In this document: positions 1 to 32,000 of the stretch, piece after piece
Position numbering within the stretch: position 1 is the stretch's first letter
Layout: every line of letters starts with the position of its first letter
Assembly (NCBI GenBank): GCA_019056805.1
Contig: DXJG01000009.1
Span: forward strand, 90,001 to 122,000
DNA from: Candidatus Baldrarchaeota archaeon
GTDB taxonomy: Archaea > Asgardarchaeota > Baldrarchaeia > Baldrarchaeales > DXJG01
Length of the DNA: 32,000 nucleotides
Direction: 5' to 3'
Translations under genes and position numbers: made by a program
The notes under the pieces: model-generated
Databases searched by the model: none
Seen by the model: the letters and a program-made list of their open reading frames with translations, nothing else
Told to the model about the DNA's origin: nothing

Positions 1-369
1 TTTGCAAGAGCAAAAGGCTTAGATCCACAAGAAATTGTAAGAGCAGCGGCAGAGTTCAACATGAAGATTTTTGACATAATGCAGGAACGTAAAGTAGATA
101 AAAGCGACGTAGTTAGAATTAGATGCGACTTTAATATAAAAGATGGTAAAATTGAGTGGAACTGGGATTCTCTCGAACTTGAAGTGTATTCACGAGAAGA
201 AAAACCACTACTCAGCGAAGCGATGGGAGAAGTTGAAGAAAGCAGAGAGGCTCTAAAGGAAATAGTAACCGAACTTAGCGGGCTATCAACCGAATTAATG
301 AACATTGCGCAAAAAATTAACGAACTTATAAATAGAGTTAGAAGAGAACACATAGGAGAAGAAAGATAA
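1..369 (+). CDS. ThermoDBP-related (DUF2258-like) ssDNA-binding protein, 5'-truncated by the window
   Basis: Frame 1 is open from base 1 (FARAKGLDPQEIVRAAAEFNMKIF...). QEIVRAAAEFN..DKSDVVRIRCDFNIKDGKIEWNWDSLELEVY matches the DUF2258 pattern (EvarAaaElN..dKgDVVRIri.y...dG.i.W.wdtL.iEv). A coiled-coil-like tail follows. Confidence 0.7.
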   Translation, partial: FARAKGLDPQEIVRAAAEFNMKIFDIMQERKVDKSDVVRIRCDFNIKDGKIEWNWDSLELEVYSREEKPLLSEAMGEVEESREALKEIVTELSGLSTELMNIAQKINELINRVRREHIGEER

Positions 370-548
370 GGACACGAGTAACTGAAATATCTGGACAATA
401 TACTTGTTGAATTTCCCCAAATTTTTATAAATCGATTACTATAACAAAATCAATCTCACTGGTAGTTCTTAGGATTTTAAGGAAGACATTTCTAGATTTT
501 AAAATAATAAAAAGTTGTTGAAGTTTACACAGCACGAAGTAACACGCG

Positions 549-1127
549 TTAAAGTTCTAGTTCTAGAAAATAATTGACTAACACGTTTTTTATTCCAGTT
601 TTTAAAAGTTCTTCCCTTATTGCTTCTTTAGATTTTTTCTCGCTTTTTAGCTTGCTTACAAGTTTACTAATAGTTTCCCTTATTTCCCAGGGATAAATGA
701 TCCATGCATCGGTTTCAACAACGAAATAATCAGGCTTGTAAGCAGACCACGGCTTCAAGTGTAAAGTAGCTACTTTTACATCTTTTGCACCGTGTTCCTT
801 CACGTGTTCCACCGCGGCAATCAGACTGTGACCTGTATCCGCAACATCATCGCAAATTAAAACTCTCTTGTCTTTCACATCTACTATGAGAGGTTGAGTT
901 ATCTGAGGTTTCTCCCCTGTTTCCGCAATACCCTTGTAAAATTCTATTCTAATACTTGTGACATTGCTGTTATCCAGAAAATCTGAGAGTAATCTTGCAA
1001 CTATCCAGCCACCCCTAGCAATACCGACAAGAATATCAGGATTAAATCCTGATTTCCAAATTTTTTCTGCAACTTTAAGAGTTAAATCATAGACTTCATC
1101 CCACCACAGAGCTAAGAACTTAACCAA
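549..1127 (-). CDS. Type I phosphoribosyltransferase (purine PRTase-like)
   Basis: GIARGG loop, PRPP-binding motif VLICDDVADTGHSL, C-terminal WIIYPWE; RBS-like GGGGTG/GAGG upstream of a TTG start. Confidence 0.85.
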   Translation of the reverse strand: MVKFLALWWDEVYDLTLKVAEKIWKSGFNPDILVGIARGGWIVARLLSDFLDNSNVTSIRIEFYKGIAETGEKPQITQPLIVDVKDKRVLICDDVADTGHSLIAAVEHVKEHGAKDVKVATLHLKPWSAYKPDYFVVETDAWIIYPWEIRETISKLVSKLKSEKKSKEAIREELLKTGIKNVLVNYFLELEL

Positions 1128-1321
1128 CCTCTACACCCCTACAAGTGAGTGCCAAGACTACCATCACTGTCTGTGGAAGTAAAGTATTTGAAAGTTTATC
1201 AACTTTTTTAATCCAGCTTCGCTGTAAATATCACCCATTCGGTAATTCGTAACTAAACTAATTTAATTTAAAAATCATATTAACAGCAAATGTTAAAATT
1301 ATCGAGACATTTAAGTCTTAG

Positions 1322-1918
1322 GTGACATGCATGAGGCTAATTCAACTAAATAAAAACGATGTCTACAAAAATTATCGTTACATGAGTATTTCAGCTCTAA
1401 CACAGATAAAACCAATAACCAAGGATGTACTCGAAAAAATCATGCTAATATCAGAAAAAGAAAACGTCGTCATTCAACTTTTTGATGCAAGAAAAATTGC
1501 AACTTGGAAACACGTATTCATCGCAACATTAAATGCGATCGCAGCATTTAAACAAAAACGTAACATAGCGTCCAGATTATCTTTAGAAATTTTACTCTAT
1601 GCAACAGCACAGAGACAGATAAAAGATGCCATAAATATATTAGGAGTTTCTGAACAAACTAAAGAAGTAGCAATCTTAGTGTTAGGAGAAACCAAAGAAA
1701 AAGTAACCACCGTGTTTAAACAGGTAGTTAGTTTTCTTAATGGAAAAGAGGAAGAAAATTTACTCGAGATTTATAGTAAAGAAAAGTTTAACCAGCTATT
1801 AAATACTTTTAAAATAGACGAGGAAGAAATAAGCGCTGTTACAATGGAAGAAAATGAAGAGGAAGCGGTTGTTAAGTGTATCATAGATAGAATATCAATT
1901 TTCGCTGTAGAAAAGTAA
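1322..1918 (+). CDS. cgi121: KEOPS complex subunit Cgi121 (true start may be downstream, e.g. ATG near 1382)
   Basis: QLFDARKIATWKHVFIATLNA..AF...NIASRLSLEILLYATAQRQIKDAI..LGV is the Cgi121/TPRKB signature. Confidence 0.85.
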   Translation: MTCMRLIQLNKNDVYKNYRYMSISALTQIKPITKDVLEKIMLISEKENVVIQLFDARKIATWKHVFIATLNAIAAFKQKRNIASRLSLEILLYATAQRQIKDAINILGVSEQTKEVAILVLGETKEKVTTVFKQVVSFLNGKEEENLLEIYSKEKFNQLLNTFKIDEEEISAVTMEENEEEAVVKCIIDRISIFAVEK

Positions 1919-2446
1919 TCATCTTCCTCTAATTTTTGCTATAGATAATATATCATCAGGTTTTAAGACGGAAATACCTGTCCATTTCCCAACAATTTCA
2001 ATATTAACAATCCAATCCGGGTTGCTCAAATTTACTTTTCTATCTATTTCTTTAGCGGCAGCTTCAATAATGTCAGTTCTACTCAAGGTGGTATATCTTT
2101 TCCGAACCTCTATTTTAAATGTTTCATCTTCTTTAATTTTAGCAGCCAGCCTGGTGGCAACTTCAGCTATCTTGTCTAACTGCGAAGGAACAACTTCTTC
2201 CAAAGGAACGTACCTTAAAGTATAGCGAAACTGCCATGGATCGCTCATAGCCATTTCTCTAAGTTTTTTAACGACTTCAAAAGCATTTAAAGATGTTTTC
2301 ACAGCAATAAGCCCTGGAATACCAGTATTATCACATTCAACATTTTGATCTCCCAATTCACCCAGAAAATACCAAACTTCAGAGCATGCATCACTTTCTT
2401 GTCCCCTAGCACAAGAAACTAAAAGGTTATACTTTTTAACCACCAT
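1919..2446 (-). CDS. Stand-alone THUMP-domain protein (Tan1/THUMPD1-like)
   Basis: N-terminal ferredoxin-like part (LLVSCARGQE..A..E) followed by THUMP core ETFKIEVRKR...KVNLSNPDWIVNIEIVGKWTGISVL. Confidence 0.85.
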   Translation of the reverse strand: MVVKKYNLLVSCARGQESDACSEVWYFLGELGDQNVECDNTGIPGLIAVKTSLNAFEVVKKLREMAMSDPWQFRYTLRYVPLEEVVPSQLDKIAEVATRLAAKIKEDETFKIEVRKRYTTLSRTDIIEAAAKEIDRKVNLSNPDWIVNIEIVGKWTGISVLKPDDILSIAKIRGR

Positions 2447-2505
2447 TATCGCCTCACATATATTTAAATAAACTTATACAAACCTTGGTTTAATGAAATT
2501 ATCAC

Positions 2506-3663
2506 CTAACAATTTGACTTATAAACAATTTCTAAAAATGTTTCAGCAACTTTATCCCATCTAAATCTATTTGCTAGTTTTTTAGAGTTTAATCCCATTG
2601 TTTTACATAAATTCTTATCGTTAAGCAGCATAGTCATGTACTCCGTAAGTTCTCTCACACTATCATTACCAAAGCAAAATCCATTATATTTATGTTTTAC
2701 AAGTTCAATAACACCGCCATTATTTTGAGCAATAACGGGGACACCTGAGGCCATAGCTTCTAAAACAGCAATACCTAAATGTTCGTGGTTGGCAGGGTGA
2801 ACATAAAAACAACAATTCGAATATAAATTAAACAAATTGCGTTCATTAATTCTACTGTAAAATCGTACTTTTTCTTCTAACTTTAACTTCTTAGATAGTT
2901 GAACGTAAGGAGTAGGGTCCCCTCTACCTCCAATGATGAAACATCGATATTCTTCATTTTTTAATGAAGATAAGGCTTTTAATAAGATATCAAATCGTTT
3001 ACGCGGTTCAAAACTGCCAACAGAAAGAATTAAAGGCTCATCAAAAGAAAGATTGTTATTTCCGTTCTTAACATTATTTAGCAAAATTTTTTCAACATGA
3101 TCACTTCCAGCATAAAGAGGGGTTGCATGTATTCCTTCAAATTTCCTGTATAAACTTGAAATCCACTTAGAATTACTAAAAAAGTAATCAACATAACCAA
3201 TAAATCTCTTCCATAAATAGTATTCAGCTACATACCTAGAAAAGTCTCTTCTATAGCTTTTATAGCCCTCAGGAGATATTAACCACCCAAAAGGCGGGTT
3301 ATGCAAAACATAAGCAATTTTTACGCCAATCCGTTTCTTGACAAGACAAGCAGCAGGAAGATCTTTAAACTTATGAACAACTAATGTAACATCTTTTTCA
3401 TTGTTAATGAGCCTTAAACATTTTTTTGAAGCTTCAAGACTATAAGAAAAGATGTTTAAAAAAGGATCATCAGTCACGGGATAATCTAAAAACACAAAAT
3501 CTACACCCTTAACAGAAAATAAAAATTTATCAAACTTCTGAGGAGTAACAATATAACTATCTACTCTTCTCTTCTTCAATGCCTTTGAAAACTCAACAAT
3601 CCACCTTTCCATACCACCTGGAAAGAAATCAAATGAAAGATTAATTACCAACAATATAATCAT
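2506..3663 (-). CDS. GT4-family (GT-B) glycosyltransferase
   Basis: GGMERW N-terminal motif, VGSFEPRKRFD, EHLGIAVLEAMASGVPVI (EX7E motif). Start moved from 3777 to ATG at 3663 because the longer ORF overlaps the divergent gene. Confidence 0.9.
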   Translation of the reverse strand: MIILLVINLSFDFFPGGMERWIVEFSKALKKRRVDSYIVTPQKFDKFLFSVKGVDFVFLDYPVTDDPFLNIFSYSLEASKKCLRLINNEKDVTLVVHKFKDLPAACLVKKRIGVKIAYVLHNPPFGWLISPEGYKSYRRDFSRYVAEYYLWKRFIGYVDYFFSNSKWISSLYRKFEGIHATPLYAGSDHVEKILLNNVKNGNNNLSFDEPLILSVGSFEPRKRFDILLKALSSLKNEEYRCFIIGGRGDPTPYVQLSKKLKLEEKVRFYSRINERNLFNLYSNCCFYVHPANHEHLGIAVLEAMASGVPVIAQNNGGVIELVKHKYNGFCFGNDSVRELTEYMTMLLNDKNLCKTMGLNSKKLANRFRWDKVAETFLEIVYKSNC

Positions 3664-3726
3664 CCCATCGTCCAACTGTGTATGACAAATCCTAAAAAGA
3701 TTACGAATACTTAAAACACGTTCTTT

Positions 3727-4686
3727 ATGGTGGGTGCTTATTTGAAAACTGTGATACTTGCAGCTGGCCCCGGACAAAGATTAGGAAATCTTACCAAATA
3801 TATTCCCAAACCTCTCCTTCCTGTAGCCAATAGACCAATAATTGAAAGACTACTTAAAGCTTTAGAAAATACAGGAATTAAAGATATCATAATAGTGGTA
3901 GGTCATCTAGGTGACAAGATAATTAAGGAAATAGACGCTTTCGAAAATCTAAATTTACAAATTAAATACATAAAGGCCAAAGAATATATGAAAGGCCCAA
4001 TATTTTCTTTTCTATCAGCCATAAGCGAACTAATGGGAGAAGATTTCATTTTATGTCCAGCAGACTGTTTAGTAAGTCCACATACCATAAAAAAGCTTTT
4101 AGAAGATGCAAAAAACAAAACAACTCTTACCGTCTGTACACATGCAAAAGAAGGATCAACGGTATATATTGGAAACAATCTAGAAGTGAAAGGAGTTGTC
4201 GTTCCTGTTAAGAAATGGGCAAAAACTGCAAAATCCATAGGAATAATGTATGCAACCTCAGAATTTCTAAAATATGTGGAAAAAGCGGTGGAAAAAGGAA
4301 AAACAAAGATAATCGATGCAATAAACATAGCAATTAAAGAAGAAATGGAGATTAAGGCAACATATGTTAGAGATCAGAATTGGTTTGATGTAGATGATGT
4401 ATCAACACTATTGGAAGCAAACAAACATTATCTAGAGAACTTACTTCATACCGATAGTAAATGGAATATACCCAATGTAAAAATAATCCCTCCAGTTCTA
4501 TTGGGAGATGAAGTGAGCATAGAGGGGAATTGCGAAATAGGACCCTATGTATCCATTGATAAAAAAGTGCAAATTGGAGAAAAATGTAAACTAAAAAACA
4601 TAATAGTCCTAAAAGAATCAAAAATACCACCAAAAAAAGTACTTTTTGATGGTGTTTTTTATAAAAATGATTTTTACAGTAAGTAG
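3727..4686 (+). CDS. Sugar-1-phosphate nucleotidyltransferase with C-terminal left-handed beta-helix
   Basis: ILAAGPGQRLGNLTKYIPKPLLPV signature, WFDVDD, C-terminal hexapeptide repeats (PPVLLGDEVSIEGNCEIGPYVSI). Confidence 0.85.
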   Translation: MVGAYLKTVILAAGPGQRLGNLTKYIPKPLLPVANRPIIERLLKALENTGIKDIIIVVGHLGDKIIKEIDAFENLNLQIKYIKAKEYMKGPIFSFLSAISELMGEDFILCPADCLVSPHTIKKLLEDAKNKTTLTVCTHAKEGSTVYIGNNLEVKGVVVPVKKWAKTAKSIGIMYATSEFLKYVEKAVEKGKTKIIDAINIAIKEEMEIKATYVRDQNWFDVDDVSTLLEANKHYLENLLHTDSKWNIPNVKIIPPVLLGDEVSIEGNCEIGPYVSIDKKVQIGEKCKLKNIIVLKESKIPPKKVLFDGVFYKNDFYSK

Positions 4687-4696
4687 AGGGGTAGAT

Positions 4697-5308
4697 ATGT
4701 CTAAAATACGAGTAAAACGATTATTTTATCCGCTAATCAGAAAAATTGCACAAAAGCTTGTAACAACACCAATAACACCAAATTTTCTAACCATTATATC
4801 ATTTTTAACATTAATAGTAGCAACTCTTTCTATTGTTTATCAACAATTTGTAATTGGTGGACTTTTGATATTTCTAGGTGGATTTTTGGACGGATTAGAC
4901 GGAGAACTAGCTAGAATAACAAACAAAACGTCGAAGAAAGGAGCTTTTCTAGATTCGGTAACTGATAGGTACGGAGATTTAATATTATTATTAGGTTTTC
5001 TTTTCTACAACGAAATTAATATTTTAGTAGATTATAATTTTTGGATAATATTAACAATTATAGGAACCTTTATGACAAGTTATGCAAGAGCTAGAGGAGA
5101 AGCACTAGGAGTAGAAAAGACGAATGTTGGACTAATGGCTCGATCAGAACGGTTATTTACTCTGTTTATTGCATGTGAACTAAGCATTTTCAATTCAAAC
5201 ATAGTAGCATATACAATAGTAATTTTGGCATTTTTAACAAACCTAACAGCCCTATATAGAATTTATCTAATTATGAAACAATTAACTAGAACAGAAAACA
5301 GAGATTAG
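4697..5308 (+). CDS. CDP-alcohol phosphatidyltransferase (archaetidylinositol-phosphate synthase/PgsA-like)
   Basis: DGLDGELARITNKTSKKGAFLDSVTDRYGD is the CDP-alcohol phosphotransferase motif; ITPNFLT, SYARARGE and RSERL motifs; hydrophobic. Start placed at ATG 4697, after GAGGGG. Confidence 0.88.
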   Translation: MSKIRVKRLFYPLIRKIAQKLVTTPITPNFLTIISFLTLIVATLSIVYQQFVIGGLLIFLGGFLDGLDGELARITNKTSKKGAFLDSVTDRYGDLILLLGFLFYNEINILVDYNFWIILTIIGTFMTSYARARGEALGVEKTNVGLMARSERLFTLFIACELSIFNSNIVAYTIVILAFLTNLTALYRIYLIMKQLTRTENRD

Positions 5309-6012
5309 CTTTTTATCCATATAACCCTCTTTTCATTCTCCCCTAATCTCTGTACATAGAAACAACGAAGACCAAATTCCCAAGCAATTTTAAATAGAGA
5401 AAGTACACACACGCGAGAACCACAAGTTAAATCAAGAATAACCTCATGAGTAGCAACTTCCTTTTCAATAATAGCCCTAATTTTACGATAAACTTCCTCA
5501 AAATCTTCTTCTAAAACATGTTCCTCAAATTCCTCGAAAACGACATCCTCAGGGACACCAGCAATTTTCCTCTTAAAATTACTCGAAATAACAAAAATGT
5601 ATTTTGAAGGAACTAAGTTATTATCGTTCTTTAAAACTCTACGCATACCACGTACATGCTCTGGGTCATCAAGCCCTCCTACACAAACAATTGGAACACT
5701 AATACCAAAATATTTTCTAACAAGTTGAATTTTCTCAGGTACTATTTCAGCAAATTTAGCTTTCCAGTTATCCCTACCACGATTTCTCCTAATTAAACCA
5801 GCATTTTCCAAAGCCTGAAGATTGAAATATAACATGGCATCAGATATTTCGGTAATAGGACGATTAAAAGCAACAGCTAGAGCATGTCTTAATTCAACAC
5901 CACTCTTTGGCCCATCCAGTAATTTCTTTAAAATAATTCTTCGCGCCTCAACCCCTCCAATAACGTCTTCGACCTCAACAACCTCAGAGGTAACAACCAC
6001 AATAACCACCAC
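5305..6012 (-). CDS. Winged-helix transcription regulator with C-terminal CARF-like domain (wHTH-CARF)
   Basis: N-terminal ArsR/PadR-like wHTH (RRIILKKLLDGPKSGVEL...LYFNLQALENAGLI). C-terminal Rossmann pattern IVCVGG / PSKYIFVIS / EDFEEVYRKI / VILDLTCGSR / RCFYV matches CARF motifs I and II. Start may be GTG at 6003. Confidence 0.65.
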   Translation of the reverse strand: MVVIVVVTSEVVEVEDVIGGVEARRIILKKLLDGPKSGVELRHALAVAFNRPITEISDAMLYFNLQALENAGLIRRNRGRDNWKAKFAEIVPEKIQLVRKYFGISVPIVCVGGLDDPEHVRGMRRVLKNDNNLVPSKYIFVISSNFKRKIAGVPEDVVFEEFEEHVLEEDFEEVYRKIRAIIEKEVATHEVILDLTCGSRVCVLSLFKIAWEFGLRCFYVQRLGENEKRVIWIKS

Positions 6013-6068
6013 ATCTACTGCTCAAATCTTTAAATTCGTAAGGGTGTAGAACCGTATTCACAAAACAT

Positions 6069-6226
6069 TATAGTAACAAATATTACAACAAAATAATAAG
6101 CAAAACATAAATATATATTTTACGATTTGCGAGCAAAGGGAAATCACCCATATTTTGACTCTATGGAAAGTATAATCAACAGAGTAGTTATTGAATTAAA
6201 AACTATACGGTATAGTAACAAATATT
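6069..6226. repeat. Exact 16-bp direct repeat TATAGTAACAAATATT (6069-6084 and 6211-6226); the second copy overlaps palindrome ACTATAC-G-GTATAGT (6202-6216)
   Basis: Read directly from the sequence. Confidence 0.8.
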
Positions 6227-6308
6227 TTCTTCTACGACAAAATACTGACAAAGAATGCATATATCTAGTCAAAGACAAGTTTTCAACTTTTTCTTAAAGA
6301 TCTTTTTA

Positions 6309-6365
6309 ATCTATATAGATGATATCGTCTATATCGACGACTGCCGAAAAAACTTATTATATAAA
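6309..6365 (+). promoter_or_regulatory. Actin promoter (BRE-like CCGAAAAAA, TATA-like TTATATAA 6357-6364) with upstream palindromic operator-like elements
   Basis: ATCTATATAGAT (6309-6320) is a perfect palindrome. ATATAGATGATATCGTCTATAT (6313-6334) is a 22-bp palindrome with one mismatched pair. RBS GGAGG at 6403-6407. Confidence 0.55.
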
Positions 6366-6418
6366 GCTGGTAATAGAATTACAACACTAAAATAAAATTT
6401 GTGGAGGATTAAATAAAA

Positions 6419-7567
6419 ATGACGGAAGAATTATTTCCTGGAAAACCCATAGTTATCGATAATGGAAGTGGTTTTACCAAGAATGGATACGCAGGGGAAG
6501 ATCAGCCTAGAAGCGTTTTTCCAACAGTTATAGGCTATCCAAAATACACCAGTGTAATGACAGATGTCGAACACTACACACGTTCATATTACATCGGAGA
6601 AGAAGCTCTAAACCTAAGAGGAGTTTTAAGAATCGAATACCCAATAGAACACGGAATAATTAAAGATTGGGACGCTATGGAAAAAATCTGGCACTACACA
6701 TTCTTCAACGATCTACGAGTTGATCCCTCAGAACATCCAACACTACTTACAGAACCACCATTAAATCCAAGGAAAAACAGAGAAAAAATGGCTGAAATAA
6801 TGTTTGAAACATTCAACGTACCAGCCATGTACGTATCAATGCAAGCAGTATTAAGCTTATATGCATCAGGAAGAACAACAGGACTTGTAATCGACAGCGG
6901 AGACGGAGTTACCCACATTGTACCAATCTACGAAGGTTTCGCACTCACCCATGCAATCAACAGAATAGATCTAGGTGGAAGAGACGTCACTGAATACTTA
7001 AGAAGACTACTTAGAGAAAGAGGATACGCCCTAATAAGCAGTGCAGAAAGAGAAATCGTAAGAGACATAAAAGAGAAATTATGTTACGTAGCAGTAGACC
7101 CAGAAAAAGAACTAAAACTAGCTGAAAAAGTTTCACCAGAAAAGACGTACACATTACCAGATGGAAGTAGCCTAGTAATAGGAACAGAAAGATTCTTAGC
7201 ACCAGAAATAATGTTCGACCCCTCGCTAATAGGAAAAGAAGAAATGGCAATCCACGAAGCCATAATGGACAGCATAATGAAATGTGACGTAGACGTAAGA
7301 AGAGACATGCTAGCCAATATAGTTCTATCAGGCGGATCCACAATGTTCCCAGGTCTTAAAGAAAGACTACACAAAGAAATCACCGAGGCTCTAGCTGAAC
7401 GTGGTATAACAGGTGTAGAAGTAAAAATAGTTGCACCACCAGAACGACAATTCTCCGTATGGATCGGCGGTTCTATCTTGGCAAGTCTCAAAACATTCCA
7501 AAAACTATGGATAACAAAGAAAGAATACCAAGAAGTAGGACCACAAGTAATCCACAGAACAATATAA
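6419..7567 (+). CDS. Eukaryote-like actin (Asgard Lokiactin type)
   Basis: [110 protein letters not shown]. The TDVEHYTR insert in the D-loop region is typical of Lokiactins. Confidence 0.97.
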
Positions 7568-7577
7568 ACAAACATCA

Positions 7578-7601
7578 TTTTGTTTCTTTTTATTTTTATT
7601 T
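7578..7601 (+). terminator. Oligo-T tract, probable archaeal terminator of the actin transcript
   Basis: TTTTGTTTCTTTTTATTTTTATTT begins about 10 nt after the actin stop. Confidence 0.55.
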
Positions 7602-7906
7602 AACCGGGTTTTTGGTACTATTAACTCTTCAAAAATCAAGAGTTTTGAAGTAATCTTCATTTTCAGGCTTTGATTAAAATTGGCAAAGTTCATAACTTAA
7701 TAAAGATATGTTGACCTATATCAAAAACGTCTTTTTAATTTTTAAATTTAATACCATTCTCTCTTTTGCTTAGTAGTTCTTTCTCCTATTGTAATTTTAA
7801 CAATATTTTTATTTTGTAGATGTTTTTGCTTCTTGTCTTTTAGTTATATTTTGTACGCGGCATTGAACCTAAACTAAATTAAAAGGAAATAAAGAGGGAA
7901 ATCTGT

Positions 7907-8827
7907 ATGTCCTCTAGAAAGTATATTATAAGTAGATTATTTGACTCCATCTTAATTTACATTGTTGATTTCTTTCTATGCTTTCTCCTACTCTTCTATA
8001 TTCCTATTCGAAGCAGAGGTATATCAATCAACATTTGGTACCTTTTTATGCTTTATTTAAGGTTAATTTTCATCGAAAAATTTGGCAAATCTGTATGGGG
8101 ATACCCTGTTCTTGAAGTCGTAAAAATTGGACTTTTTCGAACTATTTTAATCCTTCTACCAGCAATATTATTTGCAACAGTTATAGGCTATTTTCTCGGA
8201 GTTAGAGCCGCTTGGAAAAGGAAAAGTATAGAAGAAACATTTTCATCCAGCTTCTGGCTTCTATGCTATGGTTTACCAGTTTTCTCAACCGGCTTACTAT
8301 TTGTAATAATCTTTTCAGTAGAGCTTGACTTACTCCCTATATACGGGCTACAAACACCAGCAGTAGCATATAAAAACTGGGTTGAATACGTCATTGACAC
8401 AGTAAGACATCTAGTACTCCCCATAGCTGCTCTTACATTAACCACAACAGGCATATTTTTCCTAATTATGAAAAGCTCTGTTCTAAGGACATTAAATGAA
8501 AATTTCATTCAAACAGCTAAAGCAAAGGGTCTAAGCGACAACCAAATTATGTACAAACACGCCGCAAGAGCATCCTTATCTTCCGCTATTGATATCTTTG
8601 GACTAAGCATAGTTTTACTCTCAACAAGCGAAATACTCGTTGAATATACATTTTCCATTTACGGACTAGGGCTCATACTTTACCGCGCCATCGCTGGTCT
8701 AGAATATCTAAACATCGGGGTAGCTAGTTTCCTACTATACTCTGCCATTATAATAGCTGTAAGCTTTCTACTAGATATCATCAGATCCTTCATAGATCCA
8801 AGAATTACAACGGAGGTTGAAAAATGA
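7907..8827 (+). CDS. dppB: Peptide/nickel ABC transporter permease (DppB/OppB family)
   Basis: HLVLPIAAL, EAA loop ENFIQTAKAKGLSDNQIMYKHA, EYTFSIYGLG, C-terminal IDPRI. Confidence 0.85.
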   Translation: MSSRKYIISRLFDSILIYIVDFFLCFLLLFYIPIRSRGISINIWYLFMLYLRLIFIEKFGKSVWGYPVLEVVKIGLFRTILILLPAILFATVIGYFLGVRAAWKRKSIEETFSSSFWLLCYGLPVFSTGLLFVIIFSVELDLLPIYGLQTPAVAYKNWVEYVIDTVRHLVLPIAALTLTTTGIFFLIMKSSVLRTLNENFIQTAKAKGLSDNQIMYKHAARASLSSAIDIFGLSIVLLSTSEILVEYTFSIYGLGLILYRAIAGLEYLNIGVASFLLYSAIIIAVSFLLDIIRSFIDPRITTEVEK

Positions 8828-9693
8828 TAACAAAATCTAAAATATTATTTAAATTTCTCAAAAATAGGAAAACCATAACAAGCCTTGCTATCATTTCAAC
8901 TTATATCATATTTTCTATTTTTGCTCTCTTTATTGACACATCACAACTATTTTCCACTGAATTCTTTAAACCACCATCTTCCAAACACATACTTGGCACC
9001 GACGGCCTCGGAAGAGACATTTTATTAATTTTAATAGACTACACTCCATATACGATTGCTAGCGCATTCGCAGCAACTCTAATTGCGCTTGTCATCGGTT
9101 TAATAGTGGGTTTAATTTCAGGTTACTATTCTGGTAAATGGTTTGCTAGACTACTAGACAGAATAACAGACATAATCCTTAGCCTACCAATAATTATAGT
9201 AATTGGCGTAATATTTATAGAAGAAGCACCAAACATCATAGGACTCATATTAATAACGGGACTATTCAGCTGGCCTATAACTGCCAAAGCCGTAAGAGGA
9301 CAAGTACTAGTAGTTAGAGAAAAAACATACGTAGAAGCTTCAAAAGCCATCGGCACAAGCGACAAACACATAATGTTCAAAGTAATTTTACCCGATGCAG
9401 CACCAGTAGCGGCAGCATCTCTCATATACACCGCCGCCCTAATAGTACTACTCCAAGCAGGATTAGCATTCTTAGGATTCAAATGGACCATTGGAGGAAC
9501 AGAAGCCCGCACCCCATACACCTTCACTTGGGGTGGATTCCTAGGTTTCCAAGGAATATTCGCAGCAACAGCAATAGGTGCTTGGTGGGTCATAGTACCC
9601 CCAGCTTTATGCCTATCCCTTCTAATATTATCCATCGGAATGTTAGGAATCGCAATAAGCGAAACACTAAGCCCAGAACAAAATAGATTCTAG
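8824..9693 (+). CDS. dppC: Peptide/nickel ABC transporter permease (DppC/OppC family)
   Basis: PPSSKHILGTDGLGRDI, YVEASKAIGTSDKHIMFKVILP, LAFLG, WWVIVPP; 4-nt overlap with dppB. Confidence 0.88.
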   Translation: MITKSKILFKFLKNRKTITSLAIISTYIIFSIFALFIDTSQLFSTEFFKPPSSKHILGTDGLGRDILLILIDYTPYTIASAFAATLIALVIGLIVGLISGYYSGKWFARLLDRITDIILSLPIIIVIGVIFIEEAPNIIGLILITGLFSWPITAKAVRGQVLVVREKTYVEASKAIGTSDKHIMFKVILPDAAPVAAASLIYTAALIVLLQAGLAFLGFKWTIGGTEARTPYTFTWGGFLGFQGIFAATAIGAWWVIVPPALCLSLLILSIGMLGIAISETLSPEQNRF

Positions 9694-9772
9694 AACCTAA
9701 ACCTAAAGTATCTAAAATAAACACGTCTAGGAACCATTAGAAGAAATAATAGGAATAACAAAGTGGAGCGTC

Positions 9773-10303
9773 TTGTTTGTGGACATCGGAATTTTCTCAA
9801 TAAATTTAAAGAACAACTTCGCTGCCCTCTTAAAATCGATCAATATCGTTAAATTTCGATGCATCCACTGCGGGCTTTGTTGCAGATTAGGCGGGCCCCG
9901 TTTAACAACTTTCGATATTAAAATACTGGAAAATACTGGTTACGACAGTAAACTCTTCTTAAATCCTTTAAAAGAAACTAAAAAGACATATAAAGGTAAA
10001 AAAGCAATGCAAGGTATCTTAAAAAGTAAGCTTAATGGAGAATGTATTTTTCTAAAGAGAAATCCTAACTCTGAAAAATATTTTTGTTCAATCTATGAGC
10101 ACAGACCCATTTTATGCAGACTGTACCCTTTTGACTGGGAACTAATAAAAACCGAAAACGAACACATCATAATTCTGTTGAAACTTCTTTCCAGTTGCTT
10201 GGGTATCAACGTTAAAAACGGAGAGCCTGTTGATGCATTATTCTTAAGAAAATACCTAGCCGATAGTATCAATAAATTATTTAGAATTACAAACTTAACA
10301 TAA
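9773..10303 (+). CDS. YkgJ-family cysteine-cluster protein (CxxCxxCC)
   Basis: FRCIHCGLCC ... CIFL ... CSIYEHRPILCRLYPF ... C. Confidence 0.85.
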   Translation: MFVDIGIFSINLKNNFAALLKSINIVKFRCIHCGLCCRLGGPRLTTFDIKILENTGYDSKLFLNPLKETKKTYKGKKAMQGILKSKLNGECIFLKRNPNSEKYFCSIYEHRPILCRLYPFDWELIKTENEHIIILLKLLSSCLGINVKNGEPVDALFLRKYLADSINKLFRITNLT

Positions 10304-10353
10304 CCCAGTAGGAGGTCATTAAAAGTAGATCTAAATTTTCGAGGGAAAACTAA

Positions 10354-10821
10354 ATGGATAAAACTCAACGTATAAATCTATTCAAAAAATGTTTGAAAAA
10401 CGTAGCAGAAGAATCAATGGGCGGACTTATACATTTCTATACAAAAGAAGCTTTACAAGGACCTCCAAACGGATGCTTTGTTCAGTTTGCAGGTGGAATC
10501 GAAGGATTAGCATGCGACATACCCATAATATGGCTTTCAAAAGAAGAAATAGAAAAAATCAGAAAAATACCAGAATTTTTTGAAGCAAAAGAAATAGGAT
10601 CCTTCCAAGCATACTTCGGAGTCAGCGACGAAGACATAGAAAAAATGGCAAACCTAACAGAAAAAATATTTACAGAAATATACAATCTACCGCCCAACTA
10701 TGAAATAATCGCCGAATACACAATAAATCAAAAAACAGGAATCAGAATATACCCAGATGGGAAAGAAGAAAAAATAAACTGGATAAAGGAATCTCTACTA
10801 AGAAAACTAAAACTAATCTAA
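10354..10821 (+). CDS. Hypothetical protein
   Basis: 155-aa ORF with A-ending codons like neighbouring plus-strand genes; GAGGG upstream; FVQFA motif; no confident family. Confidence 0.65.
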   Translation: MDKTQRINLFKKCLKNVAEESMGGLIHFYTKEALQGPPNGCFVQFAGGIEGLACDIPIIWLSKEEIEKIRKIPEFFEAKEIGSFQAYFGVSDEDIEKMANLTEKIFTEIYNLPPNYEIIAEYTINQKTGIRIYPDGKEEKINWIKESLLRKLKLI

Positions 10822-10945
10822 GCATAAAGTGATATTTCATAAAATCTTGTTATCAAGTTAACAAGACGATTTCGTGAAACAAGCCTTTTACGACATAGCA
10901 ACATTAAAACACGCATCAAAATTAATCTAAGACGAGTAAATTTTA

Positions 10946-10958
10946 GTAAAATTTAAAT
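10946..10958 (+). promoter_or_regulatory. BRE/TATA for sRNA-A
   Basis: GTAAAA followed by TTTAAAT (10952-10958), about 24 nt upstream of the GGGGG at 10982. Confidence 0.5.
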
Positions 10959-10981
10959 GTTAAGCCATATAATTGCTATTT

Positions 10982-11068
10982 GGGGGATGAAGAACCGCCA
11001 CTAATGCTGCAATCTTCCAGAATGAGATGTTTAAAGAAAGGGTGATGACCGCACCCTTTTCAGACCCC
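10982..11068 (+). ncRNA. Box C/D-type K-turn small RNA candidate (sRNA-A), atypically long
   Basis: Terminal stem GGGG/CCCC, box C AUGAAGA (10987-10993) and box D CAGA (11061-11064) in exact K-turn register. Internal C' GUGAUGA (11042-11048) lies 12 nt before box D. D' box is ambiguous. Confidence 0.6.
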
Positions 11069-11134
11069 TTCCCTTACGCGTTTTCCTCTGTTTTATGAAG
11101 TATTGAGGTGTAGTAGTCGTAATTTACATGTCAG

Positions 11135-11695
11135 ATGATGAAAATGAGAAATAATCTTAAGAGTAAGAAGCTTAAGCGAATTTCCTTTGATAGGAAATAT
11201 GCTATTGATATTTTACTAGGTATTAAAAGGGCTACGATAAGAAAGACAAATAAGGGGTTAAATTCCGGAGATGTTGTAGAATTTTATACTAGGGGCCCTA
11301 GGGGTAGGTTAATAGGTTGGGGGAAAGTAAAAAGGATAGTTAGGAAGAAAGTTTCGGAGTTAAGCGATCGTGATATAATGCTTGAAGGGTTTAGTGACCG
11401 GGGAAACCTTTTGTCTGTTCTTTCCTCTCATTACAAGGGTATTCAAGATGAAGATGAGATATTTCTAATAGAGTTTGAACTTGAAAAGCCGAGCATCTCC
11501 TTTTCTAAGGAAGTTTTTTCAAAAATTGCTAAGTTAGCCTTAGATAGAGATTTGAAGCTTTCTCAAAGTGACAAGAAATTGCTGGAATATTTTCTAAAAA
11601 CGTCCAAAAAAGATAAAATTATTCTTAGCACGGATCTAAGGGATGTTATACGTAAAATATATGTTAAGTTAAGATCTGAGGAGTTTTCTTCTTGA
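11135..11695 (+). CDS. ASCH-domain protein with C-terminal helical extension
   Basis: ISFDRKYAIDILLGIKRATIRK (GxKxxTxR), GDVVEF, LSDRDIMLEGF, IEFEL; about 70-aa extra C-terminal domain. Confidence 0.85.
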   Translation: MMKMRNNLKSKKLKRISFDRKYAIDILLGIKRATIRKTNKGLNSGDVVEFYTRGPRGRLIGWGKVKRIVRKKVSELSDRDIMLEGFSDRGNLLSVLSSHYKGIQDEDEIFLIEFELEKPSISFSKEVFSKIAKLALDRDLKLSQSDKKLLEYFLKTSKKDKIILSTDLRDVIRKIYVKLRSEEFSS

Positions 11696-12070
11696 TTTTG
11701 CTTCTTCGATTAGTTTTTTAATAAAAATTTCTATTTCTTTACAGTGTTTCTTAATTTCATTTCCAGTTACAGTGTGGCTCATGGGGCAGTCTTCATCAAC
11801 TAAGCAGGTTTTTTCACGTATTGAGTAGATTATTGGGTAAAATTTACATCCTGTTGGTCTATGATCGTATATTTTACATTTCATTGTTTCCGGGTTGAGA
11901 AAGAAGCAATGTCCATTGATGTTTTTTAGAAAAATGAAACCTTGTTTTTCTACTGTAAATTCTTTCCTAGAGTAGCCGAGAGACTCTAAACGTTTTATAT
12001 CATCTTCAGAGAGTAGCATTTCGGTGTTTAAGCAACATTGACCGCACCTTTTACACTGCATTTTAATCAC
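11669..12070 (-). CDS. Second YkgJ-family cysteine-cluster protein
   Basis: CKRCGQCC ... HCFFL ... CKIYDHRPTGCKFYP ... C..D.DCP. Confidence 0.88.
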   Translation of the reverse strand: MIKMQCKRCGQCCLNTEMLLSEDDIKRLESLGYSRKEFTVEKQGFIFLKNINGHCFFLNPETMKCKIYDHRPTGCKFYPIIYSIREKTCLVDEDCPMSHTVTGNEIKKHCKEIEIFIKKLIEEAKSRRKLLRS

Positions 12071-13211
12071 CTTCTATCCTATAAACTACACCTTGCTCGA
12101 GATCTCGTTCTTGTTTTACCCCTGGGATATCTTTAAATAGCAATCCTTTAAGCCAGGCAACTCTAAGTTTTCTTCGATATTTTTTAGAAGTTCTAAAGCT
12201 TTCTGCCACGTGCATAATATCTTCTAAAGATGTAAAGGCTTTTCTTTCGCGGATAAATTTCCAATAATTTTCTAAACTTGGATAATATCTTCCTTTGAGT
12301 TTTAATCCGCTGCATCTTGCTGTATGCAGGTCAAAAAATCCTTCTTTGCAAGTTCCAAAAGTTAGTTTATACTCTTTGCATAGTTCAGCTATCTGCTTCA
12401 AAACTTTGTGCCTATATGTAGTCTCAGCTCTTCTATAACCAGCGAGATCTTCAAACCCCTTCTTGAAATACAACTTTTCATATTTTTTAATCAACGTATA
12501 ATCGTATTTACCCAGAAACCTTTTGAAATTCTTCCAAACAGTTTTTGAGATTTTAAGCACAGAAGAAATTATATGACGAACTCCTAACCCAGACAATGTC
12601 GAAATAAGCTCTTTTAAAACGGTAGGATCATCATTAATGTAGGGGAGAATAGGATCTATTCTAACATTTACTGGAATTCCAGTTTCTGATAACTCTTCAA
12701 TTGCACGTAATCTTCGCTCTATAGACGGGGAAAATGGCTCTAATTTCTTCTTTAATTTTTCATCTAAAGTGATAATTGTAAAAAGAACGGCGCAAAGATT
12801 CTTTGATGAAAGTTTTGAAATTATATCAATATCTCTTAAAACAAGATCTGATTTTGTAGCAATAAAACAAGGAGAGTTGAAATTATAGAATTCTTCAAGA
12901 ACACCTCTTACCAACTTATATTTCTCTTCTGCTGTTTGGTAAGGATCTGTTGCCGACCCGAAATTTACAGGTTGAAGCCTTCCTTTCCACCATTTCAACT
13001 CTCTTCTCGCAAGCTCAACAGCATTTATACGAACTTCTATTCTCTTATGGTAATCTGGTCTGAGAGAACGGGCATAACAATAGACACAGGCATGTGAACA
13101 TCCAATATAGATATTTGCAGCAAAACGATGTGGACAGAATCTCCAAATTTCCCATGACCTGTCTATTGGATGTATAAGATTTTTCGCATTTTTCTCCTCG
13201 TAAACGACCAT
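12063..13211 (-). CDS. Radical SAM protein, SplB/Rv2578c-like family
   Basis: NIYIGCSHACVYCYAR (CxxxCxxC), FGSATDPYQ, ATKSDLVLRD, LEPFSPSIERRL, RIDPILP. Confidence 0.85.
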   Translation of the reverse strand: MVVYEEKNAKNLIHPIDRSWEIWRFCPHRFAANIYIGCSHACVYCYARSLRPDYHKRIEVRINAVELARRELKWWKGRLQPVNFGSATDPYQTAEEKYKLVRGVLEEFYNFNSPCFIATKSDLVLRDIDIISKLSSKNLCAVLFTIITLDEKLKKKLEPFSPSIERRLRAIEELSETGIPVNVRIDPILPYINDDPTVLKELISTLSGLGVRHIISSVLKISKTVWKNFKRFLGKYDYTLIKKYEKLYFKKGFEDLAGYRRAETTYRHKVLKQIAELCKEYKLTFGTCKEGFFDLHTARCSGLKLKGRYYPSLENYWKFIRERKAFTSLEDIMHVAESFRTSKKYRRKLRVAWLKGLLFKDIPGVKQERDLEQGVVYRIEGD

Positions 13212-13400
13212 TTTTATCCCTAAATTCTGTTTTAATACTTTTCAAGATTTTCTATGCCCGAAGGTTCAAAATATATGTTAAACTTCATTCTACGATCTTA
13301 GTTATTGTGAAAGAGTTATGGATCGACACTTTTATTTTATTGTTTGCATAAGTAAATAATACTATGTCAACCTTTTCGATATTTTATTGGAGGAACGTTA

Positions 13401-13664
13401 ATGCCAGCTAAAAAGGTTAAAGCGATATATATTGATGAAAAACTCTGTAAAGGATGCCATATTTGTATAGAATTTTGTCCACAAAAAGTTTACGTTAAAT
13501 CTGAAAAAATGAACGAGAAAGGAGTATATCCACCAATTCCTCGTTACATAGAAAAATGTGTTGCATGCAAGTTATGTGAGCTTTATTGCCCAGACTTTGC
13601 AATTGTAGTTGACGTAGAAGAACCAACTTCTGAACCAAAGGACGTACCAACGATTAAATCCTAA
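13401..13664 (+). CDS. 2x[4Fe-4S] ferredoxin (2-oxoacid:ferredoxin oxidoreductase delta-subunit-like)
   Basis: CKGCHICIEFCP and CVACKLCELYCPDFAI; N.KG.YP linker typical of KorD/VorD; RBS GGAGG. Confidence 0.88.
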   Translation: MPAKKVKAIYIDEKLCKGCHICIEFCPQKVYVKSEKMNEKGVYPPIPRYIEKCVACKLCELYCPDFAIVVDVEEPTSEPKDVPTIKS

Positions 13665-13740
13665 TTTTAGAAAATTTATTTTAAATACGACGTTTCTGAT
13701 AGGCATTAGATATCTATCTTAAAAAACGATTTGTAGAATT

Positions 13741-13813
13741 TTTCAAATTTTCAGTGTCCACGGCATCAATCATCGCGTAAGCTCAGAGTCGTCGCCAGTC
13801 ATCATGTTCGAAA
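13741..13813 (-). ncRNA. Canonical dual-guide box C/D sRNA (sRNA-B)
   Basis: Minus strand reads AUGAUGA (C, 13805-13799), 12-nt CUGGCGACGACU, CUGA (D'), GC-UUAC-GC-G linker, AUGAUUG (C'), 12-nt AUGCCGUGGACA, CUGA (D, 13754-13751). Flanking UUUCGAA/UUUGAAA stem; TATA about 25 nt upstream. Confidence 0.9.
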
Positions 13814-13830
13814 ATAAATGAAACCTAACC

Positions 13831-13839
13831 TTATATAAA
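13831..13839 (-). promoter_or_regulatory. TATA box for sRNA-B
   Basis: Minus strand TTTATATAA, about 25 nt upstream of box C. Confidence 0.6.
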
Positions 13840-13927
13840 TTATCTCATGTTTTTTAACATAAATTATGCATTATTGGTTCGAAATTTATTTCTGTAATTT
13901 AAAATTAAACCGATTTTAACTAAGTGT

Positions 13928-14269
13928 TTAGTAGTCGCTAAATTTTTTAAGAAGTTTAAAATGAATTACGGTAATTTTATCATTCGGTTTAATTTGACCA
14001 TAATATTTTCTCAAAGCTTTAAAAAGCTCTTCTTTTGTTAAAAATCCATCTTTTACAGCATCTTCTTCGCTTAATTCAGATATTTGTGTGTATTTAACTT
14101 CTGTTATCTCCGCCTCCGCATATATTCTATTTTGAGAGGTAATTAAAACCTTTTCTCCAATTTTAAAGTCTCTAATACCTTTTCTAATGGTTGTTATCTT
14201 TTTCCCCTCAAGTATTTTCTTAATATAAGACTCATCGAAATCTAAGGTCTTCTTACGCATTTTACCCAC
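13928..14269 (-). CDS. ASCH-domain protein (single domain)
   Basis: LDFDESYIKKILEGKKITTIRKG, GEKVLI, LSEEDAVKDGF, IHFKL. Confidence 0.88.
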   Translation of the reverse strand: MGKMRKKTLDFDESYIKKILEGKKITTIRKGIRDFKIGEKVLITSQNRIYAEAEITEVKYTQISELSEEDAVKDGFLTKEELFKALRKYYGQIKPNDKITVIHFKLLKKFSDY

Positions 14270-14390
14270 TCACTATGCTGGTTTTTCTTCTAAAACCTTT
14301 GGCAACTATACCTCTAAAAATAAAAATTAAATTTATTAACATTTACTACGAACGTTATTTCCCAATTCAACTTCTCTCGAGGTGTGGCAA

Positions 14391-15332
14391 ATGCAAAAAG
14401 CGACTATTGTCGTTCACGGAGGTGCGGGACGTATCAGACCAGAATTTAGAGAAAAAGCTTTAAAAGGCGTTAAAAGAGCCGCCGAAGCTGGATTCGACAC
14501 GCTGAAAAGGGGAGGTTCAGCACTTGATGCTGTTGAAGAAGCTGTTAAAGTTTTAGAGGACGATCCAACTTTCAATGCAGGTATAGGGTCCACATTAACT
14601 GTTAATGGAAAAATTGAAATGGATGCATCAATCATGGATGGAAAAACATTAAATGCAGGAGCAGTAGCCATGGTTAGCAATATTAGGCATCCAGTGACCC
14701 TTGCAAGAATAATAATGGAAAAAACAGATCATGTATTTATCGCTGGCAGCTTTGCAGAAACGATCGCTGAACTATTTAATCTTGAGAGATGTAACCCAAT
14801 TACGGAAGATCGATTAAAAATATGGAAAGAATATAAAACAAAGGCAATAGAAGGAACTTATCCATACCTACCGAAATTAACCGATCTAATTAAGTTGTTA
14901 CCCGAACTTATTGCAGATACTGTGGGGGCGGTTGCAAGGGATCAAGATGGTAATGTAGCCGCTGCAACAAGTACAGGAGGTTTAACCCTAAAATTACCTG
15001 GAAGAATAGGAGACACTCCATTAATAGGCTGTGGAAACTACGCAGATAACGATGCAGGCGCAGTTTCAGCCACAGGAATTGGCGAAGTAGCTATAAGACT
15101 GGTCATTGCTAAAACAATATGCGACTTCATGAAAAACGGACTAATAGCACAAAAAGCCGCTGAAAAAGGCATAGAACTAGTTATACAAAAACAAAACAAC
15201 CTGCCAATGGGAGTTATTGCAGTAGATAAATACGGAAATCCCGGAATAGCACATAATTCAGAAAGTCTATCATGGGCAATGATAACCTCCGACAACTTAA
15301 AGACTATAGCAGGACTAAAATATCCACCATAG
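14391..15332 (+). CDS. iaaA: Isoaspartyl peptidase/L-asparaginase (Ntn hydrolase)
   Basis: IVVHGGAG, LEDDPTFNAGIGS, EMDASIMDG, DTVGAVA (Thr nucleophile), ATSTGG, PGRIGDTP, SATGIGE. Start at ATG 14391, after GAGGTG. Confidence 0.93.
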   Translation: MQKATIVVHGGAGRIRPEFREKALKGVKRAAEAGFDTLKRGGSALDAVEEAVKVLEDDPTFNAGIGSTLTVNGKIEMDASIMDGKTLNAGAVAMVSNIRHPVTLARIIMEKTDHVFIAGSFAETIAELFNLERCNPITEDRLKIWKEYKTKAIEGTYPYLPKLTDLIKLLPELIADTVGAVARDQDGNVAAATSTGGLTLKLPGRIGDTPLIGCGNYADNDAGAVSATGIGEVAIRLVIAKTICDFMKNGLIAQKAAEKGIELVIQKQNNLPMGVIAVDKYGNPGIAHNSESLSWAMITSDNLKTIAGLKYPP

Positions 15333-15935
15333 GTGTTTTGTTTGCTTCAAATTAATATTATTGACAAACCTCTTATTTTTAAACAAGGAGACATAGTAGC
15401 AATATTACATTGCAAAAATAACGATTATATTCAATTAATTTACAAGATAGTTTTAGAATCGTTAAAAAACAAGCTAAAAACCTTAATAGTTGATTGTTCC
15501 TATAGCTTTAGAGAAACTGTTCTTCAAAACTTTTGTAAAGAAACAAAAATAGATTTTAACTCTCTAAAAACTTGGCTGAAGAAAATTACTATACGTGATG
15601 AAAATATTCTCCTTTCAACAATTCGTCAAATATATCATGATTCAACACAAAATTTTCAAATACTCATTTTTCTACACGTTAGTTTTCTCTTAGGAAAACT
15701 TTATAAAAAGCTAAAGGAAAGAGAACAGGTCATTAAAGACCTATTCTCTGTTATTGGACTATTAAAATCACCGAACCGAATAATTTTTATCATTGAAAGA
15801 ATGTTAGAGGGATTTTACCCCACAGAATGTATAGCCAGAGAAGAAGTAGAACAAATAGCAAATCAAAAAATATATTTTCTCCCCTACAAAACCATAAACA
15901 TAAATGGGAACAAAAAAGCCTACAAACAAATATAA
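15333..15935 (+). CDS. Hypothetical protein, possibly a degenerate RecA/RadB-fold protein
   Basis: Abuts iaaA. GDIVAIL / TLIVDCSYSF..L / ILIFLHVS follow RecA-core strand order, but there is no Walker A or Walker B consensus. Confidence 0.5.
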   Translation: MFCLLQINIIDKPLIFKQGDIVAILHCKNNDYIQLIYKIVLESLKNKLKTLIVDCSYSFRETVLQNFCKETKIDFNSLKTWLKKITIRDENILLSTIRQIYHDSTQNFQILIFLHVSFLLGKLYKKLKEREQVIKDLFSVIGLLKSPNRIIFIIERMLEGFYPTECIAREEVEQIANQKIYFLPYKTININGNKKAYKQI

Positions 15936-15967
15936 CCCATAAAATTTAACCTTAAAGGAGGAGTTCT

Positions 15968-17776
15968 ATGAGAGTTGCTGTATTGAACAGAGATAGATGT
16001 AAGCCAAAGGACTGCGGACTCCCATGCATCAAGTTTTGTCCCATGGTTCGTACAGGGGTAGCAGCCATCTATATGGATGAAGAAACAGGAAAACCAATAA
16101 TATCCGAAAAGCTATGTACAGGCTGCGGAATATGCGTGAAGAAATGCCCATTCTCTGCGATAAACATAGTTAACCTCCCAGAAAAATTAAAGGAAGATCT
16201 TGTTCACAGATACGGAGTAAATGGGTTCGAACTTTTCCGTTTACCATTACCAAAAATTGGTAAAATTACAGGTTTAATCGGCCCAAATGGCGTTGGAAAA
16301 ACAACAGCTCTTAGAATACTAGCAGGAGAAATCAGACCCAACCTTGGAAAACATGATAAACCACCAGAGTGGGATGAAATTATCACTTATTTTAGAGGTT
16401 CGGAACTTCAACCTTACTTTGAAAAAATGGCAAACCAAAAGTTACATGTTGTACATAAGCCGCAAAACATAACAAAGCTTCCTAAAGTTGCAAAAGGAAT
16501 AGTTAGCGAACTCCTAGGCAAAGTTGATGAAAGAGGTATACTTGATGAACTTTCAGAAAAACTAGGACTAGATAAGGTTTGGGACCGCAAGTTAAGTGTA
16601 CTAAGTGGAGGAGAACTACAAAAAGTAGCAATAGCAGCCGTAATGATTAGAGATGCTGATGTATATCTTTTTGACGAGCCTTCAAGTTATTTAGATGTAA
16701 AAGAACGTATAAAAGTAGCAAAAACAATAAGATCACTAATTGAAGAAAACAGAACTGTAATAGTAGTAGAACACGATTTAGCCATGCTTGACTATCTCTC
16801 AGATTTCGTTTGTGTTTTCTACGGAGAACCAGGAGTTTATGGAATAGTATCACATCCACATGGGGTTCGAGAAGGCATCAACATATATTTAGATGGATTT
16901 CTACCCGATGAAAACATCAGATTTAGAGATGAACCTGTACGTTTCAAACTTCGCCCTGTTCCTGTAGAAAAACTTGGAACAGAAACAATACTTTTAGAAT
17001 TCGATAAAATGACAAAATCTTATGACGGTTTTAAACTTATAGTAGAGGGAGGAAAAATTCACTATGGTGAAATAATAGGCATATTAGGACCAAATGGTAT
17101 CGGCAAAACAACCTTTGTCAAAATGTTAGCAGGAATAATTAACCCAGATGAAGGAACACCACCGCAAAAAGAACTCAAAGTCAGCTACAAACCACAGTAT
17201 GTAACACCAGACTACGACGGAACAGTAAGAATGTTACTAAGACAAATAGCCAAAGACAAATTTGGAACAAGCCTTTACAAGTCAGAAATCATACGACCAC
17301 TACAACTTCAATATCTGCTTGATCAAAACGTAGCAGATCTAAGTGGAGGAGAACTACAAAGAGTAGCAATAGCAGTATGTTTATCCAGAGATGCAGATCT
17401 ATATTTACTTGATGAACCTAGTGCATTTCTGGATGTTGAACAGAGACTAGCCGCTGCAAAAACAATAAGAAAAGTAGTAGAAAGTAAAGGAGCAGCAGCA
17501 TTTGTTGTTGAACACGATATTGTTGCCCAAGACTTCATAGCAGATAGTCTAATGATCTTTACAGGAGAACCTGGAAAACAAGGAATAGCTCTACCACCAA
17601 TGGGACTAAGGGAAGGAATGAACACCTTTCTCAAAGAAATGCAAATAACATTTAGACGCGACCCTCAAACGGGAAGACCAAGGGTAAATAAAGAAGGATC
17701 ACGACTTGACAGATATCAGAAATCAATCAACGAATACTACTACTTACCAGTGAAAGAAACAACAGAAGAAGAATGA
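15968..17776 (+). CDS. abce1: Ribosome recycling factor ABCE1 (RNase L inhibitor)
   Basis: N-terminal Fe-S domain (CKPKDC..PCIKFCP; CTGCGICVKKCP), two ABC domains (GPNGVGKTT, LSGGELQ, DEPSSYLD; GPNGIGKTT, DEPSAFLD), C-terminal FRRDPQTGRPRVNKEGS. Confidence 0.98.
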   Translation: MRVAVLNRDRCKPKDCGLPCIKFCPMVRTGVAAIYMDEETGKPIISEKLCTGCGICVKKCPFSAINIVNLPEKLKEDLVHRYGVNGFELFRLPLPKIGKITGLIGPNGVGKTTALRILAGEIRPNLGKHDKPPEWDEIITYFRGSELQPYFEKMANQKLHVVHKPQNITKLPKVAKGIVSELLGKVDERGILDELSEKLGLDKVWDRKLSVLSGGELQKVAIAAVMIRDADVYLFDEPSSYLDVKERIKVAKTIRSLIEENRTVIVVEHDLAMLDYLSDFVCVFYGEPGVYGIVSHPHGVREGINIYLDGFLPDENIRFRDEPVRFKLRPVPVEKLGTETILLEFDKMTKSYDGFKLIVEGGKIHYGEIIGILGPNGIGKTTFVKMLAGIINPDEGTPPQKELKVSYKPQYVTPDYDGTVRMLLRQIAKDKFGTSLYKSEIIRPLQLQYLLDQNVADLSGGELQRVAIAVCLSRDADLYLLDEPSAFLDVEQRLAAAKTIRKVVESKGAAAFVVEHDIVAQDFIADSLMIFTGEPGKQGIALPPMGLREGMNTFLKEMQITFRRDPQTGRPRVNKEGSRLDRYQKSINEYYYLPVKETTEEE

Positions 17777-17891
17777 AAACTTCTTATAAACAAATCAAAC
17801 TTCATTTAAAATATGTTGTGCAAAACTTCTGTAAAATACCTGTATCTTAAATTTATATCGTTATGTAGCGAAAAACAAAGAAGTAAATTGT

Positions 17892-19445
17892 TTAATTTGT
17901 AGCTACACTGGCTGCTTCTATTTCTGTTAATTTGCCTCTTTGCTTCTTCCATTCTTCAATGGGTACAGCGAATTGCCGTTCGACTATAGGTCTATGAATA
18001 CTGTTCATAGTACAGAATGGTACAATGCGACCATCAGGAAGTCCATAATGAATACAGCAACGTTCTACTCGTTCCAAGTCGAAGTTATATGGATCCATAA
18101 AGTGCATAGATCCTATCATTATTATTCTTCTCATGAACTCTCCAAGCGAACTGTAATCTCCACGTTTTAGAATAGTTACTATCAAGTCTTTTAGTAGACC
18201 CTTTTTCTTAACGTACCTTACTGCACCAAGCAATCTTAATTTAGATTTTATTTTGTCTATTCTTCCTCCTTTCTCTAGATCGTCAGCGATCTTTTCCAGG
18301 GTCCCCATGAATCGCTCTACATCTATGTATTTTGTTATCGGCACATATTCGTTATTTTCCTCTACTACTATGAATGTAGCCATTCCACATGCTGGGTGTG
18401 TTGAAAATTCTACGGCCGGATTTCCTTTTGTTAATCCAAGTGCTCTAGATAGGGGTATCGGGAATGAAGTAGGGTACCAATCTTCTTCCTTTATTATTCC
18501 ATTTGTTTGTTCTTCTGTTAATTTCATTAGGTCTGGTATTGTTATACGCATTTTCTCTCTTTCTTCACGATCTATTCTTCCAGTTATAGAAACTGGTTGA
18601 AAGTTTACCCCCCTTATCACATCGTAATTTTTAACGGCAAATTCTATAATTTTTCCAATTTGATTATCATTTACACCTCTAACAAGCGTTGGAACAAGAA
18701 CGATACTGTGAAGACCTACCTTTCTACAAACTTCGATAGCCTTTAGTTTCTCTGGTAAAAGGTTACGACCTCTAGCTATTTCGTAAGGTTCAGGTGTTAT
18801 ACCATCAAACTGAAGATATATTGTACTTAACCCAGCTTCCTTAAGTTTTCTAGCATATTCTTCATCTGTTAGCCGTAAGCCGTTTGTCGCTATCTCAACA
18901 TGAGGGAATCCGACTTCCTTAGCCATTCTTATAAGCTCTGGTAAATCTTCCCTAACAGTCGGTTCACCACCAGCAAATTGTACAGCTGGCGCTGGTACAG
19001 GTCTATTGTTCCTGAAATTTACGAGAATTTTCCGTATCTCTTCCTTTGAAGGTTCATATACGTATCCAGCTGAAGCAGCGTTTGCAAAACATATCGGACA
19101 TCGCAGGTTGCAACGATTTGTTACATCGATTAGCGCTAGGGCTGTGTGTGTTTTATGATTGGGGCAAAGACCGCAATCTTGTGGACAACCTTTTTGTGTT
19201 TGTGTTCTAGGATTTTCCAATCCTAATCCTTTATACCACCATCTCATAGCTCTTTTGAATTGTTCTACACTTCCCCAGTAAACATCTTTAAATGTTCCAT
19301 GCTGTGGACATGTTTTTTCTATCATTACCTTTCCATTTTCTTCGTAAACTTTTGCGGCTATGACATTAACCTTACCGTCAAGGATACATTCAGGACATAG
19401 CGATTTCGTTTCGTAGGGCAGTACCTTTGGCGGTTCCCTCTCCAT
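17892..19445 (-). CDS. tes: Tetraether lipid synthase Tes / GDGT-MAS (MJ0619-family radical SAM)
   Basis: N-terminal CPEC..CPQH metal site, CPQDCGLCPNH, DVTNRCNLRCPICFA, QFAGGEPT, YLQFDG, HPACG, C-terminal HFMDPYNFDLERVERCCIHY..PDGRIVPFC. Confidence 0.85.
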   Translation of the reverse strand: MEREPPKVLPYETKSLCPECILDGKVNVIAAKVYEENGKVMIEKTCPQHGTFKDVYWGSVEQFKRAMRWWYKGLGLENPRTQTQKGCPQDCGLCPNHKTHTALALIDVTNRCNLRCPICFANAASAGYVYEPSKEEIRKILVNFRNNRPVPAPAVQFAGGEPTVREDLPELIRMAKEVGFPHVEIATNGLRLTDEEYARKLKEAGLSTIYLQFDGITPEPYEIARGRNLLPEKLKAIEVCRKVGLHSIVLVPTLVRGVNDNQIGKIIEFAVKNYDVIRGVNFQPVSITGRIDREEREKMRITIPDLMKLTEEQTNGIIKEEDWYPTSFPIPLSRALGLTKGNPAVEFSTHPACGMATFIVVEENNEYVPITKYIDVERFMGTLEKIADDLEKGGRIDKIKSKLRLLGAVRYVKKKGLLKDLIVTILKRGDYSSLGEFMRRIIMIGSMHFMDPYNFDLERVERCCIHYGLPDGRIVPFCTMNSIHRPIVERQFAVPIEEWKKQRGKLTEIEAASVATN

Positions 19446-19791
19446 TGGTACACCTCCTTCTTATAGCTATTAATGTTCTTACAAGCAATTTAACTATTTT
19501 CCAACCTTTCATACGGGAAATGGTAGGAAATAATATAAACTCAATAAACAAGTCTAATTAACGCATATGACAATTTACTCAATAAATAAATCATACAATA
19601 AATTCTTTGTTTCTATAGCATAGAAATTTAAATTTCTGATAATTCAAGAGTTTTATGGATTTTTCGGCTTTGTTTATTAAATAAGTTTTGAATTCGTAAA
19701 CACGTACATCCATAATTCTTTCACCGCAGTGTTTCCAAATAATTTTATAATAAGTTTTCTAATATATTTTAAATGAAAGAGGAGGTTAAAT

Positions 19792-21513
19792 ATGGGCGAA
19801 ATATCTGGTGGAAGGCTTGTTGCTAAGGCATTAAAAGCAGAAGGAGTGAAATATGTCTTTTCTCTGCCGGGTGGACATATTGCCCCAATATATGAAGGAT
19901 TAATAGAAGAAGGCATCGAAATTATAAGTACACGGCATGAACAAGCAGCTGGAAATGCAGCAGATGGTTGGGGAAGAGTTACAAGAACTCCAGGTGTCTG
20001 TCTTGTTACAGCAGGTCCAGGAATTGTAAATTTAATTCCCGCACTAGCTCAAGCCTACTACGCTAATAGTCCAGTCATCGGGATTACGGGACACACTGCA
20101 TTTGTATTCTCGGATAAACATGCTTTTCAAGAAGTCGATAGCATAGCACTAGCTAATCCTGTAACGAAATGGGCAAAAACTTGTTCAATAGTTTATAGGA
20201 TCCCAGAATATGTACAAGACGCTTTTAGAGCAGCAACTTCTGGAAAAATGGGTCCTGTACTTTTAGATTTCCCACTTGATACGATGTGTTTGTCTTGTGA
20301 TGAATCAAAAGTATCAATATTTCCTCCAGAGAAATACAGAGCAACAGGGAAAATATATGGGGATCCAATATTAATTAAAAAGGCAGCAGAAATGTTATTA
20401 AATGCGGAAAGACCGATAATACTTGCAGGAAGTGGAGTTTACTGGTCAAATGCTTCAGAAGAATTAATAAAGTTTGCAGAATTTGCACAAATTCCTGTAG
20501 TATATTATGAACTTGGGCAAGGCTGTATTCCAGATGATCACCCCCTCTGTATAGGAAACGCGATCGTAGGCTTACGATTTGCAAAACCTGATGTTATGCT
20601 TGCTATTGGAGTATGTTTTGACGAATTACTGGGATTCGGTATCGACGAAATTATGTATCCAAAAGATTTGAAAGTGGTTCATGTTGACATAGAGCCAAGC
20701 ATTATTGGGAAAAACCGCCCGATAGATTTAGGGATTATTGGAGACCCTAAGGCGGTATTATCTCAATTGTTAGAAGCTATGAAACAAATTTTAGAAAAAG
20801 AAGGAATTAAAGAGAGACCATGGGCAAAAAGGCTAGCAGAAATAAAGAAAACATTTTTCTCAGGATTTGAAAAGGCAGGGGATTCGACAGCCAAACCGAT
20901 AAGACCTGAGAGATTAATGAAAGAAATACGTGAATTCGTAACATCGGATACCATTGTTATTTTAGATGGTGGAGATACATCTGTTTGGGCGCATACATAT
21001 CTCAAAGCGCAGTCTCCTGGACAAATAATAGGTTCACAAGGACCTTTAGGCCATTTAGGTGCGGGAATACCCATGGGAATTGCAGCAAAACTTGCAAAAC
21101 CTGAAAAGAAAGTTTTCGTTATAACTGGAGATGGCAGCTTTCTTTTTAACGGTGCAGAAATAGACACTGCAGTAAGATACAACATTCCATTTGTAGTTAT
21201 AATTGCAAATGATAGTTATTGGGGCATGGTATATCATGGAAATGTAATAGCATGGAAGTCTAAAGAAAAATCCTCAATAGGAACAAAATTGAATGAAAAA
21301 GTTAGATATGATAAATTCGCCGAAAGTCTTGGAGGATACGGGGAAACTGTCACAGAACCAGAAGAAATTAAACCAGCAATCCAAAGAGCCTTAAAAGAAA
21401 ATGTTCCCGCTGTTATCGATGTTCGCATAGACACAGAAGCCATCACAATACTCGCACAATATTTCGCATCCACAGCAACATCACAATTTTGGAAAAAATA
21501 CTGGACATTCTAA
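19792..21513 (+). CDS. Thiamine-pyrophosphate enzyme (acetolactate synthase / 2-hydroxyacyl-CoA lyase-like)
   Basis: TRHEQAAGNAADGWGR, VTAGPG, GDGSF...ND TPP motif; RBS GAGGAGG. Confidence 0.85.
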   Translation: MGEISGGRLVAKALKAEGVKYVFSLPGGHIAPIYEGLIEEGIEIISTRHEQAAGNAADGWGRVTRTPGVCLVTAGPGIVNLIPALAQAYYANSPVIGITGHTAFVFSDKHAFQEVDSIALANPVTKWAKTCSIVYRIPEYVQDAFRAATSGKMGPVLLDFPLDTMCLSCDESKVSIFPPEKYRATGKIYGDPILIKKAAEMLLNAERPIILAGSGVYWSNASEELIKFAEFAQIPVVYYELGQGCIPDDHPLCIGNAIVGLRFAKPDVMLAIGVCFDELLGFGIDEIMYPKDLKVVHVDIEPSIIGKNRPIDLGIIGDPKAVLSQLLEAMKQILEKEGIKERPWAKRLAEIKKTFFSGFEKAGDSTAKPIRPERLMKEIREFVTSDTIVILDGGDTSVWAHTYLKAQSPGQIIGSQGPLGHLGAGIPMGIAAKLAKPEKKVFVITGDGSFLFNGAEIDTAVRYNIPFVVIIANDSYWGMVYHGNVIAWKSKEKSSIGTKLNEKVRYDKFAESLGGYGETVTEPEEIKPAIQRALKENVPAVIDVRIDTEAITILAQYFASTATSQFWKKYWTF

Positions 21514-21550
21514 CCCATTTTATTTCTTCAAGAGAAGTGAAATCCTTAAG

Positions 21551-21566
21551 AAGAAATGTTTTTAAG
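21551..21566 (+). promoter_or_regulatory. BRE/TATA for sRNA-C
   Basis: AAGAAA (21551-21556) then TTTTTAAG (21559-21566), about 23 nt upstream of the RNA stem. Confidence 0.5.
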
Positions 21567-21588
21567 TCCGGGGGCTATCTGAATTAAA

Positions 21589-21653
21589 TGGGCTGATGAT
21601 AGAGCCTGTCGACGTGGATTCAAGATGACTGTCGACCAACGGTTTGAAGCCCG
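21589..21653 (+). ncRNA. Box C/D-type sRNA candidate with divergent boxes (sRNA-C)
   Basis: Terminal stem UGGGCU/AGCCCG, GAU bulge, AUGAUAG (C), 12 nt, UGGA (D'), UUCAAG, AUGACUG (C'), 12 nt, UUGA (D). K-turn register and both 12-nt spacers are canonical. Confidence 0.62.
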
Positions 21654-21711
21654 CTTTCATTTATCGTATAAAATCTTCATTTTCGATTATATTCGTTAAA
21701 ATGGTGATTAC

Positions 21712-22350
21712 ATGCTTTTTGAAAGGATATTTGTATTTCCTTTTCCAGAAATTGAATTATTTAAAAGATCCTACTTACAAAGAACTGCTCTATTAAAATT
21801 GAATTCAGCCGCGAGATGTCTCAACGCTGCTTTTTATCTGTCTCATAATATTAGAAGAGATACCCAAGTTTTTCTCCTATTTAAATTGGAGGATCTTGGA
21901 CACCTCTGTATTAATTTTGTCGGTAAAGATTTGAAACGTTTTCAACCAGATGAACATAGCATTCTCGGATTGATAAGAAATTCAATCATTAAATTTAGAA
22001 AGTATGAAAGAATCCGTAGAGAAATAGAAAAGAAATTTCAAGCTTATCCAGGAGTATTTGTACTTAAAATTTCCTTTTCAGAACTATTAAGTAATTTAAT
22101 TGATGAAGATTATCAAATTCTTTATTCGTCTGCCAAGGGAACTGATGTAAGAAAAATAAAATTTACACAAAAACTAGCATTTATTACAGCCAACAAAAAT
22201 ACATTGAATGAAAAAGATTGGGAAATACTCCGTAAAAACGGAGTCGGTATCCATTTTGGTGATAAATTACCTAGAATAGATATTCAAGTTATCCTTCTTC
22301 ACAACGAACTTGACCGAGTAGAAACAAAATATCTATCCAATTCATTATGA
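21712..22350 (+). CDS. TrmY-like SPOUT protein with degenerate SAM-binding knot
   Basis: ARCLNAAFYLSHNIRRD, PDEHSI, YPGV and HNELDR are present. GRxD, GPP, GDHxG and SxGP motifs are absent. Confidence 0.75.
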   Translation: MLFERIFVFPFPEIELFKRSYLQRTALLKLNSAARCLNAAFYLSHNIRRDTQVFLLFKLEDLGHLCINFVGKDLKRFQPDEHSILGLIRNSIIKFRKYERIRREIEKKFQAYPGVFVLKISFSELLSNLIDEDYQILYSSAKGTDVRKIKFTQKLAFITANKNTLNEKDWEILRKNGVGIHFGDKLPRIDIQVILLHNELDRVETKYLSNSL

Positions 22351-22928
22351 ACTATAGCAATACAGTGACTCCCTAGCAGCGACCTAGGACCTACAGAAGC
22401 TTTTACAGCACCTAATCTTTCTAATAGTAACTCGTCAGAATCATTTAATCCTATGTGATCCCCTAAAACAAAAACATGAACGGACTTCGCAGAAAATGTC
22501 ATCTTTCTTATATCTTTTCCCCTTTCATGTAAATATATTAAATGATAACCTTTTTCCGCGAAAAATTCAACTAAATCTTGAAAAGATGTTCGACTGACAC
22601 TAATACCCGCTAAAACTTCTTCTTCGACACTACTTCTACAAGATTTCAAAGCTTCTCTTATCATCTTAGCTATAGATATTTCATCTGCTTCTAAACTTTC
22701 TACTTTTGAACCATCTACTCTAATTATTTTAGGAGGAGTAGGTGGCCCTAGCAGAACCGCATAAAAAACAGTGTCTTTTCTCGGTTCATCATGGTAAAGT
22801 AAGGCTCTACTTATGCAACGGCAAACTATATCCATACGCCCGCCAGTACTTGGTAGACCTTTCAAATGAAATTTATGATCTGTTCTAGCTTTATTGGCCT
22901 TCAATACAAATATTCTCTTACCTTGCAC
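22299..22928 (-). CDS. trmY: tRNA (pseudouridine54-N1)-methyltransferase TrmY
   Basis: LPSTGGRMDIVCRC, LLGPPTPPK, YLHERGKDI, FVLGDHIGL, SVGPRSLLGSHCIAIVHNELDR. Start placed at GTG 22928, just after the pyrF stop. Confidence 0.85.
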   Translation of the reverse strand: MQGKRIFVLKANKARTDHKFHLKGLPSTGGRMDIVCRCISRALLYHDEPRKDTVFYAVLLGPPTPPKIIRVDGSKVESLEADEISIAKMIREALKSCRSSVEEEVLAGISVSRTSFQDLVEFFAEKGYHLIYLHERGKDIRKMTFSAKSVHVFVLGDHIGLNDSDELLLERLGAVKASVGPRSLLGSHCIAIVHNELDRYFVSTRSSSL

Positions 22929-22929
22929 C

Positions 22930-23754
22930 CTATTTTTCTCCCAACGATCCGATAGCATAATTAATCATTTCCTTTATTTTCTTAGCAGTTTCAACCGGAT
23001 TTGGCGAATTTAAAATTGTCCTACCCACTATCGCATAATCAGTTCCAGATTTGAATGCTTCTTCAATCTTTCCTCCTTGGATACCAATTCCTGGAGAAAA
23101 TATAGGAACCTTTGTTCCAAGAATAGTCTTTACTTCTTTCACTATTTTTGGATATGTAGCCCCGACCACAACACCGTCTGCTTCCCATTTCAAAGCTTTT
23201 TCAGCAAATATAATATATTGAGCTACCTTTTTTCCTTCACTTGTTAAGACTAGTTGACCATATCCTTCTCGTGCAGCTAAATGACTCATATAAACCAGTA
23301 GTATAACACCCTTGTCCTGTTTTCTAGCCTCTTCAAAAACTTTATTGAGACCGTCTTCCCAGCCAACAAAAGGATTTGCTATAACCGCGTCAAATCCCGC
23401 ATTGAAAAAATGTCGTGCTATCCATTGATTTGTATGCCCAACATCATTTATTTTACAATCCGCTATCAGCGGAAGTCCGTATTTTTCCACTCTGTCCACT
23501 ATTTCCTGTAAATCATCAAAAAGCCCTAATGGAAGAACCAGTTGCATATTTATCTTTACAGCAGCAAGATGCTCCGCAACGCTTTCAAGAACTCTTAAAG
23601 ATTTTTTGAGAAGTTGCTCCTTCTTCTCTTTCCATAAACCTCTTTCCGATCGTGAAAATACTTCCGAGTAGTCTAGAGCCAAAATAAGACGACTTTTATG
23701 CCTATTAGTAGCTTTTTCCAGCTTTAAAGAAAATTTATTACTATTCAAGTACAT
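22930..23754 (-). CDS. pyrF: Orotidine 5'-phosphate decarboxylase
   Basis: LILALD, AVK, IADCKINDVGHT (DxKxxD), VVGATYP, SPGIGIQGG, IVGRTI. Confidence 0.95.
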   Translation of the reverse strand: MYLNSNKFSLKLEKATNRHKSRLILALDYSEVFSRSERGLWKEKKEQLLKKSLRVLESVAEHLAAVKINMQLVLPLGLFDDLQEIVDRVEKYGLPLIADCKINDVGHTNQWIARHFFNAGFDAVIANPFVGWEDGLNKVFEEARKQDKGVILLVYMSHLAAREGYGQLVLTSEGKKVAQYIIFAEKALKWEADGVVVGATYPKIVKEVKTILGTKVPIFSPGIGIQGGKIEEAFKSGTDYAIVGRTILNSPNPVETAKKIKEMINYAIGSLGEK

Positions 23755-23825
23755 TACCTCGCCATTACAAGTTCAAAACTCTTATTTTTACCTAAGCTTA
23801 TTTAAAATTATAAGTATAAACCGTC

Positions 23826-24890
23826 GTGGAGGTTAATACTTTGTCTTTTTATCCAACTGGAAGTCCATTCTCAAGATTAATAGTGTTTTTATCAGCAATA
23901 CTAACTCCAATTTACTTCATACTTCTCATTTCATATTCTCCAGTAGAATTAAAATTTTTGGATGCTTTCTTCAAATATTTTGCTATGCCTCTAACCTTCA
24001 GCTTTCCATGGCTTCTCTTCATATACATTAATAGAAATACGCTGGTCGCAACCTTAGACGAAATAAAATCTGCAACTTCAATCATACCTTTAAGATGGAA
24101 AATATTTTATGGAATTAACGCGTTATTTATCCTCCTCTTCTTTGTTCTCCCTCTTGTTTCTCCTCCTCTTGCAGTATTTACAGCAATAGTCCTCGCTGTT
24201 AGAATTACACGAAAATCAAAATTTACGTTAGAAGGAAGCGAAAAAACTCCATTCCTTTTAAGTTTCATTCTATCAATAATTTTTGCCATCATTCCAGCAT
24301 ATTTCTTATTACTTTTCTTACCTGCCTACTCAACAGTATTTTTCTGGACATTAAACATTTGGTGGAACAATGTATTTCTACTCTACGATCTATCAATCTG
24401 GATAGTCAACTCTTTAGCCATAGGATCCTTAATATGGTTAATTTATACAGGCGCCGCTGAATATGAAGAAAGAATATATGGATGGAGAAAAACTCAAGCC
24501 CCGGCAAACCTAATTAGATTAATCCAATTTTTATTCTTCCTATTTTTAGCTTTCATCGGCCTACCTAAATACTCATGGATCCAAAAAATCTATGAACACT
24601 ACTCTTTACCAGTTTTTGATGGAGCCGAACAATTTCTCTCAACAGTTAACATTACCTGTCTTATCATAGTTAGTTTTGTAATTCTAATATCTTTAGTTAG
24701 AGGACTAAAAAAGATAGAATATAGAGGATCTTTCATTGGCTATCTTTTTGCCGCTGGATTCCTAATTATCGATGTTTTTTGGAGGTTCAATAAACATCTA
24801 ATAACCCTCTCAATAATCTCAGCCTCAATAATGTTTTTCTTAATTTTCATATATTGTTTCACCAGTGTTAAGCGAGAAGTCGAGGGATGA
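23826..24890 (+). CDS. Multi-pass membrane protein of unknown function
   Basis: 354-aa ORF with many hydrophobic segments; no recognised motif. Confidence 0.7.
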   Translation: MEVNTLSFYPTGSPFSRLIVFLSAILTPIYFILLISYSPVELKFLDAFFKYFAMPLTFSFPWLLFIYINRNTLVATLDEIKSATSIIPLRWKIFYGINALFILLFFVLPLVSPPLAVFTAIVLAVRITRKSKFTLEGSEKTPFLLSFILSIIFAIIPAYFLLLFLPAYSTVFFWTLNIWWNNVFLLYDLSIWIVNSLAIGSLIWLIYTGAAEYEERIYGWRKTQAPANLIRLIQFLFFLFLAFIGLPKYSWIQKIYEHYSLPVFDGAEQFLSTVNITCLIIVSFVILISLVRGLKKIEYRGSFIGYLFAAGFLIIDVFWRFNKHLITLSIISASIMFFLIFIYCFTSVKREVEG

Positions 24891-25573
24891 CAACGATGAT
24901 TGTTTGGAGCGAAGAAGTAAGAAAAAGAATTCCAGACCTGCATCTTACTTTAGGAATCGTAAAAAATGTAAAAGTAGGACCTTCAACAAAAAGAAACCAA
25001 GAAATATATAATTGTATTGTCTCTATGATTAGAGAAAACTATGACCTCGAAAATTTGAAAAATGACCCGGTTATACGCGCTTATAGGGATTTCTACTGGC
25101 ATTATCTCAAGATTGATCCCACAAAGGTCAGGCCTGCCGGAGAAGCTTTAATCAGACGCATATTAAGCGGTAAATCTGTACCCAGTATATCAAATGTTGT
25201 GGATGCATACAATGCAGCCAGTATTGAAACAAAAATATCTCTTGGCGCGTATGACTATGATTTGCTAAAGTTTCCATTACATGTTAGATTTGCGAAAAGT
25301 GGAGAAAAATTTAAACCAATAGGTAAAAGCGAAACTCAACTTGCTGGCAAAGAACTCGTAGTTGCTGACGAAGAAAAGATAATTTGCCTATATCCTCACA
25401 GAGATTCAGAAAAAACGAAAGTAGATTCTAATACACGTAATGTACTTATCCTAGGTTACGGTGTACCAAACTTGGATAGTGAAGTCGTTTTTAATGCAGT
25501 AAAAATAGCTTGCAATTACATCTTGGAAGTTGCAGGAGGAAACATAGAAAGGATAGAAAAATACGTAATTTAA
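24887..25573 (+). CDS. Stand-alone B3/B4 domain protein (PheRS-beta editing-domain-like)
   Basis: YRDFYW..LKIDPTKVRPAGEALIRR, ISNVVDAYNAAS, LGAYD, ELVVADEEK, YPHRDSEKTKV. Confidence 0.88.
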   Translation: MTTMIVWSEEVRKRIPDLHLTLGIVKNVKVGPSTKRNQEIYNCIVSMIRENYDLENLKNDPVIRAYRDFYWHYLKIDPTKVRPAGEALIRRILSGKSVPSISNVVDAYNAASIETKISLGAYDYDLLKFPLHVRFAKSGEKFKPIGKSETQLAGKELVVADEEKIICLYPHRDSEKTKVDSNTRNVLILGYGVPNLDSEVVFNAVKIACNYILEVAGGNIERIEKYVI

Positions 25574-25759
25574 AGCTGTTAACTCAGTACACTAAACAAC
25601 ATCATTTTTATCATCAATATTTTCTACTTCTTCTGCTACCTTAATGTTAAAACTTTATGTACTAGTAATCCATAATTATGATAGACAACCGTAGTTAATT
25701 TAATATTAATGAGCATTTACTCTAGTGCTTGAAAATCACTCAAAAATGGAGAGGTAATT

Positions 25760-26119
25760 ATGACCCAGATAAAACCAGCATTAACACTTAAAGTTAAAGA
25801 TCTAAAGAATTTAGTGAGATTATTAATAACATGGACAGCGGGTGTCATTAGGGAGAGAACAACTAACGTACTATACTTTAAACAAGGCAACAAACACATC
25901 TATGGAGCATTTACGATATCTCTCGGTTACTATGAATTAAGAGGACTTCCACTCTTCATCTGGACAGAAGGCGACGCGCCAGCAGGAGGATTTATAAAAT
26001 ATCGAAGCCAACCAACCGAAGAAATAGACTTCAGCGATAATACTGACGATCCAAAATATCAATACTTACCAATAATATCCCTATCAGAACCACCACCATT
26101 CGTCAAAATAGAAGAATAA
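25760..26119 (+). CDS. Conserved archaeal hypothetical protein
   Basis: 119 aa, RBS GAGAGG. The pattern LKVKDLKNLVRL...FIKY...EEIDFSD..DDP...LPIISL resembles small uncharacterised Thermoproteota proteins (from memory only). Confidence 0.7.
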   Translation: MTQIKPALTLKVKDLKNLVRLLITWTAGVIRERTTNVLYFKQGNKHIYGAFTISLGYYELRGLPLFIWTEGDAPAGGFIKYRSQPTEEIDFSDNTDDPKYQYLPIISLSEPPPFVKIEE

Positions 26120-26188
26120 CCATTTTCTTCCTTTTATAAACAAAAGACCCAAAAAATCACTGTTTTTCAAAGATATTTAATATTGAAA

Positions 26189-26343
<155 letters not shown>

Positions 26344-26542
26344 ACTTAAACTTACTTACTATCATAGTAGCTACTACATAAGGAGGAGGGTTATGTATTT
26401 AATATTTTCTCTACCTATCTATCTCAAACATGTAATTAATCAATTTAAGGTTGAGTAATGTATTGACCTTGGTTTAAGAAGCTATATTGAATATTAGGCA
26501 TTTTCGGTAAGATTTTCGTGCTGTTGATGGTGGTGAATTAGT

Positions 26543-27289
26543 TTGTCAAACATTAGGAAATCTGTAAAATCTGCTTTTGATGAGATAGCAGAAAGTTACG
26601 ATAGACTTCGAGGGAGGCCTTGGAAGGTTTTTGTAGACTTTGTTAAACGTGAGAATTTTTTCGGCGGATTATTAAAAGGGTCACTTATGCTAGATGCTGG
26701 ATGTGGTAACGGTAGACATACCGTGTTTTGTGCTAATTTAGGCTTTAGAGTTATTGGTATCGACATATCTTCTAAACTCTTAAAAATAGCGAAACAAAAA
26801 GTTGTCAAATCTAATTTATCTAGAAATGTTGCTTTGGTTATTAGCGATATTCTCTTTCTACCTTTTAAAACAAATATTTTCAAAAAAGCAATTTTCATAG
26901 CTTCCTTACATCATATACCATCTTCAAACCAAAGATTGCAATGTCTACTAGAACTAAAAAGAGTTTTAACTAAAGATTGTGAAGCTTTAATCACCGTATG
27001 GAGAAGATGGCAAGCCAGCTTTATAGGATATTTCTTAAAAGACTTCTTTAAAAGAGTTTTTAGATGTAGCAACGGTGAATTCGGAGATATCTATGTTTCA
27101 TGGAAAATCGGCAACAAAGAAGTTCAACGATTCTATCATCTTTTTACCAAAAGAGAACTTCTGAAGCTATTAAATAAATCTAATTTCTCCATTAAAAAAA
27201 TCAGTAGCGAAGATATTGAAAAGATCAGAATTAAAAGAAATTTTTTCGTTATAGTTAAAAAAATAACTAGTCGTAGAGTTACTAATTAG
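26543..27289 (+). CDS. Class I SAM methyltransferase, Trm9/ALKBH8-like
   Basis: FDEIAESYDRLRGRPW, LDAGCGNGRH, GIDIS, IASLHHIP..RLQCLLELKRVL, LITVW, GDIYVSW, RFYHLFTKREL. This is the motif order of Trm9-type tRNA U34 carboxymethyl methyltransferases. Confidence 0.75.
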   Translation: MSNIRKSVKSAFDEIAESYDRLRGRPWKVFVDFVKRENFFGGLLKGSLMLDAGCGNGRHTVFCANLGFRVIGIDISSKLLKIAKQKVVKSNLSRNVALVISDILFLPFKTNIFKKAIFIASLHHIPSSNQRLQCLLELKRVLTKDCEALITVWRRWQASFIGYFLKDFFKRVFRCSNGEFGDIYVSWKIGNKEVQRFYHLFTKRELLKLLNKSNFSIKKISSEDIEKIRIKRNFFVIVKKITSRRVTN

Positions 27290-27392
27290 ACCAAACCATA
27301 TCATAACCATTTTAACATTAATATCGTTTATTCGTTACAAATGCTTATGAAATAAATAATTATATTGCTACAGAGTTATAGGTAAAATTGAG

Positions 27393-30008
27393 ATGGTGCA
27401 GATAATAATGGAAAAACCTTGGATCAGAGAGACTTTACTCTACGAGAGCTTAGAAAACGGAAAAGTTAGATGTAAAGTTTGCGAAAGAAGATGCATAATA
27501 AGCGAAGGAAAGACGGGATTCTGTAAAACTCGAAAAAACATAGATGGAAAACTATACACCCTTGTCTACGGAGACATATCTTCAATAAGCGCCAACCCCA
27601 TAGAAAAGAAGCCTCTATTTCATTTCTGGCCAGGATCAGTCGCTCTAACCGTAGGCACATGGAGCTGCAACTTCACCTGCCCATGGTGTGTTTCACCAGA
27701 CACCTATGTGATTAAAAATGAACATGACATAGAAATGATGGGATCTTTAGAAAATTGTTGGAAACATACAAAACTGTTTTCTTATGATGTTTTTTCTAAG
27801 AAAATTGTCAAAGCAGGGATTTTAAATTATTTTAAAATAAATCCATTAATTTTAGGTTTGAAGGTCTACAGAATAGAGACAGAGTGTGGAAGACAGCTAA
27901 TTGCATCGGAAGACCATCCCATCTATACCAAGAGAGGTATCCTACCATTGAGAGACGTAAAGATTGGTGACGAAGTTATAATTTATCCCTTCTATCCACT
28001 TAAAAATGATGCACTCAAAGAAGACTTTACAATAGTTAATGAGAAAGACGTAGAAAAAATAATAAATATCTATCTTCCAAGATCAAACAAAGAATTCATA
28101 ATTTCAACACTACGCAGAAAAGGACTTTTGCCATTAAAAATTTCTAACCCAAAGATTAAGATAATTGCAAGGATACTCGGCTTTTTATTTGGCGACGGAT
28201 ACATTTCATTAAGTAAGACTAAAAAGCGAGACAATGCTTATGCTGCCTTTAATGGAAGGACAGAAGATTTATTGAAAATTAAAGAGGATATGACTTTACT
28301 TGGATTTAGTACAGCAAAAATAATCAAGCGAAGAAAAATTTCCAAAGTATATAGGTATGGAGAACTTCACATTATAAATGGTTTTGAAACACGTCTTGAT
28401 TGTTATTCTAAGGTGTTTTGCGTTTTAATGATATCCTTGGGGGCCCCTATAGGGGATAAATCCGTTAAACCGTTTAGGATACCAAAGTGGTTATTCAAAT
28501 CGCCCAAAGACGTACAAAGGGAGTTTCTGGCTGCGTACTTCGGCTGCGAATTAGCAAAGCCCCTTGTGAACAAAAGTGGTAAAAACTTTTTCCAACCGAG
28601 ACTTTCTATAAATAAATCAATTGAGTACTTAGATAATGCTTTTGAATTCGTTAGAGATCTAGAAAAACTTTTATCCAATTTCCAAGTAAAAATAAGTTCT
28701 ATCAATTTTCACGAGGGAAGCGTTAGAAAGAAGGACGGTATCAAAACAATTACGGTATATGTCCTTTTCAGCAACAAACTTGAAAATCTTATAAACCTCT
28801 ACGGCAAAATCGGATATAGATATTGCAAGGAAAGAGAAGTATTATCAAGATACGTGTTAGAATATCTTCTATTTAAAAAGAAAGAAATAGAAAACAGAAA
28901 AAAAGCCTATAAATTAGCTGTTTTACTTAAGAAAAAGGGATTCAAACTAAAGGAAATACATGAGAAAGTACACGAACAGGTAAACATAGAAAATTTAGTA
29001 CTATGGCTTAATAAAGATATAGACCCAAATAAAATTAAGGGAAGAAAAACGTCTCAAAAGTTTAGTGAATGGCTAAATCAACGAAATAAAGATCTCCCTG
29101 AGGGATTACTATGGGAAAAAATTGAGGAAAAGGAGGAGATAAGGAACGTTACAGACCTAAGAGATCTTACAGTCGAAAAATATCATAACTTTTTTGCAAA
29201 CGGATTTTTAGTTTCTAATTGCCAGAACTGGGAAATAAGTAAGGCTCCTCCTGATCCTGAAAAAGCTAATTATATTTCCCCTGAAAAATTTGTTGAGATG
29301 GTTGGTAAATATAAGTGTCAAGGCACAAGCATTTCTTTTAATGAGCCTACTTTGCTTTTCGAGTGGAGTTTGGATGTTTTTAAACTTGCTAGGGAGAAGG
29401 GATTTTATAATACCTTTGTTACGAATGGCTATATGACTTTGGACGCTTTAAAAATGCTTATTGAAGCTGGATTGGATGCTCTTAACATAGATATTAAAGG
29501 TTGTAAAGATGAGGTATCGCATTTTTGTGGTGCAAACGTTGAGTATGTTTGGCGTAATTGCATTGAAGCTAAACGTTTAGGCGCTCACATCGAAATCACT
29601 ACATTAATTGTAACAGATGTTAACGATGACTTAGAATGTCTCCGCAACATTGCTCAGCGAATAGTCAAGGAACTAGGTGAAAATACACCTTGGCACGTAA
29701 CTAGATACTATCCAGCATACAAATATCATGCTCCTCCACCTAAAGTAGAATTTCTTGAAGAAGTTAGGAAGATAGGTATAGAAGAAGGATTGAATTATGT
29801 TTATTTAGGTAATGTGCCAGGACATCCTTGGGAAAACACGTATTGTCCCAACTGCGGTGAACTTTTAATTAAAAGGTACATTTTCGATGTTGTTAATTTC
29901 AATTTAACAGAGAAAAACGAATGTCCAAAATGTGGAGAAAAAATCCCCATTGTTGGAAAATACGTTAAAAGAGGGCTTCTTGACAGATTTAGACAATTTT
30001 TAATGTAA
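27393..30008 (+). CDS. amrS: AmmeMemoRadiSam system radical SAM enzyme AmrS, intein-containing (about 360 aa after splicing)
   Basis: CKVCERRC..GFC, DISSISANPIEKKPLFHFWPGS, CNFTCPW|CQNWEIS, SFNEPT, NTFVTNGY, DALNIDIKG, PWHVTRYYP, YVYLGNVPG..ENTYCPNCG. Confidence 0.93.
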   Translation: MVQIIMEKPWIRETLLYESLENGKVRCKVCERRCIISEGKTGFCKTRKNIDGKLYTLVYGDISSISANPIEKKPLFHFWPGSVALTVGTWSCNFTCPWCVSPDTYVIKNEHDIEMMGSLENCWKHTKLFSYDVFSKKIVKAGILNYFKINPLILGLKVYRIETECGRQLIASEDHPIYTKRGILPLRDVKIGDEVIIYPFYPLKNDALKEDFTIVNEKDVEKIINIYLPRSNKEFIISTLRRKGLLPLKISNPKIKIIARILGFLFGDGYISLSKTKKRDNAYAAFNGRTEDLLKIKEDMTLLGFSTAKIIKRRKISKVYRYGELHIINGFETRLDCYSKVFCVLMISLGAPIGDKSVKPFRIPKWLFKSPKDVQREFLAAYFGCELAKPLVNKSGKNFFQPRLSINKSIEYLDNAFEFVRDLEKLLSNFQVKISSINFHEGSVRKKDGIKTITVYVLFSNKLENLINLYGKIGYRYCKEREVLSRYVLEYLLFKKKEIENRKKAYKLAVLLKKKGFKLKEIHEKVHEQVNIENLVLWLNKDIDPNKIKGRKTSQKFSEWLNQRNKDLPEGLLWEKIEEKEEIRNVTDLRDLTVEKYHNFFANGFLVSNCQNWEISKAPPDPEKANYISPEKFVEMVGKYKCQGTSISFNEPTLLFEWSLDVFKLAREKGFYNTFVTNGYMTLDALKMLIEAGLDALNIDIKGCKDEVSHFCGANVEYVWRNCIEAKRLGAHIEITTLIVTDVNDDLECLRNIAQRIVKELGENTPWHVTRYYPAYKYHAPPPKVEFLEEVRKIGIEEGLNYVYLGNVPGHPWENTYCPNCGELLIKRYIFDVVNFNLTEKNECPKCGEKIPIVGKYVKRGLLDRFRQFLM
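27687..29219 (+). mobile_element. Intein (511 aa) with LAGLIDADG homing endonuclease
   Basis: Starts CVSPDT (block A); contains ASEDHPIY (block B), ILGFLFGDG and FLAAYFGCE (endonuclease blocks), DLTVEKYHNFFANGFLVSN (blocks F/G). C+1 is Cys at 29220. Confidence 0.95.
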
Positions 30009-30026
30009 TTTCAAACAGGTGGTTAC

Positions 30027-30803
30027 ATGTCTTCAAAAAATATTGTAGATGAAGGTGACTTAATACTCTTAGTATTTGATGAGAAGAGAAGATGGTTAGT
30101 CAAAGTTGAAAAAGACAAAGAATTTCATACACATAAAGGCGTAATCAAACTAAATGATGTGATAGGTAAAACTTACGGAAGTAGTGTGAAAAGTAGCACT
30201 GGGGCAAAATTTCGAGTTTTTAAACCGCTCCCTAGAGATTACATCTTAAAAATGAGAAGGATAACCCAAATTATTTACCCCAAAGATATAGGTTTAATTC
30301 TCCTCTACTCAGGTATCGGTCCAGGTTGGAAAGTCGTTGAAGCTGGAACTGGCAGCGGAGCTTTAACAGTAGTTCTCGCTTACTACGTTCGTCCTGACGG
30401 TCATATCTACACATATGAAGTTAGAGAGGAATTTCAAAAGTTAGCTATAAAAAACATAAAAAATGCAGCCCTAGAAAAGTACGTAACTTTCAAACTAAAA
30501 GATATAAGTGAAGGGATAGATGAAAGAAATGTGGATGCGGTTATTTTAGACATGGCAACCCCTTGGCTTGTCGTTCCACACGCATATGAAGCTTTAAAGG
30601 AAGGAGGAAGCTTCGTATCCTACTCACCAACAATAGAACAAGTCCAAAAAACGGTTTTCTCACTTTTAAAGACAGGATTTTTCGATATCATAACAATAGA
30701 ATGCTTCACAAGAAGAATATTAGTTAGAGAAGGAAAAACAAGACCAGCAACATCTATGATAAGTCACACAGGATACCTTACCTTTGCAAGAAAAATAACC
30801 TAG
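30027..30803 (+). CDS. trmI: tRNA (adenine57/58-N1)-methyltransferase TrmI
   Basis: FHTHKG, TQIIYPKDIG, VVEAGTGSGALT, YEVREEF, DAVILDMATPW, YSPTIEQV, RP..SMISHTGYLTFARK. Confidence 0.95.
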   Translation: MSSKNIVDEGDLILLVFDEKRRWLVKVEKDKEFHTHKGVIKLNDVIGKTYGSSVKSSTGAKFRVFKPLPRDYILKMRRITQIIYPKDIGLILLYSGIGPGWKVVEAGTGSGALTVVLAYYVRPDGHIYTYEVREEFQKLAIKNIKNAALEKYVTFKLKDISEGIDERNVDAVILDMATPWLVVPHAYEALKEGGSFVSYSPTIEQVQKTVFSLLKTGFFDIITIECFTRRILVREGKTRPATSMISHTGYLTFARKIT

Positions 30804-30835
30804 TAGTTAAATAGTTAAAAAAATCTTTACAGGAT

Positions 30836-31474
30836 TTAAAGAAAATGTAAAATAAAACTTATGATCGCAGTTATAAAACCTGCAAAAAGCATTTTGATGC
30901 CTGAAACCATTATGTTTTCCTTGGACACCGCACCCAAAAATACACCTAAGAGAAAAAGCATGATAAATATTAAAGCTATTGAAATGAAAGCTGCAGATGC
31001 CACTGGAATTATGCCAATATAAGCGAGTATAAGAGGAATTAATGAAATAAAAGCTGAAAGCATAGGCGCTAAACTATCAATAAGAGCTGCCATTATTATA
31101 GCAAAACGATAAGCCTTCCCATATATACTATCTTCTAAACTCTTTAGCATAGCTCCTTCTAACTGCTTCAATTCCCGCGCTCTTTCCGCACTCTCTGCCA
31201 TATAGGCACCAAAAAAACCTGATACGCCCATAGCAAAACTTCCACCTACACCAGCACCAATTATAACCTTTAGAGAATCATAAGTAATAATTTCATGCAT
31301 CATTAACGCGCCCATTATAACTCCAAGCATCGTTAATGCTCCATCAAAAGCATTCATTACAAAATACCTTCTAGCTATTTCACCTAAACCACTAATCTCA
31401 ATATATGTCTTGAAACGTTCTATAGTTTTCCCAAAAAATTCTCTTATGCTCTTTAAAGAAAATATACGTTTCAT
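30836..31474 (-). CDS. VIT1/CCC1-family membrane protein
   Basis: RRYFVMNAFDGALTMLGVIMGA, AMGVSGFFGAYMAESAER, LFLLGVFLG. Confidence 0.75.
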   Translation of the reverse strand: MKRIFSLKSIREFFGKTIERFKTYIEISGLGEIARRYFVMNAFDGALTMLGVIMGALMMHEIITYDSLKVIIGAGVGGSFAMGVSGFFGAYMAESAERARELKQLEGAMLKSLEDSIYGKAYRFAIIMAALIDSLAPMLSAFISLIPLILAYIGIIPVASAAFISIALIFIMLFLLGVFLGAVSKENIMVSGIKMLFAGFITAIISFILHFL

Positions 31475-31957
31475 GTTTCATAAACACCATTTATAACTGC
31501 ATAATTTTCTTTCGATATTTATGAAATTTAGGCTTTAAATATTAATATGGCCATTCTATTTTCATCTTTCAAGGTATCTTGTAAAGACACTCATATAACT
31601 TTTATCTCATAATTTATCTTTAAACTCTTCGGAAAAACTACATAAATTTGTCTTCATACTTTTTAAAACTATTATTTTTCCATTTTTCTATATCATTCTG
31701 TTTAAAGGACTTAGCAAGGCGTCTTTTTTTCTTTTATACCGTTGGACAGTATAGTTTTACCTTCTCATACAAATCTATTTGATTTAACAATCTCTTAAGC
31801 AATTACATGCAGAAGCATTCTTAATTAGGGTTACTCTGTACTCACTCAGCATAAAATTAAAATATAACAAGAAAATATTATTAGGTGCTCCGCTGTAAAG
31901 CTTGTTAAGAAGCATTTAACCACGTAAATAAAGAAAATAAGGCGGTGGAACAGAGCT

Positions 31958-32000
31958 ATGTTGAAACCTGTCTCAATGAAGAAGATTCGTGCAATTATAC
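31958..32000 (+). CDS. Start of a CDS truncated by the window, possibly A/V-type ATP synthase subunit I
   Basis: ATG after GGCGGTGG; MLKPVSMKKIRAII resembles AtpI/NtpI N-termini, but only 14 codons are visible. Confidence 0.4.
   Translation, partial: MLKPVSMKKIRAII

Follow-up and report, generated by a model that had tools for sequence, protein, structure and literature searches.

A CARF-family winged-helix protein encoded divergently from actin across Asgard archaea is probably a signal-controlled regulator of the actin gene

Several of the known systems closest to the protein analysed here belong to CRISPR signalling. Csa3 (e.g., PDB 6wxq and 6w11) is a small dimeric regulator made of a CARF domain followed by a winged helix-turn-helix (wHTH) domain, and it is tied to CRISPR-cas loci. 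In Can2, Card1, Csm6, and Csx1 the CARF domain is joined to a nuclease effector, and the ligand is cA4 or cA6 produced by Cas10. Outside CRISPR, RtcR (CARF-AAA+-HTH) activates the rtcBA RNA-repair operon in response to RNA-derived ligands that are not Cas10 products, and it provides a precedent for a CARF sensor governing a housekeeping operon. The regulator described here combines the same two domain types as Csa3 in reversed order, wHTH (model residues 1 to 93) and then CARF (94 to 223), as the first-pass annotation of this DNA had proposed; it does not lie beside cas genes, and its conserved partner is an actin gene. By analogy with Csa3, its DNA binding would be expected to be gated by a ligand. 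The CARF domains of the VC1899/Can2/Card1 type and of Csm6/Csx1 are its best structural matches (Z 12.9 to 15.3, rmsd 1.8 to 2.8 over 114 to 124 residues) and its second-best HMM matches, at 12 to 20% sequence identity, but the regulator carries a wHTH effector where the proteins of this group carry a nuclease. RtcR is a bacterial sigma-54 AAA+ activator and differs in architecture.

The analysed window is a 32,000-nucleotide stretch (G000:C17:90001-122000) of a Baldrarchaeota assembly, G000, that comprises 1.92 Mb in 18 contigs and is 91% complete. The features discussed below are collected in Table 1. The reading frame of the regulator gene is real, and its 235 codons are counted from a GTG at 6012; an ATG in the sister genome G002 aligns with a second GTG at 6009, which is therefore probably the start codon. 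The conserved core of the orthologues begins at about residue 15, with the motif G-G-V-E-A-R. The regulator and actin genes diverge from a spacer of 406 nt (6013-6418), and the other genes around the regulator in the window are housekeeping neighbours only. No Rfam family matched within 5900-6500, and a scan for sigma-70 promoters and terminators, which has no bearing on archaea, gave background levels.

Table 1. Features of the regulator-actin locus, in window coordinates
Feature	Position	Strand	Remarks
wHTH-CARF regulator gene, CARF_m5 family	5305..6012	(-)	235 aa; stop 5305-5307
CARF domain	5308..5697	(-)	residues ~106-235; six-stranded Rossmann-like; fold Z, Foldseek, PADLOC
CARF motif II D-L-T-C-G-S-R	5413..5433	(-)	residues 194-200, after beta4
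Winged helix-turn-helix domain	5698..5976	(-)	residues ~13-105; fold matches, weak Pfam, alignment
Candidate TATA region of regulator gene	6104..6126	(-)	AT-rich block conserved within genus; inferred
Candidate operator, 28-bp imperfect palindrome	6310..6337		genus-identical; genome-unique half-site pair
Predicted actin promoter	6346..6365	(+)	A-rich BRE-like run plus TATA-like TTATATAA (6357-6364); by eye
GGAGG ribosome-binding site	6403..6407	(+)	11 nt before actin ATG
Asgard actin gene, 382 aa	6419..7567	(+)	Pfam Actin E 1.6e-138; presumed target

The regulator is a member of an already catalogued CARF family. The PADLOC model PDLC01987 ("CARF_m5--CARF") matched it over its full length at 182 bits (E 2.4e-54), aligning residues 15-233 to profile positions 7-195; CARF4 (Can2/Card1-type) came second at E 7.8e-8, and the Csx1, Csm6, and CasR models matched more weakly. 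CARF_m5 was also the best model for every actin-linked orthologue tested, for the unlinked copy in family f8, and for a set of CRISPR-linked paralogues, and it remained the best match for the diverged proteins of family f7 (~25% identity) and for the f6 protein. When 1.84 billion representative proteins were searched with a full profile, only 95 matched at E <=1e-3, 11 of them at E <=1e-30, and all 10 of the distant family representatives tested matched CARF_m5 best. In public records the members are named "helix-turn-helix," "PadR family," "MarR family," or "hypothetical," so their CARF domain is unannotated there, while the PADLOC label names the CARF domain alone, with neither the wHTH domain nor a partner gene. 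That label reportedly follows, and was presumably defined by, a 2020 census of the CARF superfamily. Full-text literature searches, beyond whose reach that census lay, found no mention of CARF_m5 and no paper describing its link to actin or an operator, and nothing on the regulation of an Asgard actin gene was found in the searchable literature. The earlier suggestion that the system had not been described thus needs qualifying: the family itself is catalogued, and it is for the actin link that no paper was found.

An AlphaFold2 monomer model, built from the alignment of 26 orthologous sequences, has two domains and a mean pLDDT of 92.2 (pTM 0.85). Within the C-terminal domain, model residues 96-222 form six strands alternating with helices, and superposition of residues 94-223 on solved CARF domains gave Z scores of 15.3 for VC1899, 14.9 and 13.7 for Can2, 13.9 for Cdn1, 13.3 for Csm6, 12.9 for Card1, 12.4 for Cad1, 12.2 for Can1, 12.1 for Cam1, and 11.5 for Csa3. 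Across about a dozen solved domains the rmsd was 1.8 to 2.8 A over 107 to 125 residues. Foldseek matched CARF structures at E 2e-6 and weaker with a probability of 1.00, in agreement with the prediction of a C-terminal CARF domain. Searches of PDB sequences for CARF were insignificant (the profile-to-PDB match to Can2 had E 0.23), so that the CARF assignment is carried by the PADLOC HMMs together with the fold; NCBIfam contributed a weak Csa3 match across the motif II region.

Two conserved loops mark the presumptive sensor surface. The CARF-superfamily motif after beta4, [DN]-x-[ST]-x-x-x-[RK], is present in the regulator and directly follows model strand 178-182. The DLTxGxR sequence picked out in the first-pass annotation is this motif, DLTCGSR at residues 194-200, and the 26 aligned orthologues conserve the pattern D-[LV]-[TS]-x-G-x-[RK], with the D invariant and the G present in at least 90%. 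The loop after beta1 is not the usual Ser/Thr-rich loop; it has a conserved G-[GAS]-L-x-x-[DE]-P, with the P in at least 90% of sequences, and reads G-G-L-x-x-D-P among the conserved sensor loops. The f7 and f6 orthologues have lost the basic residue of motif II (D-V-S-M-G-P-A and D-I-T-H-G-S-E).

The N-terminal domain has the fold of a winged-helix DNA-binding domain, again as had been predicted. Model residues 1-93 superpose on RosR with Z 12.7, and chains of ArsR/SmtB, MarR, PadR, and HxlR regulators align with Z of about 10 to 11. Pfam gave only PadR/HxlR winged-helix matches, all sub-threshold, and PadR membership itself (PF03551) scored 17.6 bits, below the gathering cut-off of 27. The N-terminal fold is thus like that of the PadR/RosR/MarR-type regulators (Z 12.7 for RosR and about 10 for the others), but a C-terminal CARF domain stands in place of their usual dimerisation helices.

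Models of eukaryogenesis give a central place to Asgard actin and the eukaryote-like accessory proteins that go with it, and Hodarchaeia are among the proposed closest relatives of eukaryotes. The gene divergent from the regulator had been called Lokiactin. The head-to-head arrangement with an actin gene stands; since the genome is that of a Baldrarchaeota relative, with Baldrarchaeota MAGs as its closest named records, the gene is an orthologue among the Asgard actins and not, strictly speaking, Lokiactin itself. This full-length actin shares 70 to 85% identity with the main actins of those other Asgard families in which the pair occurs, and the actins found beside the regulator in other genomes are orthologues 70 to 99% identical to it.

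The pairing is not peculiar to this genome. Among 61 genomes from 20 families of the phylum Asgardarchaeota, 30 encode a regulator homologue, and in 27 of these 30 the regulator and actin genes are adjacent and divergent, as judged from coordinates and tblastn. The divergent pair occurs in nine of the ten families that have a homologue (f1, f2, f3, f6, f7, f12, f13, f18, and f20); the genomes compared are related, so these counts are not counts of independent events. The three unpaired genomes belong to one genus of f8 (Jordarchaeales), in which the two genes lie on separate contigs or no actin gene turned up. The f8 proteins group as sister to the actin-linked Frey proteins in a maximum-likelihood tree (support 100/99), which indicates that loss of the linkage was secondary. 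An independent scan of named GTDB species genomes gave a similar picture: 30 loci were found, from Baldr-, Hod-, Jord/Frey-, Odin-, and Hermodarchaeota, with actin adjacent in 22; three more loci end at a contig edge on the relevant side, and the remainder are from Jordarchaeales and one record labelled Thermoproteota. When the neighbourhoods of the nine families were compared all against all, only the regulator and actin were common to all of them, while genes for an NTP-transferase, a CDP-alcohol phosphatidyltransferase, and a ComB-like protein recur on the far side of the regulator in three to four families. Eight other actin-bearing families have no CARF_m5 homologue anywhere in the genome, so actin does not require the regulator, and an HMM of the 26-sequence alignment found no diverged regulator within 3 kb upstream of actin at the 20 actin loci that lack a match.

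The spacer contains a 28-bp imperfect palindrome that is a candidate operator. Its half-sites, ATATAGATG (6313-6321, minus sense) and CGTCTATAT (6326-6334), are centred on GATGATATC, and across genomes they follow the consensus C[AG]TCT[AC]TAT, flanking a GAYGATATC core. The three genomes of the genus agree at every position of 6310-6337, while the middle of their spacers can no longer be aligned; a second genus-identical block, an A-rich and TATA-like stretch, lies just downstream. Inverted pairs of the half-site also occur in the regulator-actin spacers of Hod (f20), Jord/Frey (f18), Odin (f3), Hermod (f12), and Baldr genomes. About 10 kb of spacer sequence contains 15 exact half-sites, against 0.45 expected from shuffles, a count inflated by the relatedness of the genomes. 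The GAYGATATC core is found in four families, always oriented toward actin, and occurs 24 times across G000.

Within genomes the paired arrangement is singular. G000 has 101 isolated half-sites, and the single place where two lie within 40 nt is the regulator-actin spacer. G052 and G059 each contain the exact dyad once, and the closed genome G039 (3.58 Mb) has a single copy of the 14-mer core; all of these sites lie in the regulator-actin spacer. A match to the 14-mer core in G010 lies inside an ORF of 554 aa and is probably due to chance. The dyad is absent from 20 actin loci that have no regulator, and the unlinked f8 genomes have none near the regulator, near actin, or elsewhere in the genome. 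The exact dyad was not found in the spacers of f7, f6, f13, and f2. Taken with the loss of the basic residue of motif II in f7 and f6, this indicates that the ligand pocket is not universal, and nor is the site. Two other repeats were considered as operator elements and rejected: the second copy of a 16/25-nt direct repeat (6060-6084 and 6202-6226) is not conserved even in the two sister genomes, nor is the palindrome ACTATAC-G-GTATAGT. Of the repeat elements considered, the TCTATAT(A/C)GA palindrome is the sole one backed by the conservation test.

The predicted DNA-contacting part of the protein changes along with the site. Lineages with the half-site in common have an almost unvarying recognition helix, S-D-A-x-L-Y-F-N-L-Q-x-L-E, across classes, whereas a different helix is found in f7, f6, and f13, where the spacers lack an exact site. 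This co-variation is a correlation only, and it is the pattern expected if the regulator reads the site.

In archaeal promoters, sites upstream of the BRE and TATA elements usually belong to activators. The predicted TATA-like box of actin follows the dyad centre at a distance of about 37 nt and is conserved within the genus, and in five classes the centre is found 33 to 41 nt upstream of an A-rich stretch and a TTTAWAWA-like box on the actin side, both assigned by eye. With these predicted boxes, the dyad would sit at roughly -60 relative to the start of actin transcription. Because of this offset from the actin-side box in five classes, we infer that the dyad is an activator site. Its distance from the regulator gene is variable, from about 30 to 50 nt from the start in Odin to about 380 nt in Frey, and the Odin geometry fits autorepression.

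The regulator was said to have no CRISPR context, and the locus agrees: the window lacks CRISPR arrays, and the region within about 7 kb of the regulator is free of cas genes. Cas10 profiles (TIGR02578 and TIGR02577) found no match in G000, where absence is not proof in a genome 91% complete, or in G002, G004, G014, G034, G035, G059, and G060. In G015 and G025, two closed single-contig genomes that carry the pair, the sole match was weak and fell on the N-terminal end of the Csm1 model. Any ligand in G000 is probably not a cyclic oligoadenylate made by Cas10. Candidates from CARF biology include oligoadenylates of other origin and RNA 2',3'-cyclic-phosphate ends, as for RtcR, and simple adenine nucleotides are a further possibility. 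DAC, GGDEF, and class III cyclase domains were not detected in G000, and the one borderline SMODS match (27.7 bits) was discarded as a CD-NTase because a generic Pol-beta nucleotidyltransferase model scores better on that gene, which adjoins EF-2.

Overall, the regulator is probably a dedicated, signal-controlled regulator of actin in Asgard archaea. It would be a dimeric one-component transcription factor, a winged helix fused to a CARF sensor, that binds the dyad in the spacer shared with the actin gene and controls actin transcription and probably its own. The dyad would act as an activator site for actin, and binding would be switched by a small nucleotide-type ligand in the CARF pocket. 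As a whole, we consider a ligand-switched wHTH-CARF factor acting on the spacer dyad to control actin the best explanation and a reasonably likely one. The suggestion of a CARF regulator governing actin, made when the locus was first read, is supported as far as sequence and modelling reach, and neither of the computational checks named at that time as able to refute it, the structure search on the C-terminal domain and the synteny comparison, spoke against it.

Other readings share part of this evidence. The regulator might act on actin and on its own gene constitutively, with a CARF domain that no longer binds a ligand and serves only as a dimerisation module. The f7 and f6 orthologues, though linked to actin, have another residue in place of the basic one of motif II, which is in line with this, as is the failure to find a cyclic-nucleotide synthase in G000. 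Against it, both presumptive ligand-loop motifs are at least 90% conserved in Baldr, Hod, Frey/Jord, Odin, Hermod, and f13 proteins, although the CARF sequence around these loops has diverged to 35 to 50% identity in the core group, and we regard a ligand-free CARF domain as unlikely. It is also conceivable, if distinctly improbable, that the regulator controls only itself or other genes, such as the convergent lipid or sugar genes, and that its adjacency to actin is inherited gene order. The Odin dyad adjoins the regulator's own start, and the NTP-transferase, CDP-alcohol phosphatidyltransferase, and ComB-like genes recur in three to four families, but only the regulator-actin pair persists across nine. 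Moreover, the dyad keeps a near-constant offset of 33 to 41 nt from the actin-side TATA-like box in five classes, and it is unique in each genome tested, so that no distant regulon is visible.

The family is listed in a defence database, and the nearest CARF folds are receptors of cA4 and cA6. Distant CARF_m5 paralogues are, in addition, encoded within a few kilobases of Cas10-like genes in G010, G030, and G039. As annotated, the G010 and G039 loci are type III loci that both carry Cas10 and Csx1 (CARF-HEPN), with a CARF7/Csm6-like gene in G010 and type III-D Cas7/Cas5 in G039. These observations would suit an ordinary CRISPR-ancillary, Csa3-like sensor of Cas10-made cyclic oligoadenylate that is next to actin by coincidence. 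We give that explanation very little credence: coincidence does not account for a position next to actin in 27 of 30 genomes, the surroundings of the regulator are free of cas genes and arrays, and Cas10 was not found in G000 and seven other genomes, with only the weak Csm1-end match in G015 and G025. A midpoint-rooted tree, moreover, places the actin-linked proteins across the root from the CRISPR-linked paralogues, with modest support for this deep split (81/56). The presence of CARF_m5 paralogues inside type III CRISPR loci suggests exaptation instead; most simply, a wHTH-CARF regulator that had been CRISPR-associated would have been recruited, early in the evolution of Asgard archaea, to act locally at the actin locus. 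On the preferred reading of a ligand-switched actin regulator, a lineage of CRISPR-signalling regulators would thus have been taken over for a housekeeping cytoskeletal gene.

What appears to be new is the conserved coupling of such a sensor to actin through a dedicated, genome-unique, operator-like dyad, with no apparent dependence on Cas10. A more far-reaching interpretation is that an ancient, Asgard-wide circuit, spanning Baldr-, Odin-, Hermod-, Jord/Frey-, and Hodarchaeia, uses a CRISPR-derived sensor to place actin expression under a nucleotide second messenger; an oligoadenylate made independently of Cas10, an RNA-end product, or a signal of adenine-nucleotide status might serve as that messenger. 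We put this forward tentatively, as a possibility with the balance somewhat against it. If true, remodelling of the archaeal cytoskeleton would follow directly from infection, stress, or energy state, and the regulator would give a clear example of how a sensor from CRISPR signalling came, by exaptation, to control a core cellular gene. The finding supplies a named candidate regulator of actin and a candidate operator of 28 bp, variants of which occur in five classes, and candidate ligands of the sensor domain can be screened with existing panels of cyclic oligoadenylates and nucleotides. With a candidate operator and a screenable sensor in hand, the question can be tested in vitro without a genetic system. 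In the context of such an exaptation, CRISPR-linked paralogues persist in some of the same genomes as the actin-linked regulator.

Paralogues of the regulator within the CARF_m5 family occur in type III CRISPR-Cas loci of two sampled Asgard genomes, G010 and G039, and at both loci the paralogue is adjoined by Cas10 and Csx1 (CARF-HEPN). The G010 locus additionally contains a CARF7/Csm6-like gene, and the G039 locus type III-D Cas7/Cas5. The actin-type orthologue of the regulator is present in both genomes as well, and because each thus carries both CARF_m5 types, they provide natural material for a comparison of ligand pockets. G001 (3.2 Mb, with 9% contamination), a genome of the same genus as the source genome, also carries a second CARF_m5 paralogue, together with a full Csm1-type Cas10, and neither was found in the source genome itself; this difference could reflect either contamination or genuine variation between strains. 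For an oligonucleotide synthase, the source genome offered a single, weak candidate: a Pol-beta-type nucleotidyltransferase that scores a borderline 27 bits for SMODS, where the cut-off is 26.5.

Coordinates of the genes and repeats discussed (G, genome; C, contig; L, locus)
Feature	Location	Strand	Remarks
Pol-beta-type nucleotidyltransferase	L087:3270-4052 (G000:C9:308269-309051)	+	261 aa; adjoins EF-2
Nucleotidyltransferase, hexapeptide-repeat C-terminus	window 3727-4686	+	
CDP-alcohol phosphatidyltransferase	window 4646-5308	+	
ComB-like 2-phosphosulfolactate phosphatase	L041:2213-2980; L053:2178-2891	+; +	also L043, L044
CARF_m5 paralogue	L088:4386-5051 (G010:C4)	-	distant; wHTH-CARF; about 222 aa
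CARF_m5 paralogue	L089:9784-10455 (G039:C1)	+	distant; wHTH-CARF; about 222 aa
Second CARF_m5 paralogue	G001:C117:1664-2191	-	
Csm1-type Cas10	G001:C11:1350-3725	-	642 bits
25-nt direct repeat, spacer	window 6060-6084 and 6202-6226		84% identical; 16 nt exact
Split actin match	L010:2387-3551 (G005:C1)		

In the window, the stop codon of the regulator is abutted by the convergent CDP-alcohol phosphatidyltransferase gene, which overlaps the hexapeptide-repeat nucleotidyltransferase gene by 41 nt. In family f13, too, both genes lie on this flank of the regulator, as does the transferase in the Hermod family (f12). The Hermod and Jord/Frey (f18) families, f13, and f6 have a ComB-like gene (Pfam PF04029, E 4e-63) convergent with the regulator; the window, unlike these families, has none in that position.

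The spacer between the regulator and actin genes contains a direct repeat, the second copy of which is not conserved in either of two sister genomes of the genus, and the repeat is therefore, on this sequence comparison, probably either not functional or very recent. In the Hod, Odin, and Frey spacers (L056, L013, and L007), the actin ORF appears to start 20 to 45 nt upstream of the point aligned with the window actin, apparently giving short N-terminal extensions, and the predicted actin 5' UTRs are long (about 65 to 130 nt). In the closed Odin-type genome G005, the tblastn match to actin is split near the C-terminus into two overlapping pieces (query residues 3-374 and 345-382), as would be expected if this actin gene contained a frameshift or had been misassembled.

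Follow-up and report, generated by a model that had tools for sequence, protein, structure and literature searches.

A long box C/D RNA in a Baldrarchaeia genus, a probable methylation guide for helix 66 of 23S rRNA

Positions 10982 to 11068 (+ strand) of a 32,000-nt window, the whole stretch of Candidatus Baldrarchaeota DNA analysed here (host genome G000, 1.92 Mb, 91% complete; contig C17), in all likelihood encode a stand-alone archaeal box C/D methylation-guide sRNA, a functional counterpart of sR21 of Pyrobaculum calidifontis (Pca). Its sequence indicates that it very probably guides ribose methylation in the large-subunit rRNA. The element is intergenic, with a 155-aa ORF that has no Pfam family upstream (ending at 10821) and an ASCH-domain gene downstream. 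It adds one predicted rRNA methylation site in a poorly known Asgard lineage, an annotation rather than a new mechanism, and a literature search on Asgard C/D RNAs found no dedicated study. The features, in window coordinates, are as follows.

10946..10959, + strand: BRE-TATA-like archaeal promoter motif; 12 of 13 positions identical in three species, against 10 of 46 just upstream
10982..11068, + strand: probable box C/D guide sRNA gene, 87 nt; shared by G001, G002 and eight metagenome contigs
10982..10993, + strand: 5' strand of the terminal G-C stem, 3-nt bulge and box C, read from the sequence; pairs invariant in the alignment
10987-10993, + strand: box C, AUGAAGA
10994..11004, + strand: 5' antisense arm, also carried by Pca sR21 and Iho sR103; site given by its top match in the proxy 23S
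11001..11010, + strand: candidate degenerate D' boxes, CUAA (11001-11004) and CUGC (11007-11010)
11009..11040, + strand: D'-C' linker, expanded and variable, in which a weak hairpin is predicted; 4 of 28 positions identical over 11013-11040
11042..11048, + strand: box C', GUGAUGA, perfect consensus, invariant
11049..11060, + strand: D guide, with predicted pairing to 23S helix 66
11061..11068, + strand: box D, CAGA (11061-11064), and 3' strand of the terminal stem; invariant
11135..11695, + strand: ASCH-domain gene (ASCH1; Pfam PF04266, E 2.7e-12), likely start at 11144

An earlier, sequence-only reading had proposed that boxes C and D both exchange U.U for A.A while keeping the G.A/A.G, G-C and A-U pairs and a 4-bp GC stem, and the sequence bears this out: position 3b.3n of the k-turn is A.A, the other pairs are retained, and G10982-85 pair with C11065-68 around the 3-nt bulge. 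The tandem G.A/A.G pairs, bulge and flanking stems that a k-turn requires are all present and invariant in 11 copies, as are the terminal pairs, so that the k-turn pairing is conserved in relatives, one of the points on which that reading could have failed; G001 has one G fewer and a 3-bp terminal stem. The 12-nt spacer from C' to box D is canonical and likewise invariant. The reported length of about 87 nt and the extra AUCUU/GAGAU hairpin (11012-16/11024-28) also stand, with 78 nt from box C to box D here and 70 and 73 nt in the relatives. Boxes of this kind had been judged hard to obtain by chance; the genome has this precise geometry at a single place and 20 block shuffles have it nowhere, a count that is weak alone for a pattern drawn up post hoc, and conservation supplies independent evidence. 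The description of C' and D' as degenerate holds for the irregular D' and fails for C', which is a perfect consensus. An Rfam scan of the element region returned no family at E <= 1.

Copies are found in three species of one Baldrarchaeia genus and in eight metagenome contigs of the G001 and G002 sequence types. Only the promoter, boxes and arms are conserved, while the linker and flanks drift. Across the three species, identity is complete (28/28) from C' through the guide and box D to the stem, 11/12 in the 5' stem and box C, 10/11 in the 5' arm and 6/6 in CUGCAA (both CUAA and CUGCAA are invariant in 11/11 copies), and it falls to 4/28 in the linker, which also varies in length, 17/66 in the 3' flank and 10/46 in the upstream stretch; the start of the ASCH coding sequence has 36/56. 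The TATA element starts 30 nt 5' of G10982, placing the predicted transcription start at or near 10982, and suggests a dedicated promoter with its start at the 5' G run. The covariance-model search that had been proposed for Asgard genomes finds one credible copy in each of the same-genus genomes that carry the RNA and no homologue beyond the genus among the 61 genomes searched, and two weak extra matches in G000 were rejected as lying inside ORFs. The same-genus genome G003 is without the RNA, but its ASCH1 locus is also absent (the genome is 84% complete), and the absence is uninformative.

Targets were sought in a proxy 23S rRNA taken from G003; G000 has no assembled rRNA genes and its own helix 66 is missing. 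A flanking-gene approach to the population's 23S recovered only 332 nt of the 3' end, and over 332 nt the proxy is 99.1% identical to a contig carrying a protein identical to one of G000. The best match of the D guide in the proxy is the 3' side of helix 66, with nine Watson-Crick and two G.U pairs, of which only eight Watson-Crick pairs are continuous. C11056 (D+5) pairs Watson-Crick with the G that follows the GAAA loop, corresponding to column 2092 of the Dennis et al. alignment and, by our count, to E. coli G1811. The 5' arm (10994-11002) also has its best proxy-23S match nearby, with nine Watson-Crick pairs at the E. coli equivalent of 1839-1847; the two sites are ~20 nt apart in helices 66-67, and their antiparallel order fits one RNA binding both. 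Two-arm scoring after Lui et al., whose threshold is 32, gave the pair a combined score of 38, a value reached by 12 of 1000 shuffled guide pairs run against 23S plus a proxy 16S rRNA (p ~0.012, a modest value). The target stretch is conserved across several Asgard 23S rRNAs, and a G-to-A change in the metagenome copy L050 breaks one pair of the 5' arm.

The sequence-only reading had called for a search of rRNA and tRNA, and for a methylation test at the base paired to C11056. That search now leads to helices 66-67 of the proxy 23S rRNA, with tRNA exons scoring lower, and the base in question is the G1811 equivalent in helix 66, where the computed pairing predicts methylation. No target as good as helix 66 was found in tRNA, 5S, RNase P, SRP or proxy 16S sequences; an 18-point match in tRNA-Leu was rejected, as it sits in an apparent intron. 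The G000 genome contains the fibrillarin, Nop5 and L7Ae genes.

Two observations concern the 23S sequences themselves. A fragment at the start of contig C6 (L059:1-345) shares no more than 74% identity with the same-genus 23S, compared with 99% for the population's 3' end; it was left out as a proxy and is probably a chimeric contig end. In the G003 23S gene (L026), A+T-rich sequence of about 580 nt interrupts the helix 69-71 region (about 2512-3094, sense strand), probably an intron with a homing-endonuclease ORF.

The irregular D' box and the 5' arm are the sole part of the RNA with some novelty. Read as D', CUAA still ends in the key A, but its spacer is 7 nt and runs into the paired stretch. 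CUGC, which Sac-sR110 also carries at the D' position, gives a 13-nt spacer, lacks the final A and places +5 at the extreme end of the duplex; in this register D'+1, +3 and +4 are mismatched and +2 is at most a G.U pair. At the 11-nt register no D' box is present. With a degenerate D' that falls outside the register of Pca sR21 and Iho sR103, the 5' arm is more likely an anchor than a guide, and we lean slightly toward a second anchor that helps to open or fold helices 66-67 over a productive second guide. A conserved non-methylating arm is known in Pyrobaculum (sR33). Eukaryotic box C/D snoRNAs provide an analogy, in that extra pairing near the methylation site, as described in yeast, boosts a short guide (van Nues et al. 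2011, PMC3116282). These extra-pairing snoRNAs have divergent C' and D' boxes (PMC3116282), whereas the Baldrarchaeia RNA has a canonical C', and unlike theirs its second arm occupies the archaeal D'-guide position and matches a guide that is productive elsewhere. It is conceivable, though we consider it doubtful, that an archaeal double guide, once symmetric, has taken on a eukaryote-like layout by drift in this genus, with a single productive D guide, an old D' guide retained as a non-methylating arm for extra pairing, a lost or relocated D' box and an expanded, structured loop that partly masks the guide with its 3' end prior to assembly. If the 5' arm is a non-methylating helper and D' is non-functional, the RNA would represent a small natural step from symmetric archaeal guides to asymmetric snoRNAs, and the example would come from the archaeal group closest to eukaryotes.

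The site is also targeted by listed guides of Pyrobaculum and Sulfolobus. Pca sR21 carries both arms in the same order, GCCGCCAGUGG as the 5' arm for 23S U2122 and UCUCACCCUUUG as the D guide for G2092, and these columns are the sites matched by the Baldrarchaeia RNA, the sR21 sites being themselves predicted (PMC4644070). The single internal difference between the 5' arms tracks the rRNA (G-C in Pca, C-G here), and D' is degenerate in both. In contrast, sR21 measures 50 nt, its loop is short and its D box is CUGA, compared with 78 nt from C to D and A.A boxes here, and the D'-like box at the sR21 register is absent from the Baldrarchaeia RNA. In the view of Lui et al. 2018 (PMC6009581), who discuss its family, sR21 arose within Pyrobaculum; as they regard it as Pyrobaculum-specific, convergence is as likely as descent, and the two RNAs may have come to the same target independently instead of being homologous. 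Sulfolobus acidocaldarius sR4 is predicted to guide the same G (column 2092; PMC4644070), with four G.U pairs at this site in our own pairing, and Ignicoccus hospitalis sR103 has the same 5' arm, with U2122 as its predicted site (PMC4644070).

The sister-family genome G004 has, at an unrelated locus (C1:57408 region; L095:1462-1530, - strand), a dual-guide sRNA of canonical form and 55 nt, whose D' guide forms 10 Watson-Crick pairs with the same helix-66 site and places +5 on the same G; its two guides match 23S rRNA at the equivalents of E. coli G1811 and about C1774. In both sR4 and the G004 RNA the guide for this G is at the D' position and the second guide differs, and these two RNAs and Iho sR103 are all short with canonical spacing, unlike the Baldrarchaeia RNA. 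A search of 301 Asgard genomes for this RNA's box-guide-box pattern gave four that have it, each time in this order, and 0 matches in reversed controls. A looser two-arm pattern run over the 301 genomes was set aside, as it returned mostly chance matches and the rRNA itself, along with two candidates without C/D layout.

Both the A.A box pair and the long linker are, by analogy, tolerated variations with archaeal precedent. The combination of RUGAAGA and CAGA, with the same replacement of U.U by A.A, recurs in Nanoarchaeum equitans sR08, 09, 14, 16, 17, 19, 21 and 23, that is, in 8 of its 26 sRNAs by our count, which are detected by RNAseq (PMC4644070); these differ in being about 50-58 nt long, with other targets and a canonical D'. 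Methanococcus maripaludis sR103 and sR107 span, on our count, 79 and 74 nt between boxes C and D (PMC4644070) and have an expanded D'-C' loop of 28-34 nt, as here, although their boxes are canonical CUGA and their targets different. L7Ae folds k-turns even where the 3b.3n pair blocks ion-induced folding (PMC4382518), and our literature search found no measured folding value for A.A at 3b.3n. The suggestion of a eukaryote-like long snoRNA is partly borne out: the RNA is a long C/D RNA, but "eukaryote-like" is overstated because its length and A.A box pair are already published for archaeal sRNAs, its C' is canonical and its arms match sites ~20 nt apart, as in archaeal double guides.

The D guide had also been proposed to pair in cis, over 8 bp, with a segment overlapping C'. 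In G000 this pairing is possible, between AAAGGGUG (11037-44) and 11052-59, or over 9 bp counting a G.U (11036-44/11052-60), and the hairpin has a predicted probability of about 1.0 in naked RNA at 37 C. It is weaker in the relatives, at -9.2 (G001) and -5.2 kcal/mol (G002) compared with -11.6 kcal/mol in G000, and the predicted fold leaves D+5 94% unpaired in G002. No compensatory, two-sided changes occur in the helix in the three species, and each relative breaks a pair; 90.6% of the pair cells remain pairable in the alignment, the strand is purine-rich, and three of the pairs are forced by the opening GUG of C', for which the guide has a CAC. A functional role for this predicted helix is neither supported nor disproved. 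The linker hairpin (-1.7 kcal/mol at 37 C and absent from the fold at 60 C) is not conserved in sequence, and the linker hairpins differ by species (4-7 bp, -1.7 to -2.9 kcal/mol); the fold of the whole RNA is unremarkable (z = -1.4).

The snR4 and snR45 RNAs guide cytidine acetylation, and RNAs of the snR4/snR45/U13 type are recognized by two pairings that loop out the target CCG. The Baldrarchaeia RNA could similarly be a non-methylating or gated RNA, acting as a folding chaperone of helices 66-67 or as a guide for another modification, with the cis hairpin closing the guide until a signal arrives. The high probability of the hairpin in naked G000 and G001 RNA, its pairable cells, the fact that the linker-side GAAAGGGUG copies the rRNA target, the irregular D', the NAT10/TmcA gene encoded in G000 and the neighboring ASCH gene all fit such a role, and we nevertheless think it improbable: the cis helix weakens across the genus without compensation, the 20-nt rRNA stretch looped between the duplexes contains no CCG, the C'-D spacer is canonical, the +5 pair is Watson-Crick, and G004, Pyrobaculum and Sulfolobus have canonical guides directed at this same +5 G. 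Still less probable is a C/D guide whose true target lies elsewhere, in the helix-25 region of 23S rRNA, SRP RNA, tRNA or 16S rRNA. The D guide does match a second 23S site in G004 over 10 Watson-Crick bp, but this site is mismatched in the same-genus 23S; an 8+2 match in the G000 SRP RNA is without a partner site for the 5' arm; and although the 16S proxy is not from the same genus, so that a better 16S match is possible, neither it nor the tRNA exons gave a comparable score. The invariant AA at 11003-04, which is unpaired at the helix-67 site, would suit a different target, while the counterparts in G004, Pca and Sac point to helix 66.

It is likewise very unlikely that the element lies in the ASCH1 mRNA 5' leader and works there as a k-turn switch responsive to L7Ae, as had been raised from the sequence. 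The two are co-oriented and syntenic in all genus-level copies, and no strong terminator separates them by a bacterial scan, which is ill-suited to archaea, so that read-through is possible. [quoted passage not shown] In the known L7Ae switch the k-turn occludes a Shine-Dalgarno site very close to it (PMC6298567), an arrangement typical of l7ae 5' UTR switches and absent here. In G004, moreover, the helix-66 guide and an ASCH gene are on different contigs, the guide being beside unrelated genes, and the closest ASCH1 homologue overlaps the end of its upstream gene without such an RNA.

For the preferred reading of a methylation guide, we infer transcription, protein binding and methylation from the sequence, its conservation and its complementarity to rRNA. 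The sRNA would be transcribed from its own BRE-TATA promoter and bound by L7Ae at the terminal C/D k-turn, with Nop5-fibrillarin then assembling as in the established pathway. The D guide would pair with the 3' strand of helix 66 in nascent 23S rRNA while the 5' arm binds ~20 nt further 3' in the same molecule, the cis hairpin presumably giving way to bound protein and to the rRNA duplex, which is stronger (-16.7 kcal/mol for guide and target against -11.6 for the hairpin). Fibrillarin would then 2'-O-methylate the G opposite C11056, as predicted by the D+5 rule.

Several further features of the window and genome are recorded here. A canonical 55-nt box C/D sRNA lies downstream of a second ASCH gene (window 13751-13805, - strand), and 9 nt of its 5' guide match 16S rRNA close to helix 34 (G004 fragment); our genome-wide C/D scans of G000 used a pattern too strict for an sRNA census. 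An intron-interrupted tRNA gene, apparently tRNA-Lys(UUU), is at about 26190-26345 (- strand); it was missed by ARAGORN, only its T-arm was caught in Rfam, as a weak tmRNA match, and many G000 tRNAs look multiply interrupted. The NAT10/TmcA cytidine acetyltransferase gene is directly 5' of an ASCH-domain gene in G000 (C9:174617-177708) and G004, and in G001 and G002 the two are on the same strand about 1.1 kb apart, domain to domain. The E. coli ASCH protein YqfB hydrolyses N4-acetylcytidine, and by analogy NAT10/TmcA and ASCH may therefore be a writer-eraser gene pair.

Follow-up and report, generated by a model that had tools for sequence, protein, structure and literature searches.

An unannotated gene in a Baldrarchaeota genome encodes a box C/D sRNA that most likely clamps both strands of 16S rRNA helix 34 and guides 2'-O-methylation of G1061 and C1190. 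We place the probability of this reading, which is drawn from sequence complementarity, at about 0.68. The gene lies in a stretch of 32,000 nucleotides (hereafter the window) from Candidatus Baldrarchaeota archaeon, positions 90,001 to 122,000 of contig DXJG01000009.1. The analysis contributes the gene itself, together with two predicted methylation sites, Gm1061 and Cm1190, beside the decoding region.

Anatomy and conservation of the sRNA gene

The gene occupies the minus strand and displays a complete box C/D layout, with its boxes spanning positions 13805-13751 of the window. Box C (AUGAUGA, 13799..13805) did not vary in any aligned homolog, nor did box D' (CUGA, 13783..13786) vary in homologs. 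Box C' (AUGAUUG, 13767..13773), which is degenerate but keeps its GA, and box D (CUGA, 13751..13754), which is followed by an A/U-rich tail, were both constant within the genus. The D' guide (CUGGCGACGACU, 13787..13798) and the D guide (AUGCCGUGGACA, 13755..13766) are each 12 nt long, with predicted pairing to 16S 1057-1068 and 1186-1197, respectively. The 9-nt K-loop linker (13774..13782) differs between homologs. The register of box C' was settled by the homolog of one sister species (G002), a variant that breaks the alternative register. The box order C, D', C', D is that of archaeal C/D RNAs, boxes C, D' and D match the consensus, and both a kink-turn and a K-loop are possible. From box C to box D the sRNA measures 55 nt (50-70 nt for the class), and its two guides measure 12 nt each (10-12 nt for the class).

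A TATA box (TTTATATA, 13832..13839, minus strand) lies 34 nt ahead of box C. It is preceded by a BRE-like purine-rich element (13840..13847, minus strand), recognized from the sequence, and every Baldrarchaeum homolog has a similar element ahead of its TATA. TTTATAT was kept 33-35 nt upstream of box C in all homologs of the genus, and the usual archaeal spacing would place the transcription start near 13809. These findings confirm the description given in the first-pass annotation, namely a dual-guide C/D sRNA with perfect C, D' and D boxes, 12-nt spacers and its own TATA; they add that box C' is degenerate and that boxes, guides and TATA are conserved. Of the interval assigned to it there, 13741-13813, the sRNA itself held up, but the AU-rich terminal stem included in that interval was weak and unconserved (fold z = -0.8).

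The sRNA gene is intergenic. On one side lies a convergent 2x[4Fe-4S] ferredoxin gene (13401..13664, plus strand), which is syntenic in the genus, and on the other a stand-alone ASCH gene of 113 aa (13928..14269, minus strand; PF04266, E 3e-19), which ends ~90 nt before the sRNA TATA. The surrounding cluster (9773-13664) includes two CxxCxxCC genes and a radical SAM gene, likewise syntenic in the genus. A nearby gene encodes an ABCE1 that shares 92% identity with its counterpart in a Baldrarchaeota MAG, which places the host in Baldrarchaeia (Asgard).

We scored the sRNA with a hand-set box weight matrix, using dinucleotide shuffles of the window and simulated whole genomes as the null. Of 200 window shuffles, one reached its box score of 28.6; none of the 3 simulated genomes did so. 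Boxes, guides and TATA were kept in two sister species of the same genus (G001, E 1e-25; G002, E 3e-21), and the sRNA was syntenic in two of the three same-genus genomes as well as on ten metagenome contigs, which are partly redundant. No ASCH match was found in the third same-genus genome, indicating that the sRNA region is probably unassembled there. The host genome contains a fibrillarin gene (E 8.5e-101). It also harbors at least 13 intergenic, unannotated C/D sRNAs as judged by looser scans, where a strict scan gave only two, indicating that the class is common in this genome.

If the boxes had merely fallen into place by chance in AT-rich intergenic DNA, with no RNA gene behind them, then the lack of an Rfam family at gathering score (the best match reached 16.6 bits versus 42 for sR2) and the lack of a significant fold would be expected. 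However, the rarity of the score among the shuffles argues against such a coincidence, as does the pattern of conservation: across 12 genus homologs and 2 homologs of another family, boxes and guide cores were near-invariant, while the flanks diverged. All 7 of the sub-threshold Rfam matches were to C/D families. We consider a chance arrangement extremely improbable and the locus almost certainly a real, conserved, canonical C/D sRNA.

Predicted targets on helix 34 and elsewhere

Neither 16S nor 23S was found in the host assembly, and no 16S was found for the genus; targets were therefore taken from the rRNA of relatives, including a set of 29 Asgard 16S sequences (positions follow E. coli numbering). 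Against 16S 1057-1068, the D' guide formed an uninterrupted run of nine pairs and, beyond an A-C mismatch at its position 3, two further pairs, placing the +5 nucleotide on G1061 (target core CGUCGCCA at 1060-1067). The site was exact in 21 of the 29 Asgard 16S sequences, including that of G004, a member of the same order. The helix 34 duplex proposed earlier, with 9 bp plus 2 pairs around one mismatch, was accordingly recovered in these 21 sequences, and G1061, the G of CCG to which the +5 rule had pointed, was the best fit of the D' guide in relatives' 16S and is retained as the predicted site. Positions 2-11 of the D' guide were invariant in the genus and in family f6, position 1 varied freely, and C/U variation at position 12 keeps pairing with G1068.

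The D guide, listed in the first-pass annotation as having an unknown target, found a plausible one at C1190 on the opposite strand of the same helix. Against 16S 1186-1197, in the 3' strand of helix 34, it formed 8 contiguous Watson-Crick pairs plus one more, with an A-G mismatch at position 3 and the +5 nucleotide on C1190 (target core CCACGGCA at 1189-1196). This site is the commonest variant, found in 11 of the 29 Asgard 16S sequences, and in that variant the +5 pair is Watson-Crick for both guides; in the same-order G004 the +5 pair of the D guide is a G-U wobble. Over 16S and 23S together (5.2 kb of rRNA), the best site of the D guide by stacking energy was the helix 34 strand facing the D' site, and for a D match of that quality to fall in the region linked to the D' site, P was about 0.003-0.007. 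C/U variation at position 8 leaves the pairing with G1193 intact, and the guide is conserved in the genus. Taken alone, each guide constitutes weak evidence: shuffled guides gave an equal match somewhere in rRNA with P 0.14-0.29 for D' and 0.08-0.12 for D.

In both 16S duplexes the mismatched base is guide position 3, which lies two bases away from the target nucleotide. C1059 was invariant across the 29 Asgard 16S sequences, and a search of metagenomes for a 16S variant that would pair perfectly with both guides (U1059 plus U1188) gave no match. Several of the other host C/D sRNAs mismatch relatives' rRNA at guide position 2-4. Two further rRNA sites were set aside. A D-guide site at 16S 1067-1078 was wobble-rich (-5.7 kcal/mol), and a target at the 23S peptidyl-transferase center reached 9 bp only in the distant G005 and 7 bp in the same-genus G003, where it fits the D guide of another sRNA (C17:79115) better. 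No good tRNA site was found among the 31 host tRNA genes found, an incomplete set.

Two alternative assignments were weighed against the helix 34 clamp, and we judge both to be unlikely. The D' guide may be the sole active guide, directed at G1061, with the D guide being an orphan, non-methylating, or intended for another RNA such as an unassembled tRNA. The D duplex is just 8+1 bp with a mismatch, its +5 pair is a wobble in G004, and the tRNA set is incomplete; moreover, C1190 is absent from the sites predicted in seven archaea (PMC4644070), and orphan guides make up 28% of those in Pyrobaculum (PMC6009581). Nevertheless, conservation of the D guide within the genus is strong and its C/U change is neutral for pairing, its site lies exactly opposite that of the D' guide, and no tRNA present offers it a good site.

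The other alternative, about as improbable, holds that the sRNA targets domain III of 23S instead of or as well as 16S, with the D' guide on a hairpin at G003 23S position 1716 and, as the other half of a classical closely linked pair, the D guide at 1664, 52 nt upstream. Positions 2-10 of the D' guide are perfectly paired in the only same-genus 23S (G003), which would account for the A that never varies at position 3; D' stacking there is -20.6 kcal/mol versus -18.1/-20.2 for 16S, and the site 52 nt away is the second-best for the D guide. However, the D duplex carries one mismatch and two G-U pairs, the hairpin varies in the Asgard 23S matches retrieved, with the perfect site (GUCGUCGCC) present only in G003, and the D' site sits inside a stable hairpin (-14 kcal/mol). 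Guide positions 11-12 are unpaired on 23S, yet conserved for pairing with 16S. In addition, the distant family f6 has an identical D' guide alongside a partner guide that aims at helix 34, and the mismatch at position 3 is not peculiar to the D' guide, since it also occurs in the D guide and in other host guides. Dual use of the 16S and 23S sites is possible. The same-genus 23S gene (L036, G003:C116) is 3632 nt long compared to ~3090-3170 nt in two relatives, which suggests that it holds insertions or introns.

As the first-pass annotation had proposed, we searched Asgard genomes for homologous sRNAs. The guide-pattern search of 400 genomes across the phylum recovered G1061 guides in the genus and in families f6 and f11, and the patterns used gave no convincing G1061 guide in other families of this set. 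Most pattern matches were chance matches in coding DNA, L189 among them. In both f6 and f11 the G1061 guide is paired with a different, nearby 16S partner guide. The f6 sRNA (G008 L117/L224, C13:1774-1796, and contig L191) shares an identical D' guide with G002 but differs in its D guide; the latter fits best at G1197, again in the 3' strand of helix 34 (P 0.01-0.02 across all rRNA). Relative to the Asgard 16S consensus, the f6 guides differ at precisely two positions, the base-pair partners 1059 and 1198, so that the 16S of this lineage may carry a U1059-A1198 pair; no 16S was found in G008 or in the f11 genome (G013). In f11, it is the D guide that points at G1061, with C1059 fully paired and a base compensated for the GUCAG variant, and the partner guide fits ~G1084. 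That locus (L256:2470-2610, G013:C17) contains two tandem C/D sRNAs ~35 nt apart, and the guide pointing at G1061 is the D guide of the first.

A second canonical C/D sRNA of the host (C9:293982-293935, minus strand) carries guides that fit 16S G1197 and G1050, the former of which we take to be the position of yeast Gm1428 and the base-pair partner of C1060. Together, this sRNA and the one in the window cover 16S 1046-1068 and 1186-1204, suggesting that guides tile both strands of helix 34.

The ASCH neighbor and a possible link to helix 34 acetylation

The ASCH protein encoded beside the sRNA shares with the E. coli YqfB/ASCH ac4C amidohydrolases a threonine-type GxKxxTxR octapeptide (bioRxiv 10.64898/2026.02.27.708502), here GKKITTIR. 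Unlike YqfB, it has in DAVKDGF an Asp at the Glu74-like position, a correspondence that is a motif match only, and it scored far under the family cut-off (NF003443, 26.9 bits versus 93). The ASCH domain named in the first-pass annotation was thus borne out, but the assignment to the ac4C-hydrolase family fell below threshold. A comparison with solved structures gave no significant match (best E 0.037).

The host genome encodes Nat10/TmcA, and an ASCH gene directly follows Nat10/TmcA in 5 of 5 genomes checked, representing three families (C9:174617-177705 in the host; L176, L178, L179 and L180); these adjacent ASCH genes carry a C-terminal extension. In G004, Nat10 has orthologues of the two window ASCH genes on either side, that of the sRNA neighbor being 1.8 kb away. 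All 19 of the ASCH proteins tested in a 2026 preprint removed ac4C from tRNA in vitro, the activity being on nucleoside and tRNA, not rRNA (bioRxiv 10.64898/2026.02.27.708502). Taken together, this activity and the Nat10 adjacency make an ac4C role for the ASCH protein plausible.

The window also encodes a long C/D-type RNA (10982-11068, plus strand), conserved in the genus, just upstream of its other ASCH gene (11135-11695). The guides of this RNA fit 23S at ~G003 2091 and 2062, and no ac4C-related site. In G004, a C/D sRNA (L214:9514, G004:C56, minus strand) lies 68 nt from the orthologue of the sRNA-neighbor ASCH gene, and its D' guide matches 23S near the peptidyl-transferase center at 12 of 12 positions. 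An ASCH gene borders a C/D RNA in three cases, which are small numbers with unrelated targets.

The middle C of CCG in helix 34, C1060, is presumably the counterpart of yeast ac4C1280. Yeast C1280 is located in h34 (PMC9226516, PMC12848939). In S. solfataricus, ac4C was found only in helix 45 (PMC11698992). In P. abyssi, a helix 34 ac4C1028 is positioned 13 nt before ac4C1041; ac4C1028 would correspond to C1063 rather than C1060.

The first-pass annotation regarded the sRNA as notable through its ASCH neighbor. One could accordingly propose that the sRNA is tied to turnover of ac4C in helix 34, guiding or licensing Nat10 on C1060 as snR4 does, or being co-regulated with an ASCH deacetylase. 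A functional forerunner of snR4 would open both strands of helix 34, keep a conserved mismatch at the first C of CCG and in this way present C1060 to Nat10, or time acetylation against Gm1061, with ASCH removing the mark. The target G1061 does belong to the CCG that eukaryotes acetylate, being its final G, the host encodes Nat10/TmcA, and the D' mismatch, which two families have conserved, lies opposite the first C of CCG. The bordering of both window ASCH genes and the G004 orthologue by C/D RNAs, the position of the ASCH orthologues around Nat10 in G004 and the in vitro activity of the 19 tested proteins point in the same direction. Nevertheless, we consider both the general proposal and its forerunner version very unlikely. 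The snR4 and snR45 guides flank their target C, which is held in a pocket (PMC9226516, PMC12848939), whereas C1060 is here Watson-Crick paired under a canonical +5 arrangement. The position-3 mismatch recurs in the D guide and in other host guides, and the f11 guide pairs C1059 perfectly. The neighborhood argument is weakened further: the sRNA has its own TATA in a separate, promoter-like element, the G1061 guides of f6 and f11 lack an ASCH neighbor, and the sRNAs beside other ASCH genes fit unrelated 23S sites. The ASCH orthologue of the sister family itself adjoins a different, 23S-directed sRNA; the linkage is confined to the genus. Finally, sR5 of S. acidocaldarius is predicted to guide the same site, and in the related S. 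solfataricus ac4C was found in helix 45 only (PMC11698992). If true, the forerunner reading would make this the first archaeal system of RNA-guided rRNA acetylation; despite being unlikely, it alone would matter more than the methylation sites, because RNA-guided archaeal acetylation is an open question (PMC9226516) and has been hypothesized (PMC7005279).

Proposed mechanism and comparison with known systems

Returning to the helix 34 clamp, we infer that the sRNA, an archaeal box C/D sRNA of ~60 nt, is expressed from a transcription unit of its own and pairs with the 16S of its own host. L7Ae would bind the C/D kink-turn and the C'/D' K-loop, and Nop5-fibrillarin would assemble on the sRNA. 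Each 12-nt guide would then pair with pre-16S rRNA, D' with 1057-1068 in the 5' strand and D with 1186-1197 in the 3' strand, allowing fibrillarin to 2'-O-methylate G1061 and C1190. With both strands of helix 34 held, which are ~130 nt apart in sequence, the sRNA may additionally assist the folding of the 30S head as a chaperone. We know of no eukaryotic 2'-O-methylation at either G1061 or C1190. The literature searched contained no dedicated study of Asgard C/D guide RNAs, a topic that is barely covered. The G1061 site, the helix 34 hotspot and the opposite-strand design are already on record, and no principle is changed.

The nearest relative by target is sR5 of S. acidocaldarius, in which a related D' guide directly follows box C and is predicted to act on the same nucleotide, alignment G1037 (PMC4644070, Additional file 1). 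Counting in the alignment of Dennis et al. 2015 identified alignment G1037 as the G of the helix 34 CCG, i.e., G1061. In contrast to the window sRNA, sR5 forms a pair with C1059 and bulges out a U instead of showing a position-3 mismatch, and its D guide is directed at alignment G1075, 38 nt downstream, rather than at the opposite strand. Ignicoccus sR147 and Pyrobaculum calidifontis sR3, sR32, sR47 and sR49 have guides at the neighboring helix 34 positions U1062, G1197, G1064 and G1050 (PMC4644070), making helix 34 a known guide hotspot. None of these combines G1061 with C1190; C1190 (alignment C1177) and the G1061-C1190 combination are both absent from the seven-species list (PMC4644070). 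Looser criteria have been used for a second, linked guide (Lui et al. 2018).

Yeast snR4 is likewise a box C/D RNA at the helix 34 CCG (PMC9226516, PMC12848939). Its two guides flank the target C, Sni445 and Kre33 are needed, and it directs no methylation, whereas the window sRNA is of canonical size and pairs across the C. The snR4/snR45/SNORD13 design, with antisense elements flanking an unpaired C, was not seen in the window sRNA: C1060 pairs with guide position 4, and both guides follow the canonical +5 rule.

By architecture, the closest match is to Nanoarchaeum equitans sR15 and sR17, each of which directs two guides to both strands of one 16S helix at sites >100 nt apart (PMC4644070, Table 3 and Fig. 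5). In the 16S of G005 the two sites of the window sRNA lie 138 nt apart (1068 and 1206) on the facing strands of helix 34, as judged from complementarity only. The two systems differ in that sR15 and sR17 act at helices 30 and 28 instead of 34 and were detected by RNA-seq, while the window sRNA was recognized by comparison. Such long-range dual guides have been proposed as folding chaperones (PMC4644070), and the window sRNA, together with the second helix 34 sRNA of the host, provides a clean case for testing that idea.

Follow-up and report, generated by a model that had tools for sequence, protein, structure and literature searches.

The window analysed here, a stretch of 32,000 nucleotides from contig DXJG01000009.1 (positions 90,001 to 122,000) of a Candidatus Baldrarchaeota archaeon, contains two convergent genes of the TrmY family whose 3' ends overlap on opposite strands. 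SPOUT methyltransferases are textbook symmetric homodimers, and the locus raises the question of what two diverged members of such a family do in one genome, and whether they act separately or as the two subunits of a single enzyme. An earlier reading of the sequence alone had proposed that duplication and subfunctionalisation turned the pair into an obligate heterodimer, with the antisense overlap possibly coupling the expression of the two genes.

Two TrmY family genes in the window

The minus-strand gene, A, and the plus-strand gene, B, encode proteins with 25% sequence identity. The convergence of two TrmY-family genes with an overlap of 52 bp, first described in the sequence-only reading, agrees with both the open reading frames and the PF04013 matches. 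Of the gene limits given there, the start of B at 21712 holds; the end given for the minus-strand gene, 22928, is an internal GTG and possible later start, located 10 codons into the frame of 219 aa that is counted from the first ATG at 22958. A match to PF00215 was called on the A-adjacent neighbour at three other loci where A and B are neighbours (L131, L132 and L134).

Table 1 Features of the A/B locus and of the motifs discussed in the text (positions in the window)
Feature	Position	Strand	Remark
B, knot-degenerate TrmY paralogue, proposed non-catalytic RNA-side subunit	21712..22350	+	ORF, 212 aa
A, TrmY with SAM knot and GRxD loop intact, proposed catalytic subunit	22299..22958	-	ORF, 219 aa
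Antisense overlap of the A and B 3' ends	22299..22350	both	52 bp
OMP decarboxylase (pyrF-like) gene	22930..23754	-	ORF, directly upstream of A and overlapping its start
B motif FYLSHNIRRD, residues 41-50	21832..21861	+	residues 42-45 in predicted interface with A
B motif PDEHS, residues 79-83	21946..21960	+	PDERS in most relatives; residues 78-83 in predicted interface
A motif GRMD, residues 40-43	22830..22841	-	putative catalytic-loop equivalent
A motif LGDHIG, residues 165-170	22449..22466	-	first SAM-knot loop; B counterpart TANKNT
A motif SVGPRSLLGSH, residues 188-198	22365..22397	-	second SAM-knot loop

Against PF04013 (cut-off 25.5 bits), A scores 180.9 bits and B 68.9 bits. The curated NCBIfam model for TrmY (NF002560, cut-off 183 bits) is passed by A with 205.5 bits and failed by B with 99.9 bits. 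Judged by these scores, A is classed as a member of the TrmY family and B as a member of the PF04013 family that is not an equivalog. The SPOUT alpha/beta-knot fold is predicted for A from its alignment to MJ1640 (residues 13-210, E 1e-41) and for B from an AlphaFold model with a mean pLDDT of 89.6. The best fold match of this model is TrmY (3AIA, chain 3AIA_A; TM 0.79/0.84, E 1e-17), followed by Nep1/Emg1 with a TM of ~0.6. Since the B family is either labelled 'TrmY' or missed by current models, automatic annotation over- or understates the pathway.

Complementary loss of conserved motifs

Aligned to MJ1640, B retains RCxxAAFYLSHNIRRD, FVGxxLKxxxPDE and PGV and has nothing at GRLD, GQPNPP, IGDHIG and SLSPLELHANH; A shows the reverse pattern. 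The stretches TANKNT, HFGDKLP and -KLN stand in B in place of the SAM-knot loops and GRxD, and the counterparts of FLSHxxRRD, PDER(S/N) and PGI in A have eroded to LLYHDEPRKD, EADEIS and AGI. The SAM-knot loops (LGDxxG and SxGPxxLxSH) and GRxD are thus found together in one chain in A and are absent from B, and four elements that are near-invariant in full TrmYs (FLSHxxRRD, PDER(S/N), PGI and a C-terminal NxxxD) are kept by B and eroded in A. The alignment bears out the motif assignments of the sequence-only reading for both copies, i.e. PDExSI and PGV kept and GRxD, GPP, GDHxG and SxGP lost on the plus strand, and knot and catalytic motifs kept with SHxxRRD (YHDEPRKD) and PDE (ADE) eroded on the minus strand. 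The B protein of the window carries a His at the usual, near-invariant Arg position of PDERS.

The same division recurs across the phylum, as residue counts from 20 A-type and 25 B-type Asgard proteins and 60 full TrmYs demonstrate. On the SAM side, the Arg of GRxD is present in 20/20 A-types and 2/25 B-types, the Asp/Glu of this motif in 20/20 and 0/25, the Gly of LGD in 20/20 and 3/25, the knot Gly in 19/20 and 6/25 and the knot Ser (S197) in 20/20 and 0/25; the Asp of LGD occurs in 15 of the 20 A-types. On the RNA side, the Ser of FLSH is found in at most 4/20 A-types, in 24/25 B-types and in 59-60 of the 60 full TrmYs, and the first Arg of RRD in 11/20, 25/25 and 59-60/60, respectively. 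The Arg of PDERS is absent from all A-types (0/20) and present in 21/25 B-types and 57/60 full TrmYs. The Ser of the same motif (5/20 A, 25/25 B), the Gly of PGI and the Asp of the C-terminal NxxxD (each 11/20 A, 25/25 B) follow this distribution, and B-types also hold the Pro (23/25) and Asp (21/25) of PDERS. A-types still keep the Glu of PDE (20/20), and about half of them the R..D. Full TrmYs retain both the cis and the trans set (56-60 of 60; 56-59 of 60 at the sites that do not define the group).

In one Asgard family (f21), a single gene combines GRLD, FFLSxDFRKD, PDERAI, GDQxG and SLGxxxYLxSQ, and searches with the Pfam model and with the B profile gave no second copy in this family. 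Single-copy members around the bacterial VC_A1059 are devoid of PDER, so this motif is not universally required in the family. The complementary motif loss between A and B is real, extends over the whole phylum and is under selection.

Distribution and phylogeny of A and B

The sequence-only reading had suggested a survey of Asgard genomes for the same pair and a dN/dS estimate for the degenerate copy. When 41 relatives, representing 18 families, were searched with the Pfam model, most genomes with a match had two, located at separate loci. One of the two matches spans the whole PF04013 profile and the other begins near profile position 32, and the extracted proteins align into an A-type and a B-type. 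The B gene of one family (f5) was missed by the Pfam model and found with the B profile. A and B profiles were run against 65 Asgard genomes that are at least 97% complete: 61 encode both proteins at separate loci, one has a single full-motif gene, one has B without A, and two lack both, these being counts over related genomes rather than independent samples. Both genomes without either gene belong to one family. The picture in the 41-genome sample was similar, with single genes only in incomplete genomes.

A pattern search for B-type proteins retrieved 82 further loci, almost all of them in Asgard and distributed over Atabeyarchaeia and Hermod-, Hod-, Thor-, Sigyn-, Sif- and Loki-type MAGs (Asgard, listed as Promethearchaeota). 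One B-carrying MAG labelled Bathyarchaeota falls in the phylum of the window, and another, labelled Deferrimicrobium and probably misbinned, contains an archaeal SRP54 in addition to A and B.

In a FastTree reconstruction with 181 family members, which is unrooted, built from short proteins and leaves the order of events unsettled, all B-types form one bipartition (66 rows, SH-like support 96). The nearest rows outside this clade are single-copy Asgard genes with every motif, and the Asgard A-types form a group of their own (support 94) among the full-motif TrmYs. A and B are old, separate Asgard clades and only their adjacency is local, so the duplication cannot be read as a local tail-to-tail event, as had been supposed from the window.

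Two further comparisons were considered and set aside. Fusions of A and B were sought among the long matches in a search of 1.84 billion proteins and none was found; these matches are full TrmYs with DUF498, DUF2007 or inserts. Family f14, in which one genus carries a diverged, intact B-like gene after SRP54 and another an A-type gene, is not a clean case for asking whether B decays when A is lost, its genomes being 86-93% complete.

Gene neighbourhood

B is located directly downstream of SRP54 in 77 of 78 further Asgard loci and, in many families, immediately upstream of Pus10, with stop and start codons that overlap or abut. No A-type gene lies within 3 kb of B at any of the 78 loci. The single full TrmY of f21 is likewise encoded between SRP54 and Pus10, which identifies B as the positional descendant of the ancestral full TrmY and A as the extra copy.

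In the genome of the window, Pus10 directly follows SRP54 with nothing in between, and B lies against A. It is only in this lineage that B has exchanged the SRP54-B(-Pus10) site for a position beside A. The adjacency recurs in four further independent assemblies, with an overlap of 49 bp in a congeneric genome (G001) and of 52 bp in the metagenomic contigs L132/L133 and L134; at the metagenomic locus L131, A and B are near neighbours with a gene of 281 aa between them and without overlap. Because A and B are the only two PF04013 genes in this 1.9-Mb genome, the chance of B landing beside the sole other member of its family is about 1 in 1000. Among the local evidence, this adjacency argues most strongly for a joint function of A and B.

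Predicted A-B complex and comparison with Nep1

A model of A with B reached an ipSAE of 0.92, compared with 0.00 for the best of three controls (the ipSAE mark applied is attained by 58 of 80 solved complexes and by 2 of 110 mismatched pairs); as A+B was the sole complex modelled, this value cannot rank AB against AA or BB, and it may only reflect the likeness to solved TrmY homodimers (3AIA, 2QMM and 2QWV). Three runs had at least 94% of their contacts in common, with a partner pLDDT of at least 83. The model places B on A via the usual SPOUT interface, in which YLSH 42-45, QPDEHS 78-83 and N198/D201/R202 of B are predicted to face the knot loop 189-195 and S197/H198 of A, residues 189-195 of A being in predicted contact with the N198/D201/R202 group.

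The solved Nep1-RNA complex offers a template for such a division of residues. In this structure (PMC3064781), the partner of the SAM-supplying monomer makes most RNA contacts (Arg129, Arg132, Arg136, helix alpha-c'; Asp101). The SAM-supplying monomer contributes Arg88 of the R-P-D loop (R88-P-D90), which is held by Asp90 of the partner. TrmY and Nep1 gave no match in an alignment by HMMER, and no residue roles for TrmY are given in the reviews consulted or in the ELAP-seq paper. GRxD may correspond to the R-P-D loop, and FLSH and PDERS to the end of alpha-A and the start of alpha-c', a correspondence between motifs rather than aligned residues. If it holds, the split between A and B would be an exact cis/trans split. 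One detail does not fit: B is devoid of GRxD, and the contact of the Nep1 type between Asp90 and Arg88 would hence be missing.

One split enzyme or two separate proteins

According to the mechanism that we propose, TrmY, the tRNA pseudouridine-54 N1-methyltransferase, would be split into two halves, A and B. The GRxD loop and the trefoil-knot loops that bind SAM would come from A. B, with its SPOUT fold kept and its SAM-knot and GRxD residues lost, would provide FLSHxxRRD, the start of the PDERS helix, PGI and the C-terminal Asp, as elements of the RNA-binding, non-SAM monomer known from Nep1. A heterodimer of the SPOUT type would then have one working composite site, formed by the SAM pocket of A and the RNA-side residues of B, and one dead site, and would methylate the pseudouridine-54 made by Pus10, which is encoded in the genome of the window. 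We infer that A and B bind each other physically, that residues of B act in trans and that m1-pseudouridine-54 is the product.

Complementary loss, the selection on both genes described below, co-occurrence and co-loss, and the A-B model together make a catalytic/non-catalytic TrmY heterodimer the best-supported reading, a prediction that we hold to be somewhat more probable than its negation. For the broader claim of an obligate, asymmetric TrmY heterodimer with one composite site throughout Asgard, and perhaps in certain Thermoproteota (e.g. Ignicoccus), we see the chances as even; in Ignicoccus, m1s4-pseudouridine-54 and the TrmY candidate Igni_0291 were reported (PMC7337903). Of the obligate heterodimer proposed from the sequence alone, the partnership has gained support from these four lines of evidence, and the local duplication as its origin has been given up. 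A point against the heterodimer is that A and B would also tend to be lost together if they served two different steps in the same pathway.

In the main rival reading, A would be a self-sufficient homodimeric TrmY and B a non-catalytic SPOUT pseudoenzyme with its own RNA-binding role tied to Pus10, e.g. binding of the tRNA T-arm, assistance to Pus10 or an RNA scaffold similar to Upa1-Upa2, either as a homodimer or with another partner. B is indeed mostly encoded immediately behind SRP54 rather than near A, often with Pus10 as its downstream neighbour and with stop and start codons that overlap or abut; A passes the curated TrmY equivalog cut-off, and SAM-dead SPOUT dimers that are purely RNA-binding exist in the form of Upa1-Upa2 (PMC13015370). 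However, the SRP54/Pus10 site was inherited from the ancestral full TrmY seen in f21 and is little informative on the present partner of B, which in the lineage of the window has left Pus10 and adjoins A; furthermore, A and B are present or absent together. A has also lost the Ser of FLSH, the Arg of PDERS, the Gly of PGI and the C-terminal Asp, residues near-invariant in every full TrmY, and is therefore hard to square with an autonomous enzyme. We regard a self-sufficient A with a separate B as possible but rather unlikely.

The antisense overlap

The stop codons of A and B are each located 10 codons past the HNELDR motif of their own gene and in the antisense of the partner's HNELDR His codon, the stop of A (22299-22301) on the His codon of B at 22300-22302 and the stop of B (22348-22350) on the His codon of A at 22347-22349. 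This geometry had been noticed in the sequence-only reading, and the coordinates agree with it. At the motif, both genes share the sequence ..T-CAY-AAY-GAR-YTN-GAY... The two symmetric stops amount to one coincidence, because the antisense phase is reciprocal and T-CAY read antisense in that phase always gives TGA; once one gene ends on the His codon of its partner, the other gene must do so too. The C-terminal tails '(R/L)S(S/N)SL' (LSNSL and RSSSL) are no more than the antisense of the partner's HNELDR. At L131, where the genes do not overlap, the C-terminal tails are unrelated and this pattern is absent. The symmetry of the overlap is less remarkable than at first sight. A recent inverted duplication as its source is out, given the identity of 25% and the affiliation of A and B with different old clades.

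The overlap could also couple or balance the expression of A and B, and five contigs share the stop-in-His geometry even though the identity among their B proteins is only 53-60%. The conserved motif on both strands nevertheless constrains the DNA doubly in any case, the L131 pair is separated by its intervening gene, and nearly all other Asgard genomes hold A and B apart at separate loci. Expression coupling, raised with the sequence-only reading, is left unsupported by this distribution and we consider it very unlikely; tight packing of the genes most likely produced the 52-bp overlap as a side effect, without a regulatory role.

Selection on B

Estimates of dN/dS (Nei-Gojobori) for both genes in five species pairs range between 0.08 and 0.18, some of the dS values being near saturation; for B of the window, compared with its counterpart in the congener G001, the ratio is 0.14, and for A it is 0.14. 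A and B are under purifying selection, and the degenerate copy is present in nearly all near-complete relatives and is not decaying. On the strength of its model, B appears as a well-folded pseudo-methyltransferase rather than a decaying gene.

This selection, together with a fully retained and confidently modelled fold (pLDDT 89-96 across the former knot region at the C-terminus), might also be expected if B were still an active methyltransferase that binds SAM in an unusual site and acts on another RNA. Against this stand the knot region of the B clade, which is variable, rich in indels and without a conserved residue in either knot loop, the disappearance of GRxD, and a B profile that is conserved only at the C-terminal Asp and in the RNA-side motifs; an active B is hardly probable. 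A decaying, functionless B with the overlap as a remnant would account for its weak scores against the family models and its faster evolution in this genus (59% identity to the G001 homolog, compared with 79% for A), but a pseudogene is contradicted by an intact reading frame in all lineages examined, residues that stay invariant over the phylum, the dN/dS values and the presence of the gene in 64 of 66 near-complete genomes, and can be given next to no probability.

Comparison with known systems

The closest known system is TrmY itself (COG1901/DUF358/PF04013; MJ1640, PDB 3AI9/3AIA; HVO_1989). A and B affiliate with this family by sequence, A above the equivalog cut-off, the model of B has the same fold, and Pus10, which makes the substrate, is encoded in the genome. 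In contrast to the characterised TrmY, a homodimer with all motifs in one protein, the motifs are split here and neither paralogue has the full set. Nep1/Emg1 (3OIJ; PMC3064781) is a pseudouridine-N1 SPOUT methyltransferase of the same chemistry with a solved RNA complex. Its active site is composed of a SAM-giving and an RNA-binding monomer, the division of labour proposed for A and B, although it is a symmetric homodimer acting on rRNA and its motifs are equated with those of TrmY by analogy and not by alignment.

The yeast Upa1-Upa2 complex (PMC8994135, PMC13015370) resembles the predicted A-B pair as a perpendicular-helix dimer of SPOUT paralogues with distinct subunit roles. It differs in its recent origin by whole-genome duplication and in that both of its subunits are unable to bind SAM and form a dead scaffold, whereas A keeps all knot motifs and, by these, a putatively intact SAM site; the A-B pair would hence be a half-active enzyme, unlike Upa1-Upa2. 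In the literature searched, Upa1-Upa2, catalytically dead on both sides, was the only heterodimer of SPOUT paralogues found, and no paper mentioned TrmY together with Asgard. If the proposed heterodimer is real, it would be the first half-site SPOUT methyltransferase. To our knowledge, no RNA complex of TrmY has been solved; a naturally occurring dimer in which one site is live and the other dead would directly separate the cis- from the trans-acting residues of a knotted enzyme.

The logic of one paralogue for cofactor and catalysis and another for RNA binding is that of Trm61-Trm6, METTL3-METTL14 and Tad2-Tad3 (PMC1829167 and general knowledge). As in pairs of the Trm61-Trm6 type, there are two paralogues, one of which, B, has lost the cofactor-binding residues, and the two are kept or lost together in near-complete Asgard genomes. 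The eukaryotic systems differ in being Rossmann-fold or deaminase enzymes, neither knotted SPOUT proteins nor archaeal. A heterodimer of A and B would be a prokaryotic case of a design, catalytic subunit plus pseudoenzyme, that RNA-modifying enzymes of eukaryotes typically show. Asgard, in which the split spans the phylum, are the archaea that stand closest to eukaryotes, and the heterodimer would have been reached by the same route of duplication, complementary decay and obligate heteromer formation as Trm6-Trm61, METTL3-METTL14 and Tad2-Tad3.

Gene order around SRP54, TrmY and Pus10

The genome from which the window derives (G000) encodes SRP54 and Pus10 on contig C6, with 3 bases between the end of the former and the start of the latter. 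In most other Asgard lineages a TrmY-like gene lies between these two genes, and its absence in G000 represents a clean removal from this site. The family f21, which encodes a single TrmY with the full set of motifs, displays another arrangement. Here, Pus10 is divergent from the TrmY gene and SRP54 is located downstream of the latter, unlike the order SRP54, B (the knot-degenerate paralogue), Pus10 of other Asgard lineages. An inversion must have taken place around this trio of genes.

In the family f14, a shortened and strongly diverged B-like gene follows SRP54. Its product retains the motifs FCLS, LRYLxPSxRS and PGI and lacks RRD and the C-terminal Asp. No A-type gene, that is, one for the proposed catalytic subunit, was detected in the f14 genomes bearing it (~89% complete).

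Coordinates of the features discussed
Feature	Locus	Positions
SRP54 and Pus10, G000 contig C6	L047	130-2241
Single full-motif TrmY between Pus10 and SRP54, f21	L043	1-3533
Same arrangement, f21	L042	1-3468
B-like gene after SRP54, f14	L135	1594-2148
B-like gene after SRP54, f14	L136	2917-3396
281-aa ORF between B and A, in place of the 52-bp overlap	L131	3881-4726
29-bp overlap of the longest ORF of A with the 3' end of the OMP decarboxylase gene	window	22930-22958
Possible alternative GTG start of A	window	22928

Boundaries of A and B

The ORF separating B and A in the metagenomic relative L131 had no Pfam match. The longest ORF of A overlaps the upstream OMP decarboxylase gene; translation from the alternative GTG would begin 2 bases past the stop codon of that gene. 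On related contigs, the starts selected by gene callers yield A proteins of 205-214 aa.

Related genomes and proteins

The global protein library contains fusions of full TrmY (P0011, P0056 and P0124), with DUF498 in a protein of 325 aa and with a DUF2007-like domain in proteins of 277 aa and 369 aa. A MAG labelled Bathyarchaeota (L129, WJJB01000446.1) falls within the window's own phylum by genome placement. Another, by label the bacterium Candidatus Deferrimicrobium (L090/L139, DATKTP010000038.1), contains A and B genes of the Asgard type together with an SRP54 that is archaeal. Mislabelling or misbinning is probable for both MAGs.
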